Of a stretch of 64,000 nt of DNA, positions 1 to 64,000 are shown piece after piece (positions within the stretch are counted from its first letter, which is position 1; each line of letters begins with the position of its first letter). The DNA lies in assembly GCF_044324875.1 (NCBI RefSeq), contig NZ_CP172185.1. One strand, 5' to 3'. A program made the translations under genes and the position numbers. The notes below the pieces were generated by a model. That model was given only the letters and a program-made list of their open reading frames with translations. It was not told the origin of the DNA and did no database searches. Source of the DNA: Escherichia coli (GTDB lineage: Bacteria; Pseudomonadota; Gammaproteobacteria; Enterobacterales; Enterobacteriaceae).

Positions 1-407
1 TCGGCGTGCCGCACAGTGACGTGACGACCGGTAAGCGACGTCACGAAGCCTACCTGGCGTTCTGCAAAGCGCATAAACTGCATCCCGTTGCCGCCCTGCC
101 AGGCCTTGCTATGAAGCAAGGCTATGAGAACGTAGCAAAAGTGATTACGCCTGAAACTACCGCCTTACTGTGCGCAACCGACACGCTGGCACTTGGTGCA
201 AGTAAATACCTGCAAGAGCAACGCATCGACACCTTGCAACTGGCGAGCGTCGGTAATACACCGTTAATGAAATTCCTCCATCCGGAGATCGTCACCGTAG
301 ATCCCGGTTACGCCGAAGCTGGACGCCAGGCGGCCTGCCAGTTGATCGCGCAGGTAACCGGGCGCAGCGAACCGCAACAAATCATCATCCCCGCCACCCT
401 GTCCTGA
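1..407 (+). CDS. treR: Trehalose operon repressor TreR, C-terminal part (5' end outside window)
   Basis: Open frame from window edge to TGA at 405-407; translated tail ...VGNTPLMKFLHPEIVTVDPGYAEAGRQAACQLIAQVTGRSEPQQIIIPATLS matches LacI-family sugar-binding domain of TreR; sits directly upstream of treB-treC. Confidence 0.9.
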   Translation, partial: GVPHSDVTTGKRRHEAYLAFCKAHKLHPVAALPGLAMKQGYENVAKVITPETTALLCATDTLALGASKYLQEQRIDTLQLASVGNTPLMKFLHPEIVTVDPGYAEAGRQAACQLIAQVTGRSEPQQIIIPATLS

Positions 408-459
408 TCGTTTCCTGAACGATAAATTGTGATCTTCGCTGCGTTTCGGGAACGTTCCC
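407..459 (+). promoter_or_regulatory. Putative TreR operators in treB promoter region (two palindromes: ATCGTTTCCTGAACGAT at 407-423 and GGGAACGTTCCC at 448-459)
   Basis: Two near-perfect inverted repeats read directly in the treR-treB spacer; LacI-family repressors bind such palindromes. Assignment to TreR is inference. Confidence 0.4.
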
Positions 460-525
460 GTTTTTAAATTTTTCCGCGCAATATATTCTGCAGCCAACCA
501 AAAATGTCATCTGCCATGGGGCTTT

Positions 526-1947
526 ATGATGAGCAAAATAAACCAAACGGATATCGATCGGTTGATTGAACTGGTCGGCGGGCGCGGCAATATTGCGACG
601 GTGAGCCACTGTATTACTCGTCTGCGCTTTGTCCTCAACCAACCGGCCAATGCCAGACCGAAAGAAATTGAGCAACTCCCCATGGTGAAAGGCTGTTTCA
701 CCAATGCCGGGCAATTTCAGGTGGTGATTGGCACCAACGTGGGTGATTACTATCAAGCACTGATAGCGTCAACCGGACAGGCGCAGGTTGATAAAGAGCA
801 GGTAAAAAAAGCCGCCCGGCAGAATATGAAATGGCATGAGCAGTTGATCTCTCATTTCGCGGAGATCTTCTTCCCGTTGCTGCCCGCGCTGATTAGCGGC
901 GGTTTGATCCTCGGTTTTCGCAATGTGATCGGCGATTTGCCCATGAGCAACGGTCAGACGCTGGCGCAAATGTACCCTTCCCTGCAAACGATCTACGATT
1001 TTCTGTGGTTGATCGGTGAAGCGATTTTCTTCTACCTGCCGGTCGGGATTTGCTGGTCAGCGGTGAAAAAAATGGGCGGCACGCCGATCCTTGGTATCGT
1101 GCTTGGCGTAACGCTGGTTTCTCCACAGCTGATGAACGCTTATCTGCTCGGGCAGCAGCTGCCGGAAGTGTGGGACTTTGGCATGTTCAGCATCGCCAAA
1201 GTGGGCTATCAGGCGCAGGTGATCCCGGCACTGTTAGCCGGGCTGGCGCTGGGCGTTATTGAAACTCGTCTTAAGCGCATCGTGCCGGATTACCTCTATC
1301 TGGTGGTGGTGCCCGTCTGTTCGCTGATCCTCGCGGTGTTCCTCGCCCATGCGCTGATTGGTCCGTTTGGTCGCATGATTGGCGATGGCGTTGCCTTTGC
1401 GGTACGTCACCTGATGACCGGCAGCTTTGCTCCGATTGGCGCGGCATTGTTTGGCTTCCTGTACGCCCCGCTGGTGATCACCGGCGTACACCAGACCACG
1501 CTTGCTATTGATTTGCAGATGATTCAAAGCATGGGTGGCACGCCAGTGTGGCCGCTGATTGCACTGTCGAATATCGCTCAGGGCTCCGCCGTGATAGGTA
1601 TTATCATTTCCAGCCGCAAGCACAATGAACGCGAGATCTCCGTGCCTGCCGCTATCTCCGCCTGGCTTGGAGTCACTGAGCCTGCTATGTACGGCATCAA
1701 CCTGAAATATCGCTTCCCGATGCTGTGCGCGATGATTGGTTCTGGTCTGGCAGGATTGCTATGCGGCCTGAACGGCGTTATGGCGAATGGCATCGGCGTA
1801 GGCGGCCTGCCGGGAATTCTCTCGATTCAACCGAGCTACTGGCAGGTGTTTGCGCTGGCAATGGCTATCGCCATCATCATCCCGATTGTACTCACCTCGT
1901 TTATCTATCAGCGGAAATACCGCCTGGGCACGCTGGACATTGTTTAA
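526..1947 (+). CDS. treB: PTS trehalose-specific EIIBC component
   Basis: 473-aa ORF, N-terminus MMSKINQTDIDRLIELVGGRGNIATVSHCITRLRF (EIIB Cys motif) followed by polytopic membrane domain; followed by treC. Confidence 0.97.
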   Translation: MMSKINQTDIDRLIELVGGRGNIATVSHCITRLRFVLNQPANARPKEIEQLPMVKGCFTNAGQFQVVIGTNVGDYYQALIASTGQAQVDKEQVKKAARQNMKWHEQLISHFAEIFFPLLPALISGGLILGFRNVIGDLPMSNGQTLAQMYPSLQTIYDFLWLIGEAIFFYLPVGICWSAVKKMGGTPILGIVLGVTLVSPQLMNAYLLGQQLPEVWDFGMFSIAKVGYQAQVIPALLAGLALGVIETRLKRIVPDYLYLVVVPVCSLILAVFLAHALIGPFGRMIGDGVAFAVRHLMTGSFAPIGAALFGFLYAPLVITGVHQTTLAIDLQMIQSMGGTPVWPLIALSNIAQGSAVIGIIISSRKHNEREISVPAAISAWLGVTEPAMYGINLKYRFPMLCAMIGSGLAGLLCGLNGVMANGIGVGGLPGILSIQPSYWQVFALAMAIAIIIPIVLTSFIYQRKYRLGTLDIV

Positions 1948-1996
1948 TTTTCTTCGGGGCGCAATTGCGCCCCCTCGCATTTGCAGGAATAACGTA

Positions 1997-3652
1997 ATGA
2001 CTCATCTTCCCCACTGGTGGCAAAACGGCGTTATCTACCAGATTTATCCAAAGAGTTTTCAGGACACCACGGGTAGCGGCACCGGCGATTTACGTGGCGT
2101 TATCCAACGCCTGGACTATCTGCATAAACTGGGCGTTGATGCCATCTGGCTAACCCCCTTTTATGTCTCTCCCCAGGTCGATAACGGTTACGACGTAGCG
2201 AATTATACGGCGATTGATCCCACCTATGGCACGCTGGACGATTTTGACGAACTGGTGACGCAGGCAAAATCTCGCGGGATTCGTATCATTCTCGATATGG
2301 TGTTTAACCATACCTCTACCCAACATGCCTGGTTTCGCGAGGCGCTGAACAAAGAAAGCCCTTACCGCCAGTTTTATATCTGGCGCGATGGCGAACCAGA
2401 AACGCCACCGAACAACTGGCGTTCAAAATTTGGCGGTAGTGCGTGGCGCTGGCATGCGGAAAGCGAACAGTACTATTTGCATCTCTTTGCACCAGAACAG
2501 GCGGATCTCAACTGGGAGAATCCAGCGGTACGCGCAGAGCTGAAAAAAGTCTGTGAGTTCTGGGCCGATCGTGGGGTCGACGGGTTGCGGCTGGATGTGG
2601 TGAATCTGATCTCCAAAGATCCGCGTTACCCTGAAGACCTGGATGGCGACGGGCGTCGCTTCTACACCGACGGGCCACGAGCACACGAGTTTTTGCACGA
2701 GATGAACCGCGATGTGTTTACGCCACGCGGGTTAATGACCGTAGGTGAAATGTCCTCCACCAGCCTTGAGCATTGCCAGCGATACGCGGCTCTGACAGGC
2801 AGTGAATTGTCGATGACCTTTAATTTTCATCACCTGAAGGTCGATTATCCCGGTGGTGAGAAATGGACGCTGGCTAAACCTGACTTTGTGGCGTTGAAAA
2901 CATTGTTCCGCCACTGGCAACAAGGAATGCACAACGTGGCATGGAATGCCTTGTTCTGGTGTAACCACGATCAGCCGCGCATTGTTTCTCGCTTTGGTGA
3001 TGAAGGTGAATACCGCGTGCCTGCGGCAAAAATGCTGGCGATGGTGCTGCATGGCATGCAGGGAACGCCGTATATCTACCAGGGCGAAGAGATTGGCATG
3101 ACCAACCCGCATTTCACGCGCATTACTGACTATCGCGACGTGGAGAGCCTCAATATGTTTGCCGAGCTGCGCAACGATGGTCGTGATGCCGACGAGTTAT
3201 TGGCAATCCTCGCCAGTAAATCCCGTGACAACAGTCGCACCCCCATGCAATGGAGCAACGGCGATAATGCCGGGTTTACGGCTGGCGAACCGTGGATTAG
3301 CCTGGGCGATAACTATCAGGAAATCAACGTAGAAGCTGCGCTGACCGATGAGTCCTCGGTGTTTTACACCTACCAAAAGTTAATCGCACTGCGTAAGCAA
3401 GAAGCCGTCCTGACATGGGGCGATTACCAGGATCTGCTGCCAAACAGCCCTGTATTGTGGTGCTATCGCCGTGAATGGAAGGGGCAAACCTTGTTGGTCA
3501 TTGCCAACCTTAGCCGTGAGACCCAACCCTGGCAGCCAGGGAAAATGCTCGGCAACTGGCAGCTTGTGATGCATAACTACGAAGAAGCCTCACCACAACC
3601 CTGTGCCATGACTTTACGGCCTTTTGAGGCTGTCTGGTGGTTACAGAAGTAA
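1997..3652 (+). CDS. treC: Trehalose-6-phosphate hydrolase
   Basis: 551-aa product starting MTHLPHWWQNGVIYQIYPKSF (GH13 alpha-amylase family); ATG at 1997 inside longer ORF-track call 1850..3652. Confidence 0.96.
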   Translation: MTHLPHWWQNGVIYQIYPKSFQDTTGSGTGDLRGVIQRLDYLHKLGVDAIWLTPFYVSPQVDNGYDVANYTAIDPTYGTLDDFDELVTQAKSRGIRIILDMVFNHTSTQHAWFREALNKESPYRQFYIWRDGEPETPPNNWRSKFGGSAWRWHAESEQYYLHLFAPEQADLNWENPAVRAELKKVCEFWADRGVDGLRLDVVNLISKDPRYPEDLDGDGRRFYTDGPRAHEFLHEMNRDVFTPRGLMTVGEMSSTSLEHCQRYAALTGSELSMTFNFHHLKVDYPGGEKWTLAKPDFVALKTLFRHWQQGMHNVAWNALFWCNHDQPRIVSRFGDEGEYRVPAAKMLAMVLHGMQGTPYIYQGEEIGMTNPHFTRITDYRDVESLNMFAELRNDGRDADELLAILASKSRDNSRTPMQWSNGDNAGFTAGEPWISLGDNYQEINVEAALTDESSVFYTYQKLIALRKQEAVLTWGDYQDLLPNSPVLWCYRREWKGQTLLVIANLSRETQPWQPGKMLGNWQLVMHNYEEASPQPCAMTLRPFEAVWWLQK

Positions 3653-3663
3653 ATCTTCGCTAA

Positions 3664-3694
3664 GCCCCGGTAATGCCTGTCATTCCGGGGTTTT
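3664..3694 (+). terminator. Rho-independent terminator after treC
   Basis: GC hairpin (CCCCGG...CCGGGG) followed by TTTT immediately 3' of treC stop. Confidence 0.6.
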
Positions 3695-3716
3695 GCCTGT
3701 CAGTATGTTGTTTTTG

Positions 3717-3900
3717 TTGATTTTATAATCAAAAAATTCATTAAAAAATTTACATATCGCTGTAGCGCCCGTCATCCGTACGCTCTGCTTTTTACTTTGA
3801 GCTACATCAAAAAAAGTTCAAACATCCTTGATGCAAAGCACTATATATAGACTTTAAAATGCGTCCCAACCCAATATGTTGTATTAATCGACTATAATTG
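3717..3900 (+). promoter_or_regulatory. nrdDG promoter region: FNR-like half-site palindrome TTGATTTTATAATCAA (3717-3732), two NrdR-box-like AT-rich palindromes (CACTATATATAG at 3839-3850; CAATATGTTGTA near 3872-3883), -10 TATAAT at 3894-3899
   Basis: Motifs read from sequence; nrdDG is known to be FNR-activated and NrdR-repressed; exact site assignment is inference. Confidence 0.4.
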
Positions 3901-4045
3901 CTACTACAGCTCCCCACGAAAAAGGTGCGGCGTTGTGGATAAGCGGATGGCGATTGCGGAAAGCACCGGAAAACGAAACAAAAAAACCGGAAAACGTCTT
4001 TCCCAATTTCTGTGGATAACCTGTTCTTAAAAATATGGAGCGATC

Positions 4046-6184
4046 ATGACACCGCATGTGATGAAACGAGACGGCTGCAAAGTGCCGTTTAAATCAGAGC
4101 GCATCAAAGAAGCGATTCTGCGTGCAGCTAAAGCAGCGGAAGTCGATGATGCCGATTATTGCGCCACTGTTGCTGCGGTTGTCAGCGAGCAGATGCAGGG
4201 CCGCAACCAGGTGGATATCAATGAGATCCAGACCGCAGTTGAAAACCAGCTGATGTCGGGTCCATACAAACAACTGGCTCGTGCTTACATCGAGTACCGT
4301 CACGATCGCGACATTGAACGTGAAAAACGCGGTCGCCTGAACCAGGAGATCCGTGGTCTGGTCGAGCAGACCAACTCCTCGTTACTCAACGAAAACGCCA
4401 ACAAAGACAGCAAGGTGATTCCAACCCAGCGCGACCTGCTGGCCGGGATCGTGGCTAAACACTATGCACGCCAGCACCTGCTGCCGCGTGACGTGGTGCA
4501 GGCACATGAGCGTGGCGATATTCACTATCACGATCTCGATTACTCGCCGTTCTTCCCGATGTTCAACTGCATGTTGATCGACCTGAAAGGCATGCTGACC
4601 CAGGGCTTCAAGATGGGGAATGCCGAGATTGAACCGCCGAAGTCGATCTCTACGGCAACCGCTGTAACTGCGCAGATTATTGCTCAGGTCGCCAGCCATA
4701 TTTATGGCGGCACCACCATTAACCGTATCGATGAAGTGCTGGCACCGTTTGTCACCGCCAGCTACAACAAACATCGCAAGACCGCAGAAGAGTGGAACAT
4801 CCCGGACGCCGAAGGCTACGCTAACTCTCGAACCATCAAAGAGTGCTACGATGCCTTCCAGTCGCTGGAGTACGAAGTAAACACCCTGCACACCGCCAAC
4901 GGTCAAACACCGTTTGTGACCTTTGGTTTTGGTCTGGGCACCAGCTGGGAGTCGCGCCTGATTCAGGAATCTATCCTGCGTAATCGTATCGCAGGCCTCG
5001 GTAAAAACCGTAAAACTGCGGTGTTCCCGAAACTGGTGTTTGCGATTCGCGATGGCCTGAACCATAAAAAAGGCGATCCGAACTACGACATCAAACAGCT
5101 GGCGCTGGAGTGCGCAAGCAAGCGCATGTATCCGGATATCCTGAACTACGATCAGGTAGTGAAAGTCACCGGTTCGTTTAAAACCCCGATGGGCTGCCGC
5201 AGCTTCCTCGGCGTGTGGGAAAATGAAAACGGCGAGCAGATCCACGATGGTCGTAACAACCTCGGCGTGATCAGCCTGAACCTGCCGCGTATTGCTCTGG
5301 AAGCAAAAGGCGATGAAGCCACTTTCTGGAAGCTGCTGGATGAACGTCTGGTGCTGGCACGTAAGGCGCTGATGACCCGTATCGCCCGTCTGGAAGGCGT
5401 GAAGGCACGCGTAGCTCCTATCCTCTATATGGAAGGTGCTTGTGGCGTGCGTCTGAATGCTGACGATGATGTTTCTGAAATCTTCAAAAATGGTCGTGCG
5501 TCTATTTCGCTGGGCTACATCGGCATCCACGAAACCATTAACGCGTTGTTCGGCGGCGAGCATGTTTACGACAACGAGCAGCTTCGCGCGAAAGGTATCG
5601 CGATTGTTGAACGTCTGCGTCAGGCGGTGGATCAGTGGAAAGAAGAAACGGGTTACGGTTTCAGTCTCTACAGCACGCCGAGTGAAAACCTGTGCGACCG
5701 CTTCTGCCGTCTCGATACCGCTGAGTTTGGCGTGGTGCCGGGCGTGACCGATAAAGGTTACTACACCAACAGTTTCCACCTCGATGTGGAGAAGAAGGTG
5801 AATCCGTACGACAAGATCGACTTTGAAGCACCTTACCCGCCACTGGCGAACGGTGGCTTCATTTGCTACGGCGAGTATCCAAACATTCAGCACAACCTGA
5901 AGGCGCTGGAAGATGTCTGGGATTACAGCTATCAGCATGTACCGTATTACGGCACCAATACGCCGATCGATGAGTGCTACGAGTGTGGCTTTACCGGCGA
6001 GTTCGAGTGCACCAGCAAAGGCTTCACTTGTCCGAAATGTGGTAACCATGACGCCTCTCGTGTGTCGGTGACTCGCCGCGTGTGCGGATATTTAGGTAGC
6101 CCGGATGCACGTCCGTTTAACGCTGGTAAGCAGGAAGAAGTTAAGCGCCGCGTTAAACATTTGGGAAATGGGCAGATAGGGTAA
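4046..6184 (+). CDS. nrdD: Anaerobic ribonucleoside-triphosphate reductase (class III RNR)
   Basis: 712-aa ORF, MTPHVMKRDGCKVPFKSERIKEAIL N-terminal ATP-cone; C-terminal glycyl-radical region and Zn-ribbon cysteines (CYECGFTGEFECTSKGFTCPKCG). Confidence 0.97.
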   Translation: MTPHVMKRDGCKVPFKSERIKEAILRAAKAAEVDDADYCATVAAVVSEQMQGRNQVDINEIQTAVENQLMSGPYKQLARAYIEYRHDRDIEREKRGRLNQEIRGLVEQTNSSLLNENANKDSKVIPTQRDLLAGIVAKHYARQHLLPRDVVQAHERGDIHYHDLDYSPFFPMFNCMLIDLKGMLTQGFKMGNAEIEPPKSISTATAVTAQIIAQVASHIYGGTTINRIDEVLAPFVTASYNKHRKTAEEWNIPDAEGYANSRTIKECYDAFQSLEYEVNTLHTANGQTPFVTFGFGLGTSWESRLIQESILRNRIAGLGKNRKTAVFPKLVFAIRDGLNHKKGDPNYDIKQLALECASKRMYPDILNYDQVVKVTGSFKTPMGCRSFLGVWENENGEQIHDGRNNLGVISLNLPRIALEAKGDEATFWKLLDERLVLARKALMTRIARLEGVKARVAPILYMEGACGVRLNADDDVSEIFKNGRASISLGYIGIHETINALFGGEHVYDNEQLRAKGIAIVERLRQAVDQWKEETGYGFSLYSTPSENLCDRFCRLDTAEFGVVPGVTDKGYYTNSFHLDVEKKVNPYDKIDFEAPYPPLANGGFICYGEYPNIQHNLKALEDVWDYSYQHVPYYGTNTPIDECYECGFTGEFECTSKGFTCPKCGNHDASRVSVTRRVCGYLGSPDARPFNAGKQEEVKRRVKHLGNGQIG

Positions 6185-6207
6185 TCTTCACTCTGCGTTA
6201 AGCAAAT

Positions 6208-6320
<113 letters not shown>

Positions 6321-6341
6321 ACTGATAAGCCAGGCGAAATA

Positions 6342-6806
6342 ATGAATTATCATCAGTACTATCCTGTCGACATCGTCAACGGCCCCGGCACTCGCTGTAC
6401 CCTGTTTGTCTCCGGGTGTGTTCATGAATGCCCCGGTTGCTATAACAAAAGCACCTGGCGGGTAAATTCCGGTCAGCCATTTACCAAAGCAATGGAAGAC
6501 CAGATCATTAACGATCTAAATGACACTCGCATCAAACGCCAGGGTATTTCCCTCTCCGGCGGCGATCCGCTGCATCCGCAAAACGTGCCGGATATTCTGA
6601 AACTGGTACAACGCATCCGCGCCGAATGTCCGGGTAAAGACATCTGGGTGTGGACAGGCTATAAACTCGACGAACTCAACGCTGCGCAAATGCAGGTTGT
6701 TGATTTGATTAACGTACTGGTCGACGGCAAATTTGTGCAGGATTTAAAAGACCCTTCCCTGATCTGGCGCGGCAGCAGCAATCAGGTGGTGCATCATTTG
6801 CGATGA
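6342..6806 (+). CDS. nrdG: Anaerobic RNR activating enzyme (radical SAM)
   Basis: 154-aa ORF with CxxxCxxC-like cluster (CVHECPGCYN) directly downstream of nrdD. Confidence 0.95.
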   Translation: MNYHQYYPVDIVNGPGTRCTLFVSGCVHECPGCYNKSTWRVNSGQPFTKAMEDQIINDLNDTRIKRQGISLSGGDPLHPQNVPDILKLVQRIRAECPGKDIWVWTGYKLDELNAAQMQVVDLINVLVDGKFVQDLKDPSLIWRGSSNQVVHHLR

Positions 6807-6850
6807 TAAGTTCCCTGTTACCTGAGTGCAGGCAACAGGGAAATAAGGAA

Positions 6851-7240
<390 letters not shown>

Positions 7241-7420
7241 TCACTTCCTTTTTTATTTACACTTCATCCTTCACACTGCCTCATCGACGGCTACGCTCAT
7301 TCGCCCGAGTCACGTACTACGAGTACGCTCCCCGGCTCTTATTCGCTTTCCGTCTCGATGCAGTGCGAATGATTTTGTGTAATTTTTTAGTTTATAGCGC
7401 GGCAGGTCGCGCCAGTTTTT

Positions 7421-8773
7421 TTACTGCCCGGCGATTTTCATCTCCGGCAACAGCACAGAACCACACTGTATATTACTGCGTGTTTCAATATCGTTACCGA
7501 CGGTGACAATATTGCGCCACATATCTTTTAAATTACCTGCGATGGTGATTTCACTCACCGGATACTGAATTTCGCCATTCTCTACCCAGAAGCCCGCTGC
7601 ACCACGGGAATAATCACCGGTAATGGCACTTACGCCCTGGCCCATCAGCTCCGTCACCACCAGCCCGGTGCCCATCTCTTTGAGCATTTGTTCGAAGCTT
7701 AGCCCTTGTCCGGCAATCCGCCAGTTGTGAATACCGCCCGCATGTCCGGTGCTTTTCAGCCCCAGTTTCCGCGCCGAATAGCTGGTCAGCAGCCACTGAG
7801 TCAGGATGCCATCTTTGACGATATCGCGGCGCTCGGTGCGCACACCTTCGCTGTCGAATGGCGTCGACGCCAGCCCTTTCAGCAGATGCGGATGCTCTTC
7901 AATGGTCAGCCAGTCCGGCAGAATTTGTTTACCCAGCGAATCCAGCAGGAAGGTAGATTTACGGTAAACCGATCCACCCGCTATCGCCCCCACCAGATGC
8001 CCAAAAAGCCCGGTTGCCACTTCATTGGCAAAAATGACCGGCGCTTTCATGGTGGAGAGTTTACGCGGTGACAGGCGCGATAAAGTACGGCGAGCACAGT
8101 CGGCCCCAACCCACTCTGGCGTTTGCAGATCGCTCATCGCACGACCAATGGTGTAGGCGTAATCACGCTCCATATCGCCATTTTCTTCAGCAATTACACA
8201 GCTGGAGAGCGAATGACGCGTTGAGCAGTAACCCTGCAACATGCCGTGGCTGTTGCCAAAAACTTTGACACCGTAGTGGCTGTTAAAGCTGCCACCTTCG
8301 GTATTGGTGATGCGTTTGTCCGCCTGCAATGCTGCCTGTTCTGCGCGGGCCGCCAGTTCAATGGCTTCATCCGGGGAAACTTCCGCAGGGTGGAACAAGT
8401 CGAGATCCGGTGCGTCAAAGGCCAGCAGCTCTTTGTCTGCCACGCCGGCACAGGGATCTGGCGAGGTATAACGGGCAATATCTAGCGCCGCCTGTACGGT
8501 GCGAGCAATGGCCTGCGGGCTTAAATCGGTAGACGATGCGCTACCTTTGCGGTTCTGGTGATAAACAGTGATCCCCAGCGCGCCATCGCTATTGAATTCA
8601 ACATTCTCCACTTCACCATAACGCGTGCTTACGCTAATGCCGGTGGTCTTGCTGACGGCAACTTCCGCACCGTCCGATTTGCCTGAGGCCAACTCCAGCG
8701 CAGTGGAAACTGCTTCTTCCAGAATCTTGCGCTGCGCTTCAACTTGAGAGATTACTTTCATTGCAAGTGCCAT
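7421..8773 (-). CDS. pmbA: Metalloprotease PmbA/TldE
   Basis: 450-aa [32 protein letters not shown]..., TldD/PmbA family. Confidence 0.95.
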
Positions 8774-8866
8774 AATGTAGAGAGTTTCTCTGAAGTCTAA
8801 CAGAGAACCGTTTTTCAGTGCGCATCTTAACTGGTAACATTAGCCTCTTTTTTTAAGGAGCCTGAG

Positions 8867-9418
8867 ATGACTAAGCAGCCCGAAGACTGGCTCGACGACG
8901 TTCCCGGTGATGACATCGAAGACGAAGACGATGAAATTATCTGGGTCAGTAAAAGTGAAATTAAACGCGATGCCGAGGAGCTAAAACGCCTGGGCGCGGA
9001 AATTGTTGATCTGGGGAAAAACGCGCTGGATAAGATCCCGTTAGATGCGGATCTGCGTGCGGCTATTGAGCTCGCCCAGCGTATTAAGATGGAAGGTCGC
9101 CGCCGCCAGTTGCAGCTCATCGGTAAGATGCTGCGCCAGCGCGACGTAGAACCGATCCGTCAGGCGCTGGATAAGCTGAAAAACCGCCACAACCAGCAGG
9201 TGGTGCTGTTCCATAAACTGGAAAACCTGCGCGATCGTCTGATCGACCAGGGTGATGATGCCATCGCTGAAGTATTAAATCTGTGGCCCGATGCCGATCG
9301 TCAGCAACTGCGTACTCTGATCCGCAACGCGAAGAAAGAGAAAGAAGGGAATAAGCCGCCGAAATCCGCACGCCAGATTTTCCAGTATCTGCGCGAGTTA
9401 GCAGAGAACGAAGGGTAA
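8867..9418 (+). CDS. yjgA: Ribosome-associated protein YjgA (DarP), DUF615
   Basis: 183-aa acidic/basic [38 protein letters not shown]...; divergent from pmbA as in E. coli. Confidence 0.93.
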
Positions 9419-9444
9419 TTTTCGTTGTTGATGTGAGTATGGTT

Positions 9445-9550
9445 TGCCGGATACGGTGCACCTGTAGGCCTGATAAGACGCATCAAGCGTCGCATCAGGC
9501 ACTATGCTCAAATGCCGGATGCGGCGTAAACGCCTTATCCGGCATACACA
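9445..9550. repeat. REP/BIME cluster
   Basis: GCCGGATACGG...TGTAGGCCTGATAAGACGC...GCGTCGCATCAGGC...GCCGGATGCGGCGTAAACGCCTTATCCGGC units between yjgA and mpl. Confidence 0.85.
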
Positions 9551-9567
9551 CATGCAAGGCTTCAGAA

Positions 9568-10941
9568 TTACTGCGCGGCTTCCGCTTTCTTCGCCAGACC
9601 ATCCAGCAGTTTCTGATGGATCCCACCAAAACCGCCGTTGCTCATCACCAGAATATGGTCGCCAGGCTGAGCGGTTTTCACCACCATATCTGCCAGCGTA
9701 TCCACATCGCCGCTCCAGTGTGCAGGCTGAACGCAGGCTTCTGCCACTTCTGCCACCTGCCACGGAATATGCGCCGGTTGCAGCAGGAAGACTTCATCGG
9801 CACGACCTAATGAAGGTGCCAGATCGTCTTTGCAGATCCCCATTTTCATGGTATTCGAGCGCGGTTCCAGCACAGCAATAATGCGCGCCGTACCACCAAC
9901 TTTGCCACGCAGCGCCGCCAGCGTTGCCAGAATCGCCGTCGGGTGATGGGCGAAATCGTCATATACCGTCACACCATTCGCTTCACCACGCAACTCCAGA
10001 CGGCGACGAGCATTAATAAACGAACCCAGCGCGTTAGCGGCATCTGCCGGCGCTACACCAACATGGCGAGCCGCCGCAATCGCCATCAGGCCATTGTGCA
10101 TATTATGTTCGCCTACCAGCGACCATTTCACTTCGCCCACTTTTTCGCCATCCAGCAAGACTTCCCATTCGGAAGCATCGGTGGTCTGCTTTTTCGCCTG
10201 CCAGTGACCCTGCTCGCCCACCAGCTCCTGCTCGCTCCAGCAGCCCATCGCCATGGTCTGTTTCAGGTTGATGTCGTTTTCCGGCCAGATAATACGGCCC
10301 TGCCCCGGAACGATACGCACCAGATGGTGGAACTGTTTCTGGATCGCTTTCAGGTCGTCAAAGATATCGGCGTGATCGAACTCAAGGTTGTTGAGGATCA
10401 GCGTACGCGGGCAGTAATGGACAAATTTAGAGCGTTTGTCGAAGAAGGCGCAGTCGTACTCATCCGCTTCGATAACAAAGAAGTCGCTTTCGCCCAGACG
10501 CGCCGAGACCTCAAAGTTCCCCGGCACACCGCCGATCACAAATCCGGGTTTGTAACCGCACTGTTCCAGAATCCAGGTCGCCATTCCCGCCGTGGTGGTT
10601 TTGCCGTGTGTACCAGCAACGGCCAGCACCCAGCGGTCGCGCAGCACAAAATCGTGCAGCCACTGCGGACCTGACATATAAGGGATGTTTTTTTCCAGTA
10701 CCGCTTCCACACACGGATTTCCACGGGTCATGGCGTTGCCAATAATCACCAGATCCGGCTGCGGGTCGAGCTGGCTGGCATCGTAACCCTGAATCAGTTC
10801 AATGCCTTGCTTCTCAAGTAAGGTGCTCATCGGCGGATACACATTGGCGTCCGAACCCGTTACTTCATGGCCTAACTGGCGCGCCAGCATCGCCAGACCG
10901 CCCATAAACGTGCCACAAATTCCTAAAATATGAATGCGCAT
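9568..10941 (-). CDS. mpl: UDP-N-acetylmuramate:L-alanyl-gamma-D-glutamyl-meso-DAP ligase (murein peptide ligase)
   Basis: 457-aa [34 protein letters not shown] (Mur ligase family). Confidence 0.96.
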
Positions 10942-11116
10942 ACGTCACTATCCTTTTTTAATCTGGCGCTCATTTTACGCATATGTCGGGCAAGTGAGAA
11001 ACGCATTTCAGGATAATCCGCAATTTGCTGGCGCGATTCACCTGAGCGAAGCATTGAGATTATTTGTTAAGATTGTTGCGGTCGCTTTACTCCATAAACA
11101 TTGCAGGGAAAGTTTT

Positions 11117-12115
11117 ATGAAAACGTTAGGTGAATTTATTGTCGAAAAGCAGCACGAGTTTTCTCATGCTACCGGTGAGCTCACTGCTTTGCTGTCGGCA
11201 ATAAAACTGGGCGCCAAGATTATCCATCGCGATATCAACAAAGCAGGACTGGTTGATATCCTGGGTGCCAGCGGTGCTGAGAACGTGCAGGGCGAGGTTC
11301 AGCAGAAACTCGACTTGTTCGCTAATGAAAAACTGAAAGCCGCACTGAAAGCACGCGATATCGTTGCGGGCATTGCCTCTGAAGAAGAAGATGAGATTGT
11401 CGTCTTTGAAGGCTGTGAACACGCAAAATACGTGGTGCTGATGGACCCCCTGGATGGCTCGTCCAACATCGATGTTAACGTCTCTGTCGGTACCATTTTC
11501 TCCATCTACCGCCGCGTTACGCCTGTTGGCACGCCGGTAACGGAAGAAGATTTCCTCCAGCCTGGTAACAAACAGGTTGCGGCAGGTTACGTGGTATACG
11601 GCTCCTCTACCATGCTGGTTTACACCACCGGATGCGGTGTTCACGCCTTTACTTACGATCCTTCGCTCGGCGTTTTCTGCCTGTGCCAGGAGCGGATGCG
11701 CTTCCCGGAGAAAGGTAAAACCTACTCCATCAACGAAGGAAACTACATTAAGTTTCCGAACGGGGTGAAGAAGTACATTAAATTCTGCCAGGAAGAAGAT
11801 AAATCCACCAATCGCCCGTATACCTCGCGTTATATCGGTTCACTGGTTGCGGATTTCCACCGTAACCTGCTGAAAGGCGGTATTTATCTCTACCCAAGCA
11901 CCGCCAGCCACCCGGACGGCAAACTGCGTTTGCTGTATGAGTGCAACCCGATGGCATTCCTGGCGGAACAAGCGGGCGGTAAAGCGAGCGATGGCAAAGA
12001 GCGTATTCTGGATATCATCCCGGAAACCCTGCACCAGCGCCGTTCATTCTTTGTCGGCAACGACCATATGGTTGAAGATGTCGAACGCTTTATCCGTGAG
12101 TTCCCGGACGCGTAA
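11117..12115 (+). CDS. fbp: Fructose-1,6-bisphosphatase class I
   Basis: 332-aa product from ATG 11117 ([23 protein letters not shown]...); ORF-track 10934 start is an upstream extension overlapping mpl start region. Confidence 0.96.
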
Positions 12116-12147
12116 TCTCCTGCGCCTCTCCACACGGAGAGGCGTTT

Positions 12148-13143
12148 TTATCGCTGCGCAATATTGACTCTTGTCACAGGCGAACTCTGACGATTCTCCC
12201 ACAGCACCGTTAATCCACGCTGTAATGCTATAAAAATAAACAACAAAATACCGATGGCGATTTTCGTCCACCATGAGCTCAGCGTGCCATCAAAGTTTAT
12301 GTAAGTCTGAATCAGTCCCTGAATCGCCACGCCAAAAAGCGTCCCTAATACCGTTCCAACGCCACCGCTCAAAAGCGTACCACCAATCACCACCGACGCG
12401 ATGGCGTCCAGTTCCACACCTACGCCCGCCAGCGCATATCCTGCCTGGGTATAAATCGAGAAGACAATCCCCGCCAGCGTTGCCAGTCCGGTGGAGAGCA
12501 TATAAATGCGAATAGTGGTGCTGCGAGTGGAAATCCCCATCAGGTTCGCCGACGTTGCGTTGCCGCCAATGGCGTATACCTGATTACCAAAACGGGTACG
12601 ATGCGCGAGGAATATGCCGATAACCACCACCGCCAGCATCAGCAGCCCCATCGTACTTAAGCGACCGCCGCCAGGGATTTTCCATGCAAGGCTTGAGAGC
12701 GTGTCATAAACAGGATGATTTATCGGGATCGACTCTTCCGAAACGAGATAGCTGACGCCACGCAAAAAGAACATTCCCGCCAGAGTAATAATAAACGCCG
12801 GGATCTTCAGGGCGTCGATCAAAAGCCCCATAAATGCGCCGAAGGCACAGCCCATCACCAGCACTAGCGGAAACGCCAGCAACGGCGAGAGGCCGAAATC
12901 GCCAATCACTTTTGCCAGAAACACGCCGGTAAAGGCGATCACCGAACCGACGGAGAGATCGATCCCACCGGAGAGGATCACAAAGGTCATACCAACGGCG
13001 ATTATCCCAAGAAAGGCATTATCAGTCAGGATATTGCAGATCACTCTTGTGGAAGCAAAACCGGGAAACTGGGTCAGACAGTAGATATAACCCAACACAA
13101 AGACGCCGATGGTGATCATCAGTGGCAAATTACGTTTTATCAC
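12148..13143 (-). CDS. yjfF: Sugar (galactofuranose-type) ABC transporter permease
   Basis: 331-aa polytopic membrane ORF, last gene of ytfQRT-yjfF cluster. Confidence 0.93.
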   Translation of the reverse strand: MIKRNLPLMITIGVFVLGYIYCLTQFPGFASTRVICNILTDNAFLGIIAVGMTFVILSGGIDLSVGSVIAFTGVFLAKVIGDFGLSPLLAFPLVLVMGCAFGAFMGLLIDALKIPAFIITLAGMFFLRGVSYLVSEESIPINHPVYDTLSSLAWKIPGGGRLSTMGLLMLAVVVIGIFLAHRTRFGNQVYAIGGNATSANLMGISTRSTTIRIYMLSTGLATLAGIVFSIYTQAGYALAGVGVELDAIASVVIGGTLLSGGVGTVLGTLFGVAIQGLIQTYINFDGTLSSWWTKIAIGILLFIFIALQRGLTVLWENRQSSPVTRVNIAQR

Positions 13144-14152
13144 GGTTACGTACCCCTTTAATCAGACTGATAAAGCGTTGCGACTGGACAATCAGCACGC
13201 AAAGCACCACCACCGCTTTCACCACCTGGTTCATCTCCGGCGGAAAGCCCGAAAGCAAAATTCCGGTGTTCATCCCCTGAATAATCAGCGCCCCCACCAC
13301 CGAAAGCAGTAGGTTAAAACGTCCGCCCATCAGCGAACCACCGCCAATCACCACCGCGAGAATGGCGTCCAGCTCCAGCCATAATCCGGCGTTGTTGGCA
13401 TCGGCACCGCGAATATCCGCCGCCACGATAATGCCCGCAATCGCCGCACATAGCCCGCTCAACACGTAGGTGAGCATGACGATGATTCGCGTGTTTACCC
13501 CGGCATTTTTTGCCGCCCGAATATTGATACCAACGGCTTCGATAAACATCCCCAGTGCCGTTTTGCGGGTCAACAGCCAGAACAGGAGAAGCGTCAGCAC
13601 CGCAATAATGACTGGCGTTGGCAGGAACAACAGCGATCCACTGCCGAACCAGGAGAGATCCGGTGAGTTAAATGTGACGATCTGTCCGGAGGTGATCAGT
13701 TGCGCCACGCCGCGCCCGGCGACCATCAGGATCAGGGTGGCGACAAACGGCTGAATTTTGAGGATCGCTACCAGTATGCCGTTCCACAATCCTGCCAGGA
13801 TGCCAGTGCCCAGGGCGCTTAACAAAACAATTGGCAGGCTGAATCCCGCGACCGTCATCGCAGCCGTTGTGGCTCCGGCGATAGCCATCACCGCCCCTAC
13901 GGAGAGATCAATCCCACCAGTGGCGATAACCAGCGTCATGCCAATCGCCAGTAGCGCAACGGGGGCCGCACGGTTAAGAATGTCGATAGGGCTACCGAAC
14001 AAACGCCCATCCTGAAGCACCACCTGCCAGAAATGCGGGGCCACCAGGCTATCGACCAGCAGCACCAGCAACAGTGCCGCCAGCTGCGGCATTCCTGTTG
14101 GCCAGCGAAAACGCCTTTTCGGCGGCGTAGTGTCCGGGAGAGATTGAGGCAT
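13130..14152 (-). CDS. ytfT: Sugar ABC transporter permease
   Basis: Polytopic permease; ATG at 14150-14152 (MPQSLPDTTPPKRRF...) with AAGGAG 7 nt upstream; ORF track starts at upstream TTG 14176; GTG 14155 is alternative. Confidence 0.9.
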   Translation of the reverse strand: MPQSLPDTTPPKRRFRWPTGMPQLAALLLVLLVDSLVAPHFWQVVLQDGRLFGSPIDILNRAAPVALLAIGMTLVIATGGIDLSVGAVMAIAGATTAAMTVAGFSLPIVLLSALGTGILAGLWNGILVAILKIQPFVATLILMVAGRGVAQLITSGQIVTFNSPDLSWFGSGSLLFLPTPVIIAVLTLLLFWLLTRKTALGMFIEAVGINIRAAKNAGVNTRIIVMLTYVLSGLCAAIAGIIVAADIRGADANNAGLWLELDAILAVVIGGGSLMGGRFNLLLSVVGALIIQGMNTGILLSGFPPEMNQVVKAVVVLCVLIVQSQRFISLIKGVRNRDKT

Positions 14153-14165
14153 CACACTGTTCTCC

Positions 14166-15668
14166 TTACACCGCAATGGCGTTCATGATCGCCGGAACGG
14201 AAAGCTCTGCCAGCGGGATCTCCGCCACCTGTTTGCGATCGCGCATGATAATCACCCGGTCGGCATAGCCCACCAGCTCTTCCAGCTCGGAGGAGATCAC
14301 CAGCAGCGCCAGCCCATCGGCGCACAGCGTTTCAATCAGGCGGATGATCTCGGCGTGGGCACCAACATCAATTCCGCGCGTTGGCTCGTCGAGGATCAGA
14401 AATTGCGGTCGGGTCAGTAGCCAACGTGAAAGCAACACTTTTTGCTGATTGCCGCCGGAGAGAAATTCAATCGGTTGTTCGGTGGAAGGTGTGCGAATGC
14501 CAAGCTGGCGGATAAAGCGTTCGGCAATCTCTTGCTGCTCTTTGCGGGAAATTGGTCGCAGCCAGCCGCGCTGGGCCTGGAGAGCGAGGATGATATTTTC
14601 CCGCACCGAGGCGGCGGCGATAATGCCATCGGTTTTCCTGTCTTCCGGGCAGAAGCCAATGCCCAGTACCGAAGCCTGATGTGGCGATCGCAGGGTTTGC
14701 GGTTTGCCTTTGATCAACGCCGTGCCGCTATCTGCGGGTTTGATACCGAAGATCACTTCGGCGGTTTCGGTACGTCCGGATCCCAGCAGACCTGCCAGAC
14801 CGACGATTTCGCCGGGGCGCACTTCGAGATCAAACGGTGCGATCGTTCCTTTTTTGCCGTAATTTTTGAACGCGGCAACGGGTTTGTCGCTCAGCAATGT
14901 TCGTCCGGCACGCTGTAGCGCGTGGGTGTCCAGCTCGCGCCCCAGCATCATTTTTACCAGTTCGATCTGCGGTAGCTCGCGGGTTTCCCGACAGCCTACG
15001 AAACTGCCGTTGCGTAAGACGGTGATCCGATCGCTGACCTGATAGACCTGATCGAGAAAGTGAGTAACGAAGATCAGGCTGACGCCGCGATCGCGCAACT
15101 GACGCATCAGGCCAAACAGCAACTCTACTTCCTGAGTGTCGAGGCTGGCGGTGGGTTCATCGAGGATCAGCACTTTGGCGGAGAGATCGATGGCCCGGCA
15201 AATGGCGACGATTTGCTGCATCGCCACTGAAAAGCGGTTGAGCGGTTCCCGCACGTCGAGGGAGAAACCGTAAGATGCCATCAGTTCGGTGGCGCGCTTT
15301 TCCATCTCTTTACGGCGTAGAAGGCCGAAACGTTTGGGTTCGCGACCTATGAATAGATTATCAGCGACCGACATATTGGGTAGCAGGTTGACTTCCTGAT
15401 AGACGGTGCCGATGCCGAGTTGTTGTGCATGGGCGGTATTTTTCGGTGAGATAGTCTGGCCTTCCAGCCAGATGGTGCCACGATCGGCGTGGTAGACACC
15501 GGTTAATGCTTTGATTAGCGTTGATTTTCCCGCCCCGTTTTCACCGAGCAGCGCCATGATTTCACCACGGCGCAGGCTGAAATCAACGTTGTCTAACGCT
15601 TTGACGCCGGGGAAAAATTTACTTAATCCTTCGGTGCGGAGGATTTCCTGGTGTTGGTCGGTCGTCAT
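14166..15668 (-). CDS. ytfR: Sugar ABC transporter ATP-binding protein (duplicated ABC domains)
   Basis: 500-aa ORF with two Walker A motifs (GENGAGKST ; GLLGSGRTE) and two signature motifs. Confidence 0.95.
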   Translation of the reverse strand: MTTDQHQEILRTEGLSKFFPGVKALDNVDFSLRRGEIMALLGENGAGKSTLIKALTGVYHADRGTIWLEGQTISPKNTAHAQQLGIGTVYQEVNLLPNMSVADNLFIGREPKRFGLLRRKEMEKRATELMASYGFSLDVREPLNRFSVAMQQIVAICRAIDLSAKVLILDEPTASLDTQEVELLFGLMRQLRDRGVSLIFVTHFLDQVYQVSDRITVLRNGSFVGCRETRELPQIELVKMMLGRELDTHALQRAGRTLLSDKPVAAFKNYGKKGTIAPFDLEVRPGEIVGLAGLLGSGRTETAEVIFGIKPADSGTALIKGKPQTLRSPHQASVLGIGFCPEDRKTDGIIAAASVRENIILALQAQRGWLRPISRKEQQEIAERFIRQLGIRTPSTEQPIEFLSGGNQQKVLLSRWLLTRPQFLILDEPTRGIDVGAHAEIIRLIETLCADGLALLVISSELEELVGYADRVIIMRDRKQVAEIPLAELSVPAIMNAIAV

Positions 15669-15699
15669 GGTTTCTCCCGGTGTAAAGCGTGCTCCCAGT

Positions 15700-15805
15700 A
15701 GGCATGATAAGACGCGGTAAGCGTCGCATCAGGCTTCAGTGCACCATCGCCGGATGCGGCGCGAGCGCCTTATCCGGCCTACGAATCGGCATCAGGCATA
15801 GCAAC
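15700..15805. repeat. REP/BIME cluster
   Basis: GCATGATAAGACGCGGTAAGCGTCGCATCAGGC ... GCCGGATGCGGCGCGAGCGCCTTATCCGGCCTACG units between ytfR and ytfQ. Confidence 0.85.
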
Positions 15806-15807
15806 CC

Positions 15808-16764
15808 TCAATACCCCATATTTTTCTTCTTCTCTAACTCTTCTTTTGCGGTATCAGGCAGGTAAAGGGTGGATTTGGTCAGTGTTAGCTTTTCAGGCAT
15901 GGTGCCGTCTTTTTTGTATTTCTCCAGCGCGTCGAAAGCAGGACCTGCCATGTTCGGCGTCAGTTCAACACTGGCGTTCGCTTCGCCATCAATCATCGCT
16001 TTGTAGATATCCGGTACGCCATCAATGGAACCCGTGAGGATATCTTTACCCGGCTTCAGGCCCGCTTCTTTAATTGCCTGAATTGCGCCAATCACCATGT
16101 CATCGTTATGGGCGTAAACCATGCAGATGTTTTTGCCGTTGTTTTCTGCTTTGATAAAGCTCTCCATGACTTCTTTGCCTTTACTGCGGGTGAAGTCACC
16201 TGACTGCGAGCGGATAATTTTGATGTTTGGCGCATTCTTAATGGCTTCGGCAAAGCCTTTCTTACGGTCAATGGCGACGCTGGCCCCAACAGTGCCCTGC
16301 AACTCCACCACGTTGCATGGTTTGCCATTCACTTCTTTTACCAGCCAGTCACCAATCAACTTGCCTTCGAGGATGTTGTCGGCGGTGACAGTGGTCATAT
16401 AGAGAGATTTGTCTTTCACATCGATGGAACGGTCAAGCAAGAAGACCGGGATTTCGGCATCTTTCGCCTCTTTTAATACCGGCTCCCAACCCGTCGCTAC
16501 CACCGGAGCGATAAAGATCGCATCCACCCCTTGCGCGACGAAGGAACGTACCGCTTTAATCTGGTTTTCCTGCTTTTGCTGACCATCGGCAATTTTCAAC
16601 GTAATTCCGCGCTTTTCGGCTTCACTTTTCGCCACATTGGTTTCTGCGGCGCGCCAGCCGGATTCCGATCCGACCTGCGAAAATCCAACGGTTAATGGAG
16701 CGGCCAACGCCATAGACGACATGGCTGCCGAGACTGCAGAGACTACAAGTAAGCGTTTCCACAT
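15808..16764 (-). CDS. ytfQ: Periplasmic sugar (galactofuranose)-binding protein
   Basis: 318-aa ORF with signal peptide MWKRLLVVSAVSAAMSSMALA and periplasmic-binding-protein fold signature. Confidence 0.95.
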   Translation of the reverse strand: MWKRLLVVSAVSAAMSSMALAAPLTVGFSQVGSESGWRAAETNVAKSEAEKRGITLKIADGQQKQENQIKAVRSFVAQGVDAIFIAPVVATGWEPVLKEAKDAEIPVFLLDRSIDVKDKSLYMTTVTADNILEGKLIGDWLVKEVNGKPCNVVELQGTVGASVAIDRKKGFAEAIKNAPNIKIIRSQSGDFTRSKGKEVMESFIKAENNGKNICMVYAHNDDMVIGAIQAIKEAGLKPGKDILTGSIDGVPDIYKAMIDGEANASVELTPNMAGPAFDALEKYKKDGTMPEKLTLTKSTLYLPDTAKEELEKKKNMGY

Positions 16765-16834
16765 AGGGTTGTCCTCGTCGGGGTAATTATTATTGGTGAA
16801 AAGATGTTCGCGAAAAAACTATAGACAATTCGTT

Positions 16835-16855
16835 ATGTAACGGATTGCGTTACAT
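16835..16855. promoter_or_regulatory. Operator-like palindrome ATGTAACG-GATTG-CGTTACAT upstream of ytfQ
   Basis: Perfect 8-bp inverted repeat with 5-bp spacer about 70-90 bp upstream of ytfQ start; binding protein unknown (inference). Confidence 0.35.
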
Positions 16856-17073
16856 CACACTTCAAAAAAGTAAATAAAACGTTAATCACAAGTTTGTAAT
16901 CGCTTTCATCTCACTATGAAAAATGCGGCTACGGTTATGGATTTTCCTGCTCTTTATACCATCTTAAAACTGGCTAAAAAGGAAAATGAAGAAGAAAACA
17001 AGCGAAGACATTCGGCGCGAGTTGGCTATAATACTCGGCACTTGTTTGCCACATATTTTTAAAGGAAACAGAC

Positions 17074-17604
17074 ATGAGCTTACTCAACGTCCCTGCGGGT
17101 AAAGATCTGCCGGAAGACATCTACGTTGTTATTGAGATCCCGGCTAACGCAGATCCGATCAAATACGAAATCGACAAAGAGAGCGGCGCACTGTTCGTTG
17201 ACCGCTTCATGTCCACCGCGATGTTCTATCCGTGCAACTACGGTTACATCAACCACACCCTGTCTCTGGACGGTGACCCGGTTGACGTACTGGTCCCGAC
17301 TCCGTACCCGCTGCAGCCGGGTTCTGTGATCCGTTGCCGTCCTGTTGGCGTTCTGAAAATGACCGACGAAGCCGGTGAAGATGCGAAACTGGTTGCGGTT
17401 CCGCACAGCAAGCTGAGCAAAGAATACGATCACATTAAAGACGTTAACGATCTGCCTGAACTGCTGAAAGCACAGATCGCTCACTTCTTCGAGCACTACA
17501 AAGACCTCGAAAAAGGCAAGTGGGTGAAAGTTGAAGGCTGGGAAAACGCAGAAGCCGCTAAAGCTGAAATCGTTGCCTCCTTCGAGCGCGCAAAGAATAA
17601 ATAA
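17074..17604 (+). CDS. ppa: Inorganic pyrophosphatase
   Basis: 176-aa [48 protein letters not shown]... (family I PPase). Confidence 0.97.
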
Positions 17605-17682
17605 GTTCTTCTAGCGTAATAACCCTGAACGCCGGGCTTCGGTTAGTAGGGGTTTTTTATGCCCGCGATAAATAAACACACC

Positions 17683-18033
17683 TTATTCCACCACCGCCTG
17701 CAAACGTAATAACGCCTCTTCCACCACCTCACCCGCAGCCAGACCAATACGCTTTGCCAGCCGGGCGCGTAGATCCATCATCCGCACCTGATTCACCAGC
17801 ACCACGCCGTGTACATCGCCTTCTTCGCAATGTAAAGGAACGCTAAATCCGGCATAACGGGCAAAATTTCCGCCCTGCGTAATGGGGGCCACCAGCGTCA
17901 TTCCCAGTTGATTAAAGGCTTGAACGGAGAGCACAAGCGCAGGTCGACCAGCACCTTGCTGTTCATGGCCGCTTGCTGGATCAAAGCCAACCAGCACAAT
18001 GTCTCCCCGTTCAAATTCACTTTTCTTTACCAT
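17683..18033 (-). CDS. chpB: Toxin ChpB (MazF-family endoribonuclease)
   Basis: 116-aa ORF MVKKSEFERGDIVLVGFDPASGHEQQGAGRPALVLS... PemK/MazF fold; overlaps upstream antitoxin gene by 7 nt. Confidence 0.93.
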   Translation of the reverse strand: MVKKSEFERGDIVLVGFDPASGHEQQGAGRPALVLSVQAFNQLGMTLVAPITQGGNFARYAGFSVPLHCEEGDVHGVVLVNQVRMMDLRARLAKRIGLAAGEVVEEALLRLQAVVE

Positions 18034-18278
18034 ATTTCGTCACCCGCAGGGGTGGATTTACCCCAGACATCCTGCTCGCTAAGTTCCGTGGCGTTCATGT
18101 CACACTGTGCCAGCAGTTCATCAATCGAGTAGCGCCTGGAGATGGGTGTCAGAATCAGTTGATTGTTGCTCACTTGCGCCTCCACGCTCTGCCCCGGCCG
18201 TAAGTTAAGTTCTTTCATCACAACATTAGGAATGACCATACCTGAACTGTTCCCCCATTTTTTTATGGTAATACGCAT
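18027..18278 (-). CDS. chpS: Antitoxin ChpS (MazE/AbrB-type)
   Basis: 83-aa product MRITIKKWGNSSGMVIPNVVMKELNL... (SpoVT/AbrB swapped-hairpin); ORF track begins 2 codons upstream. Confidence 0.9.
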   Translation of the reverse strand: MRITIKKWGNSSGMVIPNVVMKELNLRPGQSVEAQVSNNQLILTPISRRYSIDELLAQCDMNATELSEQDVWGKSTPAGDEIW

Positions 18279-18489
18279 CTGCACCTCCTTAAGTTATACA
18301 AAGTATAACTCACGGTGCTACAGGAAACGTTTTACCCCTGCGCATTTGTGAACGCCAGCAGAGTTTTTTATGCGTTAACAGATATGGAAAGCGGCTCGGA
18401 GAGAAAAGCAAAAGGTGAGGGAATTACAAAACAGAATGCGAGTCGTCTCGCAAAAAACAACGCCACCCGAAGGTGGCGTATGCGTATGG

Positions 18490-18831
18490 TTACTTATCCC
18501 TGTCTAACCAGTCGCCGCTTTCAATTAGCTTTAATCCATCGACGGGTCGTTGATAAACGTACATCCATGCACTCCCGTACGGCGTCTGAATCAACTGGCG
18601 CGCGTATTCACCGCCCCTGGTGCGCAAGGCATCAAGTTCGGCCAGCGTGGCGTTGTCAATACGATAAACTTCACCGTGTACTGTTCCGTTCCCCGGAACT
18701 GCGCCTGGATAGTGGCCCAGGCTATACAACTGGTAGTTATCGATACTGAAATCGCCCAGTAACTGGGCATTGGTCATCCAGTGACTGTTGCCTTGTTTGT
18801 GGCGTAAACTGCCGTAGACAAATATTCGCAT
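18490..18831 (-). CDS. ytfP: Gamma-glutamylcyclotransferase-like protein YtfP
   Basis: 113-aa ORF MRIFVYGSLRHKQGNSHWM... (GGCT/AIG2 fold, YGSL motif). Confidence 0.92.
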   Translation of the reverse strand: MRIFVYGSLRHKQGNSHWMTNAQLLGDFSIDNYQLYSLGHYPGAVPGNGTVHGEVYRIDNATLAELDALRTRGGEYARQLIQTPYGSAWMYVYQRPVDGLKLIESGDWLDRDK

Positions 18832-18833
18832 TG

Positions 18834-24385
<5,552 letters not shown>

Positions 24386-24548
24386 TTAAACGGCTTAACA
24401 AAAATCCAGTAATATGGATTAAAAAGCAGACTAAACCCCAAATATTTCTTATGTTTTACTTTAGACCTATTCACAGCGGTTATTGTGTGCAAATACGCCT
24501 CTTGTTACAACCTTAACCCCAATGACCGATTTTCGGGAGAGCGACACC

Positions 24549-25187
24549 ATGAGTTTATTTGATAAAAAGCATCTGGTTTCCCCCGCCGATGCCCTGCCTG
24601 GACGTAACACCCCGATGCCCGTAGCCACACTGCATGCGGTCAACGGTCACTCAATGACCAATGTACCTGACGGAATGGAGATTGCCATTTTTGCGATGGG
24701 TTGTTTCTGGGGTGTGGAGCGTCTGTTCTGGCAGTTACCCGGCGTTTACAGCACCGCCGCAGGCTATACCGGCGGCTAAACGCCAAATCCGACTTATCGG
24801 GAAGTGTGCTCCGGTGATACTGGTCATGCCGAAGCGGTACGCATTGTTTACGATCCTTCCGTCATCAGCTATGAGCAGTTGCTACAGGTATTTTGGGAGA
24901 ATCACGATCCCGCCCAGGGAATGCGTCAGGGCAATGACCACGGCACGCAGTATCGTTCAGCGATTTATCCGCTGACCCCAGAACAGGATGCTGCTGCTCG
25001 CGCCAGTCTGGAACGTTTTCAGGCGGCGATGCTTGCCGCCGATGACGATCGTCGCATCACCACGGAAATTGCTAACGCCACACCGTTTTATTATGCCGAA
25101 GATGACCACCAGCAATATCTGCATAAAAACCCGTATGGTTACTGTGGAATTGGCGGAATTGGCGTCTGTCTGCCGCCGGAAGCATAG
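24549..25187 (+). pseudogene. msrA: Peptide methionine sulfoxide reductase MsrA interrupted by in-frame TAA at codon 77 (24777-24779)
   Basis: Frame from ATG 24549 reads [10 protein letters not shown]...[31 protein letters not shown] then TAA, then continues in the same frame [27 protein letters not shown]... to 25187 (ORF track splits it into 24483..24779 and 24804..25187). MsrA family has a conserved Tyr at this position. Confidence 0.85.
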
Positions 25188-25231
25188 CGTTACGGGTACA
25201 AATGTAGATTGTTGATAAAGTGCTATTTGTC

Positions 25232-25332
25232 TATGCCGGATGCGGCGTAAACGCCTTGCCAGGCCTACAAAATCGTCCAAAATCAATATATTGTGGGGAC
25301 TGCGTAGGCCTGATCGGCATAGCGCATCAGCC
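25232..25332. repeat. REP/BIME cluster
   Basis: TGCCGGATGCGGCGTAAACGCCTTGCCAGGCCTACA ... TGCGTAGGCCTGATCGGCATAGCGCATCAG units after msrA. Confidence 0.85.
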
Positions 25333-25509
25333 AGTATTTCATTTATCAGCAGTCTGAATTTTAACCCTCTGGCGGCTTTACAGTACCTTACGCTATACTA
25401 GCCACTGAAAATGCCGGTTCACTTTCTTCGAATCGGCTTTCAATGTGTATTTCACACAAATTAATCAACTTCCCCTTCCGAGGATCTGGCCTGAAAGGTC
25501 GGATAAGAT

Positions 25510-26853
25510 ATGTTAAACAGTATTTTAGTCATACTCTGTTTGATCGCTGTAAGTGCGTTCTTCTCGATGTCCGAGATCTCGCTTGCCGCTTCACGCAAAA
25601 TCAAACTTAAACTGCTGGCTGATGAAGGCAATATAAATGCCCAACGCGTTCTGAATATGCAGGAAAATCCCGGCATGTTCTTTACCGTGGTCCAAATCGG
25701 TCTGAACGCAGTGGCGATTCTCGGCGGTATCGTCGGTGATGCGGCATTTTCTCCAGCTTTTCACAGCCTGTTCTCCCGCTATATGTCGGCAGAACTCTCT
25801 GAGCAACTGAGCTTTATTCTCTCTTTCTCGTTAGTGACTGGCATGTTTATCCTGTTTGCGGATTTAACCCCGAAACGCATCGGTATGATTGCGCCAGAAG
25901 CGGTGGCTTTGCGTATCATCAACCCGATGCGCTTCTGCCTGTACGTTTGCACCCCGCTGGTGTGGTTCTTCAACGGCCTGGCGAACATAATCTTCCGTAT
26001 TTTCAAACTGCCAATGGTACGTAAAGATGACATCACTTCTGATGACATCTACGCGGTAGTGGAAGCCGGTGCGCTGGCGGGCGTGTTACGTAAACAGGAA
26101 CACGAGCTGATTGAAAACGTCTTTGAGCTGGAATCCCGTACCGTTCCGTCGTCAATGACACCGCGTGAAAACGTGATTTGGTTTGATCTCCACGAAGATG
26201 AGCAAAGTCTGAAGAATAAGGTGGCGGAACATCCGCACTCTAAGTTCCTCGTCTGTAATGAAGATATTGACCACATCATCGGCTATGTCGATTCTAAAGA
26301 CCTGCTGAACCGCGTGCTGGCTAACCAAAGCCTGGCACTGAACAGCGGCGTACAAATTCGCAACACGCTGATTGTGCCGGATACGTTAACCCTTTCAGAA
26401 GCGTTGGAAAGTTTTAAAACCGCAGGTGAAGACTTCGCGGTGATCATGAACGAGTACGCGCTGGTAGTGGGGATCATCACCCTCAACGACGTGATGACCA
26501 CGCTGATGGGCGATCTGGTCGGTCAGGGGCTGGAAGAGCAGATTGTCGCCCGTGATGAGAACTCATGGCTGATTGACGGCGGCACCCCGATTGACGACGT
26601 CATGCGCGTGCTGGATATTGACGAGTTCCCGCAGTCGGGCAACTACGAAACCATCGGCGGCTTTATGATGTTTATGCTGCGTAAGATCCCGAAACGCACC
26701 GATTCGGTGAAATTCGCCGGCTACAAATTTGAAGTGGTGGATATCGATAACTACCGCATCGACCAGCTGCTGGTGACCCGAATCGACAGCAAGGCCACCG
26801 CCCTTTCGCCAAAACTGCCTGACGCTAAAGATAAAGAAGAAAGCGTCGCGTAA
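25510..26853 (+). CDS. ytfL: CNNM/CorC-family membrane protein YtfL (PaeA, polyamine exporter) with CBS pair and CorC_HlyC domain
   Basis: 447-aa ORF MLNSILVILCLIAVSAFFSMSEISLAASRKIKLKLLADEGN... (DUF21-CBS-CorC architecture). Confidence 0.94.
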   Translation: MLNSILVILCLIAVSAFFSMSEISLAASRKIKLKLLADEGNINAQRVLNMQENPGMFFTVVQIGLNAVAILGGIVGDAAFSPAFHSLFSRYMSAELSEQLSFILSFSLVTGMFILFADLTPKRIGMIAPEAVALRIINPMRFCLYVCTPLVWFFNGLANIIFRIFKLPMVRKDDITSDDIYAVVEAGALAGVLRKQEHELIENVFELESRTVPSSMTPRENVIWFDLHEDEQSLKNKVAEHPHSKFLVCNEDIDHIIGYVDSKDLLNRVLANQSLALNSGVQIRNTLIVPDTLTLSEALESFKTAGEDFAVIMNEYALVVGIITLNDVMTTLMGDLVGQGLEEQIVARDENSWLIDGGTPIDDVMRVLDIDEFPQSGNYETIGGFMMFMLRKIPKRTDSVKFAGYKFEVVDIDNYRIDQLLVTRIDSKATALSPKLPDAKDKEESVA

Positions 26854-26869
26854 CCCCCAGAAACATCAA

Positions 26870-26897
26870 CGGCTCCTGAATCAGGAGCCGTCTTATT
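26870..26897. terminator. Bidirectional terminator hairpin between ytfL and ytfK
   Basis: Perfect palindrome CGGCTCCTGAATCAGGAGCCG followed by T-rich tract. Confidence 0.6.
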
Positions 26898-26914
26898 ACT
26901 GCATAGCACTTTGG

Positions 26915-27121
26915 TTAAGCCATCTCTGTTTGCAGACGCATAACCTGACGGTTAACTTCGGACATCACTGACAAATGCAGCTTATCCTTCACTTTTGGGA
27001 TAAGAATCTTACCCTTATCAAATTCAAAAGCGCCAACGTCCTTGATGTATAACCGTCCACGGAACAGGATCTTTACGTACTTCGCCACCTGAAGTGGGTT
27101 GTACCGTTGGAAAATTTTCAT
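26915..27121 (-). CDS. ytfK: Small protein YtfK (DUF1107)
   Basis: 68-aa product [68 protein letters not shown] from ATG 27121 with GGAG RBS; ORF track extends 22 codons upstream. Confidence 0.9.
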
Positions 27122-27445
27122 TGTTATCTCCTGCTGAGTATTACGCCTGTGCGGTGCCACAATCGGCCCAACTATTATGAGGCGCAAATTTTAATGCTTA
27201 GTGACTATAGACTATCCGGGCAATGTTTCCACCGCGTATAACTTTTTTTACCTAAAGGTTACAATTATTCAGAATTATCTTTTTACCGAAGCGCGGTGTT
27301 CAGTATAAGCATTCATTTTTCATATGATTTGTGCGCTTGACCGCAAACTGGCATCACACTTGCGGGAAATTCGATAAATAGCACATATGATTAAAACTCA
27401 GACCCAAGTGGTCGGATCACCTGCATATCATAAGAAGGAAACACC

Positions 27446-28000
27446 ATGACCCTACGCAAGATTCTGGCACTCACCTGCCTGCTGTTGCCGATGATGGCTT
27501 CCGCACATCAGTTCGAAACCGGTCAGCGAGTGCCGCCGATTGGCATTACCGATCGTGGCGAGTTGGTGCTTGATAAAGATCAGTTTAGCTACAAAACCTG
27601 GAACAGCGCGCAGTTAGTGGGAAAAGTGCGAGTACTGCAACATATTGCTGGTCGCACCTCTGCAAAAGAGAAAAACGCGACGCTGATTGAAGCGATTAAA
27701 TCAGCAAAGTTACCGCACGATCGTTACCAGACCACCACCATTGTTAACACCGACGACGCAATTCCGGGTTCCGGCATGTTTGTGCGCAGCAGTCTGGAAA
27801 GTAATAAAAAGCTTTATCCCTGGTCGCAGTTTATTGTCGATAGCAATGGCGTCGCGCGCGGTGCCTGGCAGCTGGATGAAGAAAGTTCCGCTGTAGTGGT
27901 GCTGGATAAAGACGGTCGCGTGCAATGGGCCAAAGACGGGGCGCTCACACAGGAAGAGGTGCAGCAAGTGATGGACCTGCTGCAAAAGTTGCTCAAATAA
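27446..28000 (+). CDS. ytfJ: Periplasmic protein YtfJ (DUF1434)
   Basis: 184-aa ORF with signal peptide MTLRKILALTCLLLPMMASA. Confidence 0.92.
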   Translation: MTLRKILALTCLLLPMMASAHQFETGQRVPPIGITDRGELVLDKDQFSYKTWNSAQLVGKVRVLQHIAGRTSAKEKNATLIEAIKSAKLPHDRYQTTTIVNTDDAIPGSGMFVRSSLESNKKLYPWSQFIVDSNGVARGAWQLDEESSAVVVLDKDGRVQWAKDGALTQEEVQQVMDLLQKLLK

Positions 28001-28020
28001 TGGCAATAACATAAATTCTG

Positions 28021-28051
28021 CAAAATAATTTTCCCCTATCGTTATCTATGG
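28021..28051. terminator. Hairpin between convergent ytfJ and ytfI (10-bp stem TTCCCCTATC / GATAGGGGAA)
   Basis: Inverted repeat read directly; second smaller hairpin GAGTTC..GAACTC at 28061-28079. Confidence 0.5.
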
Positions 28052-28088
28052 GATAGGGGAATTAAGCCTCTGAGTTCTTACGCCGAAC

Positions 28089-29000
28089 TCATACTGGTAA
28101 CGCTAGTTGCTTTTTTTTAAACGCCTCAATGGTCGATTTATATTTCTCGCAAATCTTTTCTTCGGTAATATCACTATCTGCGGCCAGATTCGCACTTACT
28201 ATCGCATCCACTTGTTCGGCTAATTCGACTTGTTGGCAACCTGCATTAACCAGAAAATTATAAATAAGAGAGTAATCTTCATCCTTCAAAAAAACAGAGG
28301 AACCATTACGAAAACGTTCATCCCCTCCATAGATTTTAAGCGCAAAGCCCAAAGATTCTATGACTATGGCAAAATTATCATCAATTATTTTTTCGTAAAT
28401 ATACCATCCATCGCATTCTTTAATTCCACCTCCTGGAATTTGGAGGTCAAATTTACCCCGTTTTAATTTGCTTACTATATCCTCCAATAAGGCATAACCT
28501 AAAGACACGTCACCAATCGCCTGGCGAATATAACCTTTAATCCTTTCCGGTATGTCAGACTGTTTTTTCTGCAGAATATCCCGGGCATACAATCTTCTGT
28601 TTTGTTCTAACGGAAACTCGCGGTTTTTGAAATCCATGAATGAGTTATACTCATTTATTGTTATGGGAATTTCTTCGTATTCAAACCCACTGCCTCGCAA
28701 TGTCATTATATATTCGGCACCGTTATCTTTAATGCTGAAACTGATAAGAAACTTATCCATGGCGTGAACATTTTCATTTTTTGATGAAAGCACCTGATAA
28801 CTACTTTTATCAATCTGAGTTGCGCAACGAAAGAACTCCCGCAAAGTTAACAGGCTATCATAATTCGAAATCCAATCTTTTTTCTTAAATGCATGCTGGA
28901 TATTGTTAAAAAAATTGTTTGAATGTGTTTTTGTATGCGATGATTTTACGAATAACTCCACCGCACCAATAAAATTATTGTGTCTGATCCTGGGTAACAT
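28089..29000 (-). CDS. ytfI: Uncharacterized AT-rich protein YtfI
   Basis: 303-aa ORF MLPRIRHNNFIGAVELFVKSSHTKTHSNNFFNNIQHAFKKK...; markedly AT-rich by eye compared with flanking genes; position between ytfJ and cysQ as in K-12. Confidence 0.85.
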   Translation of the reverse strand: MLPRIRHNNFIGAVELFVKSSHTKTHSNNFFNNIQHAFKKKDWISNYDSLLTLREFFRCATQIDKSSYQVLSSKNENVHAMDKFLISFSIKDNGAEYIMTLRGSGFEYEEIPITINEYNSFMDFKNREFPLEQNRRLYARDILQKKQSDIPERIKGYIRQAIGDVSLGYALLEDIVSKLKRGKFDLQIPGGGIKECDGWYIYEKIIDDNFAIVIESLGFALKIYGGDERFRNGSSVFLKDEDYSLIYNFLVNAGCQQVELAEQVDAIVSANLAADSDITEEKICEKYKSTIEAFKKKQLALPV

Positions 29001-29160
29001 ATGGCTACCTTATTTTATTTGGTTATTTTATGTCGCCATTAAATATCTCATTATAGAAGTATAACTATCAAAAAACGCTCATTATTAAAATGTAACTTAT
29101 TAGCAATTGAATTTTTGCACTTTAAATACAATCTCTTTTTATTTATAACTTTTTAGGTTG

Positions 29161-29207
29161 GGAGAAATCAGGATGGCAGAATCAGGAAATACACTGTTTC
29201 TGCCATC
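29161..29207 (-). terminator. cysQ 3' hairpin (10-bp stem GATGGCAGAA / TTCTGCCATC)
   Basis: Inverted repeat immediately downstream of cysQ stop on the minus strand, followed by T-rich sequence. Confidence 0.5.
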
Positions 29208-29212
29208 TGAAT

Positions 29213-29953
29213 TTAGTAAATAGACACTCTGAATCCCGGATTCAGGAACGACTCGCGCGGAGTGTAATCCAGCGGTTTACCCTGCCAGTCGTGAACGTGC
29301 GCTCCGGCAGCTGCGGCCACAGCATGTCCAGCGGCGGTGTCCCAAATATTCGTTGGTCCGAAGCGCGGGTACAGCTGCGCCTGCCCTTCCGCCACCAGGC
29401 AGAATTTCAGCGAAGAGCCGATGGACGTGGTCTGATGTTCGCCAAGCTGTTGCAGATACTCTTTCAGCTCCGCATCTGCATGGGAACGGCTGATAACCAC
29501 CAGCGGCGGGCGCGCATCACGGACCTGAATCTGCTTGCGCACGCCGCACTCTTCTTTCCACGCTTTGCCTTCTGCCGCGCTGTACATTACGTTCATTACC
29601 GGCGCATACACCACACCTAAAATCGGTTTGCCGTGGTCGATGAGCGCAATGTTAACGGTGAATTCGCCATTGCGTTTAATAAACTCTTTAGTACCATCCA
29701 GCGGGTCTACCAGCCAGTAACGCTGCCAGTGCTGACGGACTTCCCAACCGGGAGGATCTTCTTCAGAAAGCACCGGAATATCCGGTGTCAGCGTACGTAA
29801 ACCGTCCATGATAACGGTGTGAGCGGCAATATCCGCTGCCGTTACCGGAGAATTGTCCGCTTTGCTGACGACGTCCATCGGTTTCGTCCCGTCGTAGACC
29901 TGCATAATGGCATCGCCTGCATTCCGTGCAAGCTGGCATACTTGATCTAACAT
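29213..29953 (-). CDS. cysQ: 3'(2'),5'-bisphosphate nucleotidase (PAP phosphatase)
   Basis: 246-aa [25 protein letters not shown]... with inositol monophosphatase-family motifs (WLVDPLDGT). Confidence 0.96.
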
Positions 29954-30142
29954 TTCTCCACCTCGTCTCTGTGAGCGGTGTTAACTTATTGTTTTACTTA
30001 TACCCTATCGTTAATGAATGCGCCAACTGTGATAGTGTCATCATTTTCAAAGCGTAAAATTGTGGCATTCTTCACTGTTCTATAAGTAAGACGTTTATTC
30101 TCCCTTTTCTTTCGTATTCCCGATGATAAAAGGATGTCCCTG

Positions 30143-32086
30143 ATGATTAAGTTTAGCGCAACGCTCCTGGCCACGCTGATTGCCGCCAGTGTGAATGCAG
30201 CGACGGTCGATCTGCGTATCATGGAAACCACTGATCTGCATAGCAACATGATGGATTTCGATTATTACAAAGACACCGCCACGGAAAAATTCGGACTGGT
30301 ACGTACCGCAAGCCTGATTAACGATGCCCGCAATGAAGTGAAAAACAGCGTACTGGTGGATAACGGCGATTTGATTCAGGGGAGTCCGCTTGCAGATTAC
30401 ATGTCGGCGAAAGGTTTAAAAGCAGGTGATATTCACCCGGTCTATAAGGCATTAAATACGCTGGACTATACCGTCGGCACGCTTGGCAACCACGAGTTTA
30501 ACTACGGTCTGGATTACCTGAAAAATGCGCTGGCGGGAGCGAAATTCCCTTATGTAAATGCCAACGTCATTGACGCCAGAACCAAACAGCCAATGTTTAC
30601 ACCGTATTTAATTAAAGACACCGAAGTGGTCGATAAAGACGGAAAAAAACAGACGCTGAAGATTGGCTATATTGGCGTCGTGCCGCCGCAAATCATGGGC
30701 TGGGATAAAGCTAATTTATCCGGGAAAGTGACGGTGAATGATATTACCGAAACCGTGCGCAAATACGTGCCTGAAATGCGCGAGAAAGGTGCCGATGTTG
30801 TTGTCGTTCTGGCGCATTCCGGGCTGTCTGCCGATCCGTATAAAGTGATGGCGGAAAACTCAGTTTATTACCTCAGTGAAATTCCGGGCGTTAACGCCAT
30901 TATGTTTGGCCATGCCCACGCCGTTTTCCCAGGTAAAGATTTTGCTGATATCGAAGGAGCTGATATCGCCAAAGGCACGCTGAATGGTGTTCCGGCAGTA
31001 ATGCCAGGCATGTGGGGCGATCATCTTGGTGTGGTCGACTTACAACTCAGTAATGACAGCGGTAAATGGCAGGTGACGCAGGCGAAAGCGGAAGCACGGC
31101 CGATTTACGACATCGCTAATAAAAAATCCCTCGCGGCGGAAGACAGCAAGCTGGTAGAAACACTCAAAGCCGATCACGATGCCACACGCCAGTTCGTCAG
31201 CAAGCCAATCGGTAAATCTGCCGACAATATGTATAGCTATCTGGCGCTGGTGCAGGACGATCCGACCGTGCAGGTGGTGAACAACGCGCAAAAAGCGTAT
31301 GTCGAGCATTACATTCAGGGCGATCCGGATCTGGCAAAACTGCCGGTGCTTTCAGCTGCCGCACCGTTTAAAGTTGGTGGTCGCAAAAATGACCCGGCAA
31401 GCTATGTGGAGGTGGAAAAAGGTCAGCTGACTTTCCGTAATGCCGCCGATCTTTATCTCTACCCCAATACGCTGATTGTGGTGAAAGCCAGCGGTAAAGA
31501 GGTGAAAGAGTGGCTGGAGTGCTCCGCCGGACAGTTTAACCAGATTGATCCTAACAGCACGAAACCACAGTCACTCATTAACTGGGATGGTTTCCGCACT
31601 TATAACTTTGATGTGATTGATGGTGTGAATTATCAGATTGATGTTACCCAGCCCGCCCGTTATGACGGCGAGTGCCAGATGATTAATGCCAATGCGGAAA
31701 GGATTAAGAACCTGACCTTTAACGGCAAGCCGATTGATCCGAACGCCATGTTCCTCGTTGCCACCAATAACTATCGCGCTTACGGCGGCAAATTTGCCGG
31801 TACGGGCGACAGCCATATCGCTTTTGCTTCACCGGATGAGAACCGCTCGGTGCTGGCAGCGTGGATTGCTGAAGAGTCGAAACGTGTGGGGAAAATTCAC
31901 CCGGCGGCAGATAACAACTGGCGTTTAGCACCAATAGCTGGCGATAAGAAACTGGATATCCGTTTCGAAACCTCTCCATCAGATAAAGCCGCGGCGTTTA
32001 TTAAAGAGAAAGGGCAATATCCGATGAATAAAGTCGCGACCGATGATATCGGGTTTGCGATTTATCAGGTGGATTTGAGTAAGTAA
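30143..32086 (+). CDS. cpdB: Periplasmic 2',3'-cyclic-nucleotide 2'-phosphodiesterase/3'-nucleotidase
   Basis: 647-aa product [42 protein letters not shown]... (calcineurin-like phosphoesterase + 5'-nucleotidase C domain); ORF track starts 3 codons upstream. Confidence 0.96.
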
Positions 32087-32119
32087 TACACTTCTTTTTC
32101 GGCCTGCAAATCATCAACC

Positions 32120-32200
32120 GCATCCGGCATTTATTGGCGGATGCGATGCTGGCGCATCTTATCCGCCCTACAAGTCATACACCGTAGGCCGCGCATCCTG
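32120..32200. repeat. REP element(s)
   Basis: CATCCGGCATTTATTGGCGGATGCG ... CACCGTAGGCCGCGCATCCTGCAG motifs between cpdB and ytfH. Confidence 0.75.
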
Positions 32201-32203
32201 CAG

Positions 32204-32584
32204 TTACGCCGCACGTTCATCCCGCACCGCCAACACCTCGGGCAAATTCAACTCAATCCAGTCCGCCAGTGCAGCAACCTTTTCGCTCACCTGCTCGCCC
32301 AGCGGCGTGAGGCTATATTCCACATGCGGCGGCACCACCGGATACGCGATACGGTTAAGAAAACCATCCTGCTCTAGCGCCTGTAACGACTGCGCAAGCA
32401 TCTTTTCACTCACCCCGCCCATTTTGCGCCGCAGGTCGCTAAAGCGATGAGTACCTTCGCGTAGCGCCACCAGAATCAACACCCCCCAACGGCTGGTGAC
32501 GTGTTTCAAAACCTCGCGCGACGGACACTGTTCAGCGAAGAGATTTCCCTCTTTCAGTTGTTGCGACAGGCTAACCTGACTCAT
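32204..32584 (-). CDS. ytfH: HxlR-family transcriptional regulator YtfH
   Basis: 126-aa product MSQVSLSQQLKEGNLFAEQCPSREVLKHVTSRWGVLILVALREGTHRFSDLRRKMGGVSEKMLAQSLQALEQDGFLNR... (winged helix); ATG at 32582-32584; ORF track extends 37 codons upstream. Confidence 0.92.
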   Translation of the reverse strand: MSQVSLSQQLKEGNLFAEQCPSREVLKHVTSRWGVLILVALREGTHRFSDLRRKMGGVSEKMLAQSLQALEQDGFLNRIAYPVVPPHVEYSLTPLGEQVSEKVAALADWIELNLPEVLAVRDERAA

Positions 32585-32672
32585 CTCATACTTACCTTTT
32601 TGTACGTACTTACTAAAAGTAAGTTTAGGTGTTAGCGTATTTAAACACAAGACAAAACGATGGAGACTTCCT

Positions 32673-33533
32673 ATGATCGCAATTACTGGTGCCACTGGCC
32701 AACTTGGACACTATGTTATTGAATCCTTGATGAAAACGGTTCCTGCCAGCCAAATAGTGGCTATCGTTCGTAATCCGGCAAAAGCCCAGGCACTGACAGC
32801 ACAAGGCATTACCGTGCGTCAGGCTGACTACGGCGATGAAGCCGCACTGACATCTGCACTTCAGGGAGTGGAAAAACTGCTACTGATCTCTTCCAGCGAA
32901 GTGGGGCAACGTGCCCCGCAGCATCGAAATGTTATTAATGCCGCTAAGGCGGCGGGCGTGAAATTTATCGCTTATACCAGCCTGCTACATGCTGATACCT
33001 CCCCGCTCGGCCTCGCCGATGAGCACATCGAGACGGAGAAAATGCTGGCTGATTCTGGCATTGCTTACACCTTGCTGCGCAACGGCTGGTACACCGAAAA
33101 CTATCTCGCCAGCGCCCCGGCAGCACTGGAGCACGGCGTATTTATCGGTGCCGCGGGCGATGGCAAAATTGCCTCGGCAACGCGGGCAGATTATGCGGCA
33201 GCTGCGGCGCTCGTGATTAGCGAAGCCGGTCACGAAGGCAAGGTTTACGAGCTGGCGGGCGATAGTGCCTGGACGCTGACACAGTTAGCGGCAGAGCTGA
33301 CCAAACAGAGCGGCAAACAGGTTACCTATCAAAATCTGAGCGAAGCCGATTTCGCCGCGGCACTGAAAAGCGTCGGACTGCCCGACGGACTGGCGGATAT
33401 GCTGGCGGATTCTGACGTTGGCGCATCGAAAGGCGGTCTGTTTGATGATAGCAAAACGCTGAGCAAATTGATTGGCCGCCCAACGACAACGTTAGCCGAA
33501 AGCGTAAGCCATCTTTTTAATGTTAATAACTAG
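32673..33533 (+). CDS. qorB: NAD(P)H:quinone oxidoreductase (NmrA-like SDR)
   Basis: 286-aa ORF MIAITGATGQLGHYVIESL... Rossmann GxxGxxG motif; divergent from ytfH. Confidence 0.95.
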   Translation: MIAITGATGQLGHYVIESLMKTVPASQIVAIVRNPAKAQALTAQGITVRQADYGDEAALTSALQGVEKLLLISSSEVGQRAPQHRNVINAAKAAGVKFIAYTSLLHADTSPLGLADEHIETEKMLADSGIAYTLLRNGWYTENYLASAPAALEHGVFIGAAGDGKIASATRADYAAAAALVISEAGHEGKVYELAGDSAWTLTQLAAELTKQSGKQVTYQNLSEADFAAALKSVGLPDGLADMLADSDVGASKGGLFDDSKTLSKLIGRPTTTLAESVSHLFNVNN

Positions 33534-33641
33534 TTAATTAAAGTGGCATCCTCCCGCATCCTCTCTGATAATGACGGGATGCCGGGAGCAATCATGTCTG
33601 CTTCCTGAACGTTTCTTCTGACAGACCAATGGATGCCAGTA

Positions 33642-34607
33642 ATGATTAGCGGCGTGCTGTACGCCCTGTTAGCAGGGTTGATGTGGGGGCTTATTTTTGT
33701 CGGGCCGTTGATCGTGCCGGAATACCCGGCGATGTTGCAGTCTATGGGGCGTTATCTGGCGTTAGGGTTAATTGCGCTGCCCATTGCCTGGCTGGGACGC
33801 GTGCGTCTGCGTCAGTTGGCGCGTCGCGACTGGCTTACCGCCTTGATGCTCACCATGATGGGCAACCTCATCTATTACTTCTGCCTTGCCAGTGCCATTC
33901 AACGTACTGGCGCGCCTGTTTCCACGATGATTATCGGCACCCTGCCGGTGGTGATTCCTGTCCTCGCCAATCTGCTTTATAGCCAGCGTGACGGTAAACT
34001 CGCGTGGGGGAAACTCGCCCCGGCGCTGGTTTGTATTGGCATCGGCCTGGCATGTGTAAATATTGCTGAGTTAGACCACGGACTCCCCGATTTTGACTGG
34101 GCACGTTATACCTCTGGCATCGTGCTGGCGTTAGTTTCCGTGGTCTGCTGGGCGTGGTATGCCTTGCGCAACGCCCGTTGGCTGCGGGAAAACCCAGACA
34201 AACATCCGATGATGTGGGCGACGGCGCAGGCGCTGGTCACGCTGCCGGTTTCGCTCATCGGTTATCTTGTCGCCTGTTACTGGCTGAATACGCAAACGCC
34301 GGACTTCTCCCTACCTTTTGGCCCCCGTCCGCTTGTATTTGTTAGCCTGATGATTGCGATAGCTGTGCTTTGCTCATGGGTCGGCGCACTTTGCTGGAAC
34401 GTCGCCAGCCAGCGATTACCGACCGTGATTCTCGGGCCGCTGATTGTTTTCGAAACGCTGGCAGGTTTGCTGTACACCTTTTTACTCCGCCAGCAAATGC
34501 CGCCGCTGATGACGCTAAGCGGTATCGCGCTGTTAGTGGTTGGCGTGGTCATTGCAGTCAGAGCAAAACCGGAAAAGCCTTTAACTGAATCTGTCTCAGA
34601 AAGTTGA
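33642..34607 (+). CDS. ytfF: DMT-superfamily inner membrane protein YtfF
   Basis: Polytopic ORF (EamA-like repeats); start ambiguous between ATG 33633 (ORF track, 324 aa) and ATG 33642. Confidence 0.88.
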   Translation: MISGVLYALLAGLMWGLIFVGPLIVPEYPAMLQSMGRYLALGLIALPIAWLGRVRLRQLARRDWLTALMLTMMGNLIYYFCLASAIQRTGAPVSTMIIGTLPVVIPVLANLLYSQRDGKLAWGKLAPALVCIGIGLACVNIAELDHGLPDFDWARYTSGIVLALVSVVCWAWYALRNARWLRENPDKHPMMWATAQALVTLPVSLIGYLVACYWLNTQTPDFSLPFGPRPLVFVSLMIAIAVLCSWVGALCWNVASQRLPTVILGPLIVFETLAGLLYTFLLRQQMPPLMTLSGIALLVVGVVIAVRAKPEKPLTESVSES

Positions 34608-34714
34608 CACGCTGGCAGTGAGTTAAATAAGCCTCTGCTACGTAAGGGTTATAGCATTTGCCTTAAAGATGCATTTAAAATACATCTTATATTATTAAGA
34701 ATGAGGTATCAGCT

Positions 34715-35377
34715 ATGGCTTATCGCGACCAACCTTTAGGTGAACTGGCGCTCTCTATTCCTCGCGCTTCGGCTCTGTTTCGTAAATATGATATGGATTA
34801 CTGCTGCGGCGGTAAGCAAACGCTGGCGCGTGCGGCGGCACGTAAAGAGCTGGATGTTGACGTCATTGAAGCTGAACTGGCAAAGCTTGCTGAACAACCG
34901 ATTGAGAAAGACTGGCGCAGCGCCCCGCTGGCTGAAATCATCGACCATATCATCGTGCGCTACCACGATCGCCACCGCGAGCAGCTGCCGGAGCTGATCC
35001 TGCAAGCGACTAAAGTCGAGCGCGTTCACGCCGACAAACCGAGCGTGCCAAAAGGGCTGACAAAATACCTGACCATGCTGCATGAAGAGCTTTCCAGCCA
35101 CATGATGAAAGAAGAGCAGATCCTCTTCCCGATGATCAAACAAGGCATGGGCAGCCAGGCGATGGGGCCAATCAGCGTAATGGAAAGCGAGCACGATGAA
35201 GCGGGCGAACTGCTGGAAGTGATCAAACACACTACCAATAACGTCACACCGCCGCCAGAAGCCTGCACCACCTGGAAAGCGATGTATAACGGCATTAATG
35301 AACTGATTGATGACCTGATGGAGCACATCAGCCTGGAAAATAATGTGCTGTTCCCACGCGCGCTGGCGGGTGAGTGA
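34715..35377 (+). CDS. ytfE: Iron-sulfur cluster repair di-iron protein (RIC / ScdA family)
   Basis: 220-aa [44 protein letters not shown]... with hemerythrin-like HxxxE motifs. Confidence 0.96.
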
Positions 35378-35385
35378 TTTGTTCG

Positions 35386-35418
35386 ATCAACGATCCTGAC
35401 ATGGGCAGGATCGTTGAT
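35386..35418. terminator. Bidirectional hairpin between convergent ytfE and downstream accessory gene (13-bp perfect stem ATCAACGATCCTG / CAGGATCGTTGAT, 7-nt loop)
   Basis: Inverted repeat read directly from sequence 9 bp after ytfE stop and 4 bp before the stop of ORF 35422..36906. Confidence 0.6.
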
Positions 35419-35421
35419 TAT

Positions 35422-36906
35422 TCAGTCATTCAGTGGAAATAATTCATTGTTGTAACTGGTGTACTCACCTTCAACGGTAAGCAAACTGCCGTTTTTATCA
35501 AGATGCGCCGCATCGAGTTGTCGAGTCTCATTACGCCGCTTCGCATCACGTACCAGTCCATCGCCTACGTAATAAATATAGTGGTCATCATGAGCAAAGG
35601 TATCTGATAATTGACCATTGGCGTATTTAAACCACGTCCATTGGCCTTTCAGTTCAAAATGCTCAACCGTGTCTTCATCAATAAAATACGTATAGCGATC
35701 GTCATGTGCTAAATAATTTAATGGTGTGCCATCGGGGCTTTTATACCACTGCCATTGCCCATTAATATCAAAAATAGTCACATCATCGCTCGCAATGAAA
35801 TAAACTTTATCCCCTACAATATTAACACCTTCCTGTAATTCTTGTTGCGGGTCTGGTAAATGAATGACCGACAGCGTTTTTTCGACCGCAGAAACATACT
35901 TCACCAGATAGAGCGAATCTTTATATTGCGCCACATTCTCCGTCAGCGGGCGAAAATATTCCGGATCAACATCAGGAATAGTCGCAACCCGGCAGTCATT
36001 AGCACGCCTGGAAGCATCACGCGTCAACCATGTTACTTTATCCCGCTGCAGGTCAAACGTACTCCGACAATTTTTACCGAACGCATAACGTTTCTCCCCG
36101 TCTTTATCGCGATAAATTAGCAGTGAACCGGCTATCCAGCGCACAATATGAAAGGTATCCGGATCGGCGTTGATGGCATCTCCATTCACAAAGACCTGTG
36201 ATTTAGTCCGCCAGATTGTATCCCAGGGTCCCGGATTACTTTTGCTTTGGCAGCTATTGGGGGAAAATAAAATAATTCGTCGGTCCCAGGATTTAACGCC
36301 AAGAATAGAATACCCTTGCGCACTGCCCAACCAGTGCCCCTGAAAGTAAATATTGTGACGATCTTTCAGCACATCCGCGGAATCACCTGAACCGCCGACT
36401 TGTTGCAACGAATCCATATCGACCTGCTTTTCGTCGCGATTATCATCCGTGCGTTCACCATCAAAATAGAGACTATCTTTATCGGCGGCAAAACGCCCCC
36501 ACGCGCGGAATGTTGCAACATCAACTTTCGGTGTTCCCGGCGGGTTCTGGACTATTTTCCCTGCCCATAAAATATGGCGGCCATCGGTTAACCAGTCGAA
36601 ACGCCAGCCGCCATTTGACCGATAGCCAGAGAAGGGAGCCACCCGCACAAAATCATTATTGATATCATCAGGTGAATCGTATTCACCATCAGTGCCGTTG
36701 GGTACGCGGCGAAGTTGTTTGAACTTTACCTGCGGCAAATGAATATCCGGAAAATCGATACCGTAACCGTCACTATCTTCAACGATATATTTTGTGCCTT
36801 GCCCCCACGGCTGGTAGTAAAACGCAGCATAAGGCACGCCGGAGCAGGCTATCGAAGCGGTTGAAAATAAAGCCAGTGCGAGACAAACGGGTTTAATTGG
36901 CAACAT
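35422..36906 (-). CDS. Secreted hypothetical protein with DKNYY-like repeats (paralog A), 494 aa
   Basis: Long ORF with AGGA RBS 9 nt upstream of ATG 36904-36906; N-terminal signal peptide MLPIKPVCLALALFSTASIAC; repeated D-K-x-x-Y-F/Y motifs (ADKDSLYFDG, KDRHNIYFQG, RDKDGEKRYAFG, YKDSLYLVKY, GDKVYFIASDD) and two C-terminal ~34-aa repeats (GQWQWYK...AHDDRYTYF / GQWTWFK...AHDDHYIYY). Family assignment is by motif eye-match only. Confidence 0.8.
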   Translation of the reverse strand: MLPIKPVCLALALFSTASIACSGVPYAAFYYQPWGQGTKYIVEDSDGYGIDFPDIHLPQVKFKQLRRVPNGTDGEYDSPDDINNDFVRVAPFSGYRSNGGWRFDWLTDGRHILWAGKIVQNPPGTPKVDVATFRAWGRFAADKDSLYFDGERTDDNRDEKQVDMDSLQQVGGSGDSADVLKDRHNIYFQGHWLGSAQGYSILGVKSWDRRIILFSPNSCQSKSNPGPWDTIWRTKSQVFVNGDAINADPDTFHIVRWIAGSLLIYRDKDGEKRYAFGKNCRSTFDLQRDKVTWLTRDASRRANDCRVATIPDVDPEYFRPLTENVAQYKDSLYLVKYVSAVEKTLSVIHLPDPQQELQEGVNIVGDKVYFIASDDVTIFDINGQWQWYKSPDGTPLNYLAHDDRYTYFIDEDTVEHFELKGQWTWFKYANGQLSDTFAHDDHYIYYVGDGLVRDAKRRNETRQLDAAHLDKNGSLLTVEGEYTSYNNELFPLND

Positions 36907-36939
36907 AGCATCATCCTGAAGCTGTTAGCGTGTAAGAGG

Positions 36940-38103
36940 TTATTTAAATAAGGGTTTCAGACCGCTCGGGGGTTGCTTCACCGTAGACCATTCTGCTGAA
37001 ATGGGGTTGTAACGCAGCCATTCAGTTTGCTCGTAGTGTTTTCCGTCGATTGTGGTTAATCCACTAAGTTCGTGACTGTAGAGTTGCCCGTCTGTAGTGA
37101 TATACATGTAGCCAGTTACCATGCTTTCCCTATCTAATAATTCAAAAACATCCTCTGGCTTGGGTGTTATCAGTTCACCTTCACCTAATGCATTGGTTTT
37201 AACCTTATAGAATTGATCTTTGTAATAGCCTACCGACCCGGTAAGTAAGGTAAAATATTCCGGATCAACTCCTTTAAGCGTTTCATAAACACAATCACTG
37301 CCCGCAGGCGTCGCTTCTTGTTTGAGCCTGGACACATTCTTCAAACCGATATTAAATAACGCACAACTGTGACCAATATCTTCCAACGTATAGTCATGCT
37401 CGCCGCTTTTATCGCGATAAACTAACCGTTCGCCAGGCATCCAGCGGATTATCTGAAAGGTTTTGCGATCGGCGGGCAGCGGCTTGCCATTAACAATCAC
37501 CTGCGAATTTGTCATTACAACAAATTGCAGGGATGAATCATGCCGCAGGATTTGAAACCCGTCAGCGCTGCCCAACCAGTGCCCCTTATGCCAAAGACTA
37601 TTTTTATCACGCAGTAAATTCCAGATGTCCGTCTCTTCAAGCGTTGACATATCCACCTGCTTATCACCGCTATTATCATCGGTACGCTGGCCGTCAAAAT
37701 AGATACTGCGTTTATCAGCAGCGAAAGCGCCGAATGCCTTAAAACTGGCGGCATCGACATTAGGTTCACCGGATGGATTTTTCAGGACTTTGCCTGCCCA
37801 AAGGACAGAACGTCCATCGGTGAGCCAGGTATGCTGGCAATCCCCCTCGTCATCACAGTCGAACTTATCGGGATTAAAATCGGAGAGCAGCCGGGTTTCT
37901 TGTTTATTGGCTAAATTGGCAATGCGCCAGAGGCGGGAAAAATTAACGTCTGGTAATTCGGAGAGGATCTCATCTTCTTTTCCCTTCTGTTCGGCAACGT
38001 AAACCGTGCCTTTTTCATGCTGGCGGTAATAAAAATCCGCGCCCCAGGAAGGTGAAATGGAGAGAGGTAATGCGGCGATTAATAACCAACTGCGCTTAAC
38101 CAT
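36940..38103 (-). CDS. Secreted hypothetical protein with DKNYY-like repeats (paralog B), ~387 aa
   Basis: ORF track 36940..38331; I place the start at ATG 38101-38103 where a signal peptide begins (MVKRSWLLIAALPLSISPSWGA), avoiding overlap with cycA; colinear with paralog A (WLTDGRSVLWAGKVLKNPSGEPNVDAASFKAFGAFAADKRSIYFDGQRTDDNSGDKQVDM vs WLTDGRHILWAGKIVQNPPGTPKVDVATFRAWGRFAADKDSLYFDGERTDDNRDEKQVDM). Confidence 0.75.
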   Translation of the reverse strand: MVKRSWLLIAALPLSISPSWGADFYYRQHEKGTVYVAEQKGKEDEILSELPDVNFSRLWRIANLANKQETRLLSDFNPDKFDCDDEGDCQHTWLTDGRSVLWAGKVLKNPSGEPNVDAASFKAFGAFAADKRSIYFDGQRTDDNSGDKQVDMSTLEETDIWNLLRDKNSLWHKGHWLGSADGFQILRHDSSLQFVVMTNSQVIVNGKPLPADRKTFQIIRWMPGERLVYRDKSGEHDYTLEDIGHSCALFNIGLKNVSRLKQEATPAGSDCVYETLKGVDPEYFTLLTGSVGYYKDQFYKVKTNALGEGELITPKPEDVFELLDRESMVTGYMYITTDGQLYSHELSGLTTIDGKHYEQTEWLRYNPISAEWSTVKQPPSGLKPLFK

Positions 38104-38185
38104 AGTGAACTCTGCAACGAGTGGCAAAGATTCACGGTAAGCTCGCGCCTGAGGGCTGTCTATGATGGTAGATATTTTTAAGAAT

Positions 38186-38217
38186 ATATAAAGACAAAGG
38201 CACCCGCAGGTGCCTTT
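38186..38217 (-). terminator. cycA terminator hairpin (9-bp stem AAAGGCACC / GGTGCCTTT)
   Basis: Inverted repeat 20-40 bp downstream of cycA stop on minus strand followed by T-rich tract (TTTGTCTTTATATATTCTT). Confidence 0.55.
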
Positions 38218-38236
38218 CAGAGCTATAAACGCAGCA

Positions 38237-39640
38237 TTACTTCGCCATGCGTTTTTTACCAATAAACAACCAGCCCAGCCCCAGAGCGATAAACCACAGC
38301 GGGGTAACCAGCAGCGCCTGGCGGGTATCATCTTCCAGTGTCAGCAGCACGACCACGAACACAAAGAATGCCATACATACCCAGCACATCAGCTTGCCGA
38401 GCGGCATCTTGTAGATCGACTTATCATGCAGGTGTGGACGCTGTTTGCGGTACACCAGGTACGAGCAAAGGATAATCGTCCAGACGAACATAAACAGAAT
38501 CGCGGAAACGGTTGTAATCATCGTGAACGCGCCAATCACGCTGGGATTCACATACAACATCACCACGCCGCCGAGCAGACAGATACAAGAGAAGGTCAGC
38601 CCTTTCGCGGGTACTGCGCGCTTAGAGAGTTTAGCGAACGCTTTCGGTGCCACACCTTCCTGCGCCAGACCAAACAGCATACGGCTGGTAGAGAAGACAC
38701 CGCTGTTAGCGGAAGACGCCGCAGAGGTCAGCACCACAAAGTTGATCACGCTGGCAGCCGCAGGCAAACCTACCAACACAAACAGCTCAACGAACGGGCT
38801 TTTCTCCGGGACTACCGAACTCCACGGCGTCACGGACATAATCACAATCAACGCGAAGACGTAGAACATAATGATACGGATCGGAATGGAGTTAATCGCG
38901 CGTGGCAGTGATTTCTCTGGATCTTTGGTTTCCGCAGCTGTTGTACCTACCAGCTCAATCCCCACGAAAGCGAAAACCGCTATCTGGAATCCGGCAAAGA
39001 AGCCACTTAAACCTTTCGGGAACCAGCCGCCGTCATTCCACAAATGCGCGAATGACGCTTCTACACCGGTCGGTGACTGAAAGTGCATCGCCACCATGAC
39101 CAGGCCGACGACTATCAGCGACACAATGGCGACGATTTTGATCATCGCAAACCAGAACTCCATCTCACCGAACATTTTCACGGTGGCGAGGTTGAGCGTC
39201 AGCAGCAGCACTATCACCGCCAGCGAGGCGACCCAGTCGGAGAGATCGGGGAACCAGAACTGAGCATAAGCCGTGATCGCCACCACGTCTGCCATACCGG
39301 TTACAACCCAGCAGAACCAGTAAGTCCAGCCGGTGAAATATCCTGCCCACGGCCCGAGTAAATCGGAAGCGAAGTCACTAAAAGATTTGTATTCCAGATT
39401 CGAAAGCAGCAATTCCCCCATTGCCCGCATCACGAAAAAGAGCATAAAACCAATGATCATATAAACAAAAATGATCGACGGCCCGGCAAGGCTAATCGTT
39501 TTGCCGGACCCCATAAACAACCCCGTACCAATGGCACCGCCAATGGCAATAAGCTGAATATGTCGGTTTGTGAGATTGCGCCGTAGCGACTGTTCAGCCG
39601 GAGCCTGATCATCGGCAACGACTTTTACCTGATCTACCAT
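38237..39640 (-). CDS. cycA: D-serine/D-alanine/glycine:H+ symporter (APC family)
   Basis: 467-aa ORF MVDQVKVVADDQAPAEQSLRRNLTNRHIQLIAIGGAIGTGLFMGSG... amino-acid permease signature. Confidence 0.96.
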   Translation of the reverse strand: MVDQVKVVADDQAPAEQSLRRNLTNRHIQLIAIGGAIGTGLFMGSGKTISLAGPSIIFVYMIIGFMLFFVMRAMGELLLSNLEYKSFSDFASDLLGPWAGYFTGWTYWFCWVVTGMADVVAITAYAQFWFPDLSDWVASLAVIVLLLTLNLATVKMFGEMEFWFAMIKIVAIVSLIVVGLVMVAMHFQSPTGVEASFAHLWNDGGWFPKGLSGFFAGFQIAVFAFVGIELVGTTAAETKDPEKSLPRAINSIPIRIIMFYVFALIVIMSVTPWSSVVPEKSPFVELFVLVGLPAAASVINFVVLTSAASSANSGVFSTSRMLFGLAQEGVAPKAFAKLSKRAVPAKGLTFSCICLLGGVVMLYVNPSVIGAFTMITTVSAILFMFVWTIILCSYLVYRKQRPHLHDKSIYKMPLGKLMCWVCMAFFVFVVVLLTLEDDTRQALLVTPLWFIALGLGWLFIGKKRMAK

Positions 39641-39948
39641 GTTTTTTTCTTCCTGTACCTGTCTGTGTTGTTCAGGCTCTACGGCCTTTAGTCAGTCTAT
39701 GATACGACGAATCTGTATCGGGACTCATCGATATTAGGTAACAATACGCGGGATGAATACTAAGATTTAGATCTAATGTTAATGTTATGTTTAAAGTGAG
39801 TGTCATATCACGGTGATAACGCGAAACAGCTCACAAAAATACACGCTTACGGGGTCTTTGCAACACAAAATAGCGCCGTTTGGCAAACTGAAGGGTTTAT
39901 TGCTGAATGCCTGCTCCCCTCTGGCTCGAGGGGAACAGAATGCGCTGC

Positions 39949-40569
39949 TTAGAGGATTTCCAGCAGTTCGACTTCAAACACCAGGGTGCTGAACGGAGGG
40001 ATGGACGCGCCTGCGCCACGCTCACCATATGCCAGTTCCTGCGGGATAGTCAGTTCCCATTTAGAACCTACCGGCATCAGAGTCAGCGCTTCAATCCAGC
40101 CTGGGATCACGCCGTTAACCGGGAATTCAGCTGGCTCGCCGCGAGCAACGGAGCTGTCAAACACGGTGCCGTCGATCAGTTTTCCGGTGTAATGAACACG
40201 AACGCGGTCGGTACGTGCCGGAATTGCGCCTTCGCCCTGGTTGATCACGCGGAATTGCAGGCCAGATTCGGTGCTATTCACACCTTCTTTTTTGGCGTTT
40301 TCTTCCAGGTATTTCACACCTTCAGCAGCCATCGCCTGGAAACGCTGACGACGAACGGCATCGGCGCGTTCGTGGATTTCACGCAGCGCGCGGTGCACCA
40401 CATCAACCGGAACAGCCGGATGTTTGCCTTCCAGCGCATCAGCAATGCCTGCAACCAGTGCTTCTGGCAGCAGCCCTTCCAGGCCAGATTCACTCAGTTG
40501 TTGCCCTACCTGCAAACCAATGCCGTAGCTTGCTTGCGCTTCGATGGTGTCAAAAGTTGGGGTGGTCAT
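39949..40569 (-). CDS. fklB: FKBP-type peptidyl-prolyl cis-trans isomerase
   Basis: 206-aa product [32 protein letters not shown]... from ATG 40567-40569 with AAGGAAA RBS; ORF track extends 53 codons upstream. Confidence 0.95.
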
Positions 40570-40786
40570 CGTATTTCCTTTCTTAGGGTATAAAGTAGCG
40601 GGCAGCATATCAGCCACACTTCTTTGGGTAAAACTTTGTCGCGGGAATGATGACAAATCCCGGGGAAAAAGAAACAATAGCAATATCCCGTATGAATATA
40701 ATAAAGGCGGGTTTACCACGGACATCATAGCGTTAGCTTATTCATAGGCTATGATTGAGGAACAAGACGCGGAGCAGGAGGAAACC

Positions 40787-41425
40787 ATGCCCGGGCGCTT
40801 TGAACTAAAACCAACCCTGGAGAAAGTCTGGCACGCGCCGGACAATTTTCGCTTCATGGACCCGCTGCCGCCGATGCATCGTCGGGGGATCATTATTGCC
40901 GCCATTGTATTGGTGGTCGGATTTCTGCTTCCATCTGATGATACGCCCAACGCGCCAGTGGTGACGCGTGAAGCGCAGTTAGATATTCAGTCGCAATCAC
41001 AACCGCCGACAGAAGAACAGCTGCGGGCGCAGCTAGTTACGCCACAAAATGATCCTGATCAGGTGGCCCCGGTCGCTCCAGAACCTATACAGGAAGGCCA
41101 GCCAGAAGAGCAGCCGCAAACTACCCAAACGCAACCATTCCAGCCAGATAGCGGAATTGATAATCAATGGCGCTCTTACCGTGTCGAACCCGGTAAAACG
41201 ATGGCGCAGCTGTTCCGCGACCACGGACTGCCCGCTACCGATGTCTATGCAATGGCGCAGGTAGAAGGCGCGGGTAAGCCGCTGAGTAATTTGCAAAACG
41301 GGCAGATGGTGAAAATCCGCCAGAACGCCAGCGGCGTGGTGACGGGCTTAACCATTGATACGGGGAATAATCAACAGGTCCTGTTTACCCGCCAGCCGGA
41401 TGGCAGTTTTATTCGTGCGCGGTAG
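40787..41425 (+). CDS. ytfB: OapA-domain cell-division protein YtfB
   Basis: 212-aa product [48 protein letters not shown]... (membrane anchor, Pro/Gln-rich linker, OapA C-terminus). Confidence 0.92.
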
Positions 41426-41499
41426 ATGAAGGGTCAACCAAAAGCCAGCTAAGGATTGTCTCTTTGATGACCTTACGTCTGGCTTCCAGTGCCTGAGGT

Positions 41500-41720
41500 G
41501 AAACCATACTGATATGTTGACATCCTCCACGCCCTGAAGGACGTGGATCCCTGCTACGTTCAGGCTGTCGCCTAAATCATTTCGGGGGGTTCCTGCTTCA
41601 ACGAGCGGCCTGACTGCACCATCTCTCCACAGGCAAGAACGGCGTGCCCCGCCGCTAAAATGTTACGAGCGCCATTTACATCGGCGTTCGCTGTATATCC
41701 ACATGCCTGGCATCTGAATT
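41500..41720 (-). ncRNA. Predicted omega (re)RNA of TnpB, overlapping tnpB 3' end and right end of the IS; putative guide = flank just beyond RE (about 41501-41516)
   Basis: Inference from established TnpB biology (guide RNA derived from tnpB 3' end/RE); presence of RE hairpin at 41527-41546. No transcript evidence. Confidence 0.35.
41527..41546. repeat. IS right-end subterminal hairpin
   Basis: 5-bp + 2-bp stem with single mismatch and TGAA tetraloop; near-identical copy at other end of element. Confidence 0.7.
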
Positions 41721-42768
41721 TACTTTGTGACAGGCGATTTTCTTTCGCTGTATGACCACAGCACGCGCAACGCTGGCTTGTGTACGCTGGCGGAACAGCA
41801 AGCACCTGACCGCCACGCCAGAGCTGCTTGTACTCAAGCTGGCGGCGCATTTCATACCAGCCCTGATCCAGTATCGAACGGTTTAAACCTGATTTTGCCC
41901 GGACATTGCGCCCCGGCTGGCTGACCGTACCCGCTGCTGACTTTGACATGTTGCTGACCTTCAAATCCTCAATGACTATCATTGCGTGGTTTTTGCTGAC
42001 GGTCGTTGTGACTTTGTGAAGGTAGTCCCTGCGGATATTTGCGATACAGGAATGCAGTCGCTGTATTTTGCGTTTCTGCTTCTGCCAGTTATTGCTGAAT
42101 TTGACCTTGCGGCTTAACTGTCGCTGAAGTCTCGCCAGCTTCTTCTGGTTTTTCTGAAAACTGTTTACAGGCTCAAAGACTGTGCCATCTGACAGCGTGG
42201 CGAGTTTAGCCACGCCAGCATCCAGCCCGACCATTGATGCTGAAGGGTGAACCGGAGTTGATACTTCATTTTCAGTCTGAATACTGATGTACCACTTACC
42301 GCAGGACTGGCTGACAGTGACATTTTTCACAACACCCGTGACCTGACGGCTATTCCGGTAGCGCATCCAGCCAAGTTTCGGCAGAAAAATACGGCTGTTT
42401 TCCTGATCGAGCTTAACGCCCTGCGGGTAGCGGAATGCATCATTCTGTCCCCGCTTTTTGAATCGGGGAAAAGCAGCCCGCTTCTGGAAGAAGTTTTTGT
42501 AAGCCCGCTCAAGGTCTTTCAGTGACTGTTGCAATGGCTGTGAGGGCGAATCTTTAAGCCATTGCGTTTCAGTGGCGTTTTTCCACTCAACCAGCCAGGA
42601 AGCCATTTTCCCGTAAGGGATGTATTTATTACCGGCCTCATGATTCTCATTCTGACGTGCCAGAGCACGATTGAAAACGAAACGACATGCGCCTGCGAAG
42701 CGCCTCATTTCACGCTCCTGTTGACCACCGGGTCTTAACTGGAATTTAAATGCCTGTAGTCGTTTCAC
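41572..42768 (-). CDS. tnpB: TnpB (IS605 OrfB) RNA-guided endonuclease, apparently intact
   Basis: 398-aa [39 protein letters not shown]...; RuvC-I D (MVGLDAGV), RuvC-II E (MIVIEDLKV), Zn finger CACCGH...CQACG and RuvC-III D ([10 protein letters not shown]) all present. Confidence 0.92.
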
Positions 42769-42775
42769 AGGCCAA

Positions 42776-43390
42776 ATGATACTTTGGTCTGTGAGAAAAG
42801 AAACCGATATCCGGCGTGGAAGGCATTGTGTTTTCCTGATGCATGTTCACCAGGTCTTTGTCACCAAATACCGACGTCAGATTTTTGACCATGACGCGAC
42901 AGAAAAACTACGCACTTACTTTTCAAATGTATGTGCTGATTTTGAAGCTGAACTGGTTGAAATGGATGGCGAACCAGATCACGTCCATTTGTTAATTAAC
43001 TATCCTCCCAAACTGGCGATATCCAGTCTGGTAAACAGCCTCAAAGGCGTATCGGGTAGGTTACTGCGACGAGATCGACCAGATATTGCAGTCAGGTATT
43101 ACTACAAAGGCGTTTTGTGGAGTCCTGGCTATTTTGCCAGTAGCTGCGGAGGTGCGCCAATATCCGTCATCCGCCAATACATTGAACAACAGCAAACACC
43201 TGATCAGGTGGAAAACCGCGCCTTATATCCCCGCCCTGAAGGACGGGGTTTTACGGCGCACCGGATAAACCAGGCCAAGCGTATGCTGGTTGATCAAATA
43301 ATATCCCCCAAGCGCAGCAATATTAATATTCACCTGCAATGGGTCGATATCTGGCTTAAAAATATTGTGTTTCCTCCCTTCATCCAATAA
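42776..43390 (+). CDS. tnpA: IS200-type Y1 (HuH) transposase TnpA, ORF reading through the IS left end into flanking DNA
   Basis: ORF contains KYRRQIF, HuH motif HVHLLI and catalytic-Tyr region [11 protein letters not shown]...QYIEQQ; typical TnpA ends soon after, but here no stop occurs until 43388-43390, beyond the end hairpin (which encodes [10 protein letters not shown]). Confidence 0.8.
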
Positions 43391-43483
43391 GGATTCCATT
43401 AACTGCAAGTGCGCATGATTAATTTCTAAGAGACACTGTGATTTTGCATAATGCACACCTTTACTTTGGTTTTCACTATGCAC
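43223..43483 (-). pseudogene. ytfA-like ORF, 3' end replaced by IS-end sequence (possible TetR-like C-terminal fragment)
   Basis: 86-codon frame from GTG 43481-43483 ([73 protein letters not shown]...) runs into the IS hairpin ([13 protein letters not shown]). Identity with K-12 ytfA is from position and memory only. Confidence 0.5.
43239..43258. repeat. IS left-end subterminal hairpin
   Basis: CCCCGCCCTGAAGGACGGGG, same architecture as 41527-41546. Confidence 0.7.
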
Positions 43484-43832
43484 AATTTTTAAAAACCAGG
43501 GATTAGCAATATAATAATCCCAGGTAAAATCGATGATTTTTTCAATGGCTTTTTGTGGCTGGTTAACCTGCTGATTAACAAACGCACCGATACCGACAGC
43601 GTAGAATAATTACATACCGCACAACAAGAATGTATGGTGTAAGGCGTTGTCAGTCATCTCCCTCCCTGGGTGCATCGTTATATCCGTGATGAGCGATTTT
43701 TGATATTAATATCTTTCACCATCCGCTATTTTCACTACTTCAGAAAACAAACTTATTTTTATTAATATCGATTCTTTTTCTTTGAGCATTTAACTACGAT
43801 ATTTATAAAAAAATTAAACAGGCAAAAATACA

Positions 43833-44627
43833 ATGACATTACCAACCACTATTTATTCATTTCCTGCATATTCACCCCGTTTTTCGTCCACCGACAAACC
43901 AGTAAAATTAAAATTTCATCAATACGCACGCGCTACATTACTTTCAAATCGTGGAAGAGATCATAATTGCGATGGCAGACATACTGTTGAGATCCACAAA
44001 CTAGATCTCTCAGACTGGCAAGCATTCAATAAACTAGCGATGGCGTGTAATGCTTACGATGGAATAACAATGAATGGTGATAATTCTTTTGGATGGAACC
44101 ATGAGGCTACATTAGATAATATTCACGCCCAGAAATACAATAAAGCTTACGCGGGTGCGAGGTTAACCGCAGAACTGAAATATTTATTGCAAGATGTCGA
44201 ATCCTTCGAACCCAACAGTAAATACACAATACACGAGGTTGTTTTGGGTCCAGGTTATGGTACTCCAGACTATACCGGCCAAACGATAGGATACGTTGTA
44301 ACCCTTCCTGCCCAAATGCCTAATTGCTGGTCATCTGAACTACCAACAATCGATCTTTATATCGACCAACTTCGCACTGTTACAGGCGTTTCTAATGCCC
44401 TCGGATTCATCATTGCTGCATTGCTAAACGCGTATTCTGATTTACCCCATGATTTGAAAATTGGTCTGCGTTCCTTATCAAGTTCAGCAGCAATCTACTC
44501 GGGTTTGGGTTTCGAGCGAGTGCCGCAGGACCGAGACATAAGGTGCGATCATATGCATCTAACGCCAGCAAACCATCCTGAATTATGGACACAAGAGAAT
44601 GGTGAATGGATCTACTTACGAAACTAA
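43833..44627 (+). CDS. yjfZ: Uncharacterized protein YjfZ
   Basis: 264-aa ORF MTLPTTIYSFPAYSPRFSSTDKPVKLKFHQYARATLLSNRGRDHNCDGRH...; AT-rich upstream region. Confidence 0.88.
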   Translation: MTLPTTIYSFPAYSPRFSSTDKPVKLKFHQYARATLLSNRGRDHNCDGRHTVEIHKLDLSDWQAFNKLAMACNAYDGITMNGDNSFGWNHEATLDNIHAQKYNKAYAGARLTAELKYLLQDVESFEPNSKYTIHEVVLGPGYGTPDYTGQTIGYVVTLPAQMPNCWSSELPTIDLYIDQLRTVTGVSNALGFIIAALLNAYSDLPHDLKIGLRSLSSSAAIYSGLGFERVPQDRDIRCDHMHLTPANHPELWTQENGEWIYLRN

Positions 44628-44651
44628 TACCTGACGAAAAATAGAAAGCAA

Positions 44652-44677
44652 AACGCCGACCACTGGTCGGCGTTTTT
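44652..44677. terminator. Bidirectional rho-independent terminator between yjfZ and rplI
   Basis: Hairpin AACGCCGACC-ACT-GGTCGGCGTT flanked by A-run upstream and T-run downstream. Confidence 0.7.
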
Positions 44678-44697
44678 ACGTCTCGTTGAATAACGAA

Positions 44698-45159
<462 letters not shown>

Positions 45160-45188
45160 TCAAAGTCGTATTAATGGACCGTGACCGA

Positions 45189-45735
<547 letters not shown>

Positions 45736-45741
45736 CAGAAA

Positions 45742-46155
<414 letters not shown>

Positions 46156-46463
46156 TTATTCAGCCTCCTGTCTGGGTCAGCCGAATCCCGGGGAGGCAAG
46201 GAACGTGTTAAAGGTCGGCTGAAAAATGACGCGTTATAGTACTGACATACCCCGCTAAACTCAAGGCCAGCCGACAAATAAATCTCATCTTTCACCAAAT
46301 CGTACTAACACGCTGATTTGAAGTTCATCACACTTCATCATGGTGTTTTTTTGAACAACTGCATCAGAAATGGTCACCATCAACTTCTTTATCATTGATT
46401 AAAATTAAATCAGAAGATCATCACAGAGGAGAGCACACAAAGTCAGCCGTTGAGGAGGTATCT

Positions 46464-46739
46464 ATGTTCAGTCGTGTTTTAGCCCTTCTGGCTGTGCTTT
46501 TGCTAAGTGCAAATACATGGGCAGCCATTGAAATTAATAACCACCAGGCCAGAAATATGGACGATGTGCAAAGCTTAGGCGTGATTTATATCAACCATAA
46601 CTTCGCCACTGAAAGTGAAGCACGTCAGGCATTAAATGAAGAGACAGATGCGCAGGGCGCAACGTACTACCATCCGATCCTGATACGGGAACCGGGAAGT
46701 AACGGCAATATGCACGCCAGCGCGGATATTTATCGCTAG
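46464..46739 (+). CDS. yjfY: DUF1471 (YdgH/BhsA/McbA-like) small periplasmic protein YjfY
   Basis: 91-aa product MFSRVLALLAVLLLSANTWA... from ATG 46464 with GAGGAGG RBS; ORF track extends upstream. Confidence 0.9.
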   Translation: MFSRVLALLAVLLLSANTWAAIEINNHQARNMDDVQSLGVIYINHNFATESEARQALNEETDAQGATYYHPILIREPGSNGNMHASADIYR

Positions 46740-46779
46740 CACCAGGTATAACCAACGAAACATTGCCATAGTTTGCTTT

Positions 46780-46805
46780 GCCCCCTTCGCAGGGGGCTTT
46801 TTTTT
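46780..46805. terminator. Bidirectional rho-independent terminator between yjfY and ulaF
   Basis: GCCCCC-TTCGCA-GGGGGC hairpin followed by T8. Confidence 0.75.
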
Positions 46806-46868
46806 GAAAAACGGCTGCGGAATTAGACCAGTTATCTCCCGAAGAAGGAAATTTCCGCAGCGCGTGTT

Positions 46869-47555
46869 TTACTTCTGCCCGTAATAAGCGTTGGGACCAT
46901 GCTTACGCATGAAGTGTTTATTCATCAGGTAGCTGTCGATGTGATTCAGTTGTGGGTTAATGCCGCGGGCAATCCACGCCATTTTTGCCACTTCTTCCAT
47001 CACCACCGCATTATGCACCGCATCGTGGGCATCTTTCCCCCAGGCGAACGGCCCGTGCTGGTACACCACAATCCCCGGTGTATGCAGAGGCTCGGCGTTG
47101 CCCAGCGTTTCGATAATCACTTTGCCGGTGTTCAGTTCATACTCGCCCTGCACCTCTTCTTCGCTTAACCCGCGCGTACACGGGATATCGCCAAAGAAGT
47201 AGTCGGCGTGCGTGGTGCCTAACGCCGGGATCGCCAGCCCCGCCTGCGCCCATGCGGTAGCATGAGTGGAGTGGGTATGGACAATGCCGCCAAGCGACGG
47301 ATAACGACGGTAGAGTTCGAGATGCGTCGCAGTGTCGGAAGACGGACGATACTCCCCTTCCACCACCTTACCGCTCATATCGACCACCACCATATCGTCT
47401 GCTTTCATGGTTTCGTAGGCGACACCGCTGGGCTTGATCACCACCAGCCCGCGTTCGCGGTCAATGGTGCTGACGTTGCCCCAGGTAAAGGTCACCAACC
47501 CATAGCGCGGCAGATCCATGTTGGCTTCAAACACCTGCTGTTTTAGCTTTTGCAT
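46869..47555 (-). CDS. ulaF: L-ribulose-5-phosphate 4-epimerase
   Basis: 228-aa product [29 protein letters not shown]... (class II aldolase/adducin fold); start overlaps ulaE stop (TAATG). Confidence 0.95.
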
Positions 47556-48409
47556 TATGCCGCCTCCACCATGCCTGCTTTGGCCATGCGCGCTTTCACC
47601 CAATCACGCGCTTTCGCCACTTCTGCCGCCGGGTCTTCCGCCGTTTCGCTCCACATCTCAATCAGGTACGGCCCGCAATAGCCACTCTGTTTGAGCGTTT
47701 CGAAGCAACGTTCGAAATCCACTACACCCTCACCAAACGGCACGTTTTTGAAGACGCCCGGTTTGGTGTCTTTCACATGCACCGCGACGATATGCCCGAT
47801 TCCGGCCTGCAACTCCATCTGCACGTCGTTATCCCACGCCGACAGGTTGCCGATATCCGGGTAGAGCTGGAACCACGGGTTGTTGAGATAGTGCGTGTAA
47901 CCCAACGCCTTACTGATGGAGTTCATCAACGGGTAATCCATGATCTCCATCGCCAGCGTCACCTGCGCGCGGCTTGCCATCTCAACGCTCTCTTTCAGCC
48001 CGTCACGGAAACGACGACGCGTTTCGTTATTGGCTTCCTGATAGTAAACGTCATAGCCCGCCAGCTGGATCACGCGAATACCGACGTCCTGGGCGAACTG
48101 GATAGCTTTGCGCATAATCTCCAGCCCCTGCGCCCGTACCGCGTCATCTTCGCTGCCCAGCGGGAAACGACGATGAGCAGAAAGGCACATGGACGGCACG
48201 CGCACGCCAGTTTCAACAATCGCATTCACCAGCGCCAGACGCTGCTCGCGGCTCCAGTCGAGGCGCGACAGGCGATCGTCAGTTTCATCTACCGACATCT
48301 CGACAAAATCGAAGCCTAACGTTTTTGCCAGTTGCAGCCGTTCCAACCAGCACTCCCCGGCGGGGAGCGCTTTTTCATAGATGCCAAGCGGGATTTGTTT
48401 GGACAACAT
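47555..48409 (-). CDS. ulaE: L-ribulose-5-phosphate 3-epimerase
   Basis: 284-aa [45 protein letters not shown]... (xylose isomerase-like TIM barrel). Confidence 0.95.
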
Positions 48410-48418
48410 ATCCGCTCC

Positions 48419-49069
48419 TTAGCCCCACAGTTCGGCGATGGAACGTTTGAACTGACGCGCGGCTTCAACCGGAGAAGCGGCATCACGGATACTGCGACCA
48501 GCGATAAACACGTGAATCGGAATGCCTTTGAACAGCGGCAGATCTTCCAGCGCCAGGCCACCGGTGACGGTCACTTTGAAGCCCATATCGGAAAGACGTT
48601 TGATCGCGGTAATGTCCGCTTCGCCCCACGCCACGCCTGCGGCCTGTGCGTCACGGCTGCGGTGATAAACCACCTGTTGAATGCCTGCGTCGCGCCACTG
48701 TTGCGCCTGTTCCCAGGTCCAGTAGCCGGTCAGCTCGATCTGCACGTCGCCGTTAAACTCTTTTGCCACGTCCAGCGCACCTTTGGCGGTGTTGATATCC
48801 GCACAGCAAATCACGGTCACCCAGTCAGCGTTGGCTTCAAAGCACATACGAGAAAGGATTTTGCCCGCATCGGCAATTTTGGCGTCTGCCAGTACGATTT
48901 TGTGCGGGTAAAGCGCTTTCAGATCGCGAACCGCACGCACGCCTTCGCCCACGCACAGAATGGTGCCCACTTCGATAATGTCGACTTCTTCGGCAATCAG
49001 GCGAGTGGTTTCGTAGGCGCTATCCATAGTCTGGTTGTCCAGCGCGACTTGCAACATTGGTAATGACAT
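48419..49069 (-). CDS. ulaD: 3-keto-L-gulonate-6-phosphate decarboxylase
   Basis: 216-aa product [36 protein letters not shown]... (OMP decarboxylase family). Confidence 0.95.
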
Positions 49070-49082
49070 CTTCAATTCCTTC

Positions 49083-49547
49083 TTAAGCTGCCGCGTTGGT
49101 GCGGTCAATTAAATCCAGTACTTCCTGCTCGGTACGGCAGGCGCGTAAACGGTCGAAATTCTCTTCATCTTCAAACAGGTTAACGATCTGCATGATGCCC
49201 ACTTCCTGGTGGGTGTTGGCATCAACCGCCGCCATGGTGATGAGGATATCCACCGGATCGTTATCTTCGTGGTTGAACTCCAGCGGCTTTTTCAGCGTCA
49301 CCAGCGCAAAACCGGTTTTCTTAACGCCCTCTTCCGGGCGACCGTGCGGCATTGCCAGGCCTGGTGCGAGCACAAAGTACGGACCGTGCTGTTCAACCGC
49401 ATCCAGAATCGCCTGGTAGTAACGCGGCTCGACAACATCCGCCGCCACCAGCAGGTCAACGCCGATTTTTACTGCGTCCTGCCATGTCTCAGCTTCAGCC
49501 TGCAGGCGGATGGATTTATTCTCCGCCAGCGAATCACGTAATTTCAT
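49083..49547 (-). CDS. ulaC: Ascorbate-specific PTS EIIA
   Basis: 154-aa [37 protein letters not shown]... (PTS EIIA type 2 fold, phosphorylatable His in ...AMPHGRP...). Confidence 0.95.
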
Positions 49548-49556
49548 GGCGCGTCC

Positions 49557-49862
49557 TTACTTCACATCCTGCGGGAAATGCTCTTTGATCACTTCCAGCA
49601 GTTTCGGGCCAAAGTCGGCAGGAGAGAGCATGTTGCGCACACCAACCACGTATTTGTTGCCGGTCACGGTGATTTCGCCCGCAATGTGCGTAGAAGCGAT
49701 GATGATATCCGCGCCGCTCAACTCGCTTTTGTATTCGCCAACCGCGCAGCTGTTTACCGTGTGGTCAATGTTTGATTGGGTTAAAAACTGGTCCACTTTC
49801 ATCTTCATGATCATGGAACTGCCTTGTCCGTTGCCACACACAGCCAGAATACGTACGGTCAT
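49557..49862 (-). CDS. ulaB: Ascorbate-specific PTS EIIB
   Basis: 101-aa product [27 protein letters not shown]... (active-site Cys in AVCGNG). Confidence 0.95.
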
Positions 49863-49877
49863 AATCAAAACTCCTTA

Positions 49878-51629
<1,752 letters not shown>

Positions 51630-52694
51630 ATGAGTAAAGTGAAAAGTATCACCCGAGAATCCTGGATCCTGAGCACTTTCCCGGAGTGGGGTAGCTGGCT
51701 GAATGAAGAAATTGAACAAGAACAGGTCGCCCCTGGCACATTTGCGATGTGGTGGCTAGGCTGCACCGGGATCTGGCTGAAATCAGAAGGTGGCACCAAC
51801 GTTTGCGTTGATTTCTGGTGCGGCACTGGCAAACAAAGTCACGGTAACCCGTTAATGAAACAGGGTCACCAGATGCAGCGCATGGCTGGCGTGAAAAAAC
51901 TGCAGCCAAACCTGCGTACCACCCCGTTTGTTCTTGATCCGTTTGCGATTCGCCAGATCGACGCGGTACTGGCGACTCACGATCACAACGATCATATCGA
52001 CGTTAACGTCGCTGCTGCCGTGATGCAGAACTGTGCTGATGACGTACCGTTTATCGGACCGAAAACCTGTGTGGATTTGTGGATTGGCTGGGGCGTACCG
52101 AAAGAGCGTTGCATCGTGGTCAAACCGGGCGATGTTGTAAAAGTGAAAGACATTGAAATTCATGCGCTTGACGCTTTCGACCGTACTGCACTGATCACCC
52201 TACCTGCCGATCAAAAAGCGGCTGGCGTACTGCCAGATGGCATGGACGATCGCGCAGTAAACTACCTGTTCAAAACCCCTGGCGGTTCCCTGTATCACAG
52301 TGGCGATTCCCACTACTCTAACTATTATGCGAAGCACGGTAACGAACATCAGATCGATGTGGCGTTAGGATCGTACGGTGAGAACCCGCGCGGTATTACC
52401 GACAAAATGACCAGCGCCGATATGCTGCGTATGGGTGAAGCCCTGAATGCGAAAGTGGTTATCCCGTTCCACCACGACATCTGGTCAAACTTCCAGGCCG
52501 ATCCGCAAGAAATCCGCGTGCTGTGGGAGATGAAAAAAGATCGTCTGAAGTATGGCTTCAAGCCGTTTATCTGGCAGGTGGGCGGCAAATTTACCTGGCC
52601 GTTGGATAAAGACAACTTCGAGTACCACTATCCGCGTGGTTTCGATGATTGCTTCACTATTGAACCGGATCTGCCGTTCAAGTCATTCCTGTAA
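51630..52694 (+). CDS. ulaG: L-ascorbate-6-phosphate lactonase (metallo-beta-lactamase fold)
   Basis: 354-aa product [47 protein letters not shown]... with HxHxDH motif ([10 protein letters not shown]). Confidence 0.95.
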
Positions 52695-52801
52695 TCTGTC
52701 GTTTATACCGGATAGCGTGGAGTAGTTCGCGCTATCCGGCGTAGTATTTCCTGGCTATTTCAAATATCATCTAAAAAAATCAAATTTTATCGGAATAGCT
52801 C

Positions 52802-53557
52802 ATGACTGAAGCACAAAGACATCAAATCCTCCTGGAAATGCTCGCACAATTGGGCTTTGTGACCGTTGAGAAAGTCGTTGAGCGTCTGGGAATTTCGCCT
52901 GCCACTGCGCGACGCGATATCAATAAACTTGACGAAAGCGGCAAACTGAAAAAAGTGCGCAATGGCGCAGAAGCTATTACCCAGCAGCGCCCGCGCTGGA
53001 CGCCGATGAATCTGCATCAGGCGCAGAATCACGATGAAAAAGTACGTATTGCTAAAGCGGCCTCGCAGCTGGTTAATCCGGGCGAAAGCGTAGTCATCAA
53101 CTGCGGCTCCACCGCGTTTCTGCTTGGGCGGGAAATGTGTGGCAAGCCTGTGCAAATCATCACTAATTATCTACCGCTGGCAAATTACCTGATCGATCAG
53201 GAGCATGACAGTGTGATCATTATGGGCGGACAATACAACAAAAGTCAGTCCATCACTTTAAGCCCGCAAGGCAGCGAAAACAGTCTCTATGCCGGGCACT
53301 GGATGTTTACCAGCGGCAAAGGGCTGACAGCAGAAGGGTTGTATAAAACCGATATGCTGACGGCAATGGCAGAGCAGAAGATGCTAAGCGTGGTAGGGAA
53401 ACTGGTGGTACTGGCTGATAGCAGTAAGATCGGCGAACGCGCGGGAATGCTTTTTAGCCGTGCCGATCAAATCGATATGCTGATCACCGGCAAAAATGCT
53501 AACCCGGAAATCCTGCAACAACTGGAAGCGCAAGGGGTCAGCATTCTGCGTGTTTAA
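52802..53557 (+). CDS. ulaR: DeoR-family repressor of the ula regulon
   Basis: 251-aa [50 protein letters not shown]... (HTH + sugar-phosphate binding domain). Confidence 0.95.
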
Positions 53558-54303
53558 AGATGCTGGCGGAAAAATGTCACGGCAGCATCTAACGCCTCAG
53601 GCGTAATGCGGTGACGCACGCCTGGCTGCCATGAACAGGTTAGCAGTTTATCCCGTCCCGTCTCGCTTAAGGCCTGCTGCAAACGTAGTGATTCGTCGGC
53701 AGGCACGACGTCATCGTCAAGGCCATGCCACAGCAGTAGAGGTCTGTCAGCAAGTTGTTCCAGGTGGTTTGTCGCTTCCCACTCTGCCAGCGGCGCGACA
53801 ATGTTATTGAATTCATTCTGCTGTGCTGCCGTTTCAGGTATCAGCGGTGGAAACAGTGAACGGGCGAGCGATGTAAAATAGCCCGATCCCATCATGCTGG
53901 CGGTACATTTCACCGTGGAGTGGCGAGCGGTAATTCCCAGTGCCGTCATCGCGCCCATCGACGCGCCACCGACTGCCAGACGGTCAGCAAGCAGCCAGTT
54001 TTCTTCGGCTATTGCCGCACGTAACGTAGTGAATTCCTGCATACTTTGTAGCAAGATTTGCCAGAATTGATTTAACCGCCGCGCTGCGTCGCCACTAAAA
54101 CGACTACCGTGATCGGGCGCATCCGGCATGATCACCCGCAAACCAGCCTGCGCCAGCGCAACGGCAAAATAGCTATACACCAGACTGGACGAAGTAAAGC
54201 CGTGATAAAAAATCGCGCACGGTAACGGGGTATCTTTTTGCCCGACAGGATAAGCATGAAGAACGGGAATATCTGCCAGCTCGCGTGATTCTATTTCAAT
54301 CAT
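53554..54303 (-). CDS. yjfP: Alpha/beta-hydrolase esterase YjfP
   Basis: 249-aa [42 protein letters not shown]... with GxSxG nucleophile elbow (GGASMG); 3' end overlaps ulaR stop by 4 nt (convergent). Confidence 0.93.
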
Positions 54304-54484
54304 CTGTCTCTCCTTTTTGTCTGGTATGACATGAAGAAATCCTTAGCACAAGTTTCTGCTGGCGGTATTAGTTCATAATGTTGAGATGTGGGTTACGCTT
54401 TCATCACGTTTTCATTCGAAAATCGCGTACCAGGTAACAATTCGGGAACATTCCCCCAAAGTTAAATTAATAAGGCACTACACT

Positions 54485-54814
54485 ATGGTTAGCAGGAAAC
54501 GTAATAGCGTTATTTACCGGTTTGCCAGTTTATTATTGGTGTTGATGTTAAGTGCCTGTAGCGCACTACAAGGTACGCCACAGCCAGCACCGCCAGTAAC
54601 CGACCATCCGCAAGAGATTCGCCGCGACCAGACGCAAGGGTTACAGCGAATAGGTAGCGTAAGCACGATGGTTCGGGGTTCTCCGGATGACGCATTAGCA
54701 GAAATCAGAGCGAAAGCTGTCGCTGCAAAAGCTGATTATTACGTTGTCGTCATGGTGGACGAAACCATCGTGACAGGACAGTGGTATTCACAAGCCATTT
54801 TGTACCGTAAATAA
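54485..54814 (+). CDS. bsmA: Lipoprotein BsmA (YjfO), DUF1471
   Basis: 109-aa product MVSRKRNSVIYRFASLLLVLMLSAC|SALQGTPQ... lipobox LSAC; ORF track extends 33 codons upstream. Confidence 0.9.
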   Translation: MVSRKRNSVIYRFASLLLVLMLSACSALQGTPQPAPPVTDHPQEIRRDQTQGLQRIGSVSTMVRGSPDDALAEIRAKAVAAKADYYVVVMVDETIVTGQWYSQAILYRK

Positions 54815-54962
54815 ATCAGACAACTTACATAGTCAGCTTTACATTGCTTTGCGTCCCTATGCGTTTACCTGTGCACAATAAATTACCGGCTGGAAGCCTG
54901 GGCGTTTATTACCGCGATGGAATGCCCTGCAACATGTGGGGAAACGAAAAATGGAGCTGACG

Positions 54963-55238
54963 ATGAAACAATTACTTGCCTCACCCTCGCTGCAATTAGT
55001 GACTTATCCTGCGAGCGCCACGGCACAGTCTGCAGAATTCGCCAGTGCTGACTGCGTGACGGGCCTGAATGAAATAGGTCAGATCTCAGTTAGCAATATT
55101 TCAGGGGATCCGCAGGACGTGGAACGTATCGTGGCGTTAAAGGCCGATGAACAAGGTGCGTCATGGTACCGCATTATTACCATGTACGAAGACCAGCAGC
55201 CTGATAACTGGCGCGTACAGGCGATACTGTATGCATGA
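54963..55238 (+). CDS. yjfN: DUF1471 protein YjfN
   Basis: 91-aa product MKQLLASPSLQLVTYPASATAQSAEFASADCVTGLNEIGQISVS... Confidence 0.88.
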   Translation: MKQLLASPSLQLVTYPASATAQSAEFASADCVTGLNEIGQISVSNISGDPQDVERIVALKADEQGASWYRIITMYEDQQPDNWRVQAILYA

Positions 55239-55261
55239 GTGTCATCTACAGCAAATGAACA

Positions 55262-55297
55262 ATGCCGGATGCGGCGCGAGCGCCTTGTCCGGCCTAT
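55262..55297. repeat. REP element
   Basis: AATGCCGGATGCGGCGCGAGCGCCTTGTCCGGCCTATAA unit after yjfN. Confidence 0.8.
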
Positions 55298-55354
55298 AAT
55301 TTTCACATATTTCATTGAGTTAATTGAAACCAGCGTTGCATCAGTCGTATACGC

Positions 55355-56980
55355 TTACACACACACTCCCCCCGTCGCCCGCAGCAATAAATCATTCTGG
55401 ATCTGCTCTGACAACCGTACGCCGCCGCGCGTATCTAACATCACCTGACACCACGCCTGCGCCATTGGCGGAGAGGCATATTTCAACATTTGCGCACCGC
55501 AGCCCAGCAGGAATAGCTGATGAGTAATCTCTCGCCCCAGTTCTTCAGCAGGCTTACGCAGCTGCTGCTGTAAACGACGAACCGCGCGATCAAAATAGCG
55601 ATCCTGCCCTTTCACTTCCACAAATGCTTCCGACAATAAGTCGTATACACCCGCTTGCTTATTGAGAACGCGCAGCACATCCAGGCACATAATATTGCCG
55701 GAACCTTCCCAAATACTGTTTACCGGCATCTCCCGGTAAAGCCGCGGCAGCTCGCTCTCCTCGCAATAACCAATGCCGCCCAGCACCTCCATCGCTTCGG
55801 CCACAAACGGCATACCTCGTTTGCAGATCACAAATTTTGCCGCAGGCGTAAATAAACGCGCCCACAGGGCTTCTTTGGCATCGGCACGCCGGTCCCACGC
55901 TCGCGCAAGACGAAACAGCAACGCCGTTTGCCCTTCAAGCTGAAGTGCCATGCGACTTAAGACATGACGCATAAGGGGCTGTTGGATCAATGGATTACCA
56001 AAAACATGGCGTTGATGTGCATGATAAATCGCCAGCGAAAATGCACGGCGCATCATGGCATGGCTACCCAGGGCGCAATCAAAACGCGTCATCCCCCCCA
56101 TTTTCAGGATCAGACGAATTCCTTCCCCTTCCTGCCCCAACAACCAGCCAATGGCATCCTGAAACTCCACTTCGCAGCTGGCGTTAGAGCGATTACCCAG
56201 CTTATCTTTCAGCCGCTCGAGGCGAATCGCGTTGCGTTGCCCGTCAGGCAAAAAGCGCGGCACAAAAAAGCAGGATAAACCGCCCGTAGTCTGCGCCAGC
56301 ACCAGATGCGCATCGCTTTGCGGCACCGAGAAAAACCATTTATGCCCCACCAGCCGATAAGAGCCATCTTCCAGACGCTCTGCGCGGGTGGTGTTGCTCA
56401 TGACATCGGAACCGCCCTGCTTTTCCGTCATTCCCATGCCAATCAACAAACCGCGTTTTTGCCCACCTGGCAATAAGTGAGAATCGTAGCGATCGCTCAA
56501 CAGCGGCGTGGTCCAGTCCTGAAACGGCGCGGGTAACATCTGTAACAGCAATGGCGTGGCGGCAAAGGTCATCGTTATCGGACATAACGACCCTGCCTCA
56601 ACCTGTGCGTGCAACATAAAACGCGCCGCGCGCGCCACAAATGCGCCGGAGCGAGCGTCTTCTTCCCAGGCAAGATTGTGCACCCGATTGGTACATAGCG
56701 CCTGCATCAGCAAGTGCCAGGCGGGGTGAAAACGCACATCGTCCAGATGGCGTCCTTGCGCATCGTAGCGCAATAATTCAGGCGGATTCACATTCGCCAG
56801 CCGCCCCAGTTCAAGGGATTCAGCCGTCCCTAACTGCTGACCAATACTAGCTAGAAAATCGCTATCCCAGCCAGCACCTTCACGCGTTACCGCTTCGCAG
56901 AGCGCGCCATCAGACAGGTATAAGTTGCTGTTATTTAATGGTATAGGTTGATTAAAAACGGTGTGAGTTTGCCAGTGCAC
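55355..56980 (-). CDS. aidB: Acyl-CoA dehydrogenase-family adaptive-response protein AidB
   Basis: 541-aa product starting at GTG 56978-56980 (HWQTHTVFNQPIPLNNSNLYLSDGALCEAV...), GGAGGGAG RBS upstream; ORF track begins 6 codons earlier. Confidence 0.93.
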   Translation of the reverse strand: MHWQTHTVFNQPIPLNNSNLYLSDGALCEAVTREGAGWDSDFLASIGQQLGTAESLELGRLANVNPPELLRYDAQGRHLDDVRFHPAWHLLMQALCTNRVHNLAWEEDARSGAFVARAARFMLHAQVEAGSLCPITMTFAATPLLLQMLPAPFQDWTTPLLSDRYDSHLLPGGQKRGLLIGMGMTEKQGGSDVMSNTTRAERLEDGSYRLVGHKWFFSVPQSDAHLVLAQTTGGLSCFFVPRFLPDGQRNAIRLERLKDKLGNRSNASCEVEFQDAIGWLLGQEGEGIRLILKMGGMTRFDCALGSHAMMRRAFSLAIYHAHQRHVFGNPLIQQPLMRHVLSRMALQLEGQTALLFRLARAWDRRADAKEALWARLFTPAAKFVICKRGMPFVAEAMEVLGGIGYCEESELPRLYREMPVNSIWEGSGNIMCLDVLRVLNKQAGVYDLLSEAFVEVKGQDRYFDRAVRRLQQQLRKPAEELGREITHQLFLLGCGAQMLKYASPPMAQAWCQVMLDTRGGVRLSEQIQNDLLLRATGGVCV

Positions 56981-57063
56981 TGTGTCTCCCTCCATCAATG
57001 GCAGTCACCCTTAGTATGGTCACTGCCATGGATTCCTGACAGAAAGAGATTGCTAAAACATTC

Positions 57064-58227
57064 TTATCCAGCAATGTAATGCGGAACGAAACGTGAGGTG
57101 TCTTTGGTGATCAGCGTGTTATCTTCACGGATCCCCATTCCGCACGCTTCATCATCGACAATCCAGCTACCGATGAGTGTGTAGCTATCGCCAAATCGCG
57201 GCAGAGGTTGAAGCGCCTGGTAGATCATCGGTTCATCGGCGTAATCACCATCAGCGTGGTCAACGACGTTATTCTGACCGTCGAAAATGGTGACGTTTCC
57301 GCCTTCGCGTGAGTAGATCGGTTTACGCACATAGCTTTCGCCAGCGGCAATCTGCGGTTTTTCGCCCTCAAACCAGGATGCAAGAAGGTTAGGATGACCA
57401 GGAAAGAAACGCCAAAGCAGCGGCATTAACCCTTTGTTGCTCAAGATACTTTTCCATAACGGCTCCACCCATTGCTCGCGACGCTTGCGCAGCAGCGGAC
57501 CGTTATCGTCACGCATCATCCACTCTAGCGGATACAGCTTAAATGCACGCTGGATGACATTATCATCAAGATCGGTCAGTACACCGCCGACGCCCAAACC
57601 GAGATCTTCAATGTAGATAAACCGCGACTCCTGCCCAGCCTGCTGGGCGCAGTCCTGCAAGTACAGCACGGTAGTCCTGTCTTCATCGGTGTCCTGACAG
57701 CAGCAAAAATAAAACGGTTCCCGACTGTAAAGCTCACTAAAGCGCGAAATCAGGCGTTCCTGAATGGCATTGTACTGATCGGCGTCACGTGGAATAACGC
57801 CGCTGCGCCGGGCATCTTCCAGCCACAGCCACTGGAAATAAGCCGATTCATACAACGAGGTTGGCGTATCGGCGTTGTACTCCAGCAGCTTCACCGGCGC
57901 ATTGCCACACCAGGCAAAATCCATCCGGCCATACAGCGAAGGATCGCGTGCGCGCCAGCTTTCGGCGATCACATCCCAGTACAACGGCGGGATCGCCAGT
58001 TGCGTCAGGATCTCTTCGTCTTTAACCGCGCGATCTACCACCTCAAGGCACATCTGATGCAGTTCCGCAGTCGGTTTTTCGATCTGCTCTTCAATCTGGC
58101 GCAGGGTAAAGCGGTAAGCCCGACTCTCATCCCAATAGATTTCATTGTCGATGATATGAAAGTCGAAACCGTTGTCAGCGGCGATCTGGTCCAGATCCCA
58201 CCGTACAGGAACGTTGTGTCTCAGCAT
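57064..58227 (-). CDS. yjfC: Glutathionylspermidine-synthase-like ATP-grasp protein YjfC
   Basis: 387-aa product MLRHNVPVRWDLDQIAADNGFDFHIIDNEIYWDESRAYRF...; last gene of yjfIJKLMC cluster. Confidence 0.92.
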   Translation of the reverse strand: MLRHNVPVRWDLDQIAADNGFDFHIIDNEIYWDESRAYRFTLRQIEEQIEKPTAELHQMCLEVVDRAVKDEEILTQLAIPPLYWDVIAESWRARDPSLYGRMDFAWCGNAPVKLLEYNADTPTSLYESAYFQWLWLEDARRSGVIPRDADQYNAIQERLISRFSELYSREPFYFCCCQDTDEDRTTVLYLQDCAQQAGQESRFIYIEDLGLGVGGVLTDLDDNVIQRAFKLYPLEWMMRDDNGPLLRKRREQWVEPLWKSILSNKGLMPLLWRFFPGHPNLLASWFEGEKPQIAAGESYVRKPIYSREGGNVTIFDGQNNVVDHADGDYADEPMIYQALQPLPRFGDSYTLIGSWIVDDEACGMGIREDNTLITKDTSRFVPHYIAG

Positions 58228-58229
58228 GA

Positions 58230-58868
58230 TTAGCCTCCCCAATGCCCACGGGCGCTGGAAGAACGACCATAGCCGCCGCGAGAAACGGTTGACGCTTTTT
58301 TGGTGGTAAAGCCGCCCGAAGAATAGGACTCTTTTTTGCCAGAACCGGAGCGCCAGGAGTAATCACCGGAAGTGTTGCGCCAGACGGGGCGCGAAGCAAA
58401 AGAGGAACCGCCGCTGTTATACACAAACTGCTCGTCGCGATCTTTACGAATAACCCGGCTTAACAAAAATCCAGAAACAACCGGGATCCAACTCTGTTCA
58501 ACGTTGTCGTAGTAACAATTTTCATACTTAGACTGACAATTCTGCTGAGTCATATTCTTTGGAACATCGGCATAAAACGCCGCTTTGGCGTTGTTCCAGC
58601 CATGAGCACAGATATCTGAATTATTACCGTCATCAATACAATCCTGCACAGTCGAGTAAAACGTTCCGTCGCCGTCGTTATCGACATCGCCACTATCGCC
58701 ACAACCTTTCAATACGAAAAAAGCGGCACCGCCCATTAGCGCCAACGTTAAGTATTTTTGTGCGTAACGATTGCGACGCGGTTCAAAAGGATTATTCGGT
58801 CTACCAATGCGACTGATCGCTCCGTGACCAATTTTACTGTTATTTCTTGATTTGCGTTTTCTGGCCAT
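58230..58868 (-). CDS. yjfM: DUF1190 protein YjfM
   Basis: 212-aa ORF MARKRKSRNNSKIGHGAISRIGRPNNPFEPRRNRYAQKYLTLALMGGAAFFVLKGC... (membrane anchor, Cys/Gly/Ser-rich tail). Confidence 0.9.
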   Translation of the reverse strand: MARKRKSRNNSKIGHGAISRIGRPNNPFEPRRNRYAQKYLTLALMGGAAFFVLKGCGDSGDVDNDGDGTFYSTVQDCIDDGNNSDICAHGWNNAKAAFYADVPKNMTQQNCQSKYENCYYDNVEQSWIPVVSGFLLSRVIRKDRDEQFVYNSGGSSFASRPVWRNTSGDYSWRSGSGKKESYSSGGFTTKKASTVSRGGYGRSSSARGHWGG

Positions 58869-58877
58869 GATCGTCCA

Positions 58878-59276
58878 TTACCATGTCATACAAGCTGCGT
58901 TAAAAATACCGCCAGCCAGTGCGGCGGTTCCCATAAACATTCCTGCTGCGGTATTGTGATTAATAATTTTTTCGCTTAATGCGGGCATATAAAGTCTGAC
59001 GCCAGCAAAAACGAGTAACTGAATCACCAGTGCGATCCCGCCCCAGGCGAAATAGTCTGGAATACTCACCGCATTGATTGCCGCACTGGATAAGGGGATC
59101 ACGTAACCCAACAATGTACCGCTGAACGCCAGTGACGCCGCGGTATTATTGTTTTTGATTAACTGCCATTCGTTGTGCGGTGTAATTTTTGAATAGATAA
59201 ACAGAAAAATAATCACCATAGCCACGCCAATAAAAAAATAGGCACTAAAGGCAAGAAGAGAATCCAGTATATGCAT
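58878..59276 (-). CDS. yjfL: DUF350 inner-membrane protein YjfL
   Basis: 132-aa product MHILDSLLAFSAYFFIGVAMVIIFLFIYSKITPHNEWQLIKNN... from ATG 59274-59276; ORF track extends 27 codons upstream. Confidence 0.9.
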   Translation of the reverse strand: MHILDSLLAFSAYFFIGVAMVIIFLFIYSKITPHNEWQLIKNNNTAASLAFSGTLLGYVIPLSSAAINAVSIPDYFAWGGIALVIQLLVFAGVRLYMPALSEKIINHNTAAGMFMGTAALAGGIFNAACMTW

Positions 59277-59293
59277 TGTAAACGTCCTTGTAA

Positions 59294-59953
59294 TTAACCA
59301 ATAATATGAAGTGATGTCAGCGGGATATCGACACCCAACGCGCGCGAAAATAACCACTCTGGCTCGCCGAGATCGTTAAAAGATTCCTCACCATTTAGCA
59401 GCAAATATTCGTAAGTATCTTCGGTTACTTGCCGTTGGTAGCCCATGGTAAAATTATGTACTTCCCATTTGGCATGGTTTTGATTTTCTACTTTTTCCAG
59501 CATGTAGACGGGTTCGATATTTCCCGGTTCTTCGCTGTTAAAAAATCGCTGCCAGCGTTTTTCCTGCCAGTTTAAGGTCATTGCCCCCATCGCTTTGGCA
59601 TTGATCGTCTCGCGCCAGTGACTCTCTTTACTGATACCGTAGCTCTCTTCATAGACAAAGAGCTTGATATCATCAATGTTATCAATATTTTCGCCGCCGG
59701 TGGTATTGATTTGCAGAAACTCATCGCCTGAAGTGTAGTAGCGGAAAATCTGGCTACCGCCGCCCAGATCGATGTGACTGACAGCGGCTACCGTAAATTC
59801 CTCACCCGGCAGCGCAATCAGCAATTCATCTTCCAGCAAACGAAACGCTAACGTGTCGAGCGTAAAGCCACTATTGAGATGAAGTCCCAGCGGACCGCGA
59901 GCGATAGCAGGCTTATTATCCTTGCCAAACAGACGCTGGAAAAAACCAGACAT
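59294..59953 (-). CDS. yjfK: DUF2491 protein YjfK
   Basis: 219-aa ORF MSGFFQRLFGKDNKPAIARGPLGLHLNSGFTLDTLAFRL... Confidence 0.9.
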   Translation of the reverse strand: MSGFFQRLFGKDNKPAIARGPLGLHLNSGFTLDTLAFRLLEDELLIALPGEEFTVAAVSHIDLGGGSQIFRYYTSGDEFLQINTTGGENIDNIDDIKLFVYEESYGISKESHWRETINAKAMGAMTLNWQEKRWQRFFNSEEPGNIEPVYMLEKVENQNHAKWEVHNFTMGYQRQVTEDTYEYLLLNGEESFNDLGEPEWLFSRALGVDIPLTSLHIIG

Positions 59954-60003
59954 ATTTTATCCTTAAAATAGTTGCCAGCCTTGCAGTGAGGCTGGCAAAA
60001 AAA

Positions 60004-60702
60004 TTACTCGCCCTGTTGGCGTTGCAGTCTTGCTAATACATCCTGGGCGCTACTTTTATTGCTACCGCCTATTCCGGCTTCCGCCAGCTTTTCATCAAGA
60101 TCGCGACCGTCTGCGACTTTTTCCAACTGTGCAGCAGCATCCAGGCGAGCCTGACGTTCGGCCTGACGCGTTTGCAGGCGTTTTAAGGATTCTGCCGCTG
60201 TCGAAACGCTGGAAGATGCGCCAACGGTAGAGGTCGTTACAGCCTGTTGTGCACGCTGCATGGCTTCAGTAGCTTTAACGACTTCCATTTGCTGCTCAAA
60301 CTGAGCGATACGCTGCGCTGTCGCTGTAACTGCTTTTTCCACGCCATCACGAGAGACTTCCAGATTCGACAACACTTGCTCTTCAGCGGTAATGAGATTC
60401 TCAAGGCGCGCGATTTCTTCAGCAACTTCGTTAATCAACGACGGATTAACGTTCTTGCTTAACGCTTCCAGCGCACGGGCTTCCAGACTGGCTTTGCGCT
60501 CACGTAAATCTTTCAGCTTATCGTGACTTAATTTCACCCGCGCCAGCAGATCAACGCGAGATTTTCCGGCTTTATCGAGTTCAGCTTTAGCGTCACGAAT
60601 ATGCTGTTCCAGCATGCGCACGCCCTGGGTTTCTTCAATGGATTCTTCCGCCTGAGAGATAAACGATTTCCCCAGCGTAAATAAACTTTTTAAAATTCCC
60701 AT
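60004..60702 (-). CDS. yjfJ: PspA/IM30 (ESCRT-III-like) family protein YjfJ
   Basis: 232-aa coiled-coil ORF MGILKSLFTLGKSFISQAEESIEETQGVRMLEQHIRDAKAELDKAGK... Confidence 0.92.
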   Translation of the reverse strand: MGILKSLFTLGKSFISQAEESIEETQGVRMLEQHIRDAKAELDKAGKSRVDLLARVKLSHDKLKDLRERKASLEARALEALSKNVNPSLINEVAEEIARLENLITAEEQVLSNLEVSRDGVEKAVTATAQRIAQFEQQMEVVKATEAMQRAQQAVTTSTVGASSSVSTAAESLKRLQTRQAERQARLDAAAQLEKVADGRDLDEKLAEAGIGGSNKSSAQDVLARLQRQQGE

Positions 60703-60720
60703 AAATACCCGTCCTTGTAA

Positions 60721-61122
60721 TTAGTGTGAATATTCTTCTGTAATTTCAGCCAGATCCAATGCGTTATCTACCAGCGAGGTTATCTCAAGCAGGATATCTT
60801 CAAGAGAAGATTTAAGCGATAACGCACCGAAAACAATGTAATACTCTTCATGTTGCACGCTGGAGATCCCTACCGATGACAACGGCATCATCTTCTGATT
60901 TCTTAATAAGAAGGTATTAAATTCATCTGGATTGCTGATACTACTTACCGGACAAATAAAGGTTTCGATAATCATTTGGCGGGAAGTAAATAGAATATTG
61001 ATTTGCAAATCGCCATAATCATTCATTTTAATAATTAATGCGTTCTCGCCATTTGTTACATCAATATTTTGTTCAGGTACAGTTTGCAGCGCCGTCGCCA
61101 GCGCCAACGGATTCCATGTCAT
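60721..61122 (-). CDS. yjfI: DUF2170 protein YjfI
   Basis: 133-aa ORF MTWNPLALATALQTVPEQNIDVTNGENALIIKMNDYGDLQINILFTS... Confidence 0.9.
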   Translation of the reverse strand: MTWNPLALATALQTVPEQNIDVTNGENALIIKMNDYGDLQINILFTSRQMIIETFICPVSSISNPDEFNTFLLRNQKMMPLSSVGISSVQHEEYYIVFGALSLKSSLEDILLEITSLVDNALDLAEITEEYSH

Positions 61123-61201
61123 ATATTATTCCATATAAATTAAGTTTAAATATTAATAAAATGAATATTTGCAGTACGTAATTATCTTACCAGCTATAGA
61201 C

Positions 61202-61228
61202 AAAAAAAAACCATCCAAATCTGGATGG
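61202..61228 (-). terminator. Rho-independent terminator downstream of rnr-rlmB
   Basis: Hairpin CCATCCA-AATC-TGGATGG with A9 on plus strand (T9 after hairpin on minus strand), 20 bp after rlmB stop. Confidence 0.75.
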
Positions 61229-61248
61229 CTTTTCAAAATTCAGAGGAA

Positions 61249-61980
61249 CTAGCTGCGCTGTCGCACCGCTTCAAATAAGCAAATCCCTGTCGCCACAGAA
61301 ACGTTCAGGGAAGAAACGCTTCCTGCCATTGGGATGCTGATCAACTCGTCGCAATGTTCACGAGTCAGGCGACGCATACCTTCACCTTCCGCGCCCATCA
61401 CCAGTGCCAGCCGTCCGGTCATTTTGCTCTGATAAAGTGTATGATCCGCCTCACCTGCCGTACCGACGATCCAGATATTCTCTTCCTGCAACATACGCAT
61501 GGTGCGCGCAAGGTTAGTCACCCGAATCAGCGGAACGCTTTCTGCCGCGCCGCAGGCTACTTTTTTCGCCGTGGCGTTGAGCTGTGCGGAGCGATCTTTC
61601 GGCACAATCACCGCATGAACACCTGCGGCGTCCGCGCTACGCAGGCACGCGCCGAGGTTGTGCGGATCGGTTACGCCGTCGAGGATCAGCAGGAACGGTT
61701 GATCGAGCGAAGCGATCAGATCCGGCAGATCGTTTTCCTGATACTGACGTCCTGGCTTCACACGGGCAATAATGCCCTGATGCACGGCACCGTCGCTTTT
61801 CTCGTCGAGATACTGACGGTTCGCCAACTGGATAACCACGCCCTGGGACTCAAGGGCGTGAATCAGCGGTAACAGACGTTTATCTTCACGGCCTTTTAAA
61901 ATAAAGACTTCCTGAAAACGTTCAGGGGCGCGCTCCAGCAGGGCCTGCACTGCGTGGATGCCGTAAATCATTTCGCTCAT
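61249..61980 (-). CDS. rlmB: 23S rRNA (guanosine2251-2'-O)-methyltransferase (SpoU/TrmH family)
   Basis: 243-aa [51 protein letters not shown]... Confidence 0.96.
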
Positions 61981-62070
61981 TAATGTACTCGTTGTTTACG
62001 TTTTGCCGGGAGCGCCACGCTTGCCCGGCCTACGGATAATTCACCCTCTTCTGTTTGAAGAGGGTTATGA

Positions 62071-64000
62071 TCACTCTGCCACTTTTTTCTTCGCCGCACG
62101 CTTCGCTTTGGTCGCTGCGGCTATTTTCTGCGTTTTAGCCGATAGCTTTTTCGCTTTTCTCGCGTCTTTCTTCGCCGCTTTCGGCTTCGTTTTTTTCTCA
62201 CCGCGGAAGGCGCTGTCTGGCTCAAAGTTTACCTTTTTACCGACCTGACGACGCTTGCCGCCTTTTTTACCTGCATCGCCTTTTTTCGCTTTCTCGCGCG
62301 CCGTTTTACCGACGTTGCGCGGTGCGCGTTCGCTGGAGATCAGGCTAAAGTCGATTTTGCGCTCGTCCATATTAACCGCTTCGACGCGAACTTCTACGCG
62401 ATCGCCCTGGCGATAAGTCTGGCCACTGGATTCACCCATCAGGCGTTGCCCTACCTGGTCAAAGCGATAGTAGTCATTGTCCAGCGAAGAGACATGGACC
62501 AGACCATCAATGAACAAGTCGTCCAGACGGACGAAGAAGCCAAAGCCAGTGACGCTGGAAATTACGCCTTTAAAGACGTTACCTACCTGGTCGAGCATGA
62601 AGTCACACTTCAGCCAGTCAGCTACATCGCGTGTTGCTTCGTCGGCACGACGTTCCGCCATCGAACAGTGCTGACCCAGTTGCAGCATCTCTTCCATCGA
62701 ATAATGGTAACCGCCGGTTTCAGTAGTGTTGCCCTGATGCCCCTGCTCTTTCGCCAGCAGATACTTAATGGCGCGGTGCAGCGTCAGGTCAGGATAACGA
62801 CGAATCGGCGAAGTAAAGTGCGCATAGGACTGCAATGCCAGGCCGAAGTGACCACGGTTTTCCGGATCGTAAATCGCCTGTTTCATCGAGCGCAGCAGCA
62901 TGGTTTGCAGCATTTCTGCATCAGGACGATCGGCAACCGACTCCAGCAGCTCCGCGTAGTCACGCGGTTCCGGCTTGTTACCGCCCGGCAATTCCAGCCC
63001 CAGCTCCGCCAGCACTGAACGGAAAGAGGTAATTGCTTCGGTGCTCGGCTTATCGTGAATACGGAACAGTGCCGGTTCTTTCGCTTTCTCAACGAAACGC
63101 GCCGCCGAGATATTCGCCAGAATCATACACTCTTCAATTAATTTGTGTGCGTCGTTACGCTGGGTCTGTTCGATACGTTCAATACGGCGTTCAGCGTTGA
63201 AAATGAACTTCGCTTCTTCGCTCTCAAATGAGATCCCACCGCGTTCTTCACGGGCTTTATCCAGCACTTTATAGAGGTTATGCAACTCTTCGAGATGCTT
63301 AACCAGCGGGGCGTACTGCTCGCGCAGATCCTGATCGCCCTGCAGAATATGCCAGACTTTGGTGTAGGTCAGACGTGCGTGAGAGCTCATTACCGCTTCA
63401 TAGAATTTGTAGCCAGTCAGGCGGCCTTTCGACGAAACCGTCATCTCGCACACCATACACAGGCGGTCTACCTGCGGGTTAAGCGAACATAGACCGTTAG
63501 AGAGCACTTCCGGCAGCATCGGGATAACCTGCGAAGGGAAGTACACCGACGTACCACGGTTACGCGCTTCTCTGTCCAGCGGCGTTGGAGGGCGCACATA
63601 GTAGCTGACGTCGGCAATCGCGACCCATAAACGCCAGCCGCCGCCGCGTTTTTTCTCGCAGTAAACCGCATCGTCAAAGTCACGGGCGTCTTCGCCATCA
63701 ATGGTGACCAGCGGTAAATCGCGCAGATCAACACGGCCCGCTTTTGCTTCTTCCGGCACTTCTTCTTTCAGCCCGGCAACCTGTTGCTCAACAGCCTGCG
63801 GCCAGATGTACGGAATTTCATGGGTACGCAGAGCAATATCAACCGCCATGCCGGTGCCCATATTGTCGCCCAGCACTTCGACGATTTTACCCACCGCTTT
63901 GGTACGGCGAGTCGGGCGTTGGGTCAGTTCAACAACCACCACAAAGCCCATCCGCGCGCCCATGATCTGATCGGGCGGGATTAAGATATCGAAGCTCAAA
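62071..64000 (-). CDS. rnr: Ribonuclease R, C-terminal ~640 codons (5' end outside window)
   Basis: Open frame to window edge; RNB catalytic region, S1 domain and Lys-rich basic C-terminal tail ([20 protein letters not shown]...[33 protein letters not shown]). Confidence 0.95.

Follow-up and report, generated by a model that had tools for sequence, protein, structure and literature searches.

The tnpA gene of the IS609 copy in the window (the whole stretch of Escherichia coli DNA that we analysed, 64,000 nucleotides) reads without a stop through the end of the element into host DNA, and the explanation is very probably that an old, vertically inherited IS609 copy in ytfA has lost its tnpA stop codon by a TAG to CAG change at position 43205. 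The open reading frame, 42776..43390 on the + strand, comprises 204 codons (204 aa) with a TAA at 43388-43390, and residues 18-139 match the full Pfam Y1_Tnp model (E = 3e-41). Its translation includes the HUH motif (H69-V-H71) and the catalytic Tyr135, QYIEQQ occupies residues 134-139, and the peptide encoded by the end hairpin corresponds to residues 151-160. The frame is divided as follows.

42776..43204, + strand: canonical part of tnpA, codons 1-143 (Pfam Y1_Tnp; comparison with WP_000604943.1)
43205..43207, + strand: lost stop, CAG in the window, TAG in canonical IS609 and in the outgroups
43208..43264, + strand: read-through inside the IS, codons 145-163, translating the left end (LE) and its hairpin
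43265..43390, + strand: read-through in host DNA, codons 164-204 (43265-43387) plus the TAA, codon-aligned antisense to ytfA

The sequence-only reading had described a frame continuing for about 60 codons past QYIEQQ, crossing the end hairpin into flanking DNA and overlapping a ytfA-like frame on the opposite strand, and each of these points is confirmed. The frame extends 61 codons beyond the end of its relatives, 20 in the IS left end and 41 antisense to ytfA; codons 144-163 (43205-43264) are IS DNA and include the end hairpin at 43228-43248, and translation together with the mapped IS end at 43264 puts the stop at 43388-43390 in the flank. The overlapping frame is ORF 43223..43483 on the - strand, which encodes a TetR_C_29 domain (E = 9e-16). 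The length of the read-through carries no signal, because 22% of all codon positions in the six frames of the window precede at least 61 sense codons. The antisense ytfA frame is poor in stops, which arise there only opposite TTA, CTA or TCA.

Alignment with other copies of the IS, the check that had been proposed for the read-through, locates the canonical stop at TAG 43205-43207. In O157:H7, the copy inserted at exactly this ytfA site keeps TAG at the equivalent position and encodes the 143-aa TnpA WP_000604943.1, named in RefSeq "IS200/IS605-like element IS609 family transposase". TnpA homologues of Salmonella, Photorhabdus, Morganella, Klebsiella, Proteus and Yersinia are 138-146 aa long and have their C-terminus at the identical residue, ...QQ(Q/E)TP(G/S/D). 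In all three outgroup genera whose DNA was read (Salmonella, Photorhabdus and Klebsiella) codon 144 is TAG, and solved members of the family have 133-159 aa, with homology ending near their C-termini. Because the O157 same-site copy and the outgroup genera stop at that codon, TAG is ancestral and the CAG of the window is a stop loss, not part of a naturally long TnpA. As in a stop-loss pseudogene, orthologues keep the ancestral stop and the frame of the derived allele runs on into unrelated DNA, and the window lacks the canonical-length tnpA ending at the conserved TAG that would mark an autonomous copy. PGAP labels the window-identical tnpA a pseudogene with the wording "missing C-terminus". 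The lost stop codon that had been suggested from the letters of the window is borne out by the same-site TAG of O157, the ends of the orthologues, the TAG of the outgroups and the PGAP pseudogene call. Stop loss in IS609 tnpA is ordinary mobile-element decay, already flagged as a pseudogene in RefSeq.

Compared with the O157:H7 IS609, the window copy has CAG instead of TAG at codon 144, 204 instead of 143 tnpA codons and a tnpB shorter by 4 codons; the two share the insertion site, divergent tnpA and tnpB genes 7 bp apart and hairpins at both ends. Within TnpA, the window differs from the O157 reference by K7R, L26Q, R31K, K51N, A131V and G143D. Of these, L26Q (42852 T>A, changing codon 42851-42853 from CTG to CAG) affects a residue of the HVHLVFV strand that at least 90% of aligned homologues share; among the sequences examined, the change is confined to the window lineage. 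The K-12 IS609 remnant between ydcO and ydcL shares with the window the TAG to CAG change at codon 144, an intact tnpB and the PGAP wording "missing C-terminus"; it consists of insQ/ydcM and a tnpA pseudogene called ynck (PMC2891674). Unlike the window, the K-12-type copy has TGA at codon 96, and its read-through tail would be 25 rather than 61 codons long because the host flank differs.

The element itself is assigned to IS609 of the IS200/IS605 family, with the following parts.

41517..43264, - strand (tnpB orientation): IS609 copy, 1748 bp, delimited by comparison with the empty site and with other loci
43264: left end (LE)
41517: right end (RE), ...TCAA on the - strand
43265..43268, - strand: target tetranucleotide TTAT (ATAA on the + strand), immediately 5' of LE
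43228..43248, - strand: LE subterminal imperfect hairpin, 21 nt
41526..41546, - strand: RE subterminal hairpin, 21 nt
41572..42768, - strand: tnpB/insQ, open 398-codon frame (Pfam HTH_OrfB_IS605, OrfB_IS605 and Cas12f1-like_TNB)

The empty ytfA site of strain F11, where ytfA is intact and uninterrupted, is CATACTGATGTG|ATAAACCAGG; comparison of the empty and filled sites places the IS of the window between 41516 and 43265 with 0 duplicated bases. Homology shared with IS copies elsewhere in the chromosome ends at about 43264-43274, and ATAAA, which adjoins the IS at both the ytfA and ydcL sites, occurs once in the empty site. Insertion 3' of TTAT without target-site duplication (ytfA and ydcL sites) is a trait of the IS200/IS605 family, as are the like-stranded subterminal hairpins at both ends in place of terminal inverted repeats, the accessory TnpB/OrfB gene (the 398-aa ORF 41572-42768, - strand) and a Y1 HUH transposase with H69-V-H71 and Tyr135. 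The LE and RE hairpins are direct repeats of 90% identity (repeat family D4) and are the only 2 matches to this repeat in the 64-kb window, where about 0.01 would be expected by chance. Their - strand folds have energies of -16.1 and -17.4 kcal/mol, with z-scores of -3.0 and -4.0. The assignment to IS609 was made by proxy, from the RefSeq name of TnpA in same-site copies and the literature name of the K-12 copy: same-site copies called "IS609 family transposase" in RefSeq are 98% identical to the window in the tnpA region, and the K-12 ydcL copy, named IS609 in the literature, differs from the window copy at 33 of 1,748 positions. Pairwise differences among sampled IS609 copies amount to about 1-3% of IS positions.

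IS608 of Helicobacter pylori and ISDra2 of Deinococcus radiodurans, the members of the family whose structure and mechanism have been characterised, resemble IS609 in having subterminal hairpins on one strand and in inserting 3' of a short target that is not duplicated, and their Y1 HUH TnpA proteins of about 140-155 aa match the window TnpA with E = 1e-17 to 1e-19. The right end of IS608 finishes in TCAA, and so does that of IS609. In IS609, unlike IS608 and ISDra2, tnpA is divergent from tnpB and its 3' end abuts LE; with the gene pointing toward LE in this way, translation crosses the end hairpin and leaves the element once the tnpA stop is lost. The annotated starts of tnpB (GTG, - strand) and tnpA (ATG, + strand) are 7 bp apart (42768-42776), so each promoter must sit within the opposite gene. 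Homologues of TnpA with 138 aa begin at the equivalent of Val6 (GTG at 42791), and this GTG may be the true tnpA start.

A sequencing or assembly error had been raised as another source of the read-through. A single-base difference is error-like, and nothing else speaks for this explanation, which has next to no probability: no fewer than 27 complete genomes, each assembled independently, match the 2.3-kb region at 100% identity, 179 genomes carry the exact 53-nt haplotype, and thousands of metagenomic and genomic protein records show the 204-aa form. For the window haplotype, the annotation in all 12 sampled rows is that seen at the ytfA site. The window allele is real and lineage-fixed.

How common is the lost stop in E. 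coli? An exact-haplotype search of 5,426 complete E. coli genomes, with a 53-mer and every 28-nt seed spanning the variable sites, gave these counts for codons 143-144.

GAT-CAG (window): 179 places in 179 genomes
GGT-TAG (stop kept): 1,743 places in 1,561 genomes
GGT-CAG (stop lost): 6,714 places in 4,217 genomes
GAT-TAG: none in the 5,426 complete E. coli genomes
GGC-CAG: none in the 5,426 genomes, save one 28-nt partial match on a plasmid

CAG is therefore present at 6,893 of the 8,636 places counted, about 80% of IS609 copies. The mildly unexpected part of the result is that most E. coli copies of IS609 have one and the same stop-loss allele, which occurs alongside TAG at several orthologous loci. 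At the ytfA site, 8 of 19 evenly sampled copies are labelled IS609 transposase, a rough estimate of the allele taken from annotation labels rather than from the linked stop and flank (59 nt apart); the two copies so labelled that were read are intact, with TAG. Reference copies with the same long TnpA had been named as the observation that would speak for a natural length, and here the outcome is divided: the protein of the reference type is short, but read-through forms, with lengths that depend on the flank, make up the majority of copies in E. coli. CAG copies occur at no fewer than five loci, that is at least at ytfA, yeaQ-yeaR, yedK-ybcM, ydcO-ydcL and yfeD-gltX, and the read-through proteins of different loci have a common IS-encoded segment followed by locus-specific tails.

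ydcL: 168 aa (upstream nonsense codon ignored)
gltX: 180 aa
ytfA: 204 aa
yeaQ: 320 aa
Other read-through records: about 213-224 aa, yedK-type tails included

In strain 24AR0142, the 320-codon frame of the yeaQ-yeaR locus (L009, 1599-2561) runs antisense through a DUF1869 gene into yeaR.

We retrieved and aligned 13 IS609 copies from six loci, and at ytfA, yeaQ-yeaR and yedK-ybcM both TAG and CAG are present at one and the same insertion site. The TAG and CAG copies at yeaQ have 6 differences over the whole IS, the nearest other one lying 250 bp from the stop. Since both alleles occupy the same site at three loci, the change arose or was copied in after insertion, which argues against a functional, C-terminally extended transposase whose CAG allele has spread by continued transposition, with a new tail at each insertion. 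This alternative can draw on the intact catalytic motifs, on the five loci where CAG is found with tails of varied length, on the 6,714 + 179 CAG places against 1,743 with TAG, and on the tolerance of C-terminal tails in some Y1 families; that CAG is the majority state in E. coli and is present at five or more loci could mean that stop-less copies were still mobilised. It is nonetheless improbable, in view of the shared insertion sites, the nonsense codon TGA at codon 96 in many CAG copies, the L26Q replacement added in the window copy, a tnpA pN/pS near neutral and the lack of IS609 transposition in K-12 mutation-accumulation lines.

The sequence-only reading had also considered that the arrangement might be natural, with the end hairpin doubling as a terminator or attenuator. 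On that account tnpA would be stop-less by design, and the hairpin would limit transposase through non-stop messages; the + strand hairpin is G+C-rich and followed by TTTTA, and most E. coli copies are stop-less. A natural stop-less design appears already largely ruled out by the conserved stop, and we regard it as highly improbable: TAG is kept in the Salmonella, Photorhabdus and Klebsiella relatives and in 1,743 E. coli copies, all orthologous proteins end at the canonical residue, and the canonical stop lies 21 nt before the hairpin. The hairpin moreover fails simple terminator criteria in a consensus scan of the + strand, and its RNA fold has the U-run that follows the inner stem base-paired within an outer stem. 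A terminator or attenuator role was rejected on the negative scan and fold, and the conserved upstream TAG makes such a role unnecessary. In IS200 of Salmonella, end-proximal hairpins limit tnpA expression, and these regulatory hairpins are at the tnpA 5' end, acting through termination and RBS occlusion. IS200 and IS609 are alike in that end structures overlap the transposase transcript, but the IS609 hairpin is 3' of the canonical stop and a regulatory role for it is unsupported.

The stop loss itself is a single T-to-C transition at 43205, converting TAG to CAG, and an adjacent G-to-A change at 43203 converts GGT to GAT and replaces Gly143 with Asp. As GAT-CAG is found in 179 genomes and GAT-TAG in none, the order of steps is read as TAG to CAG first and GGT to GAT second. 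Together they produce an inverted repeat around the lost stop.

43197..43210, no strand: perfect 14-bp palindrome CACCTGATCAGGTG around the lost stop

At the same place canonical IS609 has the quasi-palindrome CACCTGGTTAGGTG, and in the stepwise series CACCTGGTTAGGTG to CACCTGGTCAGGTG to CACCTGATCAGGTG both changes raise the complementarity of the existing imperfect inverted repeat. The perfect palindrome CACCTGATCAGGTG has a central GATC (Dam) site, where canonical CACCTGGTTAGGTG has a Dcm site (CCTGG) instead. The palindrome was also considered as a conserved functional element and rejected as such, being unconserved in the Salmonella, Photorhabdus and Klebsiella relatives. Quasi-palindromes are known as template-switch mutation hotspots in E. 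coli, and Dcm-DNA complexes are reported to stimulate template switching (PMC7202029, PMC6357072). The IS609 stop site resembles the E. coli hotspots in being a short imperfect inverted repeat made perfect by exactly two changes, and it differs from known template-switch hotspots in that the repeat is very short and only one central base undergoes a transition at each step. The base changes hint at template-switch mutagenesis at the 14-bp quasi-palindrome, and ordinary point mutation would account for both steps equally well.

The presence of both alleles at three orthologous loci implies recurrent mutation or gene conversion. A second change, codon 96 TTA to TGA (43062 T>G, codon 43061-43063), occurs in copies at ytfA, ydcL and yedK (L007, L011, L013, L014 and L016), with TAG-144 in some and CAG-144 in others; different loci also have in common a haplotype of three sites, 42544/42547/42549. 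Because the codon-96 TGA and the 42544-42549 haplotype are common to several loci, gene conversion among IS609 copies is suggested. A more specific proposal is that TAG to CAG is a recurrent hotspot change, templated by the Dcm-bearing 14-bp quasi-palindrome and then spread by gene conversion between copies. We consider this proposal doubtful as a whole. Both alleles do occur at three loci, but the cross-locus markers point to gene conversion, and GGC-CAG, the double change predicted by template switching, is absent.

What would the stop loss do to the transposase? Translation from 42776 would stop only at the first in-frame stop beyond the element, the TAA at 43388-43390, and the product would be expected to be a non-functional or weakened TnpA, with an unselected tail of 61 residues attached directly behind the helix bearing the catalytic tyrosine and with L26Q in the conserved core. 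Should transcription terminate close to the hairpin, it would yield a non-stop message, to be dealt with by tmRNA. The window copy is probably immobile unless TnpA is supplied in trans, with tnpB still open. tnpA is pseudogenised in 10 of the 13 aligned copies, and in the literature on K-12 IS609 the K-12 copy is reported to be inactive and IS609 to have shown no transposition in K-12 mutation-accumulation lines (PMC5009759, PMC2891674). As a counterpoint to inactivity, the window TnpA retains, undamaged and in frame, the whole Y1 domain with its HUH motif and Tyr135. Long C-terminal tails are natural in other Y1 (TnpA-REP-like) subclasses (PMC6006769), and by analogy such a tail may be tolerated. 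A structure prediction of the 204-aa product (alignment A2; mean pLDDT 40, pTM 0.34) is too poor to distinguish a disordered tail from one that clashes with the core.

The tnpB gene has a different history from tnpA. Among 11 copies, a small sample, pN/pS is about 0.78 for tnpA and about 0.28 for tnpB, so that tnpB looks constrained and tnpA nearly neutral. The full 402 codons of tnpB are retained in 10 of 13 copies, and the window copy is open at 398; PGAP calls the window-identical tnpB insQ and intact. The 4 missing codons reflect a G>A at 41574, which changes CAG to TAG on the - strand (41572-41574), and the window TnpB ends in ...PPEMI* (398 aa) compared with ...TEMIQATA* (402 aa) in 10 other copies. 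This stop gain in tnpB is the mirror image of the stop loss in tnpA. At the ytfA site of strain MS8324 (L006), an 11-bp deletion, equivalent to 42689-42699 of the window, frameshifts tnpB. Three Rfam matches, all below their gathering scores, fall at the tnpB 3' end and RE (41504-41687, - strand): HgcC (25 bits, E = 0.004), RAGATH-18 (29.5 bits) and sot0042. We take this region to be the expected place of the TnpB guide (omega) RNA. Nothing known to Rfam overlaps the tnpA read-through.

The host gene is represented in the window by two fragments.

43265..43559, - strand: upstream ytfA fragment (TetR family), TetR_C_29; 96% identity to F11 ytfA over 43265-43559 only
41409..41516, - strand: downstream (C-terminal) ytfA fragment, PGAP pseudogene

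The ytfA frame is continuous once the IS is removed. With the IS in place, the frame of the upstream fragment enters the IS LE by 41 nt and stops at 43223, and PGAP calls it a "hypothetical protein". ytfA is damaged twice: besides carrying the IS insertion, it lacks about 80 codons that make up the N-terminal HTH part, and homology to the intact 215-aa ytfA of F11 ends at 43559. Elsewhere in the window, the following Rfam families score above gathering score.

9467-9544, - strand: naRNA4 (CssrE)
15701-15779, - strand: naRNA4 (CssrE)
25391-25448, + strand: STnc450
30020-30142, - strand: ES239 sRNA
46135-46219, - strand: RpsF leader

For annotation, the 204-codon ORF should not be taken as a new long transposase, the part of it antisense to ytfA is not a gene, and the IS609 copy of the window is probably non-autonomous. 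The literature that mentions IS609 consists nearly entirely of resistome and mobilome surveys, none of which describes the stop loss. If the doubtful hotspot proposal were true, IS609 would have a built-in directional route from an autonomous element to one that is tnpA-dead and tnpB-retaining, and this would explain why about 80% of copies are stop-less alongside a tnpB under purifying selection. The wider significance is modest: the pattern agrees with the general decay of IS200/IS605 elements into TnpB-only forms, and the IS609 stop site could serve, on a small scale, as a natural system for telling quasi-palindrome mutagenesis from gene conversion between IS copies.

Follow-up and report, generated by a model that had tools for sequence, protein, structure and literature searches.

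Two compact gene junctions at the ula locus of Escherichia coli: interlocked stops of ulaR and yjfP and a TAATG overlap of ulaE and ulaF

In Escherichia coli, the convergent genes ulaR and yjfP share their last four base pairs, and the stop codon of ulaE overlaps the start codon of ulaF. The locus thereby raises two questions: whether such tight packing is ordinary compaction or carries a regulatory function, and how two converging transcripts end when no spacer lies between their genes. We examined both junctions in a 64,000-nucleotide stretch of E. coli DNA (contig NZ_CP172185.1), which we refer to as the window. Our analysis suggests that both are genuine, evolutionarily old and ordinary cases of gene compaction, and we put the probability of this explanation, including the steps proposed below for transcript termination and translational coupling, at roughly 80%.

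Gene boundaries and the shared stops of ulaR and yjfP

The window is E. coli chromosome. Matches to its bases 52600-54500 (1,901 bases) occur in 5,424 of 5,426 complete genomes of E. coli. Strain C4 is the top match at 99.8% identity, and the window is collinear with this strain except for a small difference near 6.2-7.4 kb. We take ulaR to encode the DeoR-family repressor of the ascorbate ula regulon and yjfP an alpha/beta-hydrolase esterase. Pfam finds HTH_DeoR and DeoRC domains in UlaR and alpha/beta hydrolase families in YjfP, the latter match extending to residue 248 of 249. Open reading frames, Pfam and RefSeq together confirm that both genes code for protein and converge, tail to tail, from opposite strands, and the PGAP/RefSeq annotation of strain C4 gives identical boundaries (ulaR 7203-7958, yjfP 7955-8704). 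A preliminary description of this DNA, made from the letters of the sequence, had assigned gene names and coordinates that the ORF list and the C4 annotation bear out (Table 1).

Table 1. Positions of the junctions, of candidate RNA features and of other elements in the window
Feature	Position	Strand	Description
ulaR CDS	52802-53557	+	251 aa; stop TAA at 53555-53557; from ORF list, translation, Pfam, RefSeq and 80 orthologues
yjfP CDS	53554-54303	-	249 aa; stop TAA is the reverse complement of 53554-53556; from ORF list, translation, Pfam, RefSeq and orthologues
Interlocked stops of ulaR and yjfP	53554-53557	none	TTAA; general form YTAR
Candidate hairpin on yjfP transcript, after stop	53493-53547	-	fold -25.9 kcal/mol; within ulaR codons for ...GKNAN...
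Candidate hairpin on ulaR transcript, after stop	53558-53590	+	fold -17.0 kcal/mol; without U tract; within yjfP C-terminal codons
Candidate Rho loading region, C-rich and G-poor, in yjfP 3′ UTR	53307-53462	-	antisense to ulaR; C/G 1.35 to 2.8 in 78-nt windows
ulaE CDS	47555-48409	-	284 aa, L-ribulose-5-phosphate 3-epimerase; stop TAA is the reverse complement of 47555-47557
ulaF CDS	46869-47555	-	228 aa, L-ribulose-5-phosphate 4-epimerase; ATG is the reverse complement of 47553-47555
TAATG stop/start overlap	47553-47557	-	-1 nt class; plus strand CATTA
GGAGG Shine-Dalgarno for ulaF	47563-47567	-	7 nt ahead of ATG, within last ulaE codons
ytfT/yjfF overlap	13130-13143		same-strand, 14 nt
chpS/chpB overlap	18027-18033		same-strand, 7 nt
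tamA/tamB overlap	22610-22613	-	same-strand, 4 nt (ATGA)
insQ/tnpB RNA-guided endonuclease gene	41560-42768	-	intact, 402 aa
tnpA	42776-43201	+	degraded
TetR/AcrR regulator fragments	41409-41516 and 43244-43558		left fragment overlaps ytfB end by 17 nt

Read directly, the plus strand at 53550-53559 is gtgtTTAAag. Since the ulaR stop occupies the last three bases of the junction and the yjfP stop is complementary to its first three, the four shared bases are TTAA. The two TAA stops overlap each other by two bases, and each also covers, by one base, the wobble position of the partner's final sense codon (GTT for Val in UlaR, CTT for Leu in YjfP). No amino-acid-specifying information is really common to the two genes at the overlap. 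The 4-bp overlap between the ends of plus-strand ulaR and minus-strand yjfP that had been described therefore holds to the base, in agreement with the RefSeq boundaries. By computation, loss of the stop in E. coli would lengthen UlaR by 18 residues and YjfP by 28.

Compact junctions are routine within the window, which contains further same-strand overlaps at ytfT/yjfF, chpS/chpB and tamA/tamB. Mapping the strain C4 annotation to the window also located an IS200/IS605-type element inside a remnant TetR/AcrR-family regulator gene at 41409-43558, comprising an insQ/tnpB gene and tnpA between two regulator fragments. The relE/relB-type toxin-antitoxin pair that strain C4 has between nrdG and cybC is missing from the window, and the sequence upstream of nrdG carries REP-like repeats (GCCGGATGCGGCG...) at about 6205-6330 (region 6189-6341). 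Between ytfE and cycA are two adjoining minus-strand genes, annotated in C4 as 'hypothetical protein' (35422-36906) and 'DKNYY domain-containing protein' (36940-38103). We take this pair to be outside the K-12 gene order at this place, and the two genes may be strain-variable accessory genes. Rfam matches at gathering score were found at 9467-9544, 15701-15779, 25391-25448, 30020-30142 and 46135-46219, representing two naRNA4 (CssrE, REP-derived), STnc450, ES239 sRNA and the RpsF leader upstream of rpsF-priB-rpsR-rplI, a set to be expected in this part of the chromosome. Run over the whole window at gathering thresholds, the same scan returned nothing from 46.3 kb to 64 kb, and the known-RNA search found no tRNAs in the window.

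The ulaE/ulaF junction and probable translational coupling

At the second junction, ulaE ends and ulaF begins on the same base, 47555, giving a 1-nt overlap in which the minus strand reads ...GGTGGAGGCGGCA TAATG CAA.... The overlap of the ulaE stop with the ulaF start in TAATG, also noted in the preliminary description, is thus present in the sequence, and RefSeq agrees, the strain C4 annotation placing the same boundaries at ulaF 1270-1956 and ulaE 1956-2810. Pfam identifies AP_endonuc_2 in ulaE and Aldolase_II in ulaF. Both TAATG and a GGAGG Shine-Dalgarno (SD) motif occur at the same positions in ula copies of a Salmonella sp., Pantoea ananatis and Klebsiella pneumoniae (four genera with E. 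coli), whose DNA is 81-85% identical to that of E. coli. The other ula cistrons have SD-like motifs of their own together with spacers of 9-15 nt. An overlap is also present in the paralogous pair sgbU/sgbE, where it measures 7 nt in E. coli and 4 nt in Pantoea deleyi.

Overlaps of the -1 nt type are the second commonest same-strand class in prokaryotes, after ATGA (PMC10666635). When native overlapping pairs were tested for coupling, 13 of 14 (9 from H. volcanii and 5 from E. coli tested) were strictly coupled (PMC6728339), and coupling collapses when about 20 nt separate the genes (PMC6728339; PMC10666635). With TAATG at the junction and GGAGG 7 nt upstream of the start, a ribosome ending on ulaE would be placed to reinitiate on ulaF, and such reinitiation would help two consecutive ascorbate-pathway epimerases be made in step. 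Because TAATG and GGAGG are conserved together and coupling is strict in nearly all other overlapping pairs tested, we consider translational coupling of ulaE and ulaF likely by analogy. We know of no evidence for a heteromeric UlaE-UlaF complex. [quoted passage not shown]

The conserved GGAGG can also be read the other way. With an SD motif of its own at ideal spacing, ulaF could initiate independently of ulaE, in which case TAATG would be a mere by-product of compaction. Such independence fits the conservation of the motif and of its 7-nt spacing in four genera, as well as the fact that every other ula gene has an SD-like motif of its own behind a 9-15 nt spacer. It is also compatible with reports that how much the SD contributes to reinitiation differs by gene and that some overlapping pairs show 10-30% de novo initiation (PMC6728339; PMC10666635). 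The near-uniform strict coupling of the native overlapping pairs argues against it, as does the retention of an overlap in the orthologues and, at other lengths, in sgbU/sgbE. We therefore regard independent translation of ulaF as unlikely while granting it a real share of the probability, and favor coupling by reinitiation.

Transcript ends at the ulaR/yjfP junction

The preliminary description had stated that the ulaR/yjfP junction leaves no space for terminators. This is accurate for intergenic space; it does not hold as an absence of termination, since signals can sit inside the opposite coding sequence or Rho can act. With no spacer between the genes, each mRNA runs on, untranslated and antisense, into the partner gene, and the 3′ regions of the ulaR and yjfP transcripts therefore overlap. 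A scan for intrinsic terminators with a simple consensus found none in the roughly 580 nt that follow either stop. Folding the two 3′ regions gave one candidate hairpin after each stop (Table 1). In both regions the fold is no better than that of shuffled sequence (z = -0.95 for ulaR, z = -0.72 for yjfP).

The yjfP hairpin begins 7 nt past the yjfP stop, and its 3′ arm leads into UUUUU (53492-53496). These features, with its fold of -25.9 kcal/mol, would suit a functional intrinsic terminator of E. coli yjfP lying within the final 60 nt of ulaR's coding sequence (hairpin from 53547 to 53493, then UUUUU), where the neighbor's codons would make up for the missing intergenic space. The hairpin itself is long and irregular, with a large loop and a U run that is partly paired, which together with the z-score and the absence of a call in the scan counts against such a role. 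Its sequence is retained in the remaining Escherichia loci of our alignment, which favors a terminator; the five U, which correspond to ulaR Lys-Asn codons AAA-AAT, are replaced in many other genera, which counts against one.

We asked about conservation of structure in 150 nt on each side of the junction, using 71 aligned sequences. RNAalifold returned a yjfP-sense consensus of 0.0 kcal/mol, with no structure, and a ulaR-sense consensus of -1.2 kcal/mol, with no local hairpin at 53558-53590. When the E. coli yjfP hairpin was imposed on the 71-sequence alignment, 67.7% of cells were paired and compensatory pairs were not above shuffles. Several of its pairs are broken in most species, including pair 26-70, which is broken in 47 of 71. 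On the RNAalifold and pairing results we reject a conserved embedded terminator, and the hairpin stays a weak, Escherichia-specific candidate. The Term-seq data discussed below place no 3′ end at the hairpin, in the part of those tables that was available. Taking these results together, we think it doubtful that the E. coli hairpin is a functional intrinsic terminator.

Rho offers another route. Using the C/G ratio, which is a heuristic indicator of Rho loading only, we identified a C-rich, G-poor candidate loading region in the yjfP 3′ UTR, and the same approach found no C-rich Rho-type tract on the ulaR 3′ RNA. The supplementary tables of a Term-seq study (Adams et al, 2021) and of a separate SMRT-Cappable-seq study have no ulaR or yjfP entries, and the accessible portion of the Term-seq tables contains no 3′ end from 4,416,702 (inside bsmA) to 4,425,120 (rpsF) of MG1655, an interval that spans yjfP, ulaR, ulaG and ulaA-F. 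As far as that portion goes, the lack of ends at yjfP and ulaR may reflect low expression. We infer that termination is diffuse at both genes and that at yjfP it is probably Rho-dependent, perhaps helped by the weak lineage-specific hairpin and its five U.

Two other sites in the window have terminator-like sequences. Between the convergent genes nrdG and cybC lies a hairpin with a perfect stem of 13 bp, TTCCCTGTTACCT GAGTGC AGGCAACAGGGAA, at about 6812-6843, a classic bidirectional terminator. In the 107-nt spacer between ulaG and ulaR, a 14-bp hairpin (CCGGATAGCG...CGCTATCCGG) with a weak T run after it lies at 52708-52739 and is the region's best terminator-like match in the scan. It probably ends ulaG transcripts, in which case a separate promoter for ulaR would have to fit into the ~60 nt that are left.

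Conservation of the interlock and comparison with known gene junctions

We sampled the ulaR neighborhood in 80 species-representative genomes of Enterobacteriaceae, from genera including Escherichia, Salmonella, Citrobacter, Enterobacter, Lelliottia, Leclercia, Klebsiella, Raoultella, Kluyvera and Trabulsiella, and scored overlaps by extending the tblastn match of each protein in frame up to the next stop codon. A yjfP homologue is convergent to ulaR in 78 of the 80 loci, and in most loci both proteins align at full length (UlaR residues 1-251, YjfP residues 1-249). The alignments could have shifted the stop of either gene; instead, 70 of the 80 species have the same 4-nt interlock, with YjfP identity down to 55-57%, and a wrong stop assignment for ulaR or yjfP is ruled out. 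The shared tetranucleotide in these 70 loci is TTAA (46), TTAG (18), CTAA (4) or CTAG (2) and no other, and the C-terminal residue is always Val in UlaR (GTT/GTC) and Leu in YjfP (CTT/CTC). Kept in 70 of 80 species, the overlap exceeds chance, yet it is unremarkable as a class.

Loci lacking the interlock have a different last Val codon or a longer junction. In Phytobacter, Kosakonia, the metagenome-assembled genome UBA3516 and Entomohabitans (L073), the final UlaR Val is GTG, which destroys the YTA stop of the opposite strand; Entomohabitans scores a 14-nt overlap in place of the 4-nt interlock. Cedecea (L080) has GTTTAG|CTAAAG, with the stops side by side, a junction 4 nt longer and the terminal Leu and stop of YjfP unchanged. 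Both genes are present with a gap of 0-12 nt in six species loci (L068, L075-L077, L079 and L080).

Two loci have irregular gene ends. In Enterobacter sp. EA-1 (L078; CP025776.1, about 3720-3760), ulaR matches residues 1-242 only and stops early at TTAA, 18 nt before an apparent TTAG junction, a sequence pattern that points to a frameshift or to faulty assembly. In E. coli Z1323CEC0002 (H12), the query matches two places and yjfP is annotated under a different name, suggesting from the matches that yjfP is interrupted in this strain.

Why would the interlock persist? Substitutions that preserve both stops are limited to T or C at the first base and A or G at the fourth, each synonymous in the partner gene, and splitting ulaR from yjfP with both proteins unchanged would require an exact 4-nt insertion. 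Because so few substitutions are permitted and an exact 4-nt indel is needed, the interlock amounts to a mutationally locked state. Purifying selection on the two protein C-termini would suffice to hold it in place, and a regulatory role would not be required.

Conservation of the interlock, taken alone, fits both a state that is locked in and one that is selected for antisense regulation. In a 2025 RNA-seq survey with ExcludonFinder, yjfP-ulaR is among 165 convergent pairs of MG1655, with transcripts that overlap in half or more of the 58 RNA-seq samples from this strain (PMC12288877), and ChIP gives a signal for sigma-S RNA polymerase between bsmA and yjfP (PMC4447067). On these grounds the interlock might be a selected regulatory module, a convergent excludon in which transcriptional interference, or cleavage of the RNA duplex by RNase III, would make expression of repressor and esterase mutually exclusive: yjfP transcription, from a divergent promoter region bound by sigma-S RNA polymerase, would yield antisense RNA across ulaR, and the reverse. 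The survey listing adds little to this case, since overlapping coding sequences make transcripts overlap almost automatically when both genes are expressed. The convergent arrangement is indeed kept in 78 of the 80 species loci, but the constraint on the two stops fully explains that conservation, and the six species loci with a 0-12 nt gap show the overlap itself to be dispensable. We found no conserved antisense structure or promoter around the junction, and our literature search returned no reports of ulaR or yjfP expression lowering the other by interference or RNase III processing.

We accordingly judge a selected regulatory module to be very unlikely. The more specific proposal, that the interlock is kept because antisense RNA from the sigma-S-associated yjfP promoter lowers UlaR synthesis, and the reverse, is a long shot. 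If true, it would link stationary phase to the de-repression of ascorbate use and be a hint that the uncharacterized esterase YjfP has a function connected with the ula pathway. That the overlap is an artefact of annotation or ORF calling, with one gene truly ending earlier, has practically no chance of being right, since bacterial genes end at the first in-frame stop and offer no other stop to pick, orthologues align at full length in most loci and give the interlock on frame extension in 70 of 80 species, and the Pfam hydrolase match reaches YjfP residue 248 of 249.

Compaction thus remains our reading of both junctions: they are real, conserved and ordinary, belong to kinds of gene packing that have already been described, and are both present in standard annotation. 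The overlap of yjfP and ulaR transcripts has likewise been published (PMC12288877). The junctions show that the gene calls of the region are sound and illustrate two textbook forms of compaction; beyond this they matter little. The ulaR/yjfP pair is a clean case of an overlap locked in by mutation and fixed in most Enterobacteriaceae genera. For engineering of the locus, altering the last codon or stop of one gene alters the other, as in a yjfP deletion, a C-terminal tag on UlaR or an inserted terminator, and replacing ulaE may cut UlaF synthesis if the two genes are coupled.

Each junction can be set beside a known type. Convergent excludons resemble ulaR/yjfP in that the transcripts must overlap, and the pair belongs to the MG1655 'excludome' (PMC12288877); the defining feature of excludons is mutually exclusive expression, whereas ulaR/yjfP is known here from transcript overlap, which is trivial given overlapping coding sequences. 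Bidirectional intrinsic terminators likewise end two converging transcripts in little space; ulaR/yjfP differs from them in having no intergenic DNA, and our scan and alignments showed no similar G+C-rich hairpin with A and U tracts on its two sides. Coupled -1 nt overlaps (TAATG/TGATG/TAGTG) share with ulaE/ulaF a single operon, consecutive enzymes and an SD within the end of the upstream gene; those pairs are coupled by termination-reinitiation, and for ulaE/ulaF such coupling is predicted. From 4-nt stop/stop tail-to-tail overlaps, ulaR/yjfP shows no difference in kind: the genes lie on opposite strands, their 3′ ends meet, and TAA or TAG stops interlock via TA. One survey counts 75 convergent pairs among the 663 adjacent genes pairs of E. 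coli that overlap (PMC4161906), and to this class ulaR/yjfP adds breadth only, with the interlock present in 70 of 80 Enterobacteriaceae species and in all four YTAR variants.

Follow-up and report, generated by a model that had tools for sequence, protein, structure and literature searches.

We identify six minus-strand genes, yjfI-yjfJ-yjfK-yjfL-yjfM-yjfC, at positions 57064-61122 of a 64,000-nucleotide stretch of Escherichia coli DNA (GCF_044324875.1, NZ_CP172185.1; hereafter the window) as the already annotated chromosomal yjfIJKLMC locus (b4181-b4186), a real and conserved cluster. It probably represents a conserved gammaproteobacterial inner-membrane maintenance operon of two coupled modules and, judged by sequence comparison, its six-gene form in E. 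coli is derived from a seven-gene gammaproteobacterial operon through loss of a K+ channel gene. The operon is already known from the literature through YjfC structures, the operon type of Ravi et al. 2024, a heat-tolerance iModulon, and the homologue BacA; added here are the seven-gene origin with the K+ channel gene, a count of DUF1190-ligase adjacency, and the Gly-Gly ends of DUF1190 proteins.

Identity and boundaries of the locus

ORF listing and the RefSeq annotation of near-identical E. coli records return the genes, names, and order proposed in an earlier reading of the sequence alone, and Pfam returns all six of its products (DUF2170, PspA/IM30, DUF2491, DUF350, DUF1190, and a GspS-like ATP-grasp protein), each far above the gathering score of its profile. 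In transcription order the spacers are 18, 50, 17, 9, and 2 bp; the last four had been given correctly, and the first had been given as 19 bp. The cluster follows the rlmB terminator, as had been proposed, with a hairpin at 61234-61205, and is flanked on the other side by aidB. The features are as follows (gene coordinates include the stop codon):

61205..61234, minus strand: rlmB intrinsic terminator hairpin with a 13-bp stem, the upstream boundary of the cluster (terminator scan; identical in K-12)
61202..61210, minus strand: T9 run, the U-tract of the rlmB terminator, -88 to -80 from the yjfI ATG (sequence)
61123..61201, minus strand: yjfI leader and putative promoter region, AT-rich (composition, 19% G+C)
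60721-61122, minus strand: yjfI, 133 aa, DUF2170, CesT/Tir-like chaperone-type putative partner of YjfJ, cytoplasmic (Pfam PF09938, 149.8 bits)
60004-60702, minus strand: yjfJ, 232 aa, PspA/IM30 (bacterial ESCRT-III) family (Pfam PF04012, 196.7 bits)
59972..59998, minus strand: 10-bp G+C-rich hairpin followed by CUAUUUU, in the 50-bp yjfJ-yjfK spacer (terminator scan)
59294-59953, minus strand: yjfK, 219 aa, DUF2491, soluble all-beta protein (Pfam PF10679, 239 bits)
58878-59276, minus strand: yjfL, 132 aa, DUF350 integral inner-membrane protein, ATG at 59276 (Pfam PF03994, 116.3 bits)
58230-58868, minus strand: yjfM, 212 aa, DUF1190 (Pfam, 65.9 bits)
57064-58227, minus strand: yjfC, 387 aa, stand-alone GspS-like ATP-grasp amide ligase, ATG at 58227 (Pfam GSP_synth PF03738, 496.2 bits)

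The window and E. coli K-12 share the same locus, gene order, spacers, and rlmB and aidB neighbours, and their proteins are 95.8-100% identical. The T9 run and the stem of the spacer hairpin are also identical, leaving only allelic differences: the loop bases of that hairpin, which differs in nothing else, and YjfM at 95.8% identity.

The locus is matched in 5425 of 5426 complete E. coli genomes, always at a fixed chromosomal position among housekeeping genes. This position and the absence of mobility genes make a role in anti-phage defence, or as some other mobile accessory system, extremely unlikely; the idea was suggested by one metagenome homologue beside SIR2/TIR and nSTAND genes and by the GspS-like genes of many phages, which occur with or without an adjacent DUF1190 gene. 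A PADLOC search gave only weak matches to the YjfJ coiled coil (E 5e-4 and 2e-3), which we regard as noise.

Gene order and loss of a K+ channel gene

Across Enterobacterales the genes repeatedly stand in the order rlmB-yjfIJ-(X)-KLMC-aidB, and Hahella and metagenomes carry the gene set with proteins 25-50% identical, so the arrangement is not due to chance. The earlier description of a conserved envelope-stress or ligation module holds up. A seven-gene form, DUF2170-PspA-Ion_trans_2-DUF2491-DUF350-DUF1190-GSP_synth, is found in Hahella sp. KA22 and on one metagenome contig, while another metagenome contig carries a six-gene form without the channel. The DUF350-DUF1190-GSP_synth triad, or the DUF1190-GSP_synth pair, recurs as a tight core in further contexts. 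Each module is also found alone, as bacAB in Pseudomonas, ygiBC in E. coli, and phage-borne pairs.

Ravi et al. 2024 (PMC11237479) described a "third group" CesT/Tir-PspA operon with polyamine genes. Common to that operon and the window are the CesT-like DUF2170, PspA, DUF2491, DUF350, DUF1190, and the GspS-like ATP-grasp protein; the archetype additionally has a K+ channel bearing an intracellular ligand-sensing domain, which the window lacks, leaving six of the seven components. The hairpin spacer between yjfJ and yjfK stands where other lineages carry the channel gene. Within E. coli, 19 of 5426 genomes have this gene between yjfJ and yjfK, and it is missing from the other 5407, window included; it also occurs in Citrobacter, Buttiauxella, Atlantibacter, and Hahella. 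In the seven-gene form the channel gene overlaps both its neighbours, its start with the yjfJ stop and its end with the yjfK start. Because E. coli has lost the channel, its system may be partly relaxed; frameshifted yjfM alleles form large clusters in the species, and together these features are signs of relaxed selection.

The spacer hairpin has a predicted RNA fold of -17.1 kcal/mol (z = -3.0) and is absent from Kosakonia, Phytobacter, and the seven-gene forms. It is possibly a partial terminator or an RNA-stabilising element.

Transcription of the cluster

The stretch 61123-61200 had been called promoter-like. Its AT-richness is clear (19% G+C, compared with 51% over the whole window), and an RpoD holoenzyme binding site, TTAATA-17-TGGAAT, has been reported in the rlmB-yjfI spacer (PMC3946193) and is visible in the window within 61123..61201. 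A promoter scan found 5 sigma-70-like sites against 5.9 expected, so the term now draws on AT-richness and published RNA polymerase binding, and not on the site count. Expression of yjfI, yjfJ, yjfK, and yjfL rises jointly after a change upstream of yjfI (PMC12492005); the deletion there probably falls in the T9 run at 61202..61210.

Cotranscription of all six genes is putative and needs to be qualified. The transcription unit in one published listing is nsrR-rnr-rlmB-yjfIJ (PMC3946193), the terminator-like hairpin lies between yjfJ and yjfK, and the iModulon holds yjfIJKL without yjfMC (PMC12492005, PMC11472167). The locus might even consist of two unrelated neighbours, with yjfIJ as the tail of the nsrR-rnr-rlmB transcript and yjfKLMC as a separate polyamine-conjugation operon under its own control. 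This would agree with the published unit (the BacA paper also speaks of a yjfIJ operon), with the stable hairpin and CUAUUUU in the spacer, and with the independent existence of both halves elsewhere. We nevertheless consider it unlikely, since the combined order extends beyond Enterobacterales to Hahella, with junctions at which genes overlap, the change upstream of yjfI acts on genes of both halves, and sigma-70-like sites before yjfK do not exceed chance in the promoter scan.

The YjfI-YjfJ module

YjfI is homologous to the crystal structure of Pseudomonas aeruginosa BacA (8q8o; E 5.6e-17 over residues 3-128). A CesT-like fold has been stated for DUF2170/BacA (PMC10948618, PMC11237479), and the DUF2170 match together with homology to a CesT-fold structure places YjfI among the CesT/Tir-like proteins. 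YjfJ scores well above the PF04012 cut-off of 33.9, its residues 2-232 covering profile positions 1-220 of 220. Against solved PspA/Vipp1 chains, phmmer gave no match at E <= 0.01, so the family assignment of YjfJ rests on the Pfam profile. Published work on its assembly into rings or rods is homology modelling (PMC12492005).

In the P. aeruginosa bac cluster (BacA/PA3732-BacB/PA3731), as in the window, a DUF2170 CesT-like gene lies directly upstream of a PspA_IM30 gene. The bac cluster is tied to biofilm, rhamnolipid, and swarming phenotypes and lacks the ligase, DUF1190, and DUF350 genes. BacA-BacB interaction and regulation are treated in PMC10948618 and PMC13092808, the interaction being an AlphaFold prediction in the latter. 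By analogy with this pair, YjfI may be the chaperone of YjfJ.

The classical Psp system (pspF-pspABCDE) likewise has an effector of the PspA/IM30 family, whereas the yjf locus has a CesT-like chaperone as partner instead. We rejected membership in the classical Psp regulon: no PspB, PspC, or PspF is encoded nearby (the neighbours are rlmB and aidB), and no sigma-54-type promoter exceeds chance. The sigma-54 consensus search gave 281 matches in the window against about 331 expected, with none upstream of yjfI among the matches listed, and reading the yjfI upstream sequence by eye revealed no site resembling the consensus.

Cellular location, YjfK, and YjfL

The sequence-only reading spoke of DUF membrane proteins, which applies to YjfL and YjfM only; YjfI, YjfJ, YjfK, and YjfC are free of signal peptides and transmembrane segments (maximum 19-residue hydropathy of YjfJ, 0.58). 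YjfL has hydrophobic segments whose Kyte-Doolittle means over 19 residues reach 2.59 and, with its PF03994 match, is a small polytopic membrane protein of the DUF350 family. Over the intact enterobacterial loci outside Escherichia its identity is 72-93%, exceeding that of YjfI, YjfK, and YjfM in every locus.

A very different reading comes from PMC12492005, in which YjfJ forms a ring pore, YjfK a primitive outer-membrane porin, and YjfL a hexameric channel, raising membrane protein crowding or exporting misfolded proteins. We find this highly improbable. YjfK failed our test for an outer-membrane beta-barrel porin, which asked for a signal peptide and structural similarity to such barrels.

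The DUF1190 lipoprotein and the adjacent ligase

YjfM begins with a basic extension, followed by a signal or anchor segment with a lipobox-like Cys56 in an atypical lipobox (L-K-G-C). Its body is an acidic four-cysteine domain with a conserved hydrophobic P/G motif at residues 127-140, and its basic tail ends ...SRGGYGRSSSARGHWGG, the C-terminus being HWGG, which gives YjfM the SRGGFG...WGG end of DUF1190 proteins. In an alignment of 108 DUF1190 sequences the lipobox Cys is kept in 103, C77, C87, and C111 in all 108, C118 and P129 in 107 each, and G133 in 106. The SRGGFG motif upstream of the C-terminus is near-invariant (R197 in 104, G199 in 105, F200 in 101, and G201 in 107 of 108). Among family representatives of >=150 aa (n=114), 92 (81%) end in GG and 15 in GS.

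YjfC matches PDB 7uk6/7uk7 "YjfC" (E 6.5e-272), is named peptide--spermidine ligase in K-12 RefSeq, and belongs with the GspS-like ATP-grasp proteins by its GSP_synth domain and solved structure. It shares with bifunctional Gss the ATP-grasp synthetase fold and spermidine-using acyl-phosphate amide-ligation chemistry. In contrast to Gss (619 aa), YjfC (387 aa) has no N-terminal amidase domain and aligns to Gss residues 253-626 only; with an NCBIfam equivalog score of 165.9 against a cut-off of 882, we rejected YjfC as a bifunctional Gss. Its gene starts 2 nt after the yjfM stop. Of 13 independent contexts, 12, among them jumbo phage phiRSL1, have a DUF1190 gene immediately before the ligase gene, with a gap of 1-13 nt or a slight overlap. 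The paralogous pair in E. coli tolC-ygiB-ygiC is also tightly adjacent; YgiC is 51% identical to YjfC, and YgiB also ends in GG. That locus lacks PspA, DUF2170, DUF2491, and DUF350 and is tolC-linked and Cpx-regulated (bioRxiv 10.1101/2021.12.13.472529), and a tolC-linked phenotype of ygiBC/yjfMC is cited in the same preprint.

The prevalence of Gly-Gly ends suggests the lipoprotein tail as substrate of the ligase. The physiological substrate of YjfC and its paralogue YgiC might thus be the C-terminal glycine of the upstream-encoded lipoprotein (YjfM, YgiB), a proposal that we regard as doubtful even though the near-invariant SRGGFG motif and the 12/13 adjacency also speak for it. The YjfM tail is most simply read from sequence as periplasmic, which counts against it, as do three DUF1190 members that adjoin a ligase although they do not end in GG. 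An AlphaFold chimera likewise gave it no support, as the tail was not docked (pLDDT of the enzyme part, about 90). If the proposal is true, DUF1190 and the GspS-like ligase would form a dedicated two-gene system that attaches spermidine to the C-terminus of an envelope protein made on ribosomes. It would be the counterpart, in bacteria and phages, of RimK-type C-terminal modification or UBL-spermidine conjugation, and the polycationic tail would act at the membrane beside YjfL and the PspA-like YjfJ.

The same periplasmic tail, undocked chimera, and GG-less members would suit a somewhat less doubtful, though still not favoured, alternative: YjfC may make a soluble low-molecular-weight peptide-polyamine conjugate like glutathionylspermidine, for polyamine/redox homeostasis or export, with YjfL as transporter, YjfM as periplasmic binder, and YjfK as accessory enzyme, none of them a protein substrate. 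The synthetase domains of GspS and trypanothione synthetase are homologues of YjfC, which has ligase activity on peptides in vitro (Pederick 2023, as cited in PMC11762307 and PMC12568646). This alternative leaves the DUF1190 adjacency and tail motif unexplained; moreover, no peptide-synthesis genes accompany the ligase, and the enzyme is described as devoid of glutathionylspermidine synthetase activity (Sui 2012, as cited in PMC12506659).

Proposed function

In the inner-membrane maintenance operon that we favour, the first module would be yjfI-yjfJ and the second yjfK-yjfL-yjfM-yjfC. YjfJ probably polymerises on the cytoplasmic face of an inner membrane under stress, sealing or stabilising it, and YjfI, as a CesT-like dimeric chaperone, may bind YjfJ, keeping it soluble or controlling its level. 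Cytoplasmic YjfC would convert the C-terminal carboxylate of a peptide to an acyl-phosphate and join it to spermidine; with the putative 4-TM YjfL, the envelope lipoprotein YjfM, and the soluble beta-protein YjfK, a polycationic peptide-polyamine conjugate could thus be made or placed at the membrane. We infer that the two modules act in one pathway, and likewise the in vivo target of YjfC.

Three features run against module cooperation: the modules occur singly elsewhere, the iModulon omits yjfMC, and the hairpin separates yjfJ from yjfK.

The cluster had been called functionally unassigned. For the operon as a whole the term still holds, but it is out of date for YjfC, given its structures and RefSeq name, and for yjfIJKL, which is upregulated in heat-evolved strains (PMC12492005) and whose overexpression improves growth at 42 C (PMC11472167).

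Identity and Anatomy of the yjfIJKLMC Locus

The cluster corresponds to b4181-b4186 on the E. coli chromosome, an annotated, partly characterised and already known locus whose genes the genome scan re-identified rather than discovered. Its genes, from the ORF listing and RefSeq (stop codons included), and the upstream hairpin, from a terminator scan, are as follows:

61234-61205, minus strand, rlmB terminator hairpin, on the upstream side of the cluster
60721-61122, minus strand, yjfI, 133 aa, DUF2170
60004-60702, minus strand, yjfJ, 232 aa, PspA/IM30
59294-59953, minus strand, yjfK, 219 aa, DUF2491
58878-59276, minus strand, yjfL, 132 aa, DUF350
58230-58868, minus strand, yjfM, 212 aa, DUF1190
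57064-58227, minus strand, yjfC, 387 aa, GSP_synth

The sequence-only reading had described six same-strand genes at 57064-61122, and both the ORF listing and RefSeq annotation bear this out; the six ORFs correspond one for one to RefSeq genes of near-identical E. coli chromosomes. Each product family it named was recovered by Pfam far above the curated cut-offs. The spacers from yjfI to yjfC are 18, 50, 17, 9, and 2 bp, so that its list was right except for the first, given as 19 bp. The rlmB terminator and AT-rich tract that it placed upstream were both found, the tract having a composition of 19% G+C; the downstream neighbor of the cluster is aidB. Its observation is thus real and its interpretation correct, although "functionally unassigned" needs amending: the locus is only partly characterised, but the structures and name of YjfC, a heat-related iModulon, and the operon type were already published.

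In a mechanical ORF list, yjfC begins at a TTG (57064-58242, 392 aa) and overlaps the stop of yjfM, and yjfL begins at a GTG (58878-59357, 159 aa) and overlaps yjfK. The annotated ATGs, at 58227 for yjfC and 59276 for yjfL, agree with family alignments and with the conserved 2-nt and 17-nt spacers.

Conservation and Probable Loss of a K+-Channel Gene

When window 56500-61700 (5.2 kb) was used as a query, 5425 of 5426 complete E. coli genomes matched, 5326 of them over at least 80% of it. Identity is at least 99% in 8 of the 5425 and 95%-99% in 5404, indicating that the source strain has one of the less common alleles here. Scanning species-representative genomes with a YjfK alignment returned 20 loci, all from Enterobacterales except one 237-bp contig labelled Bacillus; the peptide patterns were too specific to reach further, and more distant contexts were taken from exact-protein look-ups. 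All complete loci are arranged rlmB-yjfIJ-(X)-KLMC-aidB, where X is a gene of the K+-channel family, and this order recurs across Enterobacterales, in line with the conserved module that the sequence-only reading had suggested.

X, whose ends overlap the stop of yjfJ and the start of yjfK and which has an Ion_trans_2 K+-channel domain, is present in Citrobacter, Buttiauxella, Atlantibacter, Serratia microhaemolytica, one Enterobacter, and one strain labelled E. coli. Its size, 355-356 codons, was read directly for E. coli and Buttiauxella and elsewhere deduced from a gap of ~1.07 kb. Two examples are:

L004:3070-4140, X between yjfJ and yjfK in the channel-bearing locus labelled E. coli
L012:6910-7977, X between yjfJ and yjfK in another compared locus

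Annotated as "potassium channel family protein", X occurs in 19 of the 5426 complete E. coli genomes; NZ_CP043414.1 is one example of a seven-gene strain. The L004 proteins are only 80% (YjfI) and 93% (YjfJ) identical to those of the window, which suggests a divergent haplotype. The seven-gene operon is also found in Hahella sp. KA22 and in one metagenome contig whose proteins are 25-53% identical; one distant metagenome contig has the six-gene form without the channel. Given the spread of the seven-gene form over Enterobacterales, Hahella, and a metagenome, the six-gene form of the window most likely arose by loss of the channel gene.

Other variants are individual cases. In S. enterica subsp. 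diarizonae CCUG 30040T (L022:6399-7538), mere fragments of yjfK, yjfM, and yjfC lie between yjfI and aidB and a search of the locus for yjfJ found no match, so the operon has decayed there. Several genes of the Enterobacter sp. EA-1 locus (L021), including rlmB, give broken matches, for which sequence quality may be the cause. One metagenome contig carries the operon adjoining SIR2/TIR and nSTAND genes, a single case that could be coincidence.

YjfI, YjfJ, and the Location of the Proteins

YjfI is homologous to the P. aeruginosa BacA crystal structure 8q8o (E 5.6e-17). BacA, a CesT-like protein, has its gene immediately before that of BacB, a member of the PspA family. A high-confidence prediction puts the two in a complex, and BacB is more abundant when bacA is deleted (PMC10948618, PMC13092808). 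Hydropathy analysis of YjfI, YjfJ, YjfK, and YjfC found neither a signal peptide nor a hydrophobic segment of transmembrane grade, and these proteins are therefore placed in the cytoplasm. YjfL, of the DUF350 family, is small and very hydrophobic. YjfM begins with a basic extension and a signal/anchor segment ending at a lipobox-like Cys, followed by an acidic domain with four invariant Cys, a conserved hydrophobic motif in which one Pro and one Gly are invariant, and a low-complexity tail of basic character.

A published proposal takes YjfK for a primitive porin of the outer membrane and YjfI for a lipoprotein of the periplasm (PMC12492005). Both assignments are at odds with the sequences, which have no signal peptide and read as cytoplasmic; that the proteins form envelope pores is very improbable.

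The YjfC Ligase and Its DUF1190 Neighbor

YjfC matches PDB 7uk6/7uk7 ("acid-amine ligase YjfC") with an E value of 6.5e-272, and its paralogue YgiC matches 7uk8/7uka. Both are named "peptide--spermidine ligase" in K-12 RefSeq, following Pederick et al. 2023 as cited in PMC11762307 and PMC12568646, and the in vitro chemistry is established. YjfC differs from the bifunctional glutathionylspermidine synthetase/amidase Gss in lacking the amidase domain and in scoring far under the Gss equivalog cut-off; glutathionylspermidine synthetase activity was not found for YjfC according to Sui et al. 2012, as cited in PMC12506659.

An exhaustive profile-free search for DUF1190 proteins yielded 155 cluster representatives. 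Among the 114 with at least 150 aa, the final two residues are Gly-Gly in 92 and Gly-Ser in 15; in the family alignment the C-terminus is preceded by a near-invariant SRGGFG motif, typically followed by ...ARxSWGG. E. coli YgiB ends in ...RSMGG. In 12 of 13 independent contexts sampled outside the enterobacterial yjf locus, the DUF1190 gene is directly upstream of a GSP_synth gene, with a gap of 1-13 nt or a slight overlap. These include stand-alone pairs (Terasakiella and ygiBC, the E. coli paralogue of yjfMC), DUF350-DUF1190-ligase triads, a phage-like contig, and the jumbo Ralstonia phage phiRSL1; the exception is a phage-like contig with DUF1190 alone (L028:2302-2814). In phiRSL1 (L030:2095-3622), ORF051 encodes a DUF1190-like lipoprotein ending in ...ASAGG, 1 nt before gsp (ORF052), and one phage-like metagenome contig (L026:5962-7759) likewise has a GG-ending DUF1190-like lipoprotein gene directly upstream of its ligase gene. 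Genes for GspS-like ligases are present in jumbo and T4-like phages, with 141 phage records matching. At L036:2938-5749 an arginase gene (polyamine precursor metabolism) is divergent beside a DUF1190-ligase pair, a single case and possibly a coincidence.

GspS activates the glycine carboxylate of glutathione. As YjfC joins spermidine to peptide carboxylates, the Gly-Gly end of the neighboring DUF1190 protein is an obvious candidate substrate, a tentative assignment that we consider rather unlikely and that gained no support from our tests. An AlphaFold2 chimera in which a 30-residue Gly/Ser linker joined YjfC to the 22 C-terminal residues of YjfM (13 paired rows, 32 unpaired homologues) was judged by pLDDT as its sole readout and did not reveal docking of the tail (enzyme ~90, linker and tail 29-35), a negative result of limited weight. 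The mid-protein hydrophobic motif of DUF1190 has a mean hydropathy of 1.84 over 13 residues and only 0.84 over 19, too low for a canonical transmembrane segment, and we therefore rejected it as a membrane span with a cytoplasmic tail; most simply, the YjfM tail would be periplasmic and the ligase cytoplasmic. The charge asymmetry of YjfM (13 basic and 5 acidic residues in the tail, 3 basic and 13 acidic in the cysteine domain) is suggestive only. Alternatively, the ligase may make a soluble metabolite, a reading that we consider doubtful.

Two other lines were discarded. The idea that DUF1190 proteins without a GG end lack a ligase failed, since all three non-Gly-ending members examined keep an adjoining one, which also speaks against the tail as the substrate. 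Apparent YjfM-YjfC fusions (548-601 aa), considered as Rosetta-stone evidence, are frameshifted yjfM alleles running into the yjfC frame. In many E. coli sequences yjfM is frameshifted within its low-complexity 3' part (protein clusters P0004, P0011, and P0378; examples of 424, 97, and 130 members), which suggests relaxed selection or indel-prone sequence; the copy in the window is intact.

A Putative Two-Module Membrane Maintenance System

The same operon type was described by Ravi et al. 2024 (PMC11237479) as a CesT/Tir-PspA dyad with a GspS-like ATP-grasp protein, DUF350, DUF1190, DUF2491, and a K+ channel. Strains evolved at 45 C strongly upregulate the "YjfJ iModulon", yjfIJKL (PMC12492005), and plasmid-expressed yjfIJKL raises growth rate 1.21-fold at 42 C (PMC11472167). 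A tolC-mutant growth defect in minimal glucose medium was linked to ygiBC and yjfMC together (Dhamdhere and Zgurskaya 2010, as cited in bioRxiv 10.1101/2021.12.13.472529).

The best-supported reading is a two-module system for inner-membrane maintenance. In the first module, by family membership and analogy with BacA/BacB, YjfJ would act as a PspA/ESCRT-III-type protein at the cytoplasmic membrane face, and the CesT-like YjfI would be its chaperone or regulator. The second, YjfK-YjfL-YjfM-YjfC, would be built around the ATP-grasp peptide-spermidine ligase and serve to make, or to position, a polycationic conjugate at the envelope; in its ancestral form the system would have been coupled to a ligand-gated K+ channel. 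We infer both the cooperation of the modules and the in vivo ligase target. Functional independence of the two halves is improbable, and a defense system is the least likely reading of all, a search with PADLOC models having returned nothing. As a two-module system, yjfIJKLMC would couple a bacterial ESCRT-III-type membrane-repair protein with polyamine conjugation; its effect on heat tolerance is measurable. The reduction of a seven-gene operon with an ion channel, the autonomous lipoprotein-ligase pair, also present in jumbo phages, and the conserved Gly-Gly tail offer experimental handles.

Transcription Signals

Two sites may bear on expression of the operon:

59954-60003, the 50-bp yjfJ-yjfK spacer, which stands in place of X in Escherichia
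61210-61202, minus strand, T9 run at -88 to -80 from the yjfI ATG, the U-tract of the rlmB terminator

The spacer contains a hairpin with a 10-bp G+C-rich stem followed by CUAUUUU (RNA fold -17.1 kcal/mol, z = -3.0); between the window and K-12 the stem is identical and the loop alone differs. The Kosakonia and Phytobacter spacers are 8-18 bp and lack the hairpin. A sigma-54 promoter pattern gave fewer hits in the window than expected by chance, and a search against Rfam returned nothing. Transcription passing from yjfIJ into yjfKLMC may be attenuated at the hairpin. Such attenuation would agree with listings in the literature that give a yjfIJ unit (PMC3946193; the BacA paper) and with an iModulon that lacks yjfMC. 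As the iModulon comprises yjfIJKL, transcription must read through at least to yjfL.

A single-nt deletion "80 bp upstream of yjfI" turns on yjfIJKL in heat-evolved mutL strains (PMC12492005). From its position, the deleted base is probably the last of the T9 run, which is identical in K-12. Since the rlmB terminator has its U-tract here, read-through from nsrR-rnr-rlmB is an alternative to the "promoter mutation" reading, and the deletion may act by this route and not only through a promoter change.
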